The notes beneath the pieces are model-generated. The model was not told the DNA's origin, ran no database searches, and was given only the letters and a program-made list of their open reading frames with translations. 64,000 nt of DNA from Sphaerodactylus townsendi (lineage: Eukaryota), in assembly GCF_021028975.2 (NCBI RefSeq), contig NC_059439.1, positions 35,278,001-35,342,000 on the forward strand, read 5' to 3'. Numbering within the stretch: the first letter of the stretch is position 1; each line of letters begins with the position of its first letter. The position numbers were made by a program, and so were the translations under genes. This document shows, in pieces, positions 1 through 64,000 of the stretch.

Positions 1-512
1 AGCTATCGTGAGCGAAAGCTCTCTTTGTCAGTTACAAGAGGATTGACGGAAGGGTGACCCTGCTGACTGGAATACTCTTCTGAATGTGGTGGATTTGGAT
101 GAAAACATACGGATCTACTCTTTCCCCCATCTTGATCCTTGTTCTGCATAACACATGACTGCCATTTGCTAGGGGATTATGTGTAGACAAGCCAATCCGG
201 TTGAGCATCTTTGCAATCATGCATCAATAGCACAATATCCAGCCATGTGGTATGTTGGTGCTGACTCTTAACCTCAGACTCCAGCGGAGGACTTGACTAG
301 AGAGTCCGAGAGATAGAAGGGTTAAGGCACTGGGCATCCTTTCTCTACTGCTCTGACACTGTCCTTTTGATGTATAGATTACACCTCTCTGGGAAACTTC
401 ATCCCTTCTACCTTTGCATCTCTTGTCTACATCACTGTTCCATCTTACAACCATGAGAGATCCTGTATCTCCCTCCATCCTAGTTAGTTAGTAGACTAGA
501 TTAGGAAAGTAT

Positions 513-812
513 GGGCCACTCCCCACTTACCTTAAGCCCCGCGCTACTCTCCTCAAGTAGCACGGGGTCCCCCGGCACTCTCCACGACAGGGGCGGTGAC
601 AGCGCAGCTGCTTCGACGCTGCCGCTGTTCTGCCCCCTCAGTGCGCGGCATCCCTGGTACTCTTGTAAACGGCGCCTTTTGATGACCCCACACCGAGATT
701 GATAGGGGCCGTGGGAATGAAGCGTAGCGCGCAGGGCCAGAATGCTGGCTAGGCTGGTAGCGGTATGGCTGGCATAGGGGAAGGGGGGATCGTGGTGAGT
801 GGGGAAACGCCC
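513..812. mobile_element. MITE with imperfect TIRs (Harbinger-like)
   Basis: GGGCCACTCCCCACTTACC ... GGTGAGTGGGGAAACGCCC. Confidence 0.5.
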
Positions 813-1137
813 CTTATTTACCTTATCCAGACATTGGAGTTCCTATAATAAACCAAGTATATTAGTCTGAGTAGATAAAAAGGCTAGTCCCCTTGCAAAT
901 GATATCTAAGCCACATGGATTGCACGATATCCGCTGACAGGAAGATACAGGCTTAAATGCACATTTTCGTTCTATTCTGGCACCGAATACCAGTGAATAC
1001 CAATGAACACCAGCTATTTGTTGAACACTGAGACTTTACAGCAGGGATCAACTAAATAAGAATTTTTAAAAAAACTTCTAATCATTTTTTCTCCATTGGT
1101 TTTTCGGCAAAAATAGTATTTGACGAATGGATCTTCG

Positions 1138-2088
1138 TCAGCACTGTGTTTTCCTGCTGCACAATTTACATACGCCCTCTTTCACTTCCTTATTCCTCAG
1201 CGTGTATATGAGGGGATTTAGACAGGGGGTTACTGCGGCGTAAAACATGACCACCACTCCATCGAAAGAGTCTTGAGAGGGCGGACGCACGTAGTTGTAC
1301 ACCACAGGGACATAATATACAACCACCAAGGTAATATGGGCTGTGCACGTGGAGAAGGCGTGGCGTCTCCCTTTGGAGGTGGGAATCCTCAAGATGGCGG
1401 AGACGATGTAGACATAGGATGTCAGAATCAGGAGGAAGCAGGCCATAGCCACGAACCCAATGTCAACCAACGTCACCGTCTCGTTGAGGGACGTGTCTGC
1501 GCAGGCCAACTTCAGCATAGCGGGGATGTCACATAATATGTAGTTCACCTGGCTTCTCCAACCATACGGCAAGCAGAAGGTAAGGGAGGCATGTATTGCC
1601 CCATGTATGGATCCTCCAAACCAGGTACCAACTGCGAGGCAGAAGCAAACACGGTGGTTCATGATAGTGCTGTAGCGCAGAGGTTTGCAGATGGCCATGA
1701 AGCGGTCAAAGGCCATCACCGTGTACAGGAAGCATTCAGTACAGCCCAGGAAGTGGAAGAAGAACAGCTGGGTCACACAGCCTGCATAGGAGATGAGCCC
1801 ATTGCCTTCTATCAGCCAAGCAATTAATTTGGGCACCACCACTGAAGAGACCATCATGTCCATCATGGACAGGTGGCCGAGGAACCAGTACATTGGCTTG
1901 TGTAAATGAGGCTCTAGGGCTACTACTAAGACGATCAAGCCATTTCCAGAAAGAGACAATGTATACACGAAAAGGAAGAAGAAGAGAAACGGGAACTTCA
2001 GGTCTTCGGGATAGGGGAATCCTAGAAGCTCAAAGTTCTCAATCGGGGACGATGCGTTTCCACACCCTTTTACGGCAGCACCAAACAT
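1138..2088 (-). CDS. Olfactory receptor, class II family 10 (OR10G-like), 316 aa
   Basis: Intact ORF with OR motifs LHKPMYWFL, MAFDRFMAICKPLRY, AFSTC and PCLNPLIYTLRN. First ATG is at 2088 (the ORF track starts at GTG 2118). Pyrimidine tract plus AG acceptor at about 2124-2140 on the minus strand. Confidence 0.95.
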   Translation of the reverse strand: MFGAAVKGCGNASSPIENFELLGFPYPEDLKFPFLFFFLFVYTLSLSGNGLIVLVVALEPHLHKPMYWFLGHLSMMDMMVSSVVVPKLIAWLIEGNGLISYAGCVTQLFFFHFLGCTECFLYTVMAFDRFMAICKPLRYSTIMNHRVCFCLAVGTWFGGSIHGAIHASLTFCLPYGWRSQVNYILCDIPAMLKLACADTSLNETVTLVDIGFVAMACFLLILTSYVYIVSAILRIPTSKGRRHAFSTCTAHITLVVVYYVPVVYNYVRPPSQDSFDGVVVMFYAAVTPCLNPLIYTLRNKEVKEGVCKLCSRKTQC

Positions 2089-2338
2089 GACAGAGCAAAA
2101 TGTAGGTTGACGAGTCACAAGTTCTACAAAGAAGAAAAGGGTATTTTGAGGGTTACTGCAGTTATTGTTTTGGAGCAGTTAAGATTCCTGGATGTCTANN
2201 NNNNNNNNNNNNNNNNNNNNNNNNNNNNNNNNNNNNNNNNNNNNNNNNNNNNNNNNNNNNNNNNNNNNNNNNNNNNNNNNNNNNNNNNNNNNNNNNNNNN
2301 NNNNNNNNNNNNNNNNNNNNNNNNNNNNNNNNNNNNNN

Positions 2339-2601
2339 CCCCTTTCTCTCCTGCAGGAGACTCAAAGGGGCTTACAATCTCCTTGCCCTTCCCCCCTCAC
2401 AACAAACACCCTGTGAGGTAGGTGGGGCTGAGAGAGCTCCGAGAAGCTGTGACTAGCCCTAGGTCACCCAGCTGGCGTGTGTGGGGGTGTACAGGCTGAT
2501 CTGAATTCCCCAGATAAGCCTCCACAGCTCAGGCGGCAGAGCTGGGAATCAAACCCGGTTCCTCCAGATTAGATACATGAGCTCTTAACCTCCTACACCA
2601 C
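2339..2601 (-). mobile_element. tRNA-derived SINE (Squam3-like)
   Basis: Near-identical to many other copies in the window; tRNA-like head with A and B boxes. Confidence 0.85.
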
Positions 2602-2789
2602 TTCTTCATGCAGTTCTAAAGAGAATCCGTGATTCAAAAAGCCTGGTTTTCAAATATATAGACTTCTCCATCTTACCTTAAAATAGCATGTTCCCATAAA
2701 GTTTTTTTGAGTGATTAAAAAAATCAGAACATGGTTCTCTGGTCCTTCATTGTCATTCCACAGCTATGCACTAAGGTAATTTCAGTGAA

Positions 2790-3104
2790 GGAGAAGAAGA
2801 AGAGTTTGGATTTATATCCCCCCTTTTTCTCCTGTAAGAGACTCAAAGGGGCTTACAATCTCCTTGCCCTTCCCCTCTGACAACAAACACCCTGTGAGGT
2901 AGGTGGGGCTGAGAGAGCTCCGAGGAACTGTGACTAGCCCAAGGTCACCCAGCTGGCGTGTGTGGGAGTGTACAGGCTGATCTGAATTCCCCAGATAAGC
3001 CTCCACAACTCAAGTGGCAGAGCTGGGAATCAAACCTGGTTCCTCCAGATCAGAGTGCACCTGCTCTCAGCCACTGCTCATAGCCACTACGCCACTGCTG
3101 CTCC
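2790..3104 (-). mobile_element. tRNA-derived SINE (Squam3-like)
   Basis: Full copy with (CTT)n tail. Confidence 0.85.
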
Positions 3105-3420
3105 ACAGAGAGTCCACAGTTCCTAGCTTACATTGGTAATTGAAGCCTGGATTTTGTCTATCTTTGTTCGGCCCTTCAACTATTTCCACACACTTGCTGA
3201 TCAGTGTGAAATCTTGATTCTCTCCATCTATCTGTAATTCTCAAAACAGCAGTATCCTACAGATGTATTTGGGAGGCAAGCACCAGGGTTCCTGAACTCC
3301 ATGTTTCAAATGGTTTAAATCAAAATATCAGTAAATATTTCCTACTTGAAACTCGTCCGATTCCCAATATTAAGGGTACTGGGAATCTTGGCTTCTCACT
3401 CAAGAAACATTATGATTCAC

Positions 3421-4673
3421 TCTTCCACCTGGTTGAACTTGGGGCAGAATTAGAAGCAAAATTTGAAAACAAAGCACCAATCCCAACGATAATACACACC
3501 GACAGAAAATATACGCTTGCTGCTCAAGCAATTTCTCATTCTGTCCTCAAGCTCAATACTGGCATAAACTTGCTTACATCAATATTAGGATATGAACTGA
3601 TAAATAACTCACAATTACTGGTCTGAGTATACCACTGGTTGATAGTTACCCCATCATGACCAAATCGTGGGTTTTTGTCTACTTTCCCCCTCACAACAGC
3701 TGTCGAGCAAAGCCCAAGATCAATTGTACTTATGCCCCTTATGGTTATCCAGTCTGAGTCCGACCAATGCAATGCTCACTTGGTACATTTAAAAACCATA
3801 TTGTTATGTTTCAGGGAAGCTGAGGCCAAGAGCTGAAGATATTTTGAGAAGGACAATATTATGCACAAATCTAGATATTTTTTTCAAGTATAATCTGTTT
3901 CCTCAATTCCAGCATTTATTCATAACAAACTCCCCAAAGCCCAGTTTCTGTCCTCTGTTCTCTGTCTTGCATCGAGAAGTGGATATCTTCTACCTGGTTG
4001 AACTTGGGGCAGAATTAGAAGCAAAATTTGAAAACAAAGCACCAATCCCAACGATAATACACACCGACAGAAAGTATACGCTTGCTGCTCAAGCAATTTC
4101 TCATTCTGTCCTCAAGCTCAATACTGGCATAAACTTGCTTATTATCAATATTAGGATATGAACTGATAAATAACTCACAATTACTGGTCTGAGTATACCA
4201 CTGGTTGATAGTTACCCCATCATGACCAAATTGTGGGTTTTTGTCTACTTTTCCCCTCACAACAGCTGACGAGCAAAGCCCAAGATGAATTGTATTTATG
4301 CCCCTTATGGTTATCCAGTCTGAGTCCGACCAATGCAATGCTCACTTGGTACATTTAAAACCATATTATTGTTATGTTTCAGGGGAAGCTGAGGCCAAGA
4401 GCTGAAGATATTTTGAGAAAGGACAATATTATGCACAAATCTAGATATTTTTTTCAAGTATAATCTGTTTCCTCAATTTCAGCATTTGTTATTCGTCATA
4501 ACAAACTCCCAAAGCCCAGTTTCTGTCCTCCTGATCTCTGTCTTGCGTCGAGTAGATTAGTGGATATCTTCTACCTGGTTGAACTTGGGGCAGAATTAGA
4601 AGCAAAATTTGAAAACAAAGCACCAATCCAAACGATAATACACACCGACAGAAAATATATGCTTGCTGCTCAA
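3421..4673. repeat. Direct tandem duplication, about 565-580 bp unit, about 2.2 copies
   Basis: Unit starts tcttc(c/t)acctggttgaacttgggg at 3421, 3986 and 4567. Confidence 0.9.
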
Positions 4674-6224
4674 GTTTTCTGGAGCAAAGTTTTCTGGAGC
4701 AAGAAATGGCTTGGGGAGAACTTGAGAACTGCATTGGGTGTTCAGCAGGAAACCTCTCAAAAGCATCCAACGTGCGCTACATTCTTGCAGTTCTCAAAAC
4801 AAGGGCCTGATAAAAATAATAACTCAGTTCACAGAGGACACGGCTATGTCTAAGGAAATAGAGACTCTGATGAACGGTTCCCTCTGGCGCTGATTAATAT
4901 CCACGTTTATCTTTGTCTCCACTTATGTTCCATACGTGACTACCCAGTTAACTGCTGTCTCTGCTCACAACCCATTCCGTGTCCTTGCATTCACAAGGAC
5001 CTTTGCTCTTGAGACTTCATCTGTTTTTGAGTCAATCGCAAATTCCAGAAGGCCTTATTAACAACGGGTATTTCTTTTTTGCTATAACAGAAGCATGCCC
5101 TTCCAAGCAACAATGGTGGGTCTCTGTTAGGTCTCGAACCTTGAAGCAATAAACAGGCTCTGTACTGCTGTTCAGCAATGTTTATGTATCGGCATCGAAG
5201 CACCCAGCTTGGCAAATCTAGTTCTGAGGAGCCTGGCTTTTGCTACCCATTTTATTACAATGTTGATCGTCCCCTCCCTTTCCCCCAAGGAATGTGAGAA
5301 AGAGTTACTTTGGAGCCCTGAGGTTGGCGATAGACAGAGATAAAGCCTCCTGGGATCCTACCCTTACAGGACAACAGAAACAACCCCCACAGGACAACAG
5401 AAACACCTGGTACTAGGTTGTCAGTCTCCAGCTGGGACCTGAAGATCTCCTGGAGCCTCCAGGACTGAATCTAAGGGGTGGGGGCACCTGCCCTGGGCCA
5501 AATGAAGCCCCAGTGGCTGGATCAGGTAGGGGCACAATAACAGTAGGACACATGGGACTGGCCAAAGGGAGAAGTCAAATAGCAGAAGGGTAGAAAGCCC
5601 AGGTGAAGGCACCCTTGGACGTGTCAAAATGGCTGTGTCAGTCTTCCAGATGGATATTACATTTGTTTGTCAGCTGTCGTGGAAGTCACCAACTATATGA
5701 TCTCACCCTGATGAAATATGTATGAGCAGCAGTGTACTACCNNNNNNNNNNNNNNNNNNNNNNNNNNNNNNNNNNNNNNNNNNNNNNNNNNNNNNNNNNN
5801 NNNNNNNNNNNNNNNNNNNNNNNNNNNNNNNNNNNNNNNNNNNNNNNNNNNNNNNNNNNNNNNNNNNNNNNNNNNNNNNNNNNNNNNNNNNNNNNNNNNN
5901 NNNNNNNNNNNNNNNNNNNNNNNNNNNNNNNNNNNNNNNNNNNNNNNNNNNNNNNNNNNNNNNNAAAGGGGCTACAATCTCCTTGCCCTCCCCCCTCACA
6001 ACACCCTGTGAGGTAGGTGGAGCTGAGAGAGCTCCGAGAAGCTGCGACTAGCAGAAGGGTAGAAAGCCCAGGTGAAGGCGCCCTTGGACGTGTCAAAATG
6101 GCTGTGTCAGTCTTCCAGATGGATATTACATTTGTTTGTCAGCTGTCGTGGAAGTCACCAACTATATGATCTCACCCTGATGAAATATGTATGAGCAGCA
6201 GGAGCATACTACCCAGGGGGAACA

Positions 6225-7560
6225 TATGTGTTCAAATGTCCCCGGGCATGCCCCCCACCCCCATGGGAAGCCACTCCACCACGACCAATTTTTTTTGCAC
6301 CAGGACATTGGTATTGCACACCTGCAGAGGACACTTTTGACATTTCAGCACCAAAATTTCAGCATATATATATGCATCAGGAGACTGTCCTTATGCTACC
6401 CCCATGTTGGCAAAGGTTTGAAGTTCAAGGAATCCCAAAGTTATGGACTGCCAAAGGGGTGCCCCATCCACGATTGTTTCAATGGGAGCTAATAGGAGAT
6501 GGGGCTACAGTTTTACGAGGTCCTAGCTTTGGCCCCCTAGGAACCAAACTGCACCAAACCTGGGGTATCATCAGGGCAGTCTCCTGATGAGATCCTGAGA
6601 AGTTTTGGCTTATGCAGCTTCAAAATGTGCCCCAGCCTGCAACCCCATTGACAGCAATTCAGAAAACTCAATGCAGAACAAGATTCTTGGGCAAATTTCT
6701 GGGATGTTCCTGCAGGGGGTGCATTTTTTGGATGTATCGGCACACAAAATTTCAGGGGTATCATCTGGAAACTGTCCTTATGGTGCCCCAAACTTTAGTG
6801 CAGTTTGGTTTAGGGGTCCAAAGTTATGAACCCTCAAAGAATGCCCATCCCCATTCTTTGCTAAGGAGATGGGAGGCTACCTTTGAGGGTCCATAACTTT
6901 GGACCCCAGATGAACCAAACTGCACCAAAGTTGGGGGGGTGCATCATCTGTCCAATGATACCCTGTAAATTTTGATTGCCTGTTTATCAAATGCACCCCC
7001 TACAGGAATTTATCTAAAACATCCTTGCCCAGAATCTTTTGGCCCCTTCCTTTTATGACATAATAATGTGTTTTCAAACCACTTTCTGGCTGTTTGCAGA
7101 GTGGATTTTGCCATTCTGCACAGCTTCCAAAGAGCACTGAAAGCAGTTTGAAAGTGCATTATTCTGCATGTGCGGAATGAGCCTTTGTTCTTCATTGAGT
7201 TTTCTGCATTGCTGTCAATGGGGGTTGCAGGCTGTGGGGCAATTTGGCATTTCTGAGGCACAGTCTCAAAACTTTCAGGGTCTCATAGGGAGACTGCCTA
7301 ATGATACCCCCCCAAGTTTGGTGCAGTTTGGTTTGGGGGGACAAAGTTATGGACCCTCAAAACTGTAGCCCCCATCTCCTATTAGCTCGGCCAAACAATG
7401 GGGATAGAACACCACTGAGGAGTCCATAACTTTTGGACTCCTTGAACCAAGCTTTCGCCAAACTTGGGGGGGGGTAGCATAAGGACAGTCTCCTGATGGT
7501 GCGGCTGAAATTTTGGTGCAGCTAGCCTAAAGAAGCTAAGCCCCTGCGGGCCAAAAAATG
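6225..7560. repeat. Internally repetitive/inverted unclassified element
   Basis: 6430-6690 is an inverted copy of about 7184-7400; recurring aaagttatggac and aactgcaccaaa motifs. Confidence 0.5.
7041..7183 (-). mobile_element. About 141-bp Harbinger-like MITE
   Basis: Family TIRs; TTT target-site duplication (TSD). Confidence 0.8.
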
Positions 7561-7657
7561 GAAACCACTAAAATACCCCAAAGCGAACCCACAGCATTTT
7601 GATGCCCCCACAGGTGATGCCCTGAGCGGCTGCAGCAATGGGCATTACACCGGTAGT

Positions 7658-8017
7658 CAGTGGTGGCGAGAACCTATGGCGCAGTGCCAGAGGCGTACTC
7701 AGAGCCCCTCTGTGGAAAATGGCACCATCGCACTCCAGCCAAAGGCCGAAACTGCCGCGGGGACATCACGGAACAAATGTCCCGGGCGGCTGCCATTCAG
7801 TCATGGGGGGGAATTGCCACCCACATCCCTCCTCCCCGATGCCACGCTCCAATCCCCGCCATGCTTTTTAAGGCCAAATATGTTAATGTATGAGTTGTTT
7901 TTACTAAACTAAAACCTCCGTATTTAGGTTAAATTGCCATGTTGGCACTTTGCGATAAATATGTGGGTTTTGGGTTGCAGTTTGGACACTCGGTCTCAAA
8001 AAGGTTTGCCATCACTG
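7658..8017. mobile_element. hAT-type non-autonomous element
   Basis: CAGTGGTGGCG...GCCATCACTG termini; related to 55758-56202. Confidence 0.65.
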
Positions 8018-10127
8018 CCCTAGATACACCTCTGATGAGCAGCAAACTAGGAACACATTTTGGCCTTTACAAAAATTCCCAGATGTGATCACAGGCACAA
8101 AAAAGAATTTCATCCAATTAAGCGACATTTTTAGTACCGCTGTTTGGAGTCTGGCGAAAGGATAAACTCATAAACATTTAAATTGCCCCCTGAACGTGTC
8201 CTTGGGACTCTGGGGGAATAAGCGAAAGAGAGTCTTGAGACGCAAAGATGATGCAACGTTACAAAGACATCAGAAAAACGGAACAGCTTGCTGGTGGATA
8301 GTACCAGCCAACATGCCACCCATAGCGCCAGCTTAGGTGGATCCTTGTGACAGAGCTGTCCCCATCAGAGATTCATCCTTGGATAACTCTCTCTCCTTTT
8401 CGGTTGGCAGCTCAACAGAGACATCAACATACAGCAAGAGATACAAGCAAGACTAGAAAGATATCTTCTGACCAAGGGTGTGTTCTGAACCACAACAGTA
8501 TCTGCTGTCAAATGTAAGGGGTTAGTCTTGACATTTAATGTTTTTGCTTCAAGTCTAAACCCTCTAGAGGAAAATTTGGATCTCAGAATCTCTTGAAAAA
8601 AACAACCCATTTGCAAATACTGGGTCTAAATGAAGTTATGTCTGGGGCAGCCCAAATAATATGACTTTCATTAAGCAGTCATATCTGCCACTGAGAAAAC
8701 CTCTGATGAGATCGCTGAAGAGAAATGAACTGCAGTTGTAAGAATGGAGCAAGCATCAAGCAAGGTTCCGTGAGCTTCTGCTAACGATAGTTCTTTTCTA
8801 GCATCCCTCAACAGCCTCAATCAAGTTTTCCAAGAAAGACCGTTCAAAATTCTGCAGCAGGCATATCACTGGGTCGAAGCAATCATTTCCCCCCACCCAA
8901 CTCAGAGAGCGTTTGGATATTTGTCCTAAGTGAGCTGGGAAGGTTTCATAGCTCCTCCTAAGGGCATTCACAGAAGCCGGAAAGAGCTTTGAAAAGTCAA
9001 ACCACGCCCAAAATGCTACACAAATCTGATGATATCTTCCCCTAGATAATGATTTAAAAGTCTTCTGAGTTATTTCCCCAGCTGTTGGCAATCATTGGAA
9101 TCTAGTGATCGTAAGCAAAAGGTTTCCTAATGAGGTGTATCCATTAGGATTTTTGGATTTTCCAATTCACAGTTCCAATTCATTGTTTGCTTACGGTAAA
9201 CATATGTAGAGGAAAAAGGTTAGAACCTCATTATTTCTGAGCATGGTGTTTTTTTCCAGAAGTCCGGGTAAGTCTTCTATTCTAAGTTCTAGCACAAGTT
9301 CCTAACAGTATGTGAAATGGGATATGTATTAGACAACCTGAATTAGTAAATAGCCACCAGTAATCTGGGCATACATTGACTTCCAGCGTGATACAGTGGT
9401 TAAGAGCCAGCATGGCGTAGTGGTTAAGACCTGTGAACACTAATCTGGCGAACTAGATTTGTTCCCCTGCACCTCCACATGAAGCCTGCTGGGTGACCTT
9501 GGGCTAGTCATAGTTCTCTCAGAACTCTCTCAGTCCCACCTTCCTCACAAGGTGTCTGTTGTGGGGAGAGGAGGGGAAAGGGGTTTTAAGCCATTTTGAG
9601 ACTCCTGACGGTTGAGAAAAGTGGGGTATGAATCGAAATTCTCCTTTTTCCTTTGTCAAACCTCTTGAAAACCTCTTCTGTGTTTATTCTACCTACTGTT
9701 CCCTCCCGTCATAGACGCACCAAATCCTCATTCGCAGTCATGCAAACATGACTTGCTGGGGCATGGAAGAATCCGAAGACAGGGGTAATAATCCTGCGCT
9801 GGAATTAGAAATTCTTGGGAACACCCTCCTCCAGCAATGCACAGTGATAAAAGATAAATGCTAAATGCTAACTTCAAGCTACCCTCGAAGTTAGTTCTTC
9901 CAGTATCGTAGTAAGGTGATGTGGGAATGACAGTACACAGTTCCAATGTGGATCAGTGAGCGTCTCCGACCAGGAGGCATTTAATTTACACAGGGCAAAA
10001 TTGAACAAACTGGTGGGGAGGGGGGTGGAGAAGGCACCTACTGTCATAACCTGCCCTCCGTACCATCCGCTCACAGTGATATATTCCTGGTCATCAACAT
10101 TATTTCCCTGCTGTAAAAGTTCCGGAC

Positions 10128-11054
10128 ATGGAGTGCTCTAACCAGTCTGCGCCAACGGAGTTTATCCTTGCTGGGTTGCGATACCCGAAAGGACTAGAGA
10201 TCCCTGTCTTCCTGTTCTTCTTGATTATGTACATTCTGACCCTCTCTGGAAACTCCCTGATCCTCTGGGTGGTGGTGTCTGACCTCCAATTGCATAAGCC
10301 CATGTACTGGTTCCTCTGCCATTTATCCGTTATGGACATGGCTTTCTCCTCTGTTGTTGTCCCCAGAGTGATTGCGGGGTTTGTTCCCGGTGGCAAAGTC
10401 ATTTCTTTGGGGGAATGCGTATCTCAGTTGTTCTTCTTCCACTTCCTGGGTTGCACAGAGTGCTTCCTCTACACCCTGATGGCTTATGACCGCTTCTTGG
10501 CTATTTGTAGGCCTCTCCATTACAGCAGCCTCATGAACTGGAGAGCCTGCCTGGGCCTCTCCTTGGGTACATTTATTGGAGGCTGCTTGAACTCAATGGT
10601 CGAGACAATCCTCACCTTTCAATTGCCCTTTGGCCAACGAAACCTGGTGGACTATATCTTCTGTGACATTCCAGCTGTACTAAAGTTGGCTTGCGCTGAC
10701 ACAAGACTCAATGAGATGATGGTCGTGATTGACGTTGGGCTGGTGGTCATGACCTGCTTCCTCCTCATCCTGACCTCCTATGTGTATATTGTGGCAGCCA
10801 TTTTGAGGATCAAAAGCAAAGAAGGGCGTCGCCGGGCTTTCTCCACCTGCTCAGCCCATCTTACAGTGGTGGGCATCTATTACATACCTGTGCTGTTCCA
10901 TTACCTGAGACCAACTTCTCAGGACTCAATGGATGGTGTGATATGTGTGTTGTATACTGCCATAACTCCGTTTCTGAATCCTATGATATACACACTTAGG
11001 AACAAGGACATTAAGCTCGCTCTAAGGAGACACTGGGGTAAGAACTCTGAATAG
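10128..11054 (+). CDS. Olfactory receptor, family 10 (OR10G-like), 308 aa
   Basis: N-glycosylation site NQS, LHKPMYWFL, FHFLGCTECFLYTLMAYDRFLAICRPLHY, RAFSTC, PFLNPMIYTLRN. Confidence 0.97.
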   Translation: MECSNQSAPTEFILAGLRYPKGLEIPVFLFFLIMYILTLSGNSLILWVVVSDLQLHKPMYWFLCHLSVMDMAFSSVVVPRVIAGFVPGGKVISLGECVSQLFFFHFLGCTECFLYTLMAYDRFLAICRPLHYSSLMNWRACLGLSLGTFIGGCLNSMVETILTFQLPFGQRNLVDYIFCDIPAVLKLACADTRLNEMMVVIDVGLVVMTCFLLILTSYVYIVAAILRIKSKEGRRRAFSTCSAHLTVVGIYYIPVLFHYLRPTSQDSMDGVICVLYTAITPFLNPMIYTLRNKDIKLALRRHWGKNSE

Positions 11055-11225
11055 ACAGGTGGCTCGCTCAGAATGGACTTCCTAATTTAACATGATTGTA
11101 AGTTATTTGGATTTTGGATTTCACCACATAGTGAGCCAGTTGTAACAAAACATGTGGAACGTAAACCTGGAACGAGTGTTGTGTTATTTGTTTGGACTAA
11201 GTTGAAGGTGTCAGTATTGTCAGTA

Positions 11226-11632
11226 TAGAACCAGGGGGCATTCATTGAAAATGCTGGGTGGGGGGGGGGGGGCAGAATTAGGACTAATAAAAGGAAACAC
11301 TTCTTCACGCAACGTGTGATTGGTGTTTGGAATATGCTGCCACAGGTGGTGGTGATGGCCACTAACCTGGATAGCTTTAAAAGGGGCTTGGACAGATTTA
11401 TGGAGGAGAAGTCGATCTATGGCTACCAATCTTGATCCTCCTTGATCTCAGATTGCAATTGCTTTAGCAGACCAGGTGCTCGGGAGCAGCAGCAGCAGAA
11501 GGCCCTTGCGTTCACATCCTACATGTGAGCTCCCAAAGGCACCTGGTGGGCCAATGTAAGTAGCAGAGTGCTGGACTAGATGGACTCTGGTCTGATCCAG
11601 CAGGCTAGTTCTTATGTTCTTATGTTCTTATG
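11226..11632 (+). mobile_element. CR1 LINE 3' fragment
   Basis: ORF2 end (RKHFFTQRVIGVWNMLP), 3' UTR and (TTCTTATG)n tail. Confidence 0.9.
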
Positions 11633-12337
11633 ACTTTGTGGTTGCCTTCACGACCTTGAACTGGGTTCCTGTGCAATGACTTCTTTCCGTTTGACTCCTC
11701 AATGAAAGAACCCTACTCAGAGTAGCTTAAATCTCAGGACATGAGTTGGAAGTGAACACATGTAGCTGGCTTATACCGAATGGGACCGTGGGCCCCATAA
11801 GGTCCGTCTTGTCGACTCAGACCGGCAATGAGCTCCCCAAGGTCTCAGATGAAGACCTTTGGTCATGAAAACTGTAAAAATTGTTTCTAAAGAAATGGAT
11901 ATATATTAGCAGTTCAGTGTTAAAATTGAGTCGTTTCTGTTGCTTTCTGTTTTGGTAAGCTTATTTTCTCCAGTTGTGTATTTTGTAAAGCGCTGGTTGA
12001 AAAATGTGTCTTTTTGGTGAAGTACGCAAGAGTGCTGCATGTTGTGAAATAAAACAAGGTTTTGCATAACCTTTGTCATGTTAATGTAACACCTTGGAGA
12101 TTACAATGCTCATACAACACGTATGGTAGCTCTATATCCGCCAACCATTTTAAAGTGCTAACTTATTCCCATTTTATTACTTTTAACTGTGTGTTTTTTA
12201 AATATACTATGCCAGTACACTAAACCAAATTGGTTCATTATTATTTGGCACAGAATCAAATCTTTAAATATCAAATATGACACATAAAACAAATGTAGAA
12301 CTTCTTATAAAAGATAGGTATCTTCTTCAATCTAACT

Positions 12338-12982
12338 CAGGGGTCCCCAAACTACGGCCTGGGGGCCAAATGTGGCCCCCTGAAGGCATTTATCCGGCCC
12401 GCCAGGCATGGCAGCGATGGCTCCATTCATGTGCAGTGGGGGCTCGAGGGAGAGGAGGAACCGGCCCCAACAGCTGTTGATTGCAGTTACATGATGGCAC
12501 CCCCAAATCTCCATGAATTTTCTGACCCAGAGTTGGAAACCTTACATGTGGCAACGCCTGCTCCGCCCTTCCCTCTCAGCTACTCCATGTGTTGCTCTCA
12601 GGCTTTCTGTTCCTCCTCACTCCCATTGGCATCAGCCAGGCTGGCGAATCGCTCGCTGGCTGCTAGGGAGGAAAGAACCCAGGAAGATACCTGATCCTGG
12701 GTTAGATGGAATGCTTCATTGGGAAAGTTCTGCTTTTTTTTTTTTTTTACAGGGGAAGGTATTCCACAGCCTCCCCAACAATATTTGGAGCCCACCCTGA
12801 ACTTGACATACTTTGGTCACTGTTCTAAAAATAGACCATGACAGAAAGGCTGAAAAGGTGAAATCAAACATTTTACAATCATTTGTGCATAGGAATTTGT
12901 TCATGTTTTTTTTTAGTCCGGCCCTCCAACAGTCTGAGGGACAGTGAACTGGCCCCCTGTTTAAAAAGTTTGGGGACCCCTG
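12338..12982. mobile_element. hAT non-autonomous DNA transposon
   Basis: TIR CAGGGGTCCCCAAACT; 8-bp TSD ATCTAACT on both sides. Confidence 0.9.
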
Positions 12983-15304
12983 ATCTAACTGATACACACT
13001 GTCTAATATTTAGGCATGGTAGGATACCTATTGCTGTCTTATTTTGCTTTTAACTTGCTAAACAGATCTATTTATATTGCAATTTTATATTAGATTGTAT
13101 TTTTACATTGATGTGTAGGGATATTTACTGTCATTTGCTCTGGCTATTTCTTTAAAAAAAATTTGAAGTGATCTGAATCCCTTGAAGTCAACCATCAAGT
13201 TATGTGGACTATTTTCTTGCTATTGAACTATATTTGAGACAGCAGAATGTGTCTGTGTAAATCTTGATCTATCTATGCCTATTAAAGGTTAATAAAGAAA
13301 AATAATGTAACACCTTTTACCACATTTCATCTTTTAAAAAGAAAATAAATGTTTTGGTAGAACCTCAAAGTAGGAACTGCAGGGAACTAACCTAGTAAGC
13401 CATGTGGTGTAATGTTTAAGGGTGATGAACTCCGTTCTGCAGAACTGGGTTTGATTCCCCACTCCTCCACCTGAGTGGCAGACTATAATCTGGTGAGCTG
13501 GATTTATTTATCTGATCCTCCACGTGAAGCCTGCTGGGTGACCTTGGGCTGGTCACAGTTCTTTCAGAACTCTCTCAACCCCACCTACCTCACAAGAAGG
13601 TGCCTGTTGTAGGGAGAGGAAGGGAAGGAGTTTGAAAGCCACTCTGAGACTTTTAACAGTAGAAAAAAATGGGGTATGAATCCAAACTCTTCTCCTAAAA
13701 TGTTGTAGACTAAAAGAACCACCATAAACAGATATACCCTGAATCCTATTCAGGTGTATTCAATAGAGCTTACTCTAGGGAGCTAGTTTTCGAATTATGC
13801 TATGGGTATGCTTATTTCTGGGATCATGCTTTTCCTTCGAGCTATTTTCCAATAAACACATAGGGATTACCATGTCTACAGTAGAGCTATTCTCCTTTAA
13901 AACTGGTTATGGATTGGCTTGATACTTAAATATTCCTTTCACTCCCAAGAATAATCCTCCCTAGGAAGTCTGCAGCATACTCAGCTGTCTCCAACTCCAT
14001 ACTCAGCTGTCTCCAACTTTGTCTGTTTTCAGCTGTCTCCAACTTTGTCTGTTTTCAGCTGTCATCCTCAGAATTACTCCCTGTCACTCAAGGAGCTCTG
14101 TGACCGGGACAACTCCTAAGAATGAAACTGTCAATCATAGACTGCTTTGGATGGTAGACCATATGAAGCCCCTGCCCTTTCAAACCTGACCTTTCCCAGG
14201 CTCCAGCCCCAAATCTCCACGAATTTTCCAATCTGGAGTTGGCAACCTTACACCTCAGTCTGACTCCAGGCATACTTATTTTGGCCTTTGCAACTGAGGC
14301 TTAGGAAAGCACAGTAAAACAAATGGAAAAAATTGTCCAAGTAATGAATCTTCAAGAACTAGGATTTCTGTGCAGACTTGACACTCCTAATTTCAGTAAA
14401 TAAAGCACCATATGAGTGAGTACACGCACACACCAGTATAGAAATAAATGGAAATATTATTTTGCATGCTATTTTTTTTTAATATTCCAGTGACAAATGA
14501 AACCCCAGTAATTGTTTGTCAATGTTAATAGACTCTCTAGGGAACATAACCCCCTCCCATCCTCTTGGGCCACTAATCATGTATAAAATGAATTTGTGAC
14601 AAAGAATATCAACATCTATCCAGATCATGAGAACTCAACACAATTGAAAAGCTTTATAAACCCTCCAGCTATTTCATAGTGATCATTTAGAACAGGGGTT
14701 TTGAAGACTGTTTGCACCCACAAACAAATTTCTCTCATGGCATCTTCTGAACCTTCTACACAGTTGCAAAGATAAAGATGGATATTGTAAGTCAGATACA
14801 ATTTTTAACTTACATCTATCTTAGCAATGTGAACGTGTATCTGTTATATCAAATGCATTAGTCTTTTCTGAGTTTTAAGCATCACAAACAGGATTTTATT
14901 ATTGTTTTTATTATTACCAACTACCCCAGTATAACACGTTATATATACACTATTTTTAATGTATTTCATCATGTACTACCTATATAAGTATTTACAAGAA
15001 ACAGGCAAAATTTGTAAATTCAAGCCCCATGGGTGATATGATTTTAGGATGAAAATCCATTTGGTTTCCAGCTGCAACAAACATTGTCTAGCCTTTGTTC
15101 TATCAAATTTGCGGTGCTTGTATTTTTGCAGTACACAAAACTGGATGCCATTCTCCGTATGCCGACTGGCAATTCCACTCAAAATACCAAGGTCAACCTG
15201 AAATAAAGTTATGCTGCTCTTTGATATGTGATCACGTTCTGCGCTCAGAATATACAACCCAATGGAGAATCATCTTCCTCAGCAACAAGTCTTGACTTGT
15301 TGCA

Positions 15305-16117
15305 AAAGCATTTTATTGTCATTGTGCACGCACAACGAAATTTACAGCAGCATTCCTTGATGCACACAATTTCAGACTTATACCCCATCCTCACTTTCCC
15401 CTTCCTCCACCCATCCCTACACAGCCCCAAACACATCAACATGAAGCTGCGGAGTTTAGCATAGTCACAGCTCTAGAGTAGAAGTTGTCTCTAAGCCTCT
15501 TTGTCCTAGTTTTGATAGACCTGTATCATCTGCTGGATGGTAACAGTTCAAAAAGAGAGTGTGCTGGATGAGATGGGTCTGTCAGAATATTTTGGGCTTT
15601 TTTTAGGCTTCGGGAATTATAGAGTTCTTCTAAGGAGGGGAGAGGACAGCCGATAATCCTCTGTGCAGTAGTGATCACCCTTTGGAGCGCCTTCCTATCT
15701 GCCACTGTGCAACTGGAGAACCATACACAGATGCAGTAGGTTAAGACACTCTCTATAGCACAGCGGTAAAAGGACACCAGGAGTTTTCCATTCAGTTGTT
15801 GTTTCCTTAGAAGTCTCAGATAGTACAGTCTTTGCTGGGCCTTCTTAACCACCGGGGCAGTCTGTACGCCCCAGGTCAGGTCCTTTTTAATCATGATGCC
15901 CAGAAATTTAAAACTAGCCACCCGCTCTTTTTGATCTCCATTTATAGTCAAGGGCAGAATTTCTGAGCTATTCCTTCTATAGTCCACTATAAGCTCCTTT
16001 GTCTTGTTAGTATTAAGAACCAGGTTATTTTCCCTGCACCATGAGAGCAGTCGGTCCACCTCACTCCGATAGGCAGACTCATCCCCTCCAGAGATGAGCC
16101 CCACCACCGTTGTGTCA
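15305..16117 (-). mobile_element. Rex1/Babar-type LINE 3' fragment with partial reverse transcriptase
   Basis: ORF 15526-16107 VGLISGGDESAYRSEV...WC..NNLVLN..KTKELIVDYRR...FKFLG. A second copy lies at about 52008-52403. Confidence 0.85.
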
Positions 16118-16734
16118 CCGGGAAACTGAGATGGAAGAAATCTCTATTCACTGGATGCTGGGAGCTGATCATTTCCTGGGAATGGAATCTCAGATGTTGG
16201 TTGTTTCCAGTGTTCATTGGCCCGTTTTGATTTGGAAATATGTTTGCTGCCTATAAAATATGTCTCTGCATCATCTTCTTCCCTTCTTATTTTTTATTCA
16301 ACACAGAGCATCTGAAGGTATAGTTGAAGGCAAAGATGCCAAACTACACTCCTTTCCTGGCATCTACTCATTGGAGCTGTAAGTTTCAAGTCAAAATTGT
16401 TTTACTAGCCCAGACCTGAGCTACCGTGCAAGTGATTGCCATACTGTTTTCTGTTCTATTTACCTGTTTTTGCTGCTGTTGAATTGCAGTATTTTGAAAA
16501 TGTGGATTGTGTTCTCTCTTATTGCATATCATAACTGTGTCATTCTTCACAAGACCCTCTTCTTAGAAGGCAAGATATAAAAGTAAACATCATCATATTT
16601 ATGTGTGATGGCCAGCACTGGGCTGAAATTAAGATGACTGCAAAAAACTGAGGCAGGTTTATATTAATCGAGAAGTTTACAGTGCAGTCCTAAGGATATA
16701 TTCTTGTAAGTAAACCCCATTAAGGAGATTTGAG

Positions 16735-17843
16735 TAGGATCAAAGCTCTCTTTGATCTGAGATTGCAAATGCCTTAACAGTCCAGGTGCTTGGGAGCAAC
16801 AGCCGCAGAAGGCCATTCCGTTCACATCCTACATGTGAGCTCCCAAGGGCACCTGGTGGGCCACTGCGAGTAGCAGAGAGCTGGACTAGATGGACTCTGG
16901 TCTGATCCAGCAGGCTCTTTCTTATGTTCTTAAGGCCATTGCTTTCACCTCCTAGATGGTCTCTGGTCTGATATGTTCTTAAGGCCCTTGCTTTCACATC
17001 CTGCAGGTGAGCTCCCAAAGGCACCTGGTGGGCCACTGCGAGTGGCAGAGAGCTGGACTAGATGGACTCTGGTCTGATCCAGCAGGCTCATTCTTATGTT
17101 CTTAAGGCCATTGCTTTCACATCCTGCAGGTGAGCTCCCAAAGGCACCTGGTGGGCCACTGTGAGTAGCAGAGAGCTGGACTAGATGGACTCTGGTCTGA
17201 TCCAGCAGGCTAGTTCTTATGTTCTTAAGGCCCTTGCTTTCACATCCTGCATGTGAGCTCCCAAAGGCACCTGGTGGGCCACTGTGAATAGCAGAGAGCT
17301 GGACTAGATGGACTCTGGTCTGATCCAGCAGGCTAGTTCTTATGTTCTTAAGGCCATTGCTTTCACCTCCTGCATGTGAGCTCCCAAAGGCACCTGGTGG
17401 GCCACTGCGAGCAGCAGAGAGCTGGACTAGATGGACTCTGGTCTGATCCAGCAGGCTAGTTCTTATGTTCTTAAGGCCATTGCTTTCACCTCCTGCATGT
17501 GAGCTCCCAAAGGCACCTGGTGGGCCACTGCGAGTAGCAGAGAGCTGGACTAGATGGACTCTGGTCTGATCCAGCAGGCTCTTTCTTATGTTCTTAAGGC
17601 CATTACTTTCACATCCTGCAGGTGAGCTCCCAAAGGCCCCTGGTGGGCCACTGCGAGTAGCAGAGAGCTGGACTAGATGGACTCTGGTCTGATCCAGCAG
17701 GCTCTTTCTTATGTTCTTAAGGCCATTGCTTTCACATCCTGCAGGTGAGCTCCCAAAGGCACCTGGTGGGCCACTGCAAGTAGCAGAGAGCTGGACTAGA
17801 TGGACTCTGGTCTGATCCAGCTGGCTTGTTCTTATGTTCTTAT
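16735..17843 (+). repeat. Tandem array of CR1 3'-UTR ends (eight 123-bp units plus one 49-bp unit)
   Basis: Units start at 16809, 16932 (short), 16981, 17104, 17227, 17350, 17473, 17596 and 17719. Confidence 0.92.
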
Positions 17844-18051
17844 GATGCTCACCATTGCTATTACTACTTGTACTTATGTCTTCCATCTTTCCAAAAATAT
17901 CAGACCGCAATTGATATGAATATTTATAACATTTATAAAACACTACCATTCATCCCTAGCATAACAAAAAGTGGCCAAGAAACTGAGAAACCCATAAAAC
18001 AGGGATATTTTTTTAACAGCTATCAGAGTAGGAATAGGAATACATTATTCA

Positions 18052-18192
18052 GGCTCATTCCGCACATTCAGAATAATGCACTTTCAAACTGCTTTCAGTG
18101 CTCTTTGAAGCTGTGTGGAATGGCAAAATCCACTTGCAAACAGTTGTGAAAGTGGTTTGAAAATGCATTATTTTGTGTGTGCGGAAGGGGCC
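18052..18192 (+). mobile_element. 141-bp Harbinger-like MITE
   Basis: GGCTCATTCCGCACA...TGTGCGGAAGGGGCC; TCA TSD. Confidence 0.85.
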
Positions 18193-18406
18193 TCAGACGC
18201 CTAAATATCTTCAGGATTGTGGCTGTTTTAGTTTAGTTCAAACAGCTCAGTCTACTGTCGAGAAGCTCCTACCAGATCTCCTAGCCATGTACAAGAGTGG
18301 CCTTGAGCTCTCCATTTGATCTTCTCTGAAATCAGTTTCAAATTCCCTGTCCCTGATTAGGTACAAGATCACGAGGTCATAAGATGTGGAAGACATTGAA
18401 AGACAG

Positions 18407-19336
18407 ATGAAAGAGCCTAACCTTACGGCTGAGATCCAATTCACTCTCCTGGGGTTTTCTGGCGTTCCGGAGCTTCAACTTCTCTTTTTCATGCTCTTCC
18501 TGGTCATTTACATGTTGACACTTCTAGGCAATATCCTCATCCTCCTCACCGTCAGTTCCAGCCCTCAGCTCCATTCTCCCATGTACTATTTCCTTTCCGA
18601 GCTGTCCCTCTTGGACATGTTGTATTCCAGCGCCACTGTGCCCAAGATGCTGACAGACTTCCTCACTGGCTCAAAAGTCATTTCCTACAAGGGCTGCGTG
18701 GCTCAGCTCTACGCTTTTCACTTCTTTGGGGGCACCGAGTGTTTCCTGCTAACCATCATGGCCTACGATCGATACGTGGCCATATGCAATCCCCTCCGCT
18801 ATGTCAGGGTCATGAACAAGATGGCTTGTGCCAAGATGGCGGCCGGAACATGTCTTGTGGGCTCACTCCACGCTGCTCTCCAAACGGCGCTTACGTTCCG
18901 CCTGCCTTATTGTGGCCCTTACCAACTAGACCACTATTTCTGCGATGTCCCACCTTTGCTGAAGGTAGCCTGCGCGGAAACTGCTCTCAATGAAACGATT
19001 GTCATGGTGAACATTGGCCTTGTGGCCTTGAGCAGTTTCACGCTGATCCTGGGTTCCTATATCCGCATCGTCAACGCTGTTCTCAAGATGCGCTCTGAGG
19101 AAGGGAAGAAGAAGGCCTTCTCCACTTGTGCTTCTCATCTCGCTGTGGTTGTCCTCCTGTACGGCCCTTGTATACTCATTTACATGCAGCCGACCACCAG
19201 TCACCCAATACTGAAAGGCGTGTCTGTTTTTTATACATCTGTGACGCCTGCCCTCAACCCTGTCATCTATGCCTTGAGGAACGAAGAGATCAAGAAGGCC
19301 ATGAGGAGACTTCTATTCAACAAGATCTTCTCCTGA
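18407..19336 (+). CDS. Olfactory receptor, family 10 (OR10D-like), 309 aa
   Basis: ATG at 18407 (MKEPNLT). LHSPMYYFL, MAYDRYVAICNPLRY, LPYCGP, KAFSTCASHL, PALNPVIYALRN. Subfamily call is tentative. Confidence 0.95.
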   Translation: MKEPNLTAEIQFTLLGFSGVPELQLLFFMLFLVIYMLTLLGNILILLTVSSSPQLHSPMYYFLSELSLLDMLYSSATVPKMLTDFLTGSKVISYKGCVAQLYAFHFFGGTECFLLTIMAYDRYVAICNPLRYVRVMNKMACAKMAAGTCLVGSLHAALQTALTFRLPYCGPYQLDHYFCDVPPLLKVACAETALNETIVMVNIGLVALSSFTLILGSYIRIVNAVLKMRSEEGKKKAFSTCASHLAVVVLLYGPCILIYMQPTTSHPILKGVSVFYTSVTPALNPVIYALRNEEIKKAMRRLLFNKIFS

Positions 19337-19490
19337 AGGATGGTAGTGTGGAGACTTTGGTAGAAACCCCCACTTGAAATTTGAATGCAGATCCAAACCT
19401 ATTTGTTGTGAAACTGTGTCCTCTTCATCGGAGTTTCTCCCTCCCCACCACAGTGAGCACACAGCAGACACACCCGGTTGCAGAACTCTT

Positions 19491-20049
19491 GGCAATCCCC
19501 ACTACCAGGCGAGCTTGCTTCGCCAGTCTCCCCTGATTGGCTGGCATACCTTGATTGGGCGGGACCTTTTCCCACTGTGGAAACATATATTGTACGGGCG
19601 TGATAAAAAAATGTGTAAAAATTTAACGTTTAACTGTTTAACTGTGCAAACAGTTCATCATAACCTGTGCAAACCATTAACGATTCAAAGTTACACGTTT
19701 GACTGTTTAATGTTTGCATCCCCTTCTGCTGGCCGATCGCAAAAGTGGAAACGAAACCAAGAAAAGGTTGCACGCGCATCGCAGCGCTGATTGGTTGCCC
19801 GAATTCCGCATCACACTCCAGGGCAGGAAACGAGTCAGGGTTTCAACCCTCATCCCTCCCCTTGGATCAGTTCTGAACCGTGTTAATGGGGTCTATGCCA
19901 CTTGCAACCAGGTCCTGCCGGAACGTAGATTAATGGGGAGAATGAGTGGCAGAAATGGAATCTGCCACACAAGCAATGGGGAGGTCATCCCTCAAACCTG
20001 GTTAGTTTGTGTTCTGAAACCTGGCTAAGACGGTAGTGGGGATTTGACC
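19491..20049. mobile_element. MITE with TIR ATCCCCACTACC
   Basis: ggcaatccccactacc ... ggtagtggggatttgacc. Confidence 0.5.
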
Positions 20050-20310
20050 TTTGAGAGACATATCACAAACAGTGTGATTAATTAAAACCCTGCCTTAAAT
20101 TAATTTTAAGTGGTTAAATTGTGTTCCTGAATCTGAGATGGTGCATATTAGTAACCGTATTAGCTTGCATTGCAGCACTGATTTTGTGACGCATACTGAT
20201 TTTCCTTGATTGTTCTGAAAACCATAATATGTCTATGGGTTGGGAAGCAGCACTAGCGATTACTGATGTACGTAAGGTCGAAGTAGTGGTAGGCAAGTTA
20301 TTTCGATTTC

Positions 20311-20580
20311 AGCAGCAGTGGCGTAGGAGGTTAAGAGCTCATGCATCTAATCTGGAGGAACTGGGTTTGATTCCCAGCTCCGCAGCCTGAGCTGTGGAGG
20401 CTTATCTGTGGAATTCAGATTAGCCTGTATACTCCAACACACGCCAGCTGGGTGACCTTGGGCTAGTCACAGCTTCTTGGAGCTCTCTCAGCCCCACCCA
20501 CCTCACAGGGTGTTTGTTGTAAGGGGGGAAGGGCAAGGAGATTGTAAGCCCCTTTGAGTCTCCTGCAGGAGAGAAAGGGG
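20311..20580 (+). mobile_element. tRNA-derived SINE (Squam3-like)
   Basis: Family match; tail runs into an N gap. Confidence 0.85.
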
Positions 20581-21065
20581 NNNNNNNNNNNNNNNNNNNN
20601 NNNNNNNNNNNNNNNNNNNNNNNNNNNNNNNNNNNNNNNNNNNNNNNNNNNNNNNNNNNNNNNNNNNNNNNNNNNNNNNNNNNNNNNNNNNNNNNNNNNN
20701 NNNNNNNNNNNNNNNNNNNNNNNNNNNNNNNNNNNNNNNNNNNNNNNNNNNNNNNNNNNNNNNNNNNNNNNNNNNNNNNNNNNNNNNNNNNNNNNNNNNN
20801 NNNNNNNNNNNNNNNNNNNNNNNNNNNNNNNNNNNNATGTATTGTTAATCAAATTATTTTTAAAATAATTTTAAATGTATTTCTATGTATTCAAATGTTT
20901 TAGGGCTTTGAACGTGTATCGCCTTGTGGATCCCAGTTGAATTGAAAAGCAGCATGAACATGTTCTAAAACAAGCAAACAAATAAAAGAAGTATCTTCGT
21001 GTCTCCATGGGATTGGAGAAGCCACAGCTGAGCACGGTTCTTTTCATCACTGCGGTCCAAACAGT

Positions 21066-21206
21066 GGCTCATTCCGCACATGCAGAAAAATGCACTTTCA
21101 AACTGCTTTCAGTGCTCTTTGAAGCTATGCGGAATAGCAAAATCCACTTGCAAACAGTTGTGAAAGTGGTTTGAAAACGCATTATTTTGCGTGTGCGGAA
21201 GGGGCC
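21066..21206 (+). mobile_element. 141-bp Harbinger-like MITE
   Basis: TIRs; AGT TSD. Confidence 0.85.
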
Positions 21207-21468
21207 AGTGTGTGTTAAACATTGTGGTATAATGGTTATAGTGTAGAAGTGGGCCTTAGGAGGCCTCGCTTCAAATCCCCACATGGTCGGAACTCACCTG
21301 GAATTCTGTTTCCAGTTCTGGGCACCGCAATTCAAGAAAGTTATTTTTTTTATAATTAATTTTTACTGATTAAAATAAAACTGTATAGAGATACACAATC
21401 TAATTTGCTGCAAGATACAAATACAGGAGAATCTTGTTACTTATTTCATAAAATAAAATTATATAATA

Positions 21469-22844
21469 CTAGCGGGGCCCGGCCACGCGTTGCTGTGGCA
21501 ATTATCCTTCTCATCACAGTCTGCAACCCACACAGATGTCCATACAGGTCCAATGATCCCCAGCATAGTCTTTTGGGAGCAGCAGTGGCATAGTGGTTAA
21601 GAGCAGGTGCACTCTGATCTGGAGGAATTGGGTTTGATTTCCAGCTCTGCAGCTTGAGTTGTGGAGGCTTATCTGGGGGATTCAGATTAACCTGTGCACT
21701 CCCACACACACCAGCTGGGTGACCTTGGGATAGTCACAGATTTTCGGAGCTCTCTCAGCCCCACCCACCTCACAGGGTGTTTGTTGTGAGGGGGGAAGGG
21801 CAAAGAGGTTGTAAGCCCCTTTGAGTCTCCTACAGGAGAGAAAGGGGGGATATAAATCCAAACTCCTCCTCCTTTTCCTCCTCCTCCTCCTCCTCCTCCT
21901 CCTCTTCTTCTTTTGGGGTGGTCAAATGGAATCCCTCTTTCCCTTTTCAATTCACATTATTATATGGTGCTGTCTTGGTTTTTAGTATAAGGTAACCCTT
22001 TCCATTTCACAGCGGAACTGTCCAGAGTGCGAATCCCGCTGTCCATGAGGCTGGTTGACACGCACAGTCCTGGCGTGGGTAAGGCAGAACTGGGGCAAGG
22101 AGGCTATCCCAGTCAGGCAGCAGAGGCAGGGCGGTGAGGCGCTCGGATCGAGGCCAGCTCCCTGGGTTCTTAAAGGGCCACGTGCAAAAGAAGCGGAGCC
22201 AGTAGTGTTGGTTCTCCCCCACCCCGCAGATTTTCTTAGAAGAAAAAGGCAAACTTCAGCTTGATTTTAGTAAAAGAGAGCTGTGGCGAATATGGGTGAG
22301 GAAGTGAGTAAGTGGTGGTTGGATGTGAGGGAGGGCAGAATGAGGTGTGTGAGGATGAGCTGGATGTGGATGAGAGTATGTGCGTTGTGTGGTAGTAGTG
22401 GGTGAGGCACAGAGAGTGAAAGTTACCTGCGCGTGTGTGTGTGGGAGAACCCCACCTGATGTCTCACACGGCAAAGTGTGTATGTGTTTCACTTCCACTC
22501 GTATTACCTACCAGTATTACCTATTTACTGTTTCCACTGCTCATCTCTGCCCATCTGCATGAACTTTCTAAGCCCTCATCCCAAGCCCTCAGGCCACAGA
22601 CAGACAGGCTGCACAAACATTCTAAGGGTGACAGTTAAACACAGCCAGCTTCATGGCCTGGTGCGCCAGGAAAAAGATGTTTTACCTGGCTCAGGTATGG
22701 ACTTTCAGCAATTTGAAGGTCTGATTACCTGCCTGCAACAGGGAGGGACGTCATGTGAACATTTGGGGGCGATCCGTCCAGCCGTTTCGGCGTTAGGGAG
22801 TCACCAACAAACGGATGGTTAGCTTTTTATATATACATAGAAGA
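21469..22844 (-). mobile_element. Non-autonomous Helitron with a nested SINE (about 21576-21912)
   Basis: Minus strand begins A|TC...TATATAAAAAG and ends with hairpin GCCAC..GTGGC followed by CTAG|T. Confidence 0.6.
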
Positions 22845-23466
22845 TTGCATATCCAAAGAAGAAAAGGGAAAGAAAGGAAAAAGGAGAAAGGAAAAAATGG
22901 AGAAAGAGAAAAAGGAGAAAGAAAAAAAGAAAGTTATTGACAATCTGGAACAGGCAGAGGCGTATCTAGGGAAAATGTAGCCTGGTGCAAAATCTGAGGG
23001 GGCCCCCAATATGGGCAGCTACCACCCCCCACACAACCAAACAAGTCATTTGTCTTGAAGTGAGTTTGTGGGGGGTGATTTTCTGCCCCCCCATGACTAA
23101 ATGGCTGCAGCCCAGAGACATTTGACCTTATATGGCCCCCTGGGCGGTACGCCCCTGGGAATAGGTCCGGAGGAGTGGAACCTGGAAAGGGTGGGGTTCA
23201 GGGAGGGGCTGCAACGGGTTCAATCCTTATGTCTGAGGCTGTGAATTTTGATTTGCAAAACCTTATCGCAGAAGGGCCAAACCTGCCTGAACACCCCAAT
23301 CCGAACTGTGTCCTTGTACGCCTGTTGTTACCATTTCAAGAAATCCAGTGAAGAGGAGTCATTCACAGGTTTCCCAGCATCCTCCCTGGTGCGTCCCTTG
23401 TCAACCATTCCCTCATCTTTATCTTTGAGTCTCCTACAGGAGAGAAAGGGGGGATATAAATCCAAA

Positions 23467-23556
23467 CTCCTCCTCCTCCTCCTCCTCCTCCTCCTCCTCC
23501 TCCTCCTCCTCCTCCTCCTCCTCCTCCTCCTCCATCTCCTCCTCCTCCTCCTCCTT
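23467..23556. repeat. (CCT)n microsatellite at a SINE tail
   Basis: Seen directly. Confidence 0.9.
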
Positions 23557-24275
23557 CATCATCATCTAAGGAGATAAATTACTTGTGCTTCAACCTCTCC
23601 CCTCCCCTTTCAAAACAACTCTCATTAGAATTTATAAACAGGAGACACCATTAGTTATTTTTAGGTGAAACAAACAAAACCTCCCCACCTGTGGGCGATC
23701 TTGAGGGAAAGGCGTTCATGGAACGGCTTATGATGGAAGCAGGTCTGGATCACATAAATACTCTTCTTCAGTCATCTAGGAGAGTTGATAGGACGCTGGA
23801 GTATCTGGCAGAAATACACCATACAAATAAAGGGTTATGATTCTCAAAGCTTCTGGAAGGATTTTCTTTGCCTTCTCATTGGAGACTGTTGTACATTAGC
23901 TGGACTTCGCTACCAGCCTCTTTGAGGTTCATTTTATGAGACAAGATGAGAGTGGACTGGTGTTCTTCTGTGAGCTTTTATTGTTTTATGTTTCCGTACA
24001 TTTTTTGCGTTCCCAATTTCTTTTTACCAGTAGATTCTTTTAGGTATATCCTTACAGTTTTCAAACATTTTATCCTCTGCGTTATGTTTTATTTACCTTA
24101 TGCTGGTCTACGTAGGTCTGTGACTGTCCTAAATGTTGATTGATTGAATGTGCATCTTTTTCTTTTAGAAATAATGTGAGGGATTGCACCTGATTTTCCC
24201 TTGAGTTCAACAGTGGATGCTGCATATGAATATCTCCTGCTCTTTGCATTTCGTAGAGTAACTGTTGACATCTTT

Positions 24276-24376
24276 AAGGGGTGGGATTCAAATAATTTAA
24301 CAACTGGTTGTTTGCGAGCACCATTTTAACAACCGGTTCTGCCGAAGTGGTGAGAACCGGCTGAATCCCACCACTG
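24276..24376. mobile_element. About 100-bp hAT-like MITE
   Basis: GGTGGGATTCA...TGAATCCCACCACTG; same family as 31253-31353. Confidence 0.75.
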
Positions 24377-24414
24377 GTACCACCCTATCCTTGATGCAGG
24401 CACATAGCGCATGA

Positions 24415-25368
24415 ATGGAGCATGAAAACCGAACAGAAATTTACCAGTTCATCATAGTGGGATTCCCATACCCCCTGGAGCTGGGAGTCCCCTTGTTCAT
24501 CTTCTTTTCGCTCATCTACCTTCTGACAGTCTTGGGAAACCTTCTCATCCTCTTGGCCGTGGGGTCTGAGCCCCGGTTGCACAAGCCCATGTATTGGTTT
24601 CTCTGCCACTTGTCCTTCTTGGACATGACTGTCTCTTCTGTGGTGGTCCCCAAGGTGATTGCTGGATTCATAAAGGGAGGTGGGGTCATCTCCTTTGGCG
24701 GCTGCGTAACCCAGCTGTTCTTCTTCCACTTCCTGGGTTGCACAGAGTGCTTCCTCTACACCGTGATGGCTTACGACCGGTTCCTGGCCATCTGCAAGCC
24801 CCTCCGTTACAGCAGCCTCATGAACCGGAAAACCTGCCTCTGCCTGTCCTTTGGAACGTGGTTTGGTGGCTCGGTGCACTCCATGATCCAGACCACTCTG
24901 ACTTTCCACTTGCCCTACGGCTGCGGAACCCAAGTGGGTTATATCTTTTGTGACATCCCAGCGGTGTTGAAACTGGCTTGCGCCGACACGTCGTTCAACG
25001 ACACGGTGACTTTTGTAGACATTGGCTTCCTGGCCATGACCTGCTTCTTCCTCATCCTCACTTCCTACGTCTACATCATCTCTGCCATCCTGAGGATCCG
25101 AAGCGCTGAGGGCCGACGGCGGACGTTCTCCACTTGCGCCGCCCACATCACTGTGGTCGTGACGTACTATGTCCCGTTGGTGTTCATCTACCTCAGGCCG
25201 GATTCGCAGGACCCCCTAGATGGCGTGGTGGCTGTCTTCTACACCACCGTGACGCCACTTCTGAACCCAGTCATATACACCCTGAGGAACAAAGAGATGA
25301 AGTGTGCTTTAAAGAGGTTGTGGGTGAGAAAGACCTCTGCACCAATAGAATCATTCGCCATTCAGTGA
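24415..25368 (+). CDS. Olfactory receptor, family 10 (OR10G6-like), 317 aa
   Basis: NRT sequon, LHKPMYWFLCHLSFLD, FHFLGCTECFLYTVMAYDRFLAICKPLRY, PLDGVVAVFYT, PLLNPVIYTLRNKE. Confidence 0.97.
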   Translation: MEHENRTEIYQFIIVGFPYPLELGVPLFIFFSLIYLLTVLGNLLILLAVGSEPRLHKPMYWFLCHLSFLDMTVSSVVVPKVIAGFIKGGGVISFGGCVTQLFFFHFLGCTECFLYTVMAYDRFLAICKPLRYSSLMNRKTCLCLSFGTWFGGSVHSMIQTTLTFHLPYGCGTQVGYIFCDIPAVLKLACADTSFNDTVTFVDIGFLAMTCFFLILTSYVYIISAILRIRSAEGRRRTFSTCAAHITVVVTYYVPLVFIYLRPDSQDPLDGVVAVFYTTVTPLLNPVIYTLRNKEMKCALKRLWVRKTSAPIESFAIQ

Positions 25369-25420
25369 AAAGGACTTCCATGTTCATGAACTGTGACTGA
25401 GCATAAAACAGGCATCATAT

Positions 25421-26010
25421 CTGGTCGTTGTGGTTTTTCCGGGCTGTGTGGCTGTGGTCTGGTAGGTCTTGTTCCTAACATTTCACCTGTATCTGTGGTT
25501 GGCATCTTCAGAGTTGTGTCACAGAAGGAAGTCTGTTACACACTGTAACAGACTTCCCTATGTGATACACCTCTGTTACACACTGTAACAGACTTCCCTA
25601 TGTGATACACCTCTGTTACACACTGTAACAGACTTCCCTATGTGATACACCTCTGTTACACACTGTAACAGACTTTCCTATGTGATACACCTCTGTTACA
25701 CACTGTAACAGACTTCCCTATGTGATACACCTCTGTTACACACTGTAACAGACTTTCCTATGTGATACACCTCTGTTACACACTGTAACAGACTTCCCTA
25801 TGTGATACACCTCTGTTACACACTGTAACAGACTTCCTGTGTGATACACCTCTGTTACACACTGTCACAGACTTCCCTATGCGATACACCTGTGAAGATG
25901 GCAGCCACAGATGCAGGCGAAACGTTAGGAACAAGATCTACCAGACCACGGCCACACAGCCCGGAAAACCCACCATGACCAGTCGAATCCGGCCATGAAA
26001 GCCTTTGACA
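25421..26010. mobile_element. Penelope-like inverted-repeat element with internal 40-bp minisatellite (9 copies, 25532-25891)
   Basis: Arms 25421-25530 and about 25870-25985 are inverted copies. Repeat unit is tctgttacacactgtaacagacttccctatgtgatacacc. Confidence 0.75.
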
Positions 26011-27794
26011 AGGCATTATATCCTTTCCACAGACAATATAAATGTATTGATTTTCCAGTGGGACCTGGGGTCTAGGTTTACCAACTCCAGATTGGGAAAT
26101 TCTGAGAGATTTGAGGGAGAGGAAGGAAAAGTTTGGGAAGGGACCTTAGCTGAATATAATGTTATTTTCTCCCGGGGATTGACAGTGTGGAATTCAGTTG
26201 TATGTTCACAATCTCTCCACCCCACATCCCCTGAGGTTGGCCGCCCTATTAGGTAGGAAGACTTTGTCTTTGTCTAAAGAATGTTCCAAGTTCTTTTTCT
26301 CTCTTAGAGGTCAGGGGGGAGAGCATGGGATAATCATGACATTCAGAAGGAAAGAGAAGGGGGGGAGGGGGTGCATTTGTGTACGTTTTTTTATATATTT
26401 ATGTACAGATTTCTATGGTGCCTCTCAACTGACGGGCTCCTGGGGTGACAAATGATACGCAAAATCCAAAACAAGACTGCTTGATTCAAAACCCATTCAG
26501 CGTAGTGTAAGAAACCAAGAACTGAAATGGGAAAAAGCAAAAACGAAGTAAATTGTTTGTGTTTGACAGTTTGTGCTTGAAAGGTAAACAGTTTTCCTGC
26601 ATTCCAGTTTGGGTTGCCAAATTCCAGGTGGGGGCTGGAGAGCGCCTGTTATTACAATTGATCTCCAGGCGACAGAGATCAAAGGGCCTCTTTGAAATCC
26701 CTCCCCCCAAACCCCCAAACTCAGGTTCCACCTCACAACTTTCTGAGCTGCTGTTCACACAGTTTTGGGTAAATCTTGTCAAATGATTTCCATTAACTGG
26801 CTGTTGTGGGTTCTTGTTGTTAATCTTGATTGTTAATATTTATATCAGGTAAGCCTCTACAGCTCAGGCCGCAGAGCTGGGATTCAAACCGGTTCCTCCA
26901 GAAGACATGTTTCTCTCCATGGCACCATGATCTTTGTTAACAATAAAAACATTTTTATTCCAAGACAATCAAAGGAGTGTTTTCTTGGCTATTCCTTCCT
27001 CAAGTGGCTTGATCTTTTTTTGGTATGTTTTTAATGACCTTGTTTTTGTCAAACTGCTGAATGCGGGGGGAGGGGGGGAAGGTTTCCTAATTTAAATATA
27101 AAACAAATGACGAAAAGAGGGAGGGAAATTCTGTGACATTCACTATGCAAATAGCAGATTCTATCCAGAAATCTGTGGGTGAGCTGTATCCAAATCACTC
27201 ACTGGGAAACTGCATTTCAGCAGATCAAAGATGGTTGGTTCCATCATCTTTGATGGGTCTGGTCACTGGTCAAGGAGGAGAAAGGAAAGGTGTAGTGGTT
27301 AAGAGCAGTAAACTCTAATCTGGAGACCCGGGTTTCATTCCTGACTCCTCCACCTGAGCAGCGGACTCTTAGCAGGTGAATGAGATTTGTTTCCCCACTC
27401 CTACGCATGAAACCTACTTGATGACCCTGGGCTAGTCACATTATCTCAGAACTCTCTCAGCCTCACCCACCTCACAAGATGTCTGCTGTGGGGAGAGGAA
27501 GGGAAGGAGTTTGTAAACGGTACAAATGGAATGGAAATGAATCATGGAGCTTTGCAGGTTTCTTGGCTGAGGACCCACAGGACTACCTCTGCTTTGTCAG
27601 GTATCCCAGAAAGTGGAGAGCAGTGAATCCACGTACCAGCGGGAGGGAGTTTGTTTGAGTGTTCAGGCAGGGGTCCAAAGGGAGGTGTTCCCAGAGGGTG
27701 CATGGATATATAGTATGGCTCCTAAAGAGCTCCACCATATTGAAGATCATGTTCCTGCCCATCCACTACAGTTTCTGGGGAGGTGAGTGCATCT

Positions 27795-28213
27795 AAGAAC
27801 GTAAGAACATAAGAACTAGCCTGCTGGATCAGACCAGAGTCCATCTAGTCCAGCATTCTGCTACTCGCAGTGGCCCACCAGGTGCCTTTGGGAGCTCACG
27901 TGCAGGATGTGAAAGCAATGGCCTTCTGCTGCTGCTGCTCCCGAGCACCTGGTCTGCTCAGGCATTTGCAATCTGAGATCAAGGAGGATCAAGATTGGTA
28001 GCCATAGATTGACTTCTCCATAAATCTGTCCAAGCCCTTTTTAAAGCTATCCAGGTTAGTGGCCATCACCACCACCTGTGGCAGCATATTCCAAACACCA
28101 ATCACACGTTGCATGAAGAAGTGTTTCCTTTTATTAGTCCTAATTCTTCCCCCCAGCATTTTCAATGAATGCCCCCTGTTCTAGTATTGTGAGAAAGAGA
28201 GAAAAATTTCTCT
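27795..28213 (-). mobile_element. CR1 LINE 3' fragment
   Basis: Reverse complement of the same CR1 3' end. Confidence 0.9.
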
Positions 28214-28740
28214 GAATTCAGTTTCTGTGAAGACTACATCCCATCAGCTCGTCTGCTTTGTAGAGTGTGCTTTTTTCCTACACGCTGAAATCTCTATTTC
28301 ATAGGACTTTTGTCCACATAGATCCAACCCCTACATTTCAGAATCTAGAATGTTGGCCATTAGATAACGTGCACAGAAAAATGCTGAGAATGATGTTCAA
28401 CAGAATCTCTCCATCTAGTTGTGTAATTAAATGCTACCTAGTCCCAGCTGCAAAGGACTTGACTTTAGTAACTCAGTAAGCATAAAAAGGCTCATGCTAT
28501 TCATGCTGAAAGGAATTTAAATTAACTGGAAGTAAGTGTGAATCTACACTGAAAATCTGAGGGGATCTTCTGTCTTCAAAGAAAAATTCAACTACTAGTA
28601 TTTCCCTACAGGTCTCAGATTGAGGAATTTAGCTGGTTGGGTTCAGATACTGTTTTTATCAACATTTTTCAGAGAGATTCTTTTTTTCACATCTAATGGG
28701 AGATTCAGCTCTGGCTGGAAGGAATGGTTGATTCCTCAGA

Positions 28741-28828
28741 ATTAGAAACTGTAAATTAGAATTAGAAACTGTAAATTAGAATTAGAAACTGTAAATTAGA
28801 ATTAGAAACTGTAAATTAGAAACTGTAA
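28741..28828. repeat. 20-bp tandem repeat (attagaaactgtaaattaga, 4 copies plus a partial)
   Basis: Seen directly. Confidence 0.9.
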
Positions 28829-28865
28829 AAATATCTCTTTTCAAAGTCTGAGAGGATGAAATAGG

Positions 28866-29937
28866 AGGTGAAAGTAGGGGTGGGTAGCGTGGTGGCCAAG
28901 TTTGCAGATGATACCAAATTATGTAGGGTGGTGAGAACCACAAAGGATTGCGAAGAGCTCCAAGCGGACCTTGATAAATTAGGTGAGTGGGCTCAGAAAT
29001 GGCAAATGCAGTTCAATGTAGCAAAATGCAAAGGGATGCATATAGGGGCAAAAAATCCAAACTTCATATACACGCTACAGGGGTCAGTGCTATCAGTCAC
29101 AGACCAGGAAAGGGATTTAGGCGTCTTAGTTGATAGTTCCATGGGAATGTCAACTCAAATGCATGGCAGCTGTGAAAAAGGCAAACTCTATGCTGGGGAT
29201 CATTAGAAAAGGAATTGATAATAAAACTGCAAAGATTGTCATGCGTTCCTTTATATAAAGCAGTGGTGCGACCTACGGCACTTGGAGTACTGTGTCCAGT
29301 TCTTGGTCGCTGCATCTCAAAAAAAGGATATTGAAGAGATAGAAAAAGGGTGCAGAGAAGGCAAGCAACGAGGATGATTGAGGGACTGGAGCACCTGCCT
29401 TCCTATGGAGGAGAGGCGGCAGCGTTTGGGACTCTTTAGTTTGGAGAGGAGACGCCTGAGGGGGGGATATGCAGGATTTTGGAAGTCTATAAAATTATGC
29501 ATGGGGTAGAAAATGTTGACAGAGAGAATTTTTTCTCTCTTTCTCACAATACTAGAACTGGGGGCATTCATTGAAAATGCTGGGGGGAAGAATTAGGACT
29601 AATAAAAGGAAACACTTCTTCACACAACGTGTGATTGGTGTTTGGAATATGCTGCCACAGGAGGTGGTGATGGCCACTAACCTGGATAGCTTTAAAAGGG
29701 GCTTGGACAGATTTATGGAGGAGAAATCGATCTATGGCTACCAATCTTGATCCTCCTTGATCTGAGATGGAAAATGCCTTAACAGACCAGGTGATCGGGA
29801 GCAGCAGCAGCAGAAGGCCATTGCTTTCACCTCCTGCATGTGAGCTCCCAAAGGCACCTGGTGGGCCACTGTGAGTAGCAGAGAGCTGGATTAGATGGAC
29901 TCTGGTTTGATCCAGCTGGCTTGTTCTTATGTTCTTA
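28866..29937 (+). mobile_element. CR1 LINE, 5'-truncated, with RT C-terminus
   Basis: KFADDTKL...LQADL...WQMQFN..KCK...ERDLGVLVD; frameshifted downstream; CR1 tail. Confidence 0.92.
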
Positions 29938-30836
29938 AATAGGAGGTGAACCAAAAGAGAGGTGTCAGTCACTCGGACAGGCTTATAAATAGAGTTACCA
30001 CATCCCAAGAATTCTTCTGTGCCTTTATCAGCTCTATCGTGGGAAGGAAGTAAACTTGCCTTGGGGGTCTTCCTCCATCTCTTCTACACAAATCCATTCA
30101 GCAAACAACACAGCCTACTTAGAAGCAAACATCTATTATGTGTGGCCAAAGGCTATCACGCAGTATATTTAAGTGCATAAACTATCAGCCTAATAAATGA
30201 ATTCCCTTTCTGCAGTTCAGGGTAGCAGAGACACGTGAGAAACGTAGTCAATCGATCGCACAGTCACTGAAGACATTTTCAAAATGTCAGAGCACCATTT
30301 TAAAAGGGGATTCATGTAAAAATGTTTTGAGCTTGGCAAGTAAACATTTGAGGATGAAAACAATGCAGAACTCCGTGGAGGAACTGTTTTATTTTCTGCC
30401 TCGAAATGTTTTAAATGAATTGTGTGGAAAGGGCATTAGTCTTGTCTATGCCCTTTTCAACATCAAAAACCAAAGAGATGTGGATAAATCTTCCACATCT
30501 TCTTGGATCTTCTTTATGCTAAATGCTCCACCAGGTCCTAGAGCAGGGGCTGATGGGATTTGTAGTCCATGAACATCTGGAGAGCCGCAGGTTGCAGACC
30601 CCTGTCCTAGAGCCTGCCGTCCGATTCTCTGCTCACATCAGAGAATTTTATTTAAGTGCCACTTGTGTGAAAACCATTATTGCCTGCACTGGTAAACATA
30701 GATCTTTGTAAAAAAATAATAATTTACATAACCCCAGACAGATCTTAGCAAGACTTCCCTTTTGATAAAGTTGTACCCACCATTTTGTTTCCCATTCATG
30801 CCGCAGGAAACAAAATGGTGAGCTAATAGCTAATCT

Positions 30837-31140
30837 AAGAAGAAGAAGAAGAGTTTGGATTGATATCCCCCCTTTCTCTCCTGCAGGAGACTCAAAGGGG
30901 CTTACAATCTCCTTGCCCTTCCCCCCTCACAACAAACACCCTGTGAGGTAGGTGGGGCTGAGAGAGCTCCGAGAAGCTGTGACTAGCCCAAGGTCACCCA
31001 GCTGGCGTGTGTGGGAGTGCACAGGCTAATCTGAATTCCCCAGATAAGCCTCCACAGCTCAGGCGGCAGAGCTGGGAATCAAACCCGGTTCCTCCAGATT
31101 AGATACACGAGCTCTTAACCTCCTACGCCACTGCTGCTCC
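30837..31140 (-). mobile_element. tRNA-derived SINE (Squam3-like)
   Basis: Full copy, inserted inside an inverted-repeat element (arms 30667-30717 and 31146-31195). Confidence 0.88.
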
Positions 31141-31252
31141 TGATGATCTTTTTACAAAGATTGATGTTTACCAGTGCAGGCAATGATGGTTTTGATGCAG
31201 GGTTTTGATCTGAATTTGGAAAATTAGTCCCTGTCCATTGATTTGAGTTATC

Positions 31253-31353
31253 CAGTGGTGGGATTAAAATAATTCAACGACTGGTTGTTTACAAGAACCA
31301 TTTTAACGTCCGGTTCTGCCGAAGTGGTGCGAACCGGCTGAATCCCACCACGG
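31253..31353. mobile_element. About 100-bp hAT-like MITE
   Basis: TIRs; 8-bp TSD GAGTTATC/GAGCTATC. Confidence 0.8.
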
Positions 31354-31430
31354 GAGCTATCCCTAATGTGATTGTGCTGTGGATCTTTTCTCTCTCTGAT
31401 TTGATTGAAACTTTCCCCCCCTTCTGTCAG

Positions 31431-32375
31431 ATGGAGCCAGGAAACCGAAGCGGAGTGAAGGTGTTCATTCTTGGGGGCCTACCAAACACCAGCCAATTCC
31501 CTGTTCTGTTCTTCCTCATCTTCTTGGTCGTATACTTGATGACCGTGCTAGGCAACCTCCTGATCTTCTTCACCATCCTGTCGGAAGCCCAACTTCATCG
31601 TCTCCCGATGTACTTCTTCCTCGGCAACCTCTCCTTCCTGGACACCTGTCTCTCCACTGTCACGGTCCCCAAAATCTTAGCTGGTTTCATAGTGGCCAGA
31701 CATAGGACCATCTCCTTCACAGGCTGCCTCATCCAACTTTACACCTTCCACTTCCTGGCAAGCACCGAATGTTTCCTTTACACCGTGATGGCGTACGACC
31801 GCTACCTTGCCATCTGCCGCCCATTGAACTATGCCATGCTCATGAACAGGAAAGTCTGCTCTGGGCTGGCTGCTGGCACCTGGATCACTGGTTCCGTCCA
31901 TGCCGCCATACATACCAGCCTAACCTTTCGCTTGCCCTACTGCGGCCCCAACCAAGTTGACTATTTCTTTTGCGACATCCCCCCCATGTTAAAGCTGGCC
32001 TGCGCTGACACCTCTGTGAACCACACCGTCATATTAGCCAACATTGGGATTGTAGCCGCTGGCTGTTTTATGCTCATATGTGTCTCCTATGTGTACATTG
32101 TGGTGGCCATTTTGAAAATCCAAACAATGCAGGGAAGACACCGGGCCTTCTCCACGTGCAGTGCTCACCTCACCGTGGTGATACTATATTATGGGCCTCC
32201 CATCTTTATATATATGTTCCCGTCTTCAAGTGACTCGACCTATGGGGCCCTGGCTGTCTTCTACACTATCATCACCCCCATGTTGAACCCATTCATATAT
32301 ACGCTGAGGAACAAGGAAGTGAAAAGATCTCTGTCCAGATGGTTAAGTGGACACTCGGTTCTTCAGGAGAGATAG
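31431..32375 (+). CDS. OR10S1: Olfactory receptor OR10S1-like, 314 aa
   Basis: ATG at 31431 directly after a pyrimidine tract/CAG acceptor. FHFLASTECFLYTVMAYDRYLAIC, HAAIHTSLTFRL, IGIVAAGC and AVFYTIITPMLNPFIYTLRNKEVK match OR10S1 as recalled. Confidence 0.92.
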   Translation: MEPGNRSGVKVFILGGLPNTSQFPVLFFLIFLVVYLMTVLGNLLIFFTILSEAQLHRLPMYFFLGNLSFLDTCLSTVTVPKILAGFIVARHRTISFTGCLIQLYTFHFLASTECFLYTVMAYDRYLAICRPLNYAMLMNRKVCSGLAAGTWITGSVHAAIHTSLTFRLPYCGPNQVDYFFCDIPPMLKLACADTSVNHTVILANIGIVAAGCFMLICVSYVYIVVAILKIQTMQGRHRAFSTCSAHLTVVILYYGPPIFIYMFPSSSDSTYGALAVFYTIITPMLNPFIYTLRNKEVKRSLSRWLSGHSVLQER

Positions 32376-32533
32376 AGCTGGAAATGTATTGGAGACATTA
32401 CATCTAGGTATATCGGAGTGGGTTGTGAGGGGCGGAATCTTCCTGTGGATCTAGAAGGACGTTCAAGTGAACTGAGGTGCAGAACACGGGGGGGGGTGTG
32501 TGTGTGTTTGATCCCATCCCCCCGAAAATATAT

Positions 32534-32674
32534 GGCTCATTCCGCACATGCAAAATAATGCACTTTCAAACTGCTTTCAGTGCTCTTTGAAGCTGTGCGG
32601 AATAGCAAAATCCACTTGCAAACAGTTGTGAAAGTGGTTTGAAAACACATTATTTTGCATGTGCGGAAGGGGCC
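32534..32674 (+). mobile_element. 141-bp Harbinger-like MITE
   Basis: TIRs; TAT TSD. Confidence 0.85.
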
Positions 32675-33539
32675 TATGTGAAATATGGGGTTTTTAATGA
32701 TCTATACACAGGGTGATGTTTTAGAGAGCAACCTGAACATTTCTTCTTGTATAGGTGGTATATACGTGGCTTCCCACTGAAGCAATTGGTGTAACTTCTG
32801 GGCTGGAAACCACAACTTGGTGCTTGCAGTGTTGATCATCTTGGGCACCCTTCTTCTTTTGTGTGTATAAATTCTGCACACCTTGGATTTCAAGGTTTTT
32901 AAGTACCCGTTCAACCATCACAATCAATTATTATTTAGAAAAAAGCATGTAATATTCCAATACCCTTACCTGGATGTCCTAGACCAGCTTTTGGAAGCTA
33001 AGCTGGCTTAGTTTTGGTTAGTATGTGAATGAGAGACCACTGAGAAAATCATGTACTTTAATTAGAAATAGGTTTTTTTAAAAAAGTACAGCGCAGACTG
33101 AAATATTTAATTGTTCCTTGTGGTTTGAAGTGACACAGTCCAGGAATGAAGACACCAGAGGAAACTTCTGCTCATCTCCTTCGATGTGAGAATGTCATTC
33201 CTACACTCATTTCACCCACTTGCTTGGAAACACAGGACTTCTGTCTCATTGCCCCTATGCGCCGGGGGCCAAAAGGTTATACTAGGCCATTTGGTGTGGA
33301 AATGTTATACAATTCACATTATCTTGGTCTACCCATCTGCTCTGAACCCTGCCTTGTTCATTTCATTAGCGAGAGACCTGTAGGGACGCAGACGCTCCGT
33401 GTGGCGTGTGGTGCTAATGACATAGAAAAAGTTACCTCCGAGTGGCGTAGCCAAACATACAACTCGGCGATGCCTGCGAAGCAATTCTGACCTGTGACAA
33501 CTTCGCACCTGTGCCTGCTATACCTGTTGCTACATACTC

Positions 33540-33790
33540 TGCCATAATTGGCCCAGAGGGAATTGTCTCATTTAAACCAGCTGCATTGGCCAAGTGCCAC
33601 TTTGGTGGAGACGGAAATTGCTTTGGGCCCTGAATTCTCTCTGCGGCTCTGGGAGCTTTTAGACACTGTTGCGCTTAGTGACTTTGCCTAATGAGACACT
33701 GGAGGGATTTGAGTTCCAGACCCTGCTTCATTAGCCACGGGGAACTGCAGGCCACGAAAGTTGCCAGCGGCAAAGGAGATAATTAAAGAT
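33540..33790. promoter_or_regulatory. Candidate OR enhancer (H-element/Greek-island-like)
   Basis: TAATTG-G-CCCAGAGGGA (33545-33561), ACTTTGCCTAATGAG (33681-33695), TCATTA-G-CCACGGGGA (33728-33743) and TAATTA (33780) in a repeat-free block. Confidence 0.55.
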
Positions 33791-34018
33791 GCAGCAAAGT
33801 TGAGAATTGCCGGTGCCTTTGCTAAGATCTAGTGAGGATCAGAAGTTCACATGGAAACGCTGTATCTTAGCAACTTGGACACTAAAAGTTACCCATGAAA
33901 GAGGAAGTTGGCCAAGAAGGTTTTCTTTCTGATATCAGACACTTGAACGCTTAGCAATTATTTGCCCTGCCAGAGCTATAACAATTCTGTGGGAATTTGG
34001 AAACATTACAGAGAACCT

Positions 34019-34033
34019 CCACTAGGGGCAGCA
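34019..34033 (+). promoter_or_regulatory. CTCF-like motif between the OR cluster and the first V
   Basis: CCACTAGGGGCAGCA resembles the CTCF core CCASYAGRKGGCRS. Confidence 0.4.
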
Positions 34034-35375
34034 CTCAGCTTCCAGATCAGCTTAGCTTTCTATTTTAACAAAGTAAATTAAAAACCATATTCAAACAATA
34101 TCTCCATTTCTGTTCCATTAGATAACTTTGAATAGAACCTGCTGGCACAGAGAACAGCATTAGGTCTGAGATTAAGAAGAGCCTTCATTGTGAAACATTG
34201 CTTTTTATCGGGTTACAATTATAACCTATATGGGCTTGAAAAAGGATAACGAAATAAAACCATATCCAGATATGGATTTATAGCACCTCAAAAGCTTCCC
34301 CTGTTGAATTTATGGAAATTATTTCTAAAGTTATCTAATGGAACAGAATTTGAGATATTGTTTGAATATGGTTTGAGATTCACTTTGTTATGACTCATGT
34401 GTTGAGTAGATGTACACGAAGGTGTAGTATCTGTAACAATGTCTTCAATATACACCTACCTCGCAAATAGGGTAGCCTTCTATTTTATCTAGCAACTTTC
34501 TGGTCCTTATGACAGCTGCAAAGCAGATGTCACAAATCTGGTGCAATTGTAACCTCTACCTGTGGGTTCTGTGGGGCAGAACTTGGAATGAGTTTGCAAC
34601 AACAAATTTTAAAAACAAAATGGTTTACTTTCTTAACATATAACATCAACATTTACATCACACTTCAGGTTGCATTTTCAAGTCCTTATATTTACAGTCT
34701 ACTGATACTGCCAAGTCCAATTCTTCTTTGCAAGTGGGTTGGCTCCTGAAGACTCCAAGGGCTTGATGAAGGTTTCCAGGAGAACTCTCACCCATTACAA
34801 CCACAAAAAACAACAACCCTGAAACAATAAACTCCAACATTTACAACATAGCAAAAATAAACAACTACCTTCCCACTAGTTCCCAACAACATTGCAGTTA
34901 CCTTAACAAGGTGTTAAGGGCTTAAACCAATTGGCCATGCTGACAGAGGCTGATGGGAATTGTAGTTCCTGAACATCTGGAGAGCCACAGGTTCCCTACC
35001 CCTGGCTTAAACAAATCAAGGTCCGAGTCTGGTAGCCTTCTCTCCTCCAAACTACATGAGCTCTGCAGCCTCCTGCTGCTTTGAGTCTCCACCCCTTTCT
35101 GGATCAACCCATTCTGAGCATGGGGGTTACACAATCTCAGATACTAGAGCAGTTTGTAGGCAGCATGTCTATTTTCACCTATCATGATTCTGTCTGTCAG
35201 GCTCATCAAAATATGAGGCCTTGCTCCAGGTTAGCCAGGCAATCAATGAGAGGCTTGGTGCCAGGACACGGAGCCTGTGATATTACAAGCTGTGTGTTAT
35301 CACTTCCAGAGAAAACCAGAAAGTGACATAGGGTGGCTCTAGAAATTGCTGGGCTCTATAGTAAAAACCATAGAG

Positions 35376-35578
35376 CAGCGGTTCTCAACTTGTGGGTCGA
35401 ACAAGACCCCCTTTGGGGGTCGAACGACCCTTTCACAGGGGTCGCCTAAGACCATCGGAAAACACATATTTCCCAAGGTCTTAGGAACCGAGACGCAAAT
35501 AATTTTATGGTTGGGGGTCACCACAACATGAGGCACTGTATTAAAGGGTTGTGGCATTAGGAAGGTTGAGAACCACTG
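35376..35578. mobile_element. hAT-Charlie-like MITE
   Basis: TIR CAGCGGTTCTCAAC; 8-bp TSD CCATAGAG. Confidence 0.85.
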
Positions 35579-36020
35579 CCATAGAGCTTCCAGTGATTCC
35601 TAGAGCTATAGTCTGTCATTTCCTGGGGTGGAAACCTCCTCCACTCCAACTACTGATGTGGCAAGAATTAAACAGAGATCAGTTTCCATGAAGAAAAATA
35701 GCTGCTTTGGAAGGGGAGCTCTAGGGCATTTTACCCTATTGTTCTGTCCCTCCTTCTCCCGGAAGTCCATTCTCCAAATCTCCAGGTATTCCTCCAACCT
35801 GGAGCTGGCATCCCTAGTTGTCAACCTCCTGGTTGGACCTGGAGAACTGTGGGAATTATACCTGGTCTCCAGACAACAGGGTGGGGTGGGGTGGGAAGGG
35901 GGGAACTCTTTTTCCATAAACATTCACTTCAGATTTCCTATTCCCCCATTCCACTGAAGGAGTGAAATATTAAATGCATCACATCAAACTTGATGAGACA
36001 AACAGGTCCTTCGGTGATTA

Positions 36021-36254
36021 CCGTGTTTCCCCGAATATATGACAGTGTCTTATATTAATTTTTGCTCCCAAAGATGTGCTATGTCTTATTTTCAGGGGAT
36101 GTCTTATTTTTCCTGGTGTTCTGTTCGTCGGACATGCTTCCAAACAAAAACTTTGCTATGTCTTACTTTTGGGGGATGCCTTATATTTCGCACTTCAGCA
36201 AAACCTCTACTATGTCTTATTTTTCGGGGATGTCTTATATTAGGGGAAACAGGG
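36021..36254. mobile_element. Tc1/mariner-type MITE
   Basis: TA|CCGTGTTTCCCC...GGGGAAACAGGG|TA. Confidence 0.75.
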
Positions 36255-36670
36255 TATTAGCTATGATGGCTAAATGGAGGATCCATGTATAGAGGCAATA
36301 TACCTTTGAATTCCAGTTTCTAGGAAGGAAGCAATGAGTAAGAACTGTAGATTGCATGGTGTATTTCCAAGCATCCTTTGGTTAGCCAGTTCAGGAAACA
36401 GGTTGCTGGATTAGACATAAAAAATAGCTCTCTGATGTTATCTGATTCTGAGTCCTCCTTGGGGCAGAGTGGAACTGAATAGAGACTGAACAGCCCGATT
36501 CTGTAGATTTATTCCCCCTTTGTTCCACATACCTCTTGCTTCTGATTGGCTGGGTGTAGCAACAGGAACCTCGTGTGTGAATTATGATTCAATTGTGATG
36601 TTTCCTGAGCTGAAAAATTCAGCTCCACCACTTGGGTCTTCAGCAAGAGCAGTCAGAGATCATATTGAAG

Positions 36671-37855
36671 ATGTCCCCAAGGGTTCTGCTGGTGCTACTG
36701 TTAGTGTTTGTTGGTGGTAAGTACTGAGTATCCCCTCTCCTATGTAATCTAATCCTCTCTTCTCCAACAGTGCAGTGTCTCGCATTAATTTTTATTTGTT
36801 CATGCAAACACAAACATCGTAAAAATCAAATGCAAATACAAACACAAAACTCCATAAAAACAAATGGTTGCAAACCACCCACTTAACCATCCTAACTAAT
36901 GGAAATTAAGTCCAAATGCCAAGGCTCATTCTGCACATGCAGAATAATGCACTTTCAAACTGCTTTCAGTGCTCTTTAAAGCTGTGCGGAATAGCAAAAT
37001 CCACTTGCAAACAGTTGTGAAAGTGGTTTGAAAATGCATTATTTTGCATGTGCGGAAGGGGCCCAAAAGAACTTTTTCCATTCTCGTATTGGACCATCAA
37101 TTATCTAATTTGTATAATAATTTTTTTTGATAAAAAGTTAACTGTACCGAATTATAAAACTCTTTTACTTTACCAATTCAATCGTGCCAGTTAGGAGCGA
37201 CTTTTTGATTCCAATTTCTTTGCAAAAAAAAAAATCAATCTTGCAGCAGTAATCGTATGAAGAGCTATAATCCTTTTGTCTGTGGGAAAGTTCGGTAAAT
37301 AATTTAAATTTGAAAAGTTTCTGGAGTAAATGGCATTGGTTTTTCCATACCAGTTGATGGCGTTTTCACAACTTGTGACCAAAACGATGAAGCACGGCTA
37401 CGTTCCCGCCATAAATGGAAAACTCCGCTGCAAAACCAACAGCCTATTTTCCTTTGTTTTGTTCATTTTGGCTAATCTCTTCTCTCCACTTCCAGGGATT
37501 TCCAAGATCTATCCTGATGGATAGTTTGTTCAAAAATACTCTGAATTAACTACACATTATTCTCATGCAGGGGTCAGGTGCCAAGTCCAGGTGAACCAGA
37601 GCTGGCTGGTGTTCACCAGGGAAGGAGAGACCGCTAGCATTGCCTGCAAGTACGAAACTAGCTCTTTCTACAGTTTGCAGTGGTACAGGCAATTCCCGGG
37701 AGAAGGACCAACACATCTGCTCACGATAGTGGGAGAGGAAGTCAGAAAGGGACCCAACTTCAGTGCTGTGCTCAAAAAAGACAAGAAGACGAGTCATCTG
37801 CACATCTCAGGAGTCCAGCACAAAGACACAGCCACCTACTTCTGCGCTGTGGAAG
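36671..37855 (+). CDS. TRAV: TCR alpha V gene segment V1 (leader 36671-36716, V exon 37571-37855)
   Basis: Leader MSPRVLLVLLLVFVG|gtaagt (phase 1). The spliced frame gives C...WYRQ...DTATYFCAVEA. A 23-RSS follows. Confidence 0.93.
36923..37063 (+). mobile_element. 141-bp Harbinger-like MITE in the V1 intron
   Basis: TIRs; CAA TSD. Confidence 0.85.
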
Positions 37856-37894
37856 CACAATGAGACAGGTGCACTGGAAACTTGGGCAAAAACT
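37856..37894 (+). other. 23-RSS of V1
   Basis: CACAATG + 23 nt + GCAAAAACT. Confidence 0.9.
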
Positions 37895-38316
37895 TTGCAG
37901 TCTGAGAGAGAAGTTGACTTTTCAGACTCCTGGCCTGCTTTGTGCTTGGGAATCAGATTTTATACTGGAAGTTCATCAATATGGTTTTCACTGGCCAGTG
38001 AAGAAGGAGGAACAGGTGTCCCTTCCATGAAATGGGATCTTTTTTGGGATGCTGAATTCGGTGCTCAGGGCTAAGTCCGTGCCTGCAGAATCTGATCGCG
38101 GAACTATAGCATCCACGTATCCACGCCTGGGCACAGTATTCATATCGGTGCCTTTCTGCAATTGACCCTTTTATTTGGCATGTAAATGTTACACATTTGC
38201 CCTCTCCATCCTTCTCTGCACTAGTTTACGTTACTATTTATTTATCTATTTAAAGCATCACTAAGTCCCCTTTCCACCCAATAGGGGCCCTAAGACAGGG
38301 TGTGTGTGTGTGTAAA

Positions 38317-38920
38317 ATCATAGAATCATAGGCCCCTTCCGCACACGCAAAATAATGCGTTTTCAAACCACTTTCACAACTGTTTGCAAGTGGATTTTGC
38401 CATTCCGCACAGCTTCAAAGAGCACTGAAAGCAGTTTGAAAGTGCATTATTCTGCAAGTGCGGAATGAGCCATAGAGTTGGAAGAGACCACAAAGCCATC
38501 AAGTCCGACCCCCTGCCACACATAATCAAAGCACTCCTGACATATGTTCATCCAGCCTCTGTTTAAAAACCTCCAAAGAAGGAAACTCCACCACTCTCCG
38601 AGGCAGTGAATTCCACTGTCGAACAGTCCTGACAGTCAGAAAGTTCTTCCTAATGTTTAGGTGGAATAGCTTTTCCTGCACCTTGAATCCATTACTCCGG
38701 GTCCTAGTCTCTGAGGCAGCAGAAAACAAGCTTGCTCCCTCTTCAACACGGCATCCCTTCAAATATCTAAACACGGCTTTCATGTCATCCCCTTAACCTT
38801 CTCTTCACCAAACTAAACATCCCCAGCTCCCTAAGTCTCTCTTCGCAGGGCATGGATTCCAGACCTTTGACCATTTTGGTTGCCCTCCTCTGGACACGTT
38901 CCAGCTTGTCAATATCCTTC
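38317..38920 (-). mobile_element. CR1 LINE 3' fragment (second family) with nested MITE 38331-38471
   Basis: [17 protein letters not shown]...; (TCTATGAT)n tail; MITE TSD ATA. Confidence 0.88.
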
Positions 38921-39024
38921 TTAAGACCCAACATGAGATGAATTGACTCAGTTGAGGAAACCGCAGGCCTAAATTTGAAAGATTTGAGCAAGGCTGCCAA
39001 CGACAGGACGTTTTGGAGGACATT

Positions 39025-39186
39025 GGCCCCTTCCGCACATGCAGAATAATGCAGTTTCAATCCACTTTTACAATTGTTTTTTCAATCCACTTTTTACAAT
39101 TTTGCTATTTTGCACAGTAAAACCCAGCTTCAAAGTGCATTGAAAGTGGACTGAAAGTGCATTATTCTGCATGTGCGGAAGGGGCC
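39025..39186. mobile_element. Harbinger-like MITE variant inside an RTE/BovB-like 3' fragment
   Basis: TIR GGCCCCTTCCGCACATGCAGAATAATGCA; ATT TSD. Confidence 0.75.
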
Positions 39187-39329
39187 ATTGATTCATAGGG
39201 TCACACACAGATCTGCAGCACAAAACTTGGACAACTGTACAGGAATAAAATGGCTGTCCCCAAATTATTCAGTGCTACAAGTGGGATGAGATACCTTTAC
39301 TAGGAATCTTTATTTTTTGCTCTCCCTTG

Positions 39330-39343
39330 CTGCCACCTAGTGG
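39330..39343 (-). promoter_or_regulatory. CTCF motif
   Basis: Reverse complement reads CCACTAGGTGGCAG. Confidence 0.55.
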
Positions 39344-40157
39344 TGATTCTTCTCCACTCTCCGAGCCGTCGGTTCTCTTTGCTAAAGCTGGTCTTGGAAT
39401 CAGGCATAGCTGTAAAGGAAAGAGAAAGTGTTCCAAATCAACCTTCCTGCTCTCAGAGATTTTTTAAACTTGAGGAATCCTGAGCCCAAGTTTGCAGACA
39501 GGACGGGGCTTTTTGGAGGAGAGGGCCATCAATTGCTGTTGGCTTTGATGATGAAATAGAGCCTCCGTGTCCAGAGGCAGTAACCCTTTGAATGTCAGTA
39601 CAGACAGGCGGAAACTTTAGTCTCTGTGCCTTGATTGTAGACCTTCTCGGGACATCTGATTCACCAGGGTGGGAAACAGAATGCTGGACCAGATGAGTTG
39701 GTCGGATCCTGTACGGCTGGACCACATACATTTAATTTTTCTTAATGCCCTGACTTTCTTCCTGACTGGAAATCCCAGTGGCTTATCGCATCACTGAATC
39801 CTGACAACAACAACCTTGCGAGGTAGTCTAGGCTGAGAGATTATGGTGGGCCTGGGATCACCCAGAAAAGTTGCAGGGTAGACACCTCTGAGCTGAGAAG
39901 TTTCTTTGAGGTTTGGGGATAGAGACAGGCTAAGGTTTGTGGGTTTGTGGGAGGGAGGTACTTTATCTGGATCGAGTGTGATAGCAGCCACACTCCACAA
40001 CGGCCATTTTCTCTGAGGTAACTGATTCCTGTGGCCTGGGGCTTGGTAGGAATTGCAGGAGGTTCATAAGGCAGAGGAAGGCTTCAAATCCGGCTGTCCT
40101 AGGCCCTAATCTGACACTCTACGTACCCCCACCACTTGGAAATTCCTCTACCCCACA

Positions 40158-40917
40158 CAGTGGCGTATCTAGGAAAAATGTAGCCCGGGGCAAAATCTGG
40201 GATTTCTGCCTCGCCACCCCACCCCCGTATGGGCGGCCACCCTCCCCAACCACAACCAAACAACTGTCTTTTGCACCAGGTCAAAGAAGAAGAAGAAGAA
40301 GAAGAAGAAGAAGAAGAGGAGGAGTAGTAGTAGTAGTAGTAGTTTGGATTTATATCCCCCTTTCTCTCCTGTGGGAGACTCAAAGGGGCTTACAATCTCC
40401 TTGCCTTTCCCCCCTCCTTGCCTTCCCCCCCTTGCCTTTCCCCCCTGTGAGGTGGGTGGGGCTGAGAGAGCTCCTTAGAGCTGTGACTAGCCCAAGGTCA
40501 CCCAGCTGGCGTGTGTGGGAGTGCACAGGCTAATCTGAATTCCCCAGATAAGCCTCCACAGCTCAAGGGGCAGAGCAGGGAATCAAACCCGGTTCGTCCA
40601 GATTAGAATGCACCTGCTCTTAACCACTATGCCGCTGCTGCAGTTTCATAGAGCTGAAGAATGGAGGAGGAGGAAGGGTGTGGGGGGCAATTTTCCGCCC
40701 CCGCCACGTGACTAAAATGCAGCCTGGGGACATTTGACCCCATACGTCTCTCTGGGCCCATGGTGGCGAACCTTTGGCACTCCAGATGTTATGGACTACA
40801 ATTCCCATCAGCCCCTGCCAGCACAGACAATCGGCCTTGCTGGCAGGGGCTGATGGGAATTGTAGTCCATAACATCTGGAGTGCCAAAGGTTCGCCACCA
40901 CTGGTGGTATGCCCCTG
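40158..40917. mobile_element. Nested cluster: hAT-like MITE containing a SINE (40284-40640) and a short palindromic MITE (about 40758-40903)
   Basis: CAGTGGCGTATCTAGG...TATGCCCCTG termini; related copy at about 22955-23157. Confidence 0.7.
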
Positions 40918-41074
40918 AACACACTTTAAGCCCATGACCTGAGCACAGACTGCCGTTTCCTTGATTCCTCAGAGGGCAGGAACCCAAACACGCCCACGAG
41001 GCTGTGGTCTTGGCTGGGGCTCTGTCAGCAACACACAAGACAGCAGCTCATCTCTCACATCAGTCAGCCTAAAG

Positions 41075-42780
41075 ATGAGGATATTGGTGGTGATAGTCAT
41101 GGCTCAGCTGCTGGCTGGATCCACAGGTATCTTGGGTCCCCAAATAAACGAGAGGGTTTGGATCGCAGCAGTCAGGGCCTGGGGCTTCGTCGGTTTTGAC
41201 AGGAAGTGCAGCCCGATCTTAGGAGTTTTTATTCAGAAGTTAGTCCCAGCGTGTTGCAAAGAACTGAAGTAAGTCACTGTGTGGTCTCAGGCAGAGTTAC
41301 AGCCATTGCGAATCCAATTTGTGTTGTCTAAGTCCACTATGCAGTCTCTCCATTGAGTCAGCAGTGTGACAGGGCAGCCAAGAAAGCCAATGCAATTCTG
41401 GGATGCATCAATAAGAGTATAGTGTCTAGATCGAGGGAAGGGTGTTTGTTGTGAGGGGGGAAGGGCAAGGAGATTGTAAGCCCCTTTGAGTCTCCTAAAG
41501 GAGAGAAAGGGGGNNNNNNNNNNNNNNNNNNNNNNNNNNNNNNNNNNNNNNNNNNNNNNNNNNNNNNNNNNNNNNNNNNNNNNNNNNNNNNNNNNNNNNN
41601 NNNNNNNNNNNNNNNNNNNNNNNNNNNNNNNNNNNNNNNNNNNNNNNNNNNNNNNNNNNNNNNNNNNNNNNNNNNNNNNNNNNNNNNNNNNNNNNNNNNN
41701 NNNNNNNNNNNNNNNNNNNNNNNNNNNNNNNNNNNNGCCTTGGTCAGAGCTCACCTGGAGTACTGTGTTCAGTTCTGGGCACCAAAATTTAAGAAGGATA
41801 TTGAGAAGCTGGAACGTGTCCAAAGGAGGCCAACCAAAATGGTAACAGGTCTGGAATCCATACCCTACAAAGAGAGGCTTAGGGAGCTGGGGATGTTTGG
41901 TCTGGAGAAGATAAGGTTAAGGTGGGGGGGACATGATAGCTGTGTTTAAATATTTGAAGGGATGCCTTGTCAAAGAGGGAGCAAACTTGTTTTCTGCTAG
42001 AGACTAGGACATGGAGTAATGGATTCAAGGTGCAGGAAAAGAGATTCCACCTAAACATTAGAAAGAACTTCCTGACAGTCAGGGCTGTTCGATGGTGGAA
42101 TGCACTGCCTCGAATGGTGGAGTCTCCTTCTTTGGAGGTTTTTAAACAGAGGCTGGATGAACATATGTCAGGAGTGCTTTGATTATGTGTTCCTGCATAA
42201 CAGGGGGTTGACTTTAATAGCCCCTGTGGTCTCTTCCAACTCTATGATTCTATGAAACCTGTTGGTTAGACTGGAGGGACACTGCAGAGGTTAGCACTAT
42301 AAGAAGACATTAGGCTTGAATTTTTGGAGAAAGAAAACGCTATTAATCTAAACATCTNNNNNNNNNNNNNNNNNNNNNNNNNNNNNNNNNNNNNNNNNNN
42401 NNNNNNNNNNNNNNNNNNNNNNNNNNNNNNNNNNNNNNNNNNNNNNNNNNNNNNNNNNNNNNNNNNNNNNNNNNNNNNNNNNNNNNNNNNNNNNNNNNNN
42501 NNNNNNNNNNNAGGATTCTGTCTCCCAAGATCCATCAGCTTCGGCCCAGGAGGGAGATCCTATCCAACTCAACTGCTCTTATTCGGGAACCGAGTACAGC
42601 CTACAGTGGTACAAGCAGTACCCTGGAGGCCGGCTTCACTTTCTGGCTTTATTGAGTACCTCAACCTCTAAACGTGACGACTCTTTTGTAATGAGTCTGG
42701 ACACAAAGAGCAGAAAGTCCTCCTTGTATCTGAACAGCACGCGGCTGGATGACTCTGCTGTGTACTTTTGTGCCATGGCT
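41075..42780 (+). CDS. TRAV: TCR alpha V gene segment V2 (leader 41075-41126, V exon about 42512-42780, acceptor lost in N gap)
   Basis: Leader [18 protein letters not shown]|gt. Open V frame [35 protein letters not shown]...[10 protein letters not shown], not called in the ORF track. Two N gaps separate leader and V. Confidence 0.85.
41355..42254 (+). mobile_element. CR1 LINE fragment in the V2 intron
   Basis: [25 protein letters not shown]...; CR1 tail; interrupted by a SINE fragment and an N gap. Confidence 0.88.
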
Positions 42781-42820
42781 CACAGTGGTACATAGACACA
42801 TCCTGCTTATGACAGAAAGG
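42781..42820 (+). other. RSS of V2 (best fit 24-nt spacer)
   Basis: CACAGTG + 24 nt + ACAGAAAGG. Confidence 0.7.
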
Positions 42821-43694
42821 GGGGAATAAAGCTTTACAGAGATCAGAAACGTGACAGATTTTCAGGTTTCCAACTCAGCTTTTTCTCCTTTGGACCTTTT
42901 CCAGCATAACTTTCCAGCCTGAATTCAGGTCCTCTGTCCTTTTTCCACTTGCTAGATTACTATTAGCTGTGTTCCTACCTGGCTTATCTGCTTTCATAAT
43001 AGGAACAGAGAAGGAAAATCAAAACAGGCCTGTCACAAATTCATAGGTCTGCCGCCCGGTTTTAGAAATCCAGATTGTGTTTTGTGATTCCCTCCCCCCA
43101 AATTCATTCTGGAGCACTTTAAAAGGGGGTTAATCGCAGAGAATGGTTCTACTGGCGACATTTAGCCCCGGTTTGCAGTGCGGGGAATTTCTGGGAAAGA
43201 GACCTCAATCTCTGGTTGCAATAGTGGCAGACTAAGCTGGCCAGGATCCCAATACTGACCTCAATAAACAATAGCAGTTGGGTCGCCTGTCCATCACAGC
43301 GGTCAAGACAGTTATGCAGCAATTCCTCGTACTGCGGAGGACTATTAAGACAAATTCCACGGCAATAACAACTTTGCAGCATGATTAAGAAACGACTGTT
43401 TAAAATTGCTTTCATGGGTGGCTACTAAAATCTCTCCCTCTCAAGTATTTGTGGTGTATTTTCTTACCTGCTGGTGTTCAAGCACAGTGTCAGATCTGAC
43501 ACCCATTTAACGAGTGGCCAGAAGGGGGCAGTACCACACATTGTCAGTTGCGCATGGTTGTGCATTACTGGGTTTCAAACTGCCTCTCCCATCCCAAAAG
43601 CTCAAACACGTTTCGGAGAAGCAGGGAGAGACAGAAGTGGAGAGAGTCTCCAAGGATGGGTGAAGGTGGAGAGAGACTGGAGGATCTCCTAGAC

Positions 43695-43840
43695 CTGTGG
43701 TGGCGAACCTTTGGCACTCCAGATGTTATGGACTACAATTCCCATCTGCGACTGCCAGCATGGCCAATTGGCCATGCTGGCAGGGGTTGATGGGAATTGT
43801 AGTCCATAACATCTGGAGTGCCAAAGGTTCACCACCACTG
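43695..43840. mobile_element. Palindromic hAT MITE
   Basis: 8-bp TSD TCCTAGAC on both sides. Confidence 0.85.
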
Positions 43841-44046
43841 TCCTAGACAGTCCTTTCTGCCCATTTCCGGGGTGACACGTTGTGTTCAGAGAACATCAGA
43901 TGCTGCTGTGCGGATGAGAAGAGCAAAGGCTGATGTCTCCTTTGATCCTCCAATGAGGGGAACATGAAACCGCCCACACAAGTCTGTGGTCTGTACCACA
44001 CCTCTGCTGTGTAAGAGGCTCATTTATCACATAGTTCACACTCAAG

Positions 44047-45163
44047 ATGAGTCCGTCAGCCACTCGAATCGCCACTTTACTTCTGGCTCTATCCACAGGT
44101 AACTTTTCTGGATCCAGGTCTGGAAATGATCCCAGATCCAGATGGGTACACTTTGCACCAGTGGGACACACACTCTGTCCTCATGGCCATTATTCAGGAA
44201 TGGGTCCCATTAACCCCTGGATCTTCTCTTGCAAGCCGATGTACGGTGGCATTTGTGAAGCCACCCGAATGGGCACGTTTCCTCTTTTTGAAGAAAAGCG
44301 TCATTCAATACCCGGTTTCAGAATCAGAATCAGTCTTTATTGCAGACATAGACCAGCTTAAGGTAGGTAAGATGCTTACCGTTAAAAGAATAAAATATAT
44401 TAAAACTAGAACTATAATGTCTAAAAGAATCTACAGGCCAAAGGAAAGATATGGGAACATAGAGAGGGTGGGATAAAGGACACAAGGCACAAGGGAACAA
44501 TAACATTGGCAAATAAAAGGGTGCAACTAGCAGCCCCTTCCGCACACGCAAAATAATGCGCTTTCAAACCACTTTCGCAACTGTTTGTAAGTGGATTTTG
44601 CCATTCCGCACAGCTTCAAAGAGCACTGAAAGCAGTTTGAAAGTGCATTATTCTGCATGTGCGAGAAGCCTAGGATTCATCCAGACTGTTTTATAACAGT
44701 TTCAGACTATTGTAGGTTGCTGGAGAGGCAGCATATGAATTCCCTAAATAAGTAAATAAAGTACTTGTCCGATTCATCATTTCCCCTGTCTGTACCCGTT
44801 CCCTTCTCCTGGTTTTCCTTCCCTCCTCATTTTTCCAGACTACTTTCCGAAGGAAAACTGACTTATTTTTGTTCTGTTCCAGGTGTATCAGGACAGGATT
44901 CTGTCTCCCAAGATGTATCCGCTTCGGCGAAGGTGGGAGAGCCCGTCCAATTCAACTGCTCCTATAGTGGAACTGCACGGAGCATCCAGTGGTACAAACA
45001 ATCTCCCGGTGGCCACATTCAGTTGATACACCTACTGTTCAGAACGTCCTCTGAGCGTCAGGGCGATTTCACCGTGAGTCTGGACACGGCCAAGAAAACC
45101 AGCTCCCTCTACCTGAAGAACACTCGGCTCAGCGATTCTGCCGTCTACTTCTGTGGCATGGAG
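44047..45163 (+). CDS. TRAV: TCR alpha V gene segment V3 (leader 44047-44098, V exon 44883-45163)
   Basis: Leader MSPSATRIATLLLALSTG|gtaac. V reads QDSVSQ...NCSYSG...WYKQ...DSAVYFCGME. Paralog of V2 and V4. Confidence 0.93.
44531..44670 (-). mobile_element. Harbinger-like MITE in the V3 intron
   Basis: Family match; TAG flanks. Confidence 0.8.
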
Positions 45164-45203
45164 CACAGTGGTAAACAGATGCATCCTTCCCATTGCAAAA
45201 ATG
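45164..45203 (+). other. RSS of V3 (best fit 24-nt spacer)
   Basis: CACAGTG + 24 nt + GCAAAAATG. Confidence 0.75.
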
Positions 45204-46227
45204 GTAGAGCGTGTCAGATGAAATGAAATTTTTACAGAGATTGGCAATCCAACCCCATTTCAGAATTTATATTTGGCCCAGTGGGCTTTGGAAATATCCT
45301 TCGAGGGATGCGCCCGTTAAAACTCCTGACTGGTCATTATTATTGTCCTCTGGCAGGGCTGGTTCCAAGATTTGGGGGGGGGGGTCCTCGGTGGAGATGG
45401 TCCAGGAGTCCCCCTATCTGGCCCTTGGCCTGTGCTCCCCCCACCCCGTGTATTCCACATCTTTCCTTCACCCCCTTGCATCCTCTCCAGCGCCCTCCGT
45501 GCCCTTTCTCCAACTTTGCTCTGGAATCAGTACAATTTGGAGGACCATTAGAACCCATTCTAGCAGCAGATGATATAGGCAGTTCCTTGGGGGGGTGGGG
45601 GGGGGGCGACCATCTAGCTCTGCTTACAATAGTGGCAGTCAAAACCAGCAAGGAACTAAACTCTGACGCTGATGGACAAACCTCTTTCTGCTTCAGTCTG
45701 TCCCGGTATGTCTCATCTAGACATTTAGACATGCTTCCCAATGCTTTAAAAGGGGGAATTAGGCTAAATCACAGAGGATAGTGCCAACAATGACATTTAG
45801 CCATGGCTGGTAAATGGAGCCTCCATGTCCAGGCGCAGTGTACCTTTGAAAACTGGTTGCCCAGGGGACAAACTGAAAAGGTCAGTTTCTTCTTTCCAAG
45901 GCTTTCCTATGGGCGCTGTAAGGAACATCTCAGTGGCCACTGCGAGGAAGAGAATGCTGGAGCAGAACTTCCTTCGGTCCAATCCGGGAGGGTCCTTGTG
46001 AACATATTGAGGAGGATAGATTTAAATGAGCACAGCGGAGGGCAGTTCTTTTTATAACTACGTTCCTCCCCTTATGGTTCTTGATGTAGGTTGTTGAGAG
46101 ATGCCTGTCTCTGATTGGCTGGCTTCCGCAGCACGAACAGCGTGAATCATAGCTCTGTTTCCTGAGCTAAGGGGTATTATACCTCTGCAAAACAGGAGGC
46201 TCATTTCCCATGTATTTCGTGCAGAAG

Positions 46228-46374
46228 ATGGGGCCCTGGACCGGTTGGATTGCTGTTTTCCTTCTTGCTTTCTCCACAGGTAACTTCTTTGGATCTAGAT
46301 CTGTATCCAGTTCAGTGCTCAATTGGGTACACTGGCTGGCCTCTCTTTCTCCACTGCAGACATGCATCACAATA

Positions 46375-46439
<65 letters not shown>

Positions 46440-48482
46440 CTTTTTGGCAATTGTTATCCACCTTCATTCCATGTTTTCTGTCCTTTGAAAACACTCTCTT
46501 CGCTTCCTTTCCCCAGAAATTGATGGTGGAGTTGAGTGTTCAGATGAATGGGAGGTTCAGTTCTGACCACTCTCCACCTTTGGCTATGTGACTTCCCTCC
46601 GTGACCCAGAATATCAAGACAAGGGACTCTGGAGCAGAAACTTCCAATGCTAAGAATCTCTGCAGCAGATCCCTTTAGTCTGGAGGTCAGTCCTTGGCTT
46701 CAGAGGGACACATTTCTTCCCTTATGCCCATCTATTCAGGAGTAGATCCCCTTAACCCTTCATCTTCTACCCTTCCCTGTAGGGTGGCAGTTGTAAAGTC
46801 AGAGGGAACTGCTCATATGAATGGGTTTCTTGCCTCCTTTTGAAGGAAGAGAGGAGAGGGAAGAAACAGAAGGTTTGAAGACTCTCTGCTGGCACTCACA
46901 GGTAGAACTCACAATACTAGAACCAGGGGACATTCATGGAAAATGCTGGGGGGAAGAATTAGGACAAATAAAAGGAAACACTTCTTCACACAACATGTGA
47001 TTGGTGTTTGGAATATGCTGCCACAGGAGGTGGTGATGGCCACCCACCTGGACAGCTTTAAAGGGGGCTTGGACAGATTTATGGAGGAGAAGTCCATCTA
47101 TGGCTACCAATCTCGATCCTCCTTGATCTGAGATTGCAAATGCCTTAGCAGACCAGGTGCTCGGGAGCAGCAGCAGCAGAAGGCCATTGCTTTCACATCC
47201 TGCACGTGAGCTCCCAAAGGCACCTGGTTGGCCACTGCGAGTAGCAGAGTGCTGGACTAGATGGACTCTGGTCTGATCCAGCAGACTAGTTCTTATGTTC
47301 TTATGTTCTTAAGGAATGTTCTAAATATGAGTCTAGGACAGGAAAGTCATTCAACCTCCAGTTTGGGTCTGTTGCCGGCCTCTGGAGAGGCTGCAAATAA
47401 ATCCCCTAACTAAAGTGTTAAGATTCTTGTCTTATCGCACCGCTTCTCCTCTTTCTACCTTTCTCCTTATCTCCGCCTTCCTTCCCTCTTCATTTTTCCA
47501 GCCTCCTTTCTCAAGAGCAAAGAAGATTAACTTTTCCTTCTCGTGTTCCCCCCTGACCCTGCTTATTCCAATTGAACAAGGACACATGGCCAATTATTTA
47601 CATTGGATCACCAACCCTAAATTAAGAAGAGCCTTAACACTGGCCAGATTCAATCTAATGCCTTCTATGCTGCTCTATGGCAGATATCAACAAATTGATA
47701 AACAGAGGAGGCTATGTCCATGCAATATGGGTCAGGTGGAGACACTCGATCATACCCTCTTTCATTGTGTAAGGTTTGCAAAAATCAGAATGTCGCAATC
47801 TGCACTAATCCCATTTCTGTATAATAATCTAACTGATGCTCTTAAGATACCTATGCTTTTGAACAACATGGATCCCACAGTGTGCGAGAATGTAGCAAAA
47901 TTTCTGCTAAAGATAATAGACGTAAGTCTAGATGAATACCAATCAATGTCTATGTATTATGACCACATATAGCCAGCAGTAATTTTTCTAGCTTCTGTTA
48001 GTATCCGATGACGCTTAAGTGAGTCAACTTAGCTGAAGGAATGTCCTATAGTTACAGAAGGACCATGTATATATTTTAGTACCAGTGTCTATAACTGTGA
48101 GCAATAACGGGCAAATTTTGTATGCTTATTTTGTATGTTTATTTTATGCCAATAAAGGCTTGTTATTATTATTAAAAAAACTTTTCCTTCTCTTTCAGGG
48201 GTTTCAGGTCAGAAAAATCCTGTCTCCCAGGACCCATCCATTTTGGCCAAGGAGGGGGAACCTGTCCTACTCAACTGTTCCTACGGCGAAGCTGCAAACA
48301 GCATTCACTGGTACAAACAGTCCTCTGGTGGCCAGATTCAGTTTATGGCCATATTGTTTAAAACTTCCTCTGAATCTCACGGCTACTTTGTGGCGAGTCT
48401 GGACACGGCCAAGAAAACCAGCTCCGTTTATCTGAACAGCACCCGACTCAGCGATGCTGCCGTCTACTTCTGTGCCATGGGG
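46228..48482 (+). CDS. TRAV: TCR alpha V gene segment V4 (leader 46228-46279, V exon 48199-48482)
   Basis: Leader MGPWTGWIAVFLLAFSTG|gtaac. V reads QKNPVSQDPS...NCSYGE...WYKQ...DAAVYFCAMG. Confidence 0.93.
46378..46440. repeat. (CT)n microsatellite
   Basis: Seen directly. Confidence 0.95.
46907..47310 (+). mobile_element. CR1 LINE 3' fragment
   Basis: Same family as 11226-11632. Confidence 0.9.
47560..48175 (+). mobile_element. Non-LTR retrotransposon 3' end with CCHC knuckle (RTE-X-like)
   Basis: RRALTLARFN...GRY...RLCPC...ETLDHTLFHC; ends AATAAAGG plus (TTA)n. Confidence 0.7.
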
Positions 48483-48522
48483 CACAGTGATACACAGACA
48501 CATCCTGCCTAGTGCAAAAAGG
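48483..48522 (+). other. RSS of V4 (best fit 24-nt spacer)
   Basis: CACAGTG + 24 nt + GCAAAAAGG. Confidence 0.75.
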
Positions 48523-48925
48523 GTGTGTTCAGCACTTGCGAGACACAGTGAAGTGTTACAGAGGCAGAAAACGAGGCAGGATTTCAGAATACAGATCCAA
48601 CCCCGTGGACCTTTTGCAGTTCTCCATTTGAAACAGGCTTTCTCAACGTTTGGCCTCCAGTGGTGAATTATCTTAATTTAAAATTTTGATTCAAAGCTCT
48701 GTGGAGAAGAACGGGAAAGGTATTAAGATTAGTTAGGGGAAGAACTAGAGAGAGGAATGTCACGCATTTTCCTTTTTTGTTTGTTTAAAGAATAATAGCT
48801 TGAGCTGGAATCAATTTTTCTTCTTTTTTTTCTTTTTCAATTATGGGATTAATAACCGCTGAAGAATTTATTTCGTACAAGATAGGGGAAGCCCCGGTTA
48901 CATCATTAGTAAGAAAAGGAATTAC

Positions 48926-49333
48926 CAGTGGTGGGATCCAAAATTTTTAGTAACAGGTTCCCATGGTGGTGGGATTCAAACTGTGGCGTAGCGCCAATGG
49001 GGTAGGGCATGGGCACCTTGATGAGGGACCGTGTGGCCAGGCATCTCTGGGGCGGGACATTCCTGGGGCGGGGGGCTGTGGCAGGGATGCCAGCCGCTGT
49101 GCCGGTCCCTTAGGCTGAGAACATCTAATGCACGCAGGCGCAGGCTGCCACGCATGCCGGTGCACCTCCTGCTAGACTGCTTCAAGTCCTGCGCGCTACT
49201 GCTGAGAGGAGGGGCGTAACGAAGGCAAAAATCACGTGGCAAAATCACCCATTAGTAGCCCCTTCTCGGCACACACAAAGAATTGGTAACCTACTCTCGG
49301 GAACCTGTGAGAACCTGCTGGATCCCACCTCTG
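48926..49333. mobile_element. hAT-like non-autonomous element
   Basis: TIR CAGTGGTGGGATCC; TSD GGAATTAC/GGAATAAC. Confidence 0.8.
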
Positions 49334-50140
49334 GGAATAACGCTCACTCAGATATTGAGGAAAGTCGAAGCGGATCAGATGTCATTATTTATGTCGTGAA
49401 TTGCGTTCGCTTTGAAACTTTAACCTCTTTGTAATTAATTTAAAAATCAATAAAGTTATTCAAAAAATAATAATAAAAAGAAACAGACTTTGAAGGATGC
49501 TCATGCTAAAACTCCTGACTGATAATTGTTTAATGTCATCCAGTAGAACTGGTTCCAAGGGGTTTTTTGGGGGGGCGGGGCAGGTCCTGGGGGGTGTCCA
49601 AGTACCCCTTCCCCTCCTCTGTTCCAAGGCCCTCTGCTTGTGCCTCTTTCATTCTACCCACCTGTGTCCCATCCACTGTGCCTCAATCAGAAGGACTTGG
49701 GCCCCCACCCTCTGGCCATCCTTCTCACACCCTTTTGCATGTCCTCTCACTTCCCATGTTCACACTGCCTGCGTGCCCTTTCTCAATTTATGCTGGAGCG
49801 CCACAATATCCCTTGCTGAGTGGTCTGTGCAGCCAGGAACATTCGAGAGGCATAGCTGTGAAAAGTCACCTCCATGTATCTGTGCATACTTGTTGCCCAG
49901 GGGTCAAGTTCTTGCTTTTGACTTTGTCCATGGAATCATAGAATCAGAGCTGGAAGAGAACATAGAGGCCATCTAGTCCAATCTCCTGGCTCAGTGCAGG
50001 ATCATGGCATTACGGAGTCCACAAAAAAACCTCTCGGTGGCCAGAGTGAGAAAAAGGATACTGGACTAGAGTGGCTTTTGGGGACAATTCAGGAAGGCTG
50101 TTCTCTTGTATTGATTGAAGAGGGTGAAACGAAATGAATT

Positions 50141-50430
50141 ATAGAATCATAGAGTTGGAAGAGACCCTAAGGGTCATCCAGTCCAACCCCCTGCCATGCA
50201 GGAAGACACAATCAAAGCACTCCTGACAGATGGCCATCCAGCCTCTCTTTTAAAAACTCCAAAGAAGGAGACTCCACCACACTCTAAGATAGTGCATTCC
50301 ACTATTAAACAGCCCTTACTGTCAGGAAGTTCTTCCTGATGTTTAGGTGGAATCTCTTTTCTTTGAACCCATTACTCCTGGTCCTAGTCTCCGGAGCAGC
50401 GGGAAACAAGCTCGCTCCCTCGCCAACATG
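50141..50430 (-). mobile_element. CR1 LINE 3' fragment
   Basis: Matches the 38470-38760 family. Confidence 0.8.
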
Positions 50431-50494
50431 AAATCATGAGCACAGCACATCTCACCATGACATGCCTCTAAAGATGCCAGCTATAGATGATGAT

Positions 50495-50806
50495 GAAGAA
50501 GAAGAGTTTGGATTGATATCCCCCCTTTCTCTCCTGCAGGAGACTCAAAGGGGCAGACAATCTCCTTGCCCTTCCCCCCTCACAACAAACACCCTGTGAG
50601 GTAGGTGGGGCTGAGAGAGCTCCGAGAAGCTGTGACTAGCCCAAGGTCACTCAGCTGGCGTGTGTGGGAGTGTACAGGCTAATCTGCATTCCTCAGATAA
50701 GCCTCCACGGCTCAGGCAGCAGAGCTGGGAATCAAACCCGGTTCGTCCAGATCAGAGTGCACCTGCTCTTAGCCACTGCTCTTAGCCACTACGCCACTGC
50801 TGCTCC
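50495..50806 (-). mobile_element. tRNA-derived SINE inserted in a Penelope-like fragment
   Basis: Family match; flanks aagatgccagc and ggcgaaac. Confidence 0.85.
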
Positions 50807-50976
50807 TGTGGGCGAAACAACCAGATCTTGCCCACACTGCCCAAAGAACCCTAAAAAGCCAATATACCCCCCCCCTCTCTCTCTCTCTCTCTCCATGTTG
50901 CACATTTCATGAAAAGAAGCCAGGAGATCTCAGGCGTAATTTACCACTTGGTCCTCAGGTCTTGCCTTCTTTTTCC

Positions 50977-50990
50977 CCACTAGGTGGCAC
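50977..50990 (+). promoter_or_regulatory. CTCF motif upstream of the V5 leader
   Basis: CCACTAGGTGGCAC about 230 nt before ATG 51214, with a CRE half-site ACGTCA at about 51003. Confidence 0.55.
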
Positions 50991-51213
50991 AACAGAGCCT
51001 CCACGTCAGGTGAAGACCTTCGTTCAACAGGGGAAGTTTGCATTTTCCTGAATCGGTAAAGAGAACCATAAAGCACTCTTCTTCCGACTGGAAGACGAGA
51101 AGAAAGAACAGCACGCACAAGGGAAGGATTTGTTCAGCTCAGGCCCAACCTTTGTTTCTCTTGTGCATTTCGGAGCCATCTCCTAGGAGAAGCACAATCC
51201 AGCAGGACCATCC

Positions 51214-52798
51214 ATGTCCTTCAAGATAGTCTCAAGAACCTGGCCAGCTCTGCGGAAGCATCTCTGTGGACTACTTTTCCTATGTAAGTGGAGAGATTAA
51301 GATATTAAAAACTAGGACAGAGACGCTGGGCAGCCCCACTTCCCCAAGCAGGCTTCCCCCTCCTCCTTAGTTTGAGTTCTATCTCTTGCTCAACCAGCCA
51401 CTACCAAACGCTTCAGCTATTGCCACAATTCAGACTATCTGGGTATACTCCAAGAGCCCAAGCTTAGATGGCTATACACAAGGGCTCGTTGTAATTCCTT
51501 CCCTTGTTCTGTACTCCAAGGGAGGTTTCTTAAAATTGACTCGCACGAGTGGAAATGCCCCCACTGTACTATAGTGGTGCAATCCATGGAACATATGATG
51601 CTTAACTGTCCCAAATACGAGGAAGCTAGGGCCAGGCTTTTGACTTCCCTTCCTGCTAAGTTTAAGGAATACTCTGTTGCTGGGAAGGTTGCGTTCCTAC
51701 TAAACAACTCCTCTTCTGTGATTTTAAATTCTGTAGCTAGGTTCCTTTTAGGAACTTTGGAATAATACCTGTGATGGTTTTATGAATGGAACAGTTGCCT
51801 GGATAATGCTGGTTGTTATCTTGGTATTATGCCTAATAAAGGTTTTATGTATGTATTGCCACCATTGCTGCTAGTGTGGTGTAGTGGTTCAGAGCGGTGG
51901 ACTCTAATCTGGAGAACTGGGTTTGATTCCCGAACTCCTCCCCATGAGTGGGAGAGTCTTAACTGGTCAACCTTTCCACTTAATATCAGGGGAAGGGGCT
52001 GAAGGAAGCATAATCATAAGCATTTATTGTCATTGTGCACGCACAACAAAAATTTACAGCAGCATTCCTCGATGCACACCATTCCGGACTCATACCCCAT
52101 CCTCACTTTCCCCTTCCTCCACCCATCCCTACACAGCCCCAAACACATCAACACGAAGCCCCGGAGTTCAGCACCGCCACAGCTCTAGAGCAGAAGCTGT
52201 CTCTAAGCCTCTTTGTCCTAGTTTGGATAGACCTGTATCGTCTGCCGGATGGTAACAGTTCAAAAAGAGTGTGCTGGTTGAGACGGGTCTCTCAGAATAT
52301 TTTGGGCTTTCTTTAGGCTTCGGGAATTATAGAGTTCTTCCAAGGAGGGGAGAGGGCAGCCGATAATCCTCTGTGCAGTAGTGATCACCCTTTGGAGCGC
52401 CTTCAAACCACTTGCAAACAGTGGTGAAAGTGGTTTGAAGGAGGTAGTTCATAAGAAAAAAACCAAGCCGGAACATGTCGAGAAAAACAATGATGATGGA
52501 AACGTGTTATTCCAGGTATTGAAATCTACGGGGATGTTCTTCAGATTCCTGAGGTTTCTGTCTCTTTGGGAGGGACAGCAGAGATCCCCTGTAACCACGA
52601 ATCCTCTGCATACCAAATGCTCTTCTGGTACATGCACAGCCACGATGCAGCTCCTCGCTTAATCATCTCTACTTACCGTGATACAGTCAAAAAGGGCCGA
52701 TGGACTATGGAGGTGAACAAAGCCACCCTGTCTACAAACCTCTCCATCAGCGAGGCGAAGACGAATGATGCTGCCACCTACTACTGTGCTGTGAAAGC
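51214..52798 (+). CDS. TRAV: TCR alpha V gene segment V5 (probable leader 51214-51283, V exon 52516-52798)
   Basis: V reads DVLQIPEVSVSLGGTAEIPCNH...WYMH...DAATYYCAVKA. Probable leader MSFKIVSRTWPALRKHLCGLLFL|gtaagt is phase-compatible but atypical. Confidence 0.85.
51385..51856 (+). mobile_element. Degenerate non-LTR 3' end (RTE-X-like)
   Basis: LQGRFLKI...CPHC / SMEHMMLNCPKY; ends AATAAAGG plus (TATG)n. Confidence 0.6.
52008..52403 (-). mobile_element. Rex1/Babar-type LINE 3' fragment
   Basis: Near-identical to 15305-15693. Confidence 0.85.
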
Positions 52799-52837
52799 CA
52801 CAGTGGTGGGAAAGCAGAGGGCACCAGCTCAGAAACC
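52799..52837 (+). other. 23-RSS of V5
   Basis: CACAGTG + 23 nt + TCAGAAACC. Confidence 0.9.
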
Positions 52838-53054
52838 AATAGGGGTTGCGGCTGTGTTTTAATTTGATGGGTTTTAGCTGTATGTGCTTTAAAGTTATGT
52901 TGTGCACCGCCCAGAGCCCTCCGTGGTTAGGGCAGTATATAAAACCCAATAATAAATAAATAAAATAAATAAACTAATCTCTGACAGAACTCATCCTCTG
53001 CCAGGAACAGTTCCATCTCCTTAACATACTACTAATAGGTCTTAAGAAGAGTTT

Positions 53055-53345
53055 GAAGAAGAGTTTGGATTTATATCCCCCCTTTCTCTCCTGTAGAAGA
53101 CTCAAAGGGGCTGACAACCTCCTTGCCCTTCCCCCCTCACAACAAACACCCTGTGAGGTAGGTGGGGCTGAGAGAGCTCCGAGAAGCTGTGACTAGCCCA
53201 AGGTCACCCAGCTGGCGTGTGTGGGAGCGTACAGGCTAATCTGAATTCCCCAGATAAGCCTCCACAGCTCAGGCGGCAGAGCTGGGAATCAAACCCGGTT
53301 CCTCCAGATTAGATACATGAGATCTTAACCTCCTACGCCGCTGCT
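53055..53345 (-). mobile_element. tRNA-derived SINE (Squam3-like)
   Basis: Full copy. Confidence 0.88.
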
Positions 53346-54233
53346 GAATAACAATGAACAATAAACCAAAAACACTGCCAGTCCTCCTGCTGGAGAACAG
53401 AAACACACAAACTTTGATGCTTACTACTAATTTACTAAGTGAACGGAAAAGTGAAAATAAGTGCACTATTGTCTATTATCTTAAAATAGCTATGAACATA
53501 CATAAATACAAAAAGTTACAAAAAATACAAATCACTGTGGTTTTCACTTTTCAATACACTTAGTAAATTAGTAGTATCAAAGTTTGTGTGTTACAGTTCC
53601 ATCTACCCCACTCAGTGAGACATCTGCATCTCCAGATAGCTTCCTAAAAGTTGATATCTGCGTTAGACACCTAACAGCATTTGAAATAATGCATCAACAT
53701 CCGTATCGTTGCATGCAATAACCTGTGGTTAGAATTCAGGGTTATATTTGCTAGCATTCAATAGACAATGTATAATTTTTTTGTCTGATGTATCTATGAT
53801 GAAGTTTGCTTTGGAGCGCCTTTCAGAAAAACACTGAAACAAGACCAGCTTTGGGTGAGCATTCAGCACGCTCAGGGAACCCCCAAGTATGCAGGCAAAT
53901 ATTAGTAAATTCAAAAGGGCCCTCCCCTGAATGCTGCATTCCAGAAACACCAAGTCTTCATTTTCAAACATCTTCTTGACTGAAGAGATAGGGAGCTTCA
54001 GCTTTCGAAGTGGTGGCTCCATATTGAAAAAAAAAATCTTCTCCTTGGGTTTCTCATGGGAGTCTCTTCATATGCTTACAGCCACAGAAATNNNNNNNNN
54101 NNNNNNNNNNNNNNNNNNNNNNNNNNNNNNNNNNNNNNNNNNNNNNNNNNNNNNNNNNNNNNNNNNNNNNNNNNNNNNNNNNNNNNNNNNNNNNNNNNNN
54201 NNNNNNNNNNNNNNNNNNNNNNNNNNNNNNNNN

Positions 54234-54770
54234 CCAGCCAATCTAAAGATCAGACTGTACGACCAGGAATACCAATCTCTCCTGAGTGCTGCACAAAGCT
54301 CCTGTTCCCCTCTATACTTTGGGATCACCCCCCCGAAATCTAGCCCTGCTGTATACTTAGAACAGCTTGTTAATTAGTGCAGATGGGTCATGACAAGAGC
54401 AAGATGCAACTCATTCCCCTCTGTCTATCTTCAAGGTCATTTCCTTAACATCCCACAAAGTGAGCGTTGTTGTCGGTACTGTCCCAACGCTACGGACTCA
54501 ATCCCTCATATCCTGTTTTACTGTTCTAGGTATTATGATATTAGAACCGATCTGGGAGCTTTACTACCTCTAGAATTTATGTTTCTCTCAGACAAACTAA
54601 AAATGTCTCAGCTATTGAACAGCCCTAATGTAGAAATTTCTGAAGCAGTTGCTACATTTTTAATCCATGTTCTACATGATATATAACAATGATCCTGTTT
54701 TTGTATTTGGAATGGATGGTACTCCTGGTTTATGCCTAATGAAGGTTTTTGGATTGGATTGGATTGGACT
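54234..54770 (+). mobile_element. Non-LTR 3' end with CCHC knuckle (RTE-X-like)
   Basis: TRARCNSFPS...ERCCRYC...DSIPHILFYC; (TTGGA)n tail. Confidence 0.65.
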
Positions 54771-55278
54771 GAAGAGATTTAAACCCAGCAGAAGTAGAAT
54801 GAATGTGACTTTTGGAGTTATTTCTGCATTCAAAGGATCTGCAATCAGAGTGGTACCCACTGCCTGATTCTGGAAGAAGAGGAACAGAAGAGTTTGGATT
54901 GACACCCTGCTTTTTTCCAACCCTAAAACTAAATGTCTGGAGCTACACCCATATCTAGATCTAAAACCTTTTTGCATCTGATACTATTCTGCAACTATCA
55001 GCCACGAGGGGGAGATGTTCTTCGAGGTTTATCCTTCTCTAAGTTCAAAAAACTTAGCCTACAAGGAGATTCTGTCTGGTAACCACATCCTTCAATTTAT
55101 CCTCCCCCTGCTAGGACCGTAAATAACCCTGTGGTTATTTCAAAAGGAGACGGAGTCCATTGCATTCTTTAAGTCTTCTCATAGAGGAGGTGTCCTGCAA
55201 AACGCCCAGATTCGGATTTGAACCAAATTCTTCCTGTTTGTAGTATCTTCAGCTTCGTCTGCTACTGCTGGGAAGACC

Positions 55279-57003
55279 ATGCTCTTCTCTTGCACCTTGG
55301 CTGTGTTCATCTTATCAGTCTTAAGTAAGTGACTGTTTCTGTTTCCCCTCCTTATCTGTGTTCAGTATATTGGGGTACACTCCAGATGGTCCACCGTGTA
55401 TGCGTCACTTATTGTTTAGGAGAGTAAAGGATCCTTTGTCAGATTCCCCACATAGTATTGATAATATGAAGAAGAAGAAGAGTTTGGATTTATATCCCCC
55501 CTTTCTCTCCTGCAGGAGACTCAAAGGGGCTGACCATCTCCTTGCCCTTCCCCCCTCACAACAAACACCTTGTGAGGTAGGTGGGGCTGAGAGAGCTCCG
55601 AGAAGCTGTGACTAGCCCAAGGTCACCCAGCTGGCGTGTGTGGGAGTGCCCAGGCTAATCTGAATTCCCCAGATAAGCCTCCACAGCTCAGGTGGCAGAG
55701 CGGGGAATCAAACCCGGTTCCTCCAGATTAGATACACGAGCTCTTAACCTCCTACGCCAGTGATGGCGAACCTTTTCGAGACTGAGTGCCCAAATTGCAA
55801 CCCAAAACCCATTTATTTATTGCAAAGTGCCAACACAGCAATTTAACCTGAATACTGAGGTTTTAGTTTAGGAAAAACGGTTGGCTCTGAGGCCTGCGTT
55901 ACTCGGGAGTAAACTTGGTGGTAGTTGGTGGCTTTGCTTTGAAGCAACTGTGCAACTCTTCCAACGGTTACTCCCAGGTAAAGGATCGCGCTTGAGTTCT
56001 TTGCATGAAAATCAGTGGGGTTTAACAGCGCTTAACAGGGTTACCTACACTGCCTCCCCAAAATTAGGTCTTAGGTTTAATGCTAATAATTGAGCCCAGT
56101 GACCCAGGCCAGCCTAGATGTGTGTGGGGGACTCTGTGCGTGCCCACAGAGAGGGCTCTGAGTGCCACCTCTGGCACCCGTGCCATAGGTTCGCCACCAC
56201 TGTCCTACGCCACTGCTGCTCCTGGATGAATATCTATGAATGATGTTGATATGTATGTTCGGGCTGTCGAGTTGCAAATGACTTCCCAGCAAGGGGCTTT
56301 CAGTGCAAGGGAGAAGCAGAGGTGGTTTGTCATTCCCTTCCTCTGCAGAGTTTCCCTTGGTGATCGCCCATCCAAGTACCCACCATGCTTAGCCTCCGAG
56401 ACTGGATGAGGTTGGGCTGCATCATAACATTCTGCATCCAAAGAGTGTTGACACAGGGGGAAAATTAGCATGGGGAACGAAGGCAAATAGTGATAAAAAG
56501 TTGTTCCTTAATTTTAAAAAAGGTGTGAAAACCTGACATTAGCACCTGACAATAACAATATAGACGTATCAGAACAACAACAGAAAAACCCAGAAATAAT
56601 AAAAAAGACATTACAAGGTGCTAAGCTTTGCAGAGAAAGAGATGACAATCCATTCATCCACCTGACCATCTGGTCTCCACCTTTCTGCCATTTTCTTCTC
56701 TACAGAAGGGATCGTTGGACAGTCAGTGAACCAATCGGAAGGCACCGTGGTTGTCCCCCAAGGCAACCCAATATTTCTTGAATGTGGCTATCAATCGTCT
56801 CTGCCTGTCAATCCGTTCTGGTACATTCAGCACCCCGGCCACCCTCCCAGGATTTTCCTGAAGGATTTGGGCAAAGATGGCTCTGAAGAAGGAGCTCGTC
56901 GGGGCTTTGAAGCGGATCATAATAAAAACCTGAAGACCTTCCACATGAAGAAACCCGCCAGCCAGCTGAGCGACTCTGCAGTCTACTTCTGTGCCACGAG
57001 TGA
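55279..57003 (+). CDS. TRAV: TCR alpha V gene segment V6 (leader 55279-55324, V exon 56706-57003), TRAV8/9-group-like
   Basis: Leader MLFSCTLAVFILSVL|gtaagt. V reads QSVNQSEG...LECGY...FWYIQHPG...GFEA...FHMKKP...[12 protein letters not shown]. Confidence 0.93.
55468..56222 (-). mobile_element. SINE interrupted by a hAT element (55758-56202) in the V6 intron
   Basis: hAT TIR CAGTGATGGCGAACC; perfect 8-bp TSD TCCTACGC derived from the SINE head. Confidence 0.88.
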
Positions 57004-57042
57004 CACAGTGAGATTGGCCAAAAGAGGCGCCGAGAAAAAACC
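57004..57042 (+). other. 23-RSS of V6
   Basis: CACAGTG + 23 nt + GAAAAAACC. Confidence 0.9.
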
Positions 57043-58045
57043 TTCATGCAAGAACAAGCAGAAGGAACATTCACAACATATTCAGTGACTCAAGAAGTAA
57101 TGCTGTTACACACCAATTTTTTTTTGGGGGGACCCCTAATTTGAGGGGTTTCTGAGTTCATTCAGCCACCCTTGCTGTGGTCCCGTCTACTGTTCTACAC
57201 ATGCTTCAAGTCAGAAAGTTACAAGACGAATTCTCAGAAGTTCACCCAACCAGGATTGGCTCCAATAGTTGATGGTCTTGGAACATCATCAAACTTAAGT
57301 GGAAACTCTCTTTGCTTAAAATATATATATGGGGAAGAAAGTATGTGCAATGTTATGGAATCAACAAGATGTTTGGGATCAAGAACGTGAAGAACCATCC
57401 CACCGTTCTGCTTCTATGAAACAGGCTCCCTAATCATTGTGTGCTATGGTCACCAAAACAGGCAGGCATAAGGAGAACTGAGAAAACTCCCCCAAACCCT
57501 AAATTCTACTTCTTGAGACACTGGGAACTAGATATGCCTGGGGACTGGAGTCTGGGATAAATGATTTCCCATCCTTGATTCAGTGAATGGGATTCAGTCA
57601 ACTGTTCTACTAAATCTAGCCTAGTTCTCCTCTTTACGACCCCTCGTAACTCACACGGCTGTTGCCCCATAATTAGGGTCACCAGCTCCAGGCTCAGAAA
57701 TACCGGGATATTTGGGGTTGGAGCCTGGAGAGGGTGGAGTTTGGGGAGGGAAGGGACCTCACTGTCGTAAAATGCTTTGACATCACCCCCTGGAGTTGCC
57801 ATTTTGTTCAGGTGGATTGATATTTATTGTGAAGATCAGTTGTAATTATGGGACATCTAGAGACTGGCAACCCTAAATAATTACCAGCATGTCACCAAAA
57901 AAACGATCTTGCCCAGTGGAAAACCTGGTTGGACCCCACCCGTTACAACTTTGCCAATTCTCTTATTTTTAGGAATAGACACGGTACAAAATGTCACACG
58001 TGTGAAATGACTACCTTTATTCTCTTGTCCAACCGTTTGATGTAG

Positions 58046-58342
58046 GCATGCTGGGGAGACCTCAGAAGATCGAGCAGCCGGCCACAGCGATAGCCTTGGA
58101 GGGAACATCCTTCAAACTGAATTGTAGCCTCTCTTCAGTTACCACTGAAAAGGTCCTGTGGTATCGACAGGTTTCCAGCCAGGGACCTCAGTATATTGCT
58201 GGAGTCTATCCAGGCTACCAAGAAAAAATTCCTACTCCGAACAGCACAGTGGATTTCCCTAAAGATAAGAAGTCCACCACCCTTGAGCTACATCCCGTCA
58301 CCCTGGGAGAGGCTGCTGTGTACTATTGTGCTCTGAGTGACG
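58046..58342 (+). CDS. TRAV: TCR alpha V exon V7 (TRAV4/26-group-like), no intact leader found
   Basis: Acceptor tgtag at 58045. Open frame KIEQP...LNCS...WYRQVSSQGPQY...DKKSTTLEL...AAVYYCALSD. Confidence 0.85.
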
Positions 58343-58381
58343 CACAGAGGGTAAGGGTGGGACTTTTGCGGTACATTAACC
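58343..58381 (+). other. 23-RSS of V7 (variant heptamer)
   Basis: CACAGAG + 23 nt + ACATTAACC. Confidence 0.75.
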
Positions 58382-58616
58382 CCATTCAAAGGAAGAGCAG
58401 GAAAAGAGGCCACGACATCTTGAAGAGAGAAGCACAGCAAAAGTCAATACACAGTCAAAACTTTATGTNNNNNNNNNNNNNNNNNNNNNNNNNNNNNNNN
58501 NNNNNNNNNNNNNNNNNNNNNNNNNNNNNNNNNNNNNNNNNNNNNNNNNNNNNNNNNNNNNNNNNNNNNNNNNNNNNNNNNNNNNNNNNNNNNNNNNNNN
58601 NNNNNNNNNNNNNNNN

Positions 58617-59352
58617 CCCTTTCTCTCCTGTAGGAGACTCAAAGGGACCGCATTACCCCATATGTCCCGCCCCGCCCTCTGCGCTCAGCAGAGGCAAATC
58701 TACTGGAGATCCCTGGCCTCTCGATGACGCGGCTGGCCTCCACACGGGCCAGGGCCTTTACGGCTCTGGCCCCGGCCTGGTGGAACACGCTACCACCAGC
58801 TGTCCGGGCCCTGCGGGACCTTGGAGAGTTCCGCAGGGCCTGTAAGACCGAGCTGTTCCACCCGGCCTTTGGAGAGTCCAGCCGCTGATAGTGCCACCCC
58901 CCCCCCCCGCTACTCATAAGGTCCCCTAACATCATGGGGACCAATTTCCTATCTGGAGAGGGTGTATATAGGTTTGTGGGCTACTGTTTTAGAATGTAAC
59001 TGTTTTAAATTGTATGTTTTATATATAATTCTATGTTGTTCACCGCCCTGAGCCCTTCGGGGATAGGGCGGTATATTAAATTTAATAAATAAATAAAGAA
59101 AGAAAAGGGCTTATAATCTCCTTTCCCTCCCCCACTCACAGCAAACACCCTGTGAGGTGGGGGGGGCTGAGAGAACTCCGAAAAGCTGTGACTAGCCCAA
59201 GGTCACCCAGCTGGCATGTGTGGGAGTGAACAAGCTAATCTTGTTCACCAGATAAGCCTCTCTTCACAGCTCAAGCAGCAGAGTGGAGAATCAAACCCGG
59301 TTCCTCCAGATTAGAATGCACCTGCTCTTAACCACTACGCCACTGCTGCTCC
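58617..59352. mobile_element. SINE (minus strand) interrupted by an L2-type LINE 3' end (plus strand, about 58648-59100)
   Basis: L2-like tail caccgccctgagccc...agggcggtata...(TAAA)n. Confidence 0.75.
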
Positions 59353-59354
59353 TG

Positions 59355-59475
59355 TACCACTTAGCTAATATTTTCCCTCAGAGTTTGGTTTCTGTGCATT
59401 TGGGTGGGAAATATGACGATCCGGTGTTTTTTCTTCCCATAAGGGATCAATGGAGATTCAGTACAACGGACCCAT
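59355..59475 (+). pseudogene. Truncated relic of a V8-like segment (intron end plus first about 10 codons)
   Basis: Closely similar to 61400-61520 (cctcagagtttggtttctgtgcatttggg...ttcccataag|GGATCAATGGA). Reads GINGDSVQRT, then diverges. Confidence 0.75.
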
Positions 59476-60266
59476 CTTGATCCAGAGCAAAAGTCAATAG
59501 ACAGACTGTAATTTCGAAACCTGATCTAGATGACCCAGGCCAGCTCAATCTTGTCAGTTCTCAGAAGCTGAACAGGATTCGAACCCAACTCTCCAGATCA
59601 GAGTCCGCTGCTTTTACCCACTACACCATCCTGGCTGTCTTCGCATCCTTGCATTAAAATTCTTTTCAACACAATGCACATACTTACTAGAAAGCGACGT
59701 TGATACGATAGAGTTCCATTCTCCACCTGACTCTCCTTTTCTTTCAGAGAACAGAATAGCTCTAAAGGAAGTAACACTATAAATAATTAAAACATTAAGC
59801 CCCTTTTATCTTCACCTTCATTGTTAACCACAACTGTGCTGCCCACTCCCCAGCTTGTCATACATGACGTATTTTAGGGATGTTCTCAAAAGTTGTCCTT
59901 TATTTACTCTTGTTGACTTGAAGGTGCTGAAATCTGGACCAAAATCTGACTGTTCTATTGCAGATCAACACGGTGACCCTCTGAAACTATTTTCATCTAC
60001 TTGTGGTCCTGTTGTATCTATCGTCTTTTCTAATAATCCAGACTGGAAGGTCAGCACAATCTGTTTATTGATTGTGTGTTGCAAACAGTGTACGTGTCCA
60101 GCATTTCCAGAACTGAAGGCAAACCGGTGGCTATATTCCCCTGCGAGTTTCTTCCCCCGAAACCTTTCCAAAAACCGAAATTGCTGAACACAGAGCTCAT
60201 AAAAGCCTCTCTTGCTTTCAAAAGCGTAGAGCTTAAGGAAGTGTAGAGTTTAAGGAAAGGAAGCCT

Positions 60267-60742
60267 TTGATTGAAGTCTATAAAATTATGCCTGGGGTAG
60301 AAAATATTGACAGAGAGAAATTTTTGTCTCTTTCTCACAATACTAGAACCAGGGGGCATTCATTGAAAATGCTGGGGGGAAGAATTAGGACTAATAAAAG
60401 GAAACACTTCTTCACGCAACGTGTGATTGGTGTTTGGAATATGCTGCCACAGGAGGTGGTGATGGCCACTCACCTGGATAGCTTTAAAAAGGGCTTGGAC
60501 AGATTTATGGAGGAGAAGTCGATCTATGGCTACCAATCTTGATCCTCCTTGATCTGGGATTGCAAATGCCTTAGCAGACCAGGTGCTCTGGAGCAGCAGC
60601 AGAAGCAGAAGGCCACTGCTTTCACCTCCTGCACGTGAGCTCCCAAAGGCATCTGGTGGGCCACTGTGAGTAGCAGAGTGCTGGACTAGATGGACTCTGG
60701 TCTGATCCAGCAGGCTCGTTCTTATGTTCTTATGTTCTTATG
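60267..60742 (+). mobile_element. CR1 LINE 3' fragment
   Basis: IEVYKIM...TRTRGHSLK...; CR1 tail. Confidence 0.9.
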
Positions 60743-60998
60743 AAGCCAAGTCGTCTCACTTCCCAAGCTCAAGTCTCTAGGTTGAAGACTAGAAAAGACA
60801 ACCACAAGAGGTTAACCGAAAGACGGAAGGAGGAAATCAAATGGTTTCCAGGCAGCTTAGGCTAGCTTTGCTGCAGAATGTGGGTTCTTATTCACCAGCT
60901 GGTTAAGAGCTAAGAGAGATCCGCCTTCGTGACAAGGTCCACCTCCAGCACAGCATAGTTTTGAATCGGGTCGGATTCAAGCATTTGGATTCATCACC

Positions 60999-61774
60999 AT
61001 GATATCTCTGACAACTCTAATTGTATCAATGGCTTTCATTTCAGGTAAGCAGCCTTCTTCTTGGTTGTGGTGGGTTTTCCAGGCTGTGTGGCCATGGTCT
61101 GGTAGATCTTGTCCCTAACGTAGATCATAACGTCTGGTAGATCTTGTTCCTCGCCTTTTTCTTCTCCAATTTCTCCATGTTTGGAGGAGGGCTTTGGCTC
61201 CCAGATCTCTTCTTCATCCAGTCTTCACTGGTGTTCTGTCATCCTGGCCGCAAGTATGTTGTGTTCCTTCACACCTTGTATCTTCTACTCTCTATTTTCC
61301 ACCCCAGGGTAAACAAACAAGAGTTGATTCCACTATATGTGTCTTCCTGAACTTTCTTTCATCTCTCACTTTGGGAAACTTTACATGCAGGAATGTTTGC
61401 ACTACTTAGTTAATATTGTTCCTCAGAGTTTGGTTTCTGTGCATTTGGGAGGGAAAAATGAAAATCCGGTGTCTTTTCTTCCCATAAGGGATCAATGGAA
61501 ATTCAGTAAGACAGACCCAGAGCCCTCTTCTCATAGAGGAAGGAGAACCCGTGTTTATCAACTGTACTTACGAACATTCTGGCTTTCCAACTCTGTTCTG
61601 GTACATTCAACGCTCGAACAGCGAGGGCCCCCAGCTTTTGGTGGCAGGATATTCTAGAAAAGAGAATAGCGGCAGCTTCTTCGCGGAACACCTCAAGGAT
61701 GGAAAATCCTTCCATTTGCAAAAAGGACTCAGCACCCAGAGAGACTCGGCCACCTACTTCTGTGCCATGAGTGA
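60999..61774 (+). CDS. TRAV: TCR alpha V gene segment V8 (leader 60999-61044, V exon 61489-61774), TRAV9-like
   Basis: Leader MISLTTLIVSMAFISG|gtaagc. V reads GINGNSVRQT...INCTY...PTLFWYIQ...SFHLQKG...DSATYFCAMSD. Confidence 0.93.
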
Positions 61775-61813
61775 CACAGTGGAGGAAACCCCAGCCTCAG
61801 CTGTATGAAAACC
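61775..61813 (+). other. 23-RSS of V8
   Basis: CACAGTG + 23 nt + ATGAAAACC. Confidence 0.88.
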
Positions 61814-61929
61814 ACCAGAGGGGAACTCCAGCACACATTTGGGTGGAACAGGGAACGAATAGAAAAAATGTACATGAGTTAGACCACGATCAAACAACAT
61901 TTTTTTTTTAAAAAAAGAATAGATAGGAC

Positions 61930-62530
61930 CAGAGCATAAATAGATAAGGTATATATAGACGAAGTAGTACAGAAACTGAGATTTATCAAACAGAACAATT
62001 TGAGTGGGCTACTAAACCCGGAAAATGGCTACCTAACAAACTAAGAAAACAAAAAGATTCTAATATAGGCTCATTCCGCACATGCAGAATAATGCACTTT
62101 CAAACTGCTTTCAGTGCTCTTTAAAGCTGTGTGGAATGGCAAAATCCATTTGCAAACAGTTGTGAAAGTGGTTTGAAAATGCATTATTTTGCTTGTGCGG
62201 AAGGGGCCATAGTTAGGGCTTTATGGAAGAAAGGCATAATAACTACACATGATATAGAAATAGAGAATTGTCTGGTAAACTATTATGAAAATTTATATAC
62301 AGATAGATTAAAAACAAATAATGAAGAAATACAAAAATGTTTTTAAAGGTTTTCCCCTATAAATGGACAAGATTTGAAAGAACGGAATAAACCCATAAAG
62401 AGTTTGAAATACAAGAAGTAATTAATTCCTCAAAAAATGATAAAGCCCCAGGCCCGGATGGATTATCAGAAAAAATATTATAAACAGCAATCTCCTATAT
62501 TAGTGCCTAAATCAAACAAGTAATTAATAC
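61930..62530 (+). mobile_element. Degenerate L1/Tx1-like ORF2 fragment with nested MITE (62068-62208, ATA TSD)
   Basis: FEWATKPGKWL...NYYENLY...KAPGPDG motifs. Confidence 0.65.
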
Positions 62531-62747
62531 TAATTAAGTGCCACCAGGTTGCAGTCGACTTACAGAGACTTGTCCGGGGTTTGATTCAAGGGATCAACAG
62601 AAGTGTGAATGTGAATTTTTATTACAAATGGTTTCTTAGCCCCCTTGGTGGCCCCGATGAAGACAGAAAGGTGGAATGATTTTGTAATTTTTCTTTAAAA
62701 GAAACAAAGAATGAATATTCAAACTGATTAAAGTTTACATTTTGCAG

Positions 62748-63120
62748 GAACTGTTCAGGGAGACTCCATCTTCCAAACAGAAGCGCCTGTCGCCGTTCAA
62801 GAGGGACAAACTGTTTTGTTACCATGCGGTCGCATACGACATCCCTTATTTATTGCTCTTAAGTGGAATCTTTTACTGGGTAAGGAACAACACTTACCTG
62901 AATGGCTTAGCCCGAGGCTCTGCTGGCCAGCCACGGCTTTGATCAGGAAATGAGGGTGAGCAAGGAGGAAGCACAGGAGGGGGTTTGCAGCTCGCCTCAA
63001 TAAGCAAGAGTCCTCCTTCAACCTGACAAAGGACTTCGGGGAGCTGAGAGACTCAGCCGTCTACTTCTGTGCCTTGAGTGGCACAGTGAAGAGGGTGGCA
63101 GGAAGAGACAGACAAAAATC
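62748..63120 (+). pseudogene. Frameshifted TRAV segment V9 with intact 23-RSS
   Basis: Acceptor tttgcag at 62747. The 5' frame reads GDSIFQTEAPVAVQEGQTVLLPC and a different 3' frame reads [17 protein letters not shown]...[20 protein letters not shown] (63082) + 23 nt + ACAAAAATC. Confidence 0.8.
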
Positions 63121-63222
63121 CACCGAGTGGCACTAATTCTCATCCACCACACTGTAATAAGGAGACTTTCTTTTTCCACCGAAGTAAAATGGATCACAGT
63201 GTCTGGTAGTTTATAACATGTC

Positions 63223-63547
63223 CTTCTTCACGCAACGTGTGGTTGGTGTTTGGAATATGCTGCCACAGGAGGTGGTGATGGCCACTAACCTGGATAGCTT
63301 TAAAAGGGGCTTGGACAGATTTATGGAGGAGAAGTCGATTTACGGCTACCAATCTTGATCCTCTTTGATCTGAGATTGCAAATGCCTTAACAGTCCAGGT
63401 GCTCGGGAGCAACAGCCGCAGAAGGCTCTTGCTTTCACATACTGCATGTGAGCTCCCAAAGGCACATGGTGGGCCACTGCGAGTAGCAGAGAGCTGGACT
63501 AGATGGACTCTGGTCTGATCCAGCTGGCTTGTTCTTATGTTCTTATG
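63223..63547 (+). mobile_element. CR1 LINE 3' fragment
   Basis: Same family as 11226-11632. Confidence 0.9.
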
Positions 63548-64000
63548 TCCTTCAGAAATATGAGCTGTTAACCATCTGGAAGCACTGTGCAGTCCATCCT
63601 TTATATTGTCAATGACTTCACCCTGCCTGTCTGTTCCCATTCTAGGTCCTAAGAAACCTACACAAATCAGAATTTGAGTTGGGTTTTGTCTAAAAACTGA
63701 GATAAATCTTCAGCAGAGTAAAATTCCATACAGTTCATCCATCTTCCAAAGCGGCCATTTTTTCCAGGTGAACGGATTTCTATCACCTGAAGATCAGTTG
63801 TAATCTCAGGAGATCTCCAGGTACCATCTGGAGGCTGACAACTCTGTGTATCATTCAGGAACTAGAGTGATCCATAATCTCCCATGGTATCAGAAAGTAG
63901 CCTGCTCAGGCTTTCTTGCACTACCAATGTGAATCAAATTTAAATCTGTTATCTCACTTTCAGGCAATGGAAGCCCAGAATAGTAATTGTGCTCTGAAGA

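Follow-up and report, generated by a model that had tools for sequence, protein, structure and literature searches.

The OR cluster of this gecko ends beside the V genes of its TCR alpha/delta locus, and the junction raises the question of whether reptiles keep an OR enhancer there, in the place that the H element occupies in mouse. Mouse is the species in which nearly all OR gene-choice enhancers have been defined; the deepest conservation described for one in the searchable literature is that of the J element, within mammals only, and we found no reptile OR enhancer in that literature. An earlier note on the window (the whole 64-kb stretch of DNA analysed here) had proposed that the block at 33540-33790 is a reptilian counterpart of H.

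We first describe the locus (Table 1). The OR genes that we checked in the window are intact (n = 5; Pfam 7tm_4, E 1e-48 to 1e-53). The last of them shares 87% identity with the OR10S1-like gene of Paroedura picta and 84% with that of Eublepharis, falling to 70-81% in other squamates and to about 65-69% in turtles. Three other ORs in the window have OR10G2/OR10G6 as their nearest mammalian relatives, and in mammals the OR10G family adjoins TRAV. Eight V exons, all on the + strand, follow 3' of the ORs, the final one ending at 61769, and the gene model of the orthologous V in python splices to a TCR-alpha constant domain. Apart from OR and V genes, no gene was found in the 64 kb. The order of OR10G-like gene, OR10S1-like gene, element and V is unchanged across all loci compared.

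The block is intergenic and lies 1.17 kb 3' of the last OR, in the same place as in all eight other species that we compared. The stop codon at 32375 is 1,165 bp 5' of 33540, which agrees with the distance of about 1.2 kb given previously. The gap on the other side had been put at 2.9 kb; since the first V exon starts near 37570, it measures 3.8 kb from 33790. Two further features of the OR side were observed. The OR at 24415 is preceded, at about 0.5-0.85 kb, by a second collinear conserved non-coding block (23564-23968), which matches Paroedura at 71% over 415 bp and Elgaria in part (23613-23710); because it carries the homeodomain-type sites TCATTAG and CCATTAG, it is probably the promoter or a 5' exon of that OR. 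In Podarcis, a duplicated fragment of OR 3' coding sequence (L003:13096-13280; 83% to window 32142-32326) lies 2.2 kb 3' of the intact OR, inside the model of that gene.

Contigs of four related species were mapped over 31431-37400 to give a depth profile. Depth over 33222-34017 was low, at the same level as over OR coding sequence, so this stretch is single-copy and had rightly been called repeat-free; one related-species contig covers 33076-33909. The unique stretch is bordered by high-copy repeats, at 32426-32823 on one side and from about 34416 on the other. Together with those at 34416-35211, 35411-35609, 36008-36405 and 36804-37201, the very high-copy repeats reach up to 10^5-10^6 times the unique level in the four related species and occupy most of the gap between OR and V. 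A sub-threshold Rfam match to mir-3145 on the minus strand (32542-32666; 31 bits vs. a gathering score of 98) falls inside one such repeat and is most likely spurious. A profile of the element has a single significant match in the window, and thus the element is not a repeat family.

We compared the window with orthologous OR10S1-like loci, taken 10 kb either side of the OR, from eight other sauropsids: two geckos (Paroedura, L001; Eublepharis, L002), a lacertid (Podarcis, L003), a skink (Tiliqua, L004), an anguid (Elgaria, L010), a python (Liasis, L005) and two turtles (Malaclemys, L006; Carettochelys, L009). In all eight, the interval from the OR to the first V aligned collinearly outside coding sequence at the proposed block and nowhere else. 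Other non-coding matches outside geckos were dispersed repeats, except for the collinear block that precedes the OR at 24415. With blastn, the alignment spanned 33078-33892 in Paroedura (69%, E 3e-95) and 33123-33910 in Eublepharis (74%, E 1e-138), and beyond geckos it covered 33545-33882 in Tiliqua, 33684-33875 in Podarcis and 33614-33890 in Elgaria. An nhmmer profile built from five squamates, with no turtle sequence, found the copy in python (L005:13813-14062, E 3.6e-19) and the copy in Malaclemys (L006:18443-18802, E 2.7e-21), which has the OR on one side and a V exon (at 23716) on the other. Copies were likewise found by nhmmer in Elgaria (E 2e-77) and in Carettochelys (L009:12206-12584, E 6e-50), where a V-set gene follows 1.2 kb further on. 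The 5' half (~33100-33545) was matched by nhmmer in Podarcis (6e-37), Tiliqua (5e-60) and python (1e-29) and by alignment in Elgaria, and nhmmer detected no match to it in turtles.

Conservation above the flanking background, on which the earlier note had staked its proposal, was therefore found in eight sauropsids including turtles, with flanks that do not align. Element-wide identity among species is modest (50-78%). The element lies 0.8-7.5 kb from the OR and 1.2-4.9 kb from the first V in the species compared; because it is as near the first V as the OR, position alone does not settle its target. An alligator locus (P0033), whose OR model is 46% identical and not an orthologue, gave no match to the element, and in the one mammal species searched, Phyllostomus discolor, there was no profile match within 10 kb of OR10S1 (L008). 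A metagenome scan with a 21-base core pattern returned six matches, all of them chance by profile scoring. The analysis shows the position of the element, its single-copy state and purifying selection on it across squamates and turtles, and this selection is concentrated on motif pairs.

Table 1. Coordinates of the genes, the conserved element and its sites, numbered from the first letter of the window.
Feature	Position	Strand	Remarks
Last OR gene, OR10S1-like	31431-32375	+	Orthology anchor; ATG at 31431, stop at 32375; Pfam 7tm_4 E 1.7e-51
Whole conserved non-coding element	~33100-33910		~800 bp; in all squamates tested; single copy
Homeodomain site CTAATGA	33414-33420	+	In the squamate-only 5' half; alignment A4
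Core common to squamates and turtles	33540-33880		~340 bp; approximately the proposed block plus 90 bp; nine-species alignment A3
Composite unit 1	33545-33561	+	TAATTG-G-CCCAGAGGGA, then AT, giving a GGGAAT half-site; EBF-like
NFI-like TTGGC-N5-GCCA (putative)	33586-33599		GGC of TTGGC invariant in 9/9 species (A3)
Composite-like unit 2	33689-33705	+	TAATGA-G-ACACTGGAGG; overlaps the proposed H-like key site, 33680-33695
Composite unit 3	33728-33744	+	TCATTA-G-CCACGGGGAA; mean column conservation 0.82
Homeodomain site GAGAYAATTAAAGA	33776-33789		Minus strand TCTTTAATTR, an extended-homeodomain-like form
Decayed copy of ancestral (T)TTAATGAGCTC	33817-33829	+	Window reads CTTTGCTAAGATC; A3
Strongly conserved tail beyond the proposed block	33834-33874		GAGGATCAGAAGTTCACATGGAAAC, then CTTAGCAAC
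First TRAV-like V exon with RSS	37570-37863	+	V-set E 9e-14; product ends YFCAVEAQ, then CACAATG heptamer

Could the motifs have come together by chance in neutral DNA? All motif strings quoted previously are present at their coordinates, including TAATTA at 33780-33785, the site GACTTTGCCTAATGAG at 33680-33695 and TCATTA-G-CCACGGGGA at 33728-33743. Their numbers are unexceptional. Clusters of at least four TAATKR per 251 bp occur three times in the window, against 1.3 per 64 kb in first-order Markov simulations. (The two other clusters are at 9047-9233 and 62319-62536; the former precedes the OR at 10128 by about 0.9 kb and may be the promoter of that gene.) A strict composite, defined as TAATKR, 1 nt and an EBF 10-mer with at most two mismatches to TCCCNNGGGA, has one match in the 64 kb, at 33545, for a chance expectation of about 0.5. 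The degenerate composite pattern of PMC11643329 has 156 matches in the same window and so discriminates nothing; units 1 and 2 of this gecko each depart from it at one position and unit 3 at two. Of the 11 strict composites in the nine loci (242 kb), 8 belong to element copies, which total 3.7 kb; because these copies are homologous, this reflects retention rather than independent events. Since the counts are within chance, the motifs alone are not significant, and we take their significance to lie in conservation rather than number. A chance cluster, which the counts by themselves would allow, is already contradicted by the collinear conservation from geckos to turtles (E 1e-19 to 1e-138) between unaligned flanks, and we regard it as extremely improbable.

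A coding reading of the ORF at 33146-33490 was rejected, as the orthologous stretches of geckos contain in-frame stops, and a structured-RNA reading was rejected with an RNAalifold consensus of −2.2 kcal/mol over 435 columns. A separate possibility is that the OR10S1-like gene has a long or spliced 3' UTR that includes the element, or that the element is an exon of a non-coding RNA, and that it is conserved for its role after transcription. The annotated span of the Malaclemys OR10S1-like gene (L006:10001-19116) runs from the OR start codon to a point 8 kb beyond the end of its single coding exon (10975) and crosses the element, hinting at read-through or spliced 3' transcripts, so that a 3' UTR of either kind is conceivable. 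Against this, the distance from stop codon to element varies from 0.8 to 7.5 kb, conservation takes the form of short motif islands with indels between them, the folding energy is very small, and an Rfam search returned nothing in the block. We therefore consider a conserved transcript part to be very unlikely.

We next asked where in the element selection acts. In alignment A3, the four sites named in the earlier note have a mean majority fraction of 0.81, vs. 0.65 for the other 188 columns of 33540-33790; when four segments of equal size were placed at random, 0.025% scored as high (P 2.5e-4). The core contains a conserved AATTAAAG site and three composite-like units of a homeodomain site and an EBF site. 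In some species, two of the units show a spacing of 0 nt or the non-canonical core TAAC. Unit 1 takes the form TAATTG, one base, YCYNNRGGGR, AT in eight of nine species, python being without it. Its turtle form is TAATTG-T-TCTCAAGGGA, and the form in this gecko has two mismatches to TCCCNNGGGA. Unit 3 reads TAATTA-R-(C/A)C..GGGGAAT in the other six squamates, and TAATGA-ACCCCGGGGA and TAACGA-ACCCTGGGGA in the two turtles. The 3' half of both unit 1 and unit 3 is GGGAAT, which forms the outer half of the palindrome bound by EBF, ATTCCCNNGGGAAT.

Unit 2 had been interpreted differently, as a likeness to the key site of H, given there as AACTTTTTAATGAG. That likeness does not hold: it needs a 2-nt gap, and the TAAT core is derived. 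In the alignment CTAA..AG is invariant, and six of the eight other species carry C as the fourth base (CTAAC). A better interpretation of the site is one more unit built like the other two, TAAYNR-G-NCCCNNGGGR, with variants such as TAACAA-G-CCCCATGGGG in Malaclemys and TAATTA-G-ACCCTAGGGA in python. In python (L005:13850-13866), where unit 1 is absent, unit 2 is now a near-consensus composite, an instance of site turnover.

The remaining sites vary in how well they are kept. The homeodomain site GAGAYAATTAAAGA is the best-kept of the four sites named previously (majority fraction 0.89), with an AATTAAA run in at least eight of nine species. At 33817-33829, an ancestral TTTAATGAGCTC site is retained as TAATGAG in python, Carettochelys, Podarcis and Paroedura. 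Two ancestral sites are weakened in the gecko studied here: TAATTA has become TCATTA, and TAATGAG has become GCTAAGA. The longest near-invariant runs are found at 33840-33874 (CAGAAGTT, ACATGG and TAGCAAC, each in at least eight of nine species), and the end of this tail reads TTTGCC-NN-AGCAAC in Tiliqua, Elgaria and Malaclemys, which would resemble the textbook consensus of an RFX X-box. The site at 33586-33599 is a putative NFI-like site; the textbook NFI consensus is TTGGC(N5)GCCAA. In the squamate 5' half, CTAATGA (33414-33420) is invariant among the window, Paroedura, Eublepharis and Elgaria.

The same 5' half bears on whether the element belongs to the TCR alpha/delta locus, regulating the first V from upstream or forming its boundary, and active in thymocytes but not in olfactory neurons. 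A CACCTG E-box and a Runx-like TGTGGY string are kept there in squamates, and in all species the first V follows the element at the distances given above. The Runx-like string, however, reads TGTGGC in this gecko, and the best-kept letters of the element, TAATTG and TAATTA joined to GGGAAT half-sites, are of the olfactory type of grammar. EBF is not a T-lineage factor, and none of the enhancers known to us lies at the 5' edge of the mammalian TRA locus; both points count against a TCR function. Such a function is, in our estimate, quite unlikely.

Homeodomain-rich conserved non-coding elements are also common near developmental genes, and the element might be a tissue enhancer of another, non-OR gene in the neighbourhood, its sites serving other homeodomain factors. 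Against this, three homeodomain sites abut EBF-like half-palindromes at 0-1 nt, and in published work OR enhancers are enriched for this pairing relative to other co-bound sites. The identity of 50-78% is also unlike that of typical deep developmental elements, and the window offers no such gene as a target. We judge this alternative to be unlikely.

Thus, the reading of the element as an OR enhancer at a conserved OR/TRAV junction is well supported by its conservation in sauropsids, by its best-kept homeodomain and O/E-type sites and by its OR10G/OR10S-type neighbours. We put the probability at roughly 0.6 that it is an olfactory-neuron Lhx2/EBF enhancer of the 'Greek island' type, serving the adjacent OR10G/OR10S1 cluster in cis. 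The factors bound, the olfactory activity and the target genes we infer by analogy with mouse. Lhx2 would occupy the TAATTG, TAATTA and TAATGA sites, and EBF (O/E) the adjoining YCCNNRGGGAAT half-palindromes 0-1 nt away. Together, the pair would recruit Ldb1 and the element would stay open within OR heterochromatin, and the open element would give one nearby OR promoter a higher probability of being chosen, in cis.

The build of the element resembles that of mouse Greek islands. Composites with 1-bp spacing mark these islands, in distinction to OR promoters and the remaining co-bound sites, the spacing of 1 nt being stated in PMC11643329. In the window, a homeodomain site beside an EBF-like site at a spacing of about 1 bp is present in unit 1 (33545), and two further units accompany it. 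The composite probe of the mouse island Sfaktiria, TAATTG-A-TCTCCAAGGA, has the same 1-nt spacing as unit 1, and the turtle form of unit 1 is close to it. As in Sfaktiria and Lipsi, homeodomain and EBF-like sites 1 nt apart are found in several copies within a few hundred bp, in or beside an OR cluster. In contrast, the mouse islands are defined by ChIP and ATAC in neurons, whereas the gecko element is recognised by its sequence and conservation, and two of the three sauropsid units depart from the 1-nt spacing or the TAAT core in some species. For this gecko species, the run index listed no RNA, ATAC or ChIP run. There are also parallels with J, a class I OR enhancer that is found from platypus to human, acts over 3 Mb and for which no homologous region was found in frog or zebrafish. 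In each, several conserved homeodomain sites, an O/E-like site and one composite lie in a core of a few hundred bp, and each was found through its conservation between species and with nhmmer. J, however, serves mammalian class I genes, and the sauropsid element lies beside class II-type OR10 genes and has its known conservation within sauropsids.

The relationship to H itself is a separate matter. Mouse core-H, the enhancer of the MOR28/Olfr1507 cluster (mm10 chr14:52547909-52548295), contains one strong and four permissive composite motifs and lies 55-75 kb upstream of the nearest OR, Olfr1507. What defines H, P and J alike is a set of several conserved homeodomain sites that have an O/E site close by, and the extended homeodomain site of H and P is AACTTTTTAATGA (PMC7804114). 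The sauropsid element shares with H several homeodomain sites together with O/E sites, and both are intergenic and at the edge of an OR cluster. The sauropsid copies lie beside TCR alpha/delta V genes; in mouse, the published coordinates of H and the TRAV map would place it likewise, between the OR10G/OR4E cluster and the TRAV genes, and OR10G-type genes are presumably present in the H-side cluster, as they are by sequence in the gecko. Unlike mouse H, the sauropsid element is downstream of the last OR, by 0.8-7.5 kb, and AACTTTTTAATGA is not conserved in it. Since TAAC is found in six of the eight other species, the likeness to AACTTTTTAATGA is derived in this gecko rather than inherited. Looser likenesses are seen in the minus-strand TCTTTAATTR at 33776-33789 and in the ancestral TTTAATGAG at 33817-33829. 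The element is a probable positional counterpart of mouse H; that it is also a true orthologue of mammalian H, an enhancer of the OR/TRAV junction shared by descent, is possible but doubtful.

Geckos and turtles separated roughly 280 million years ago, and conservation over this distance is unusually deep for an OR enhancer of this kind. Selection on homeodomain-EBF pairs from geckos to turtles suggests that the logic of composite motifs is not a mammalian invention. The element offers a short, defined sequence for reporter or deletion work in non-mammals, and it makes the amniote ancestry of H a question that one alignment could answer. If orthology with H were true, the junction enhancer and its Lhx2/EBF grammar would go back to the common ancestor of amniotes, which published time-trees place more than 300 million years ago, and the element would be the oldest traceable OR gene-choice enhancer, having kept its place while the ORs around it were replaced.
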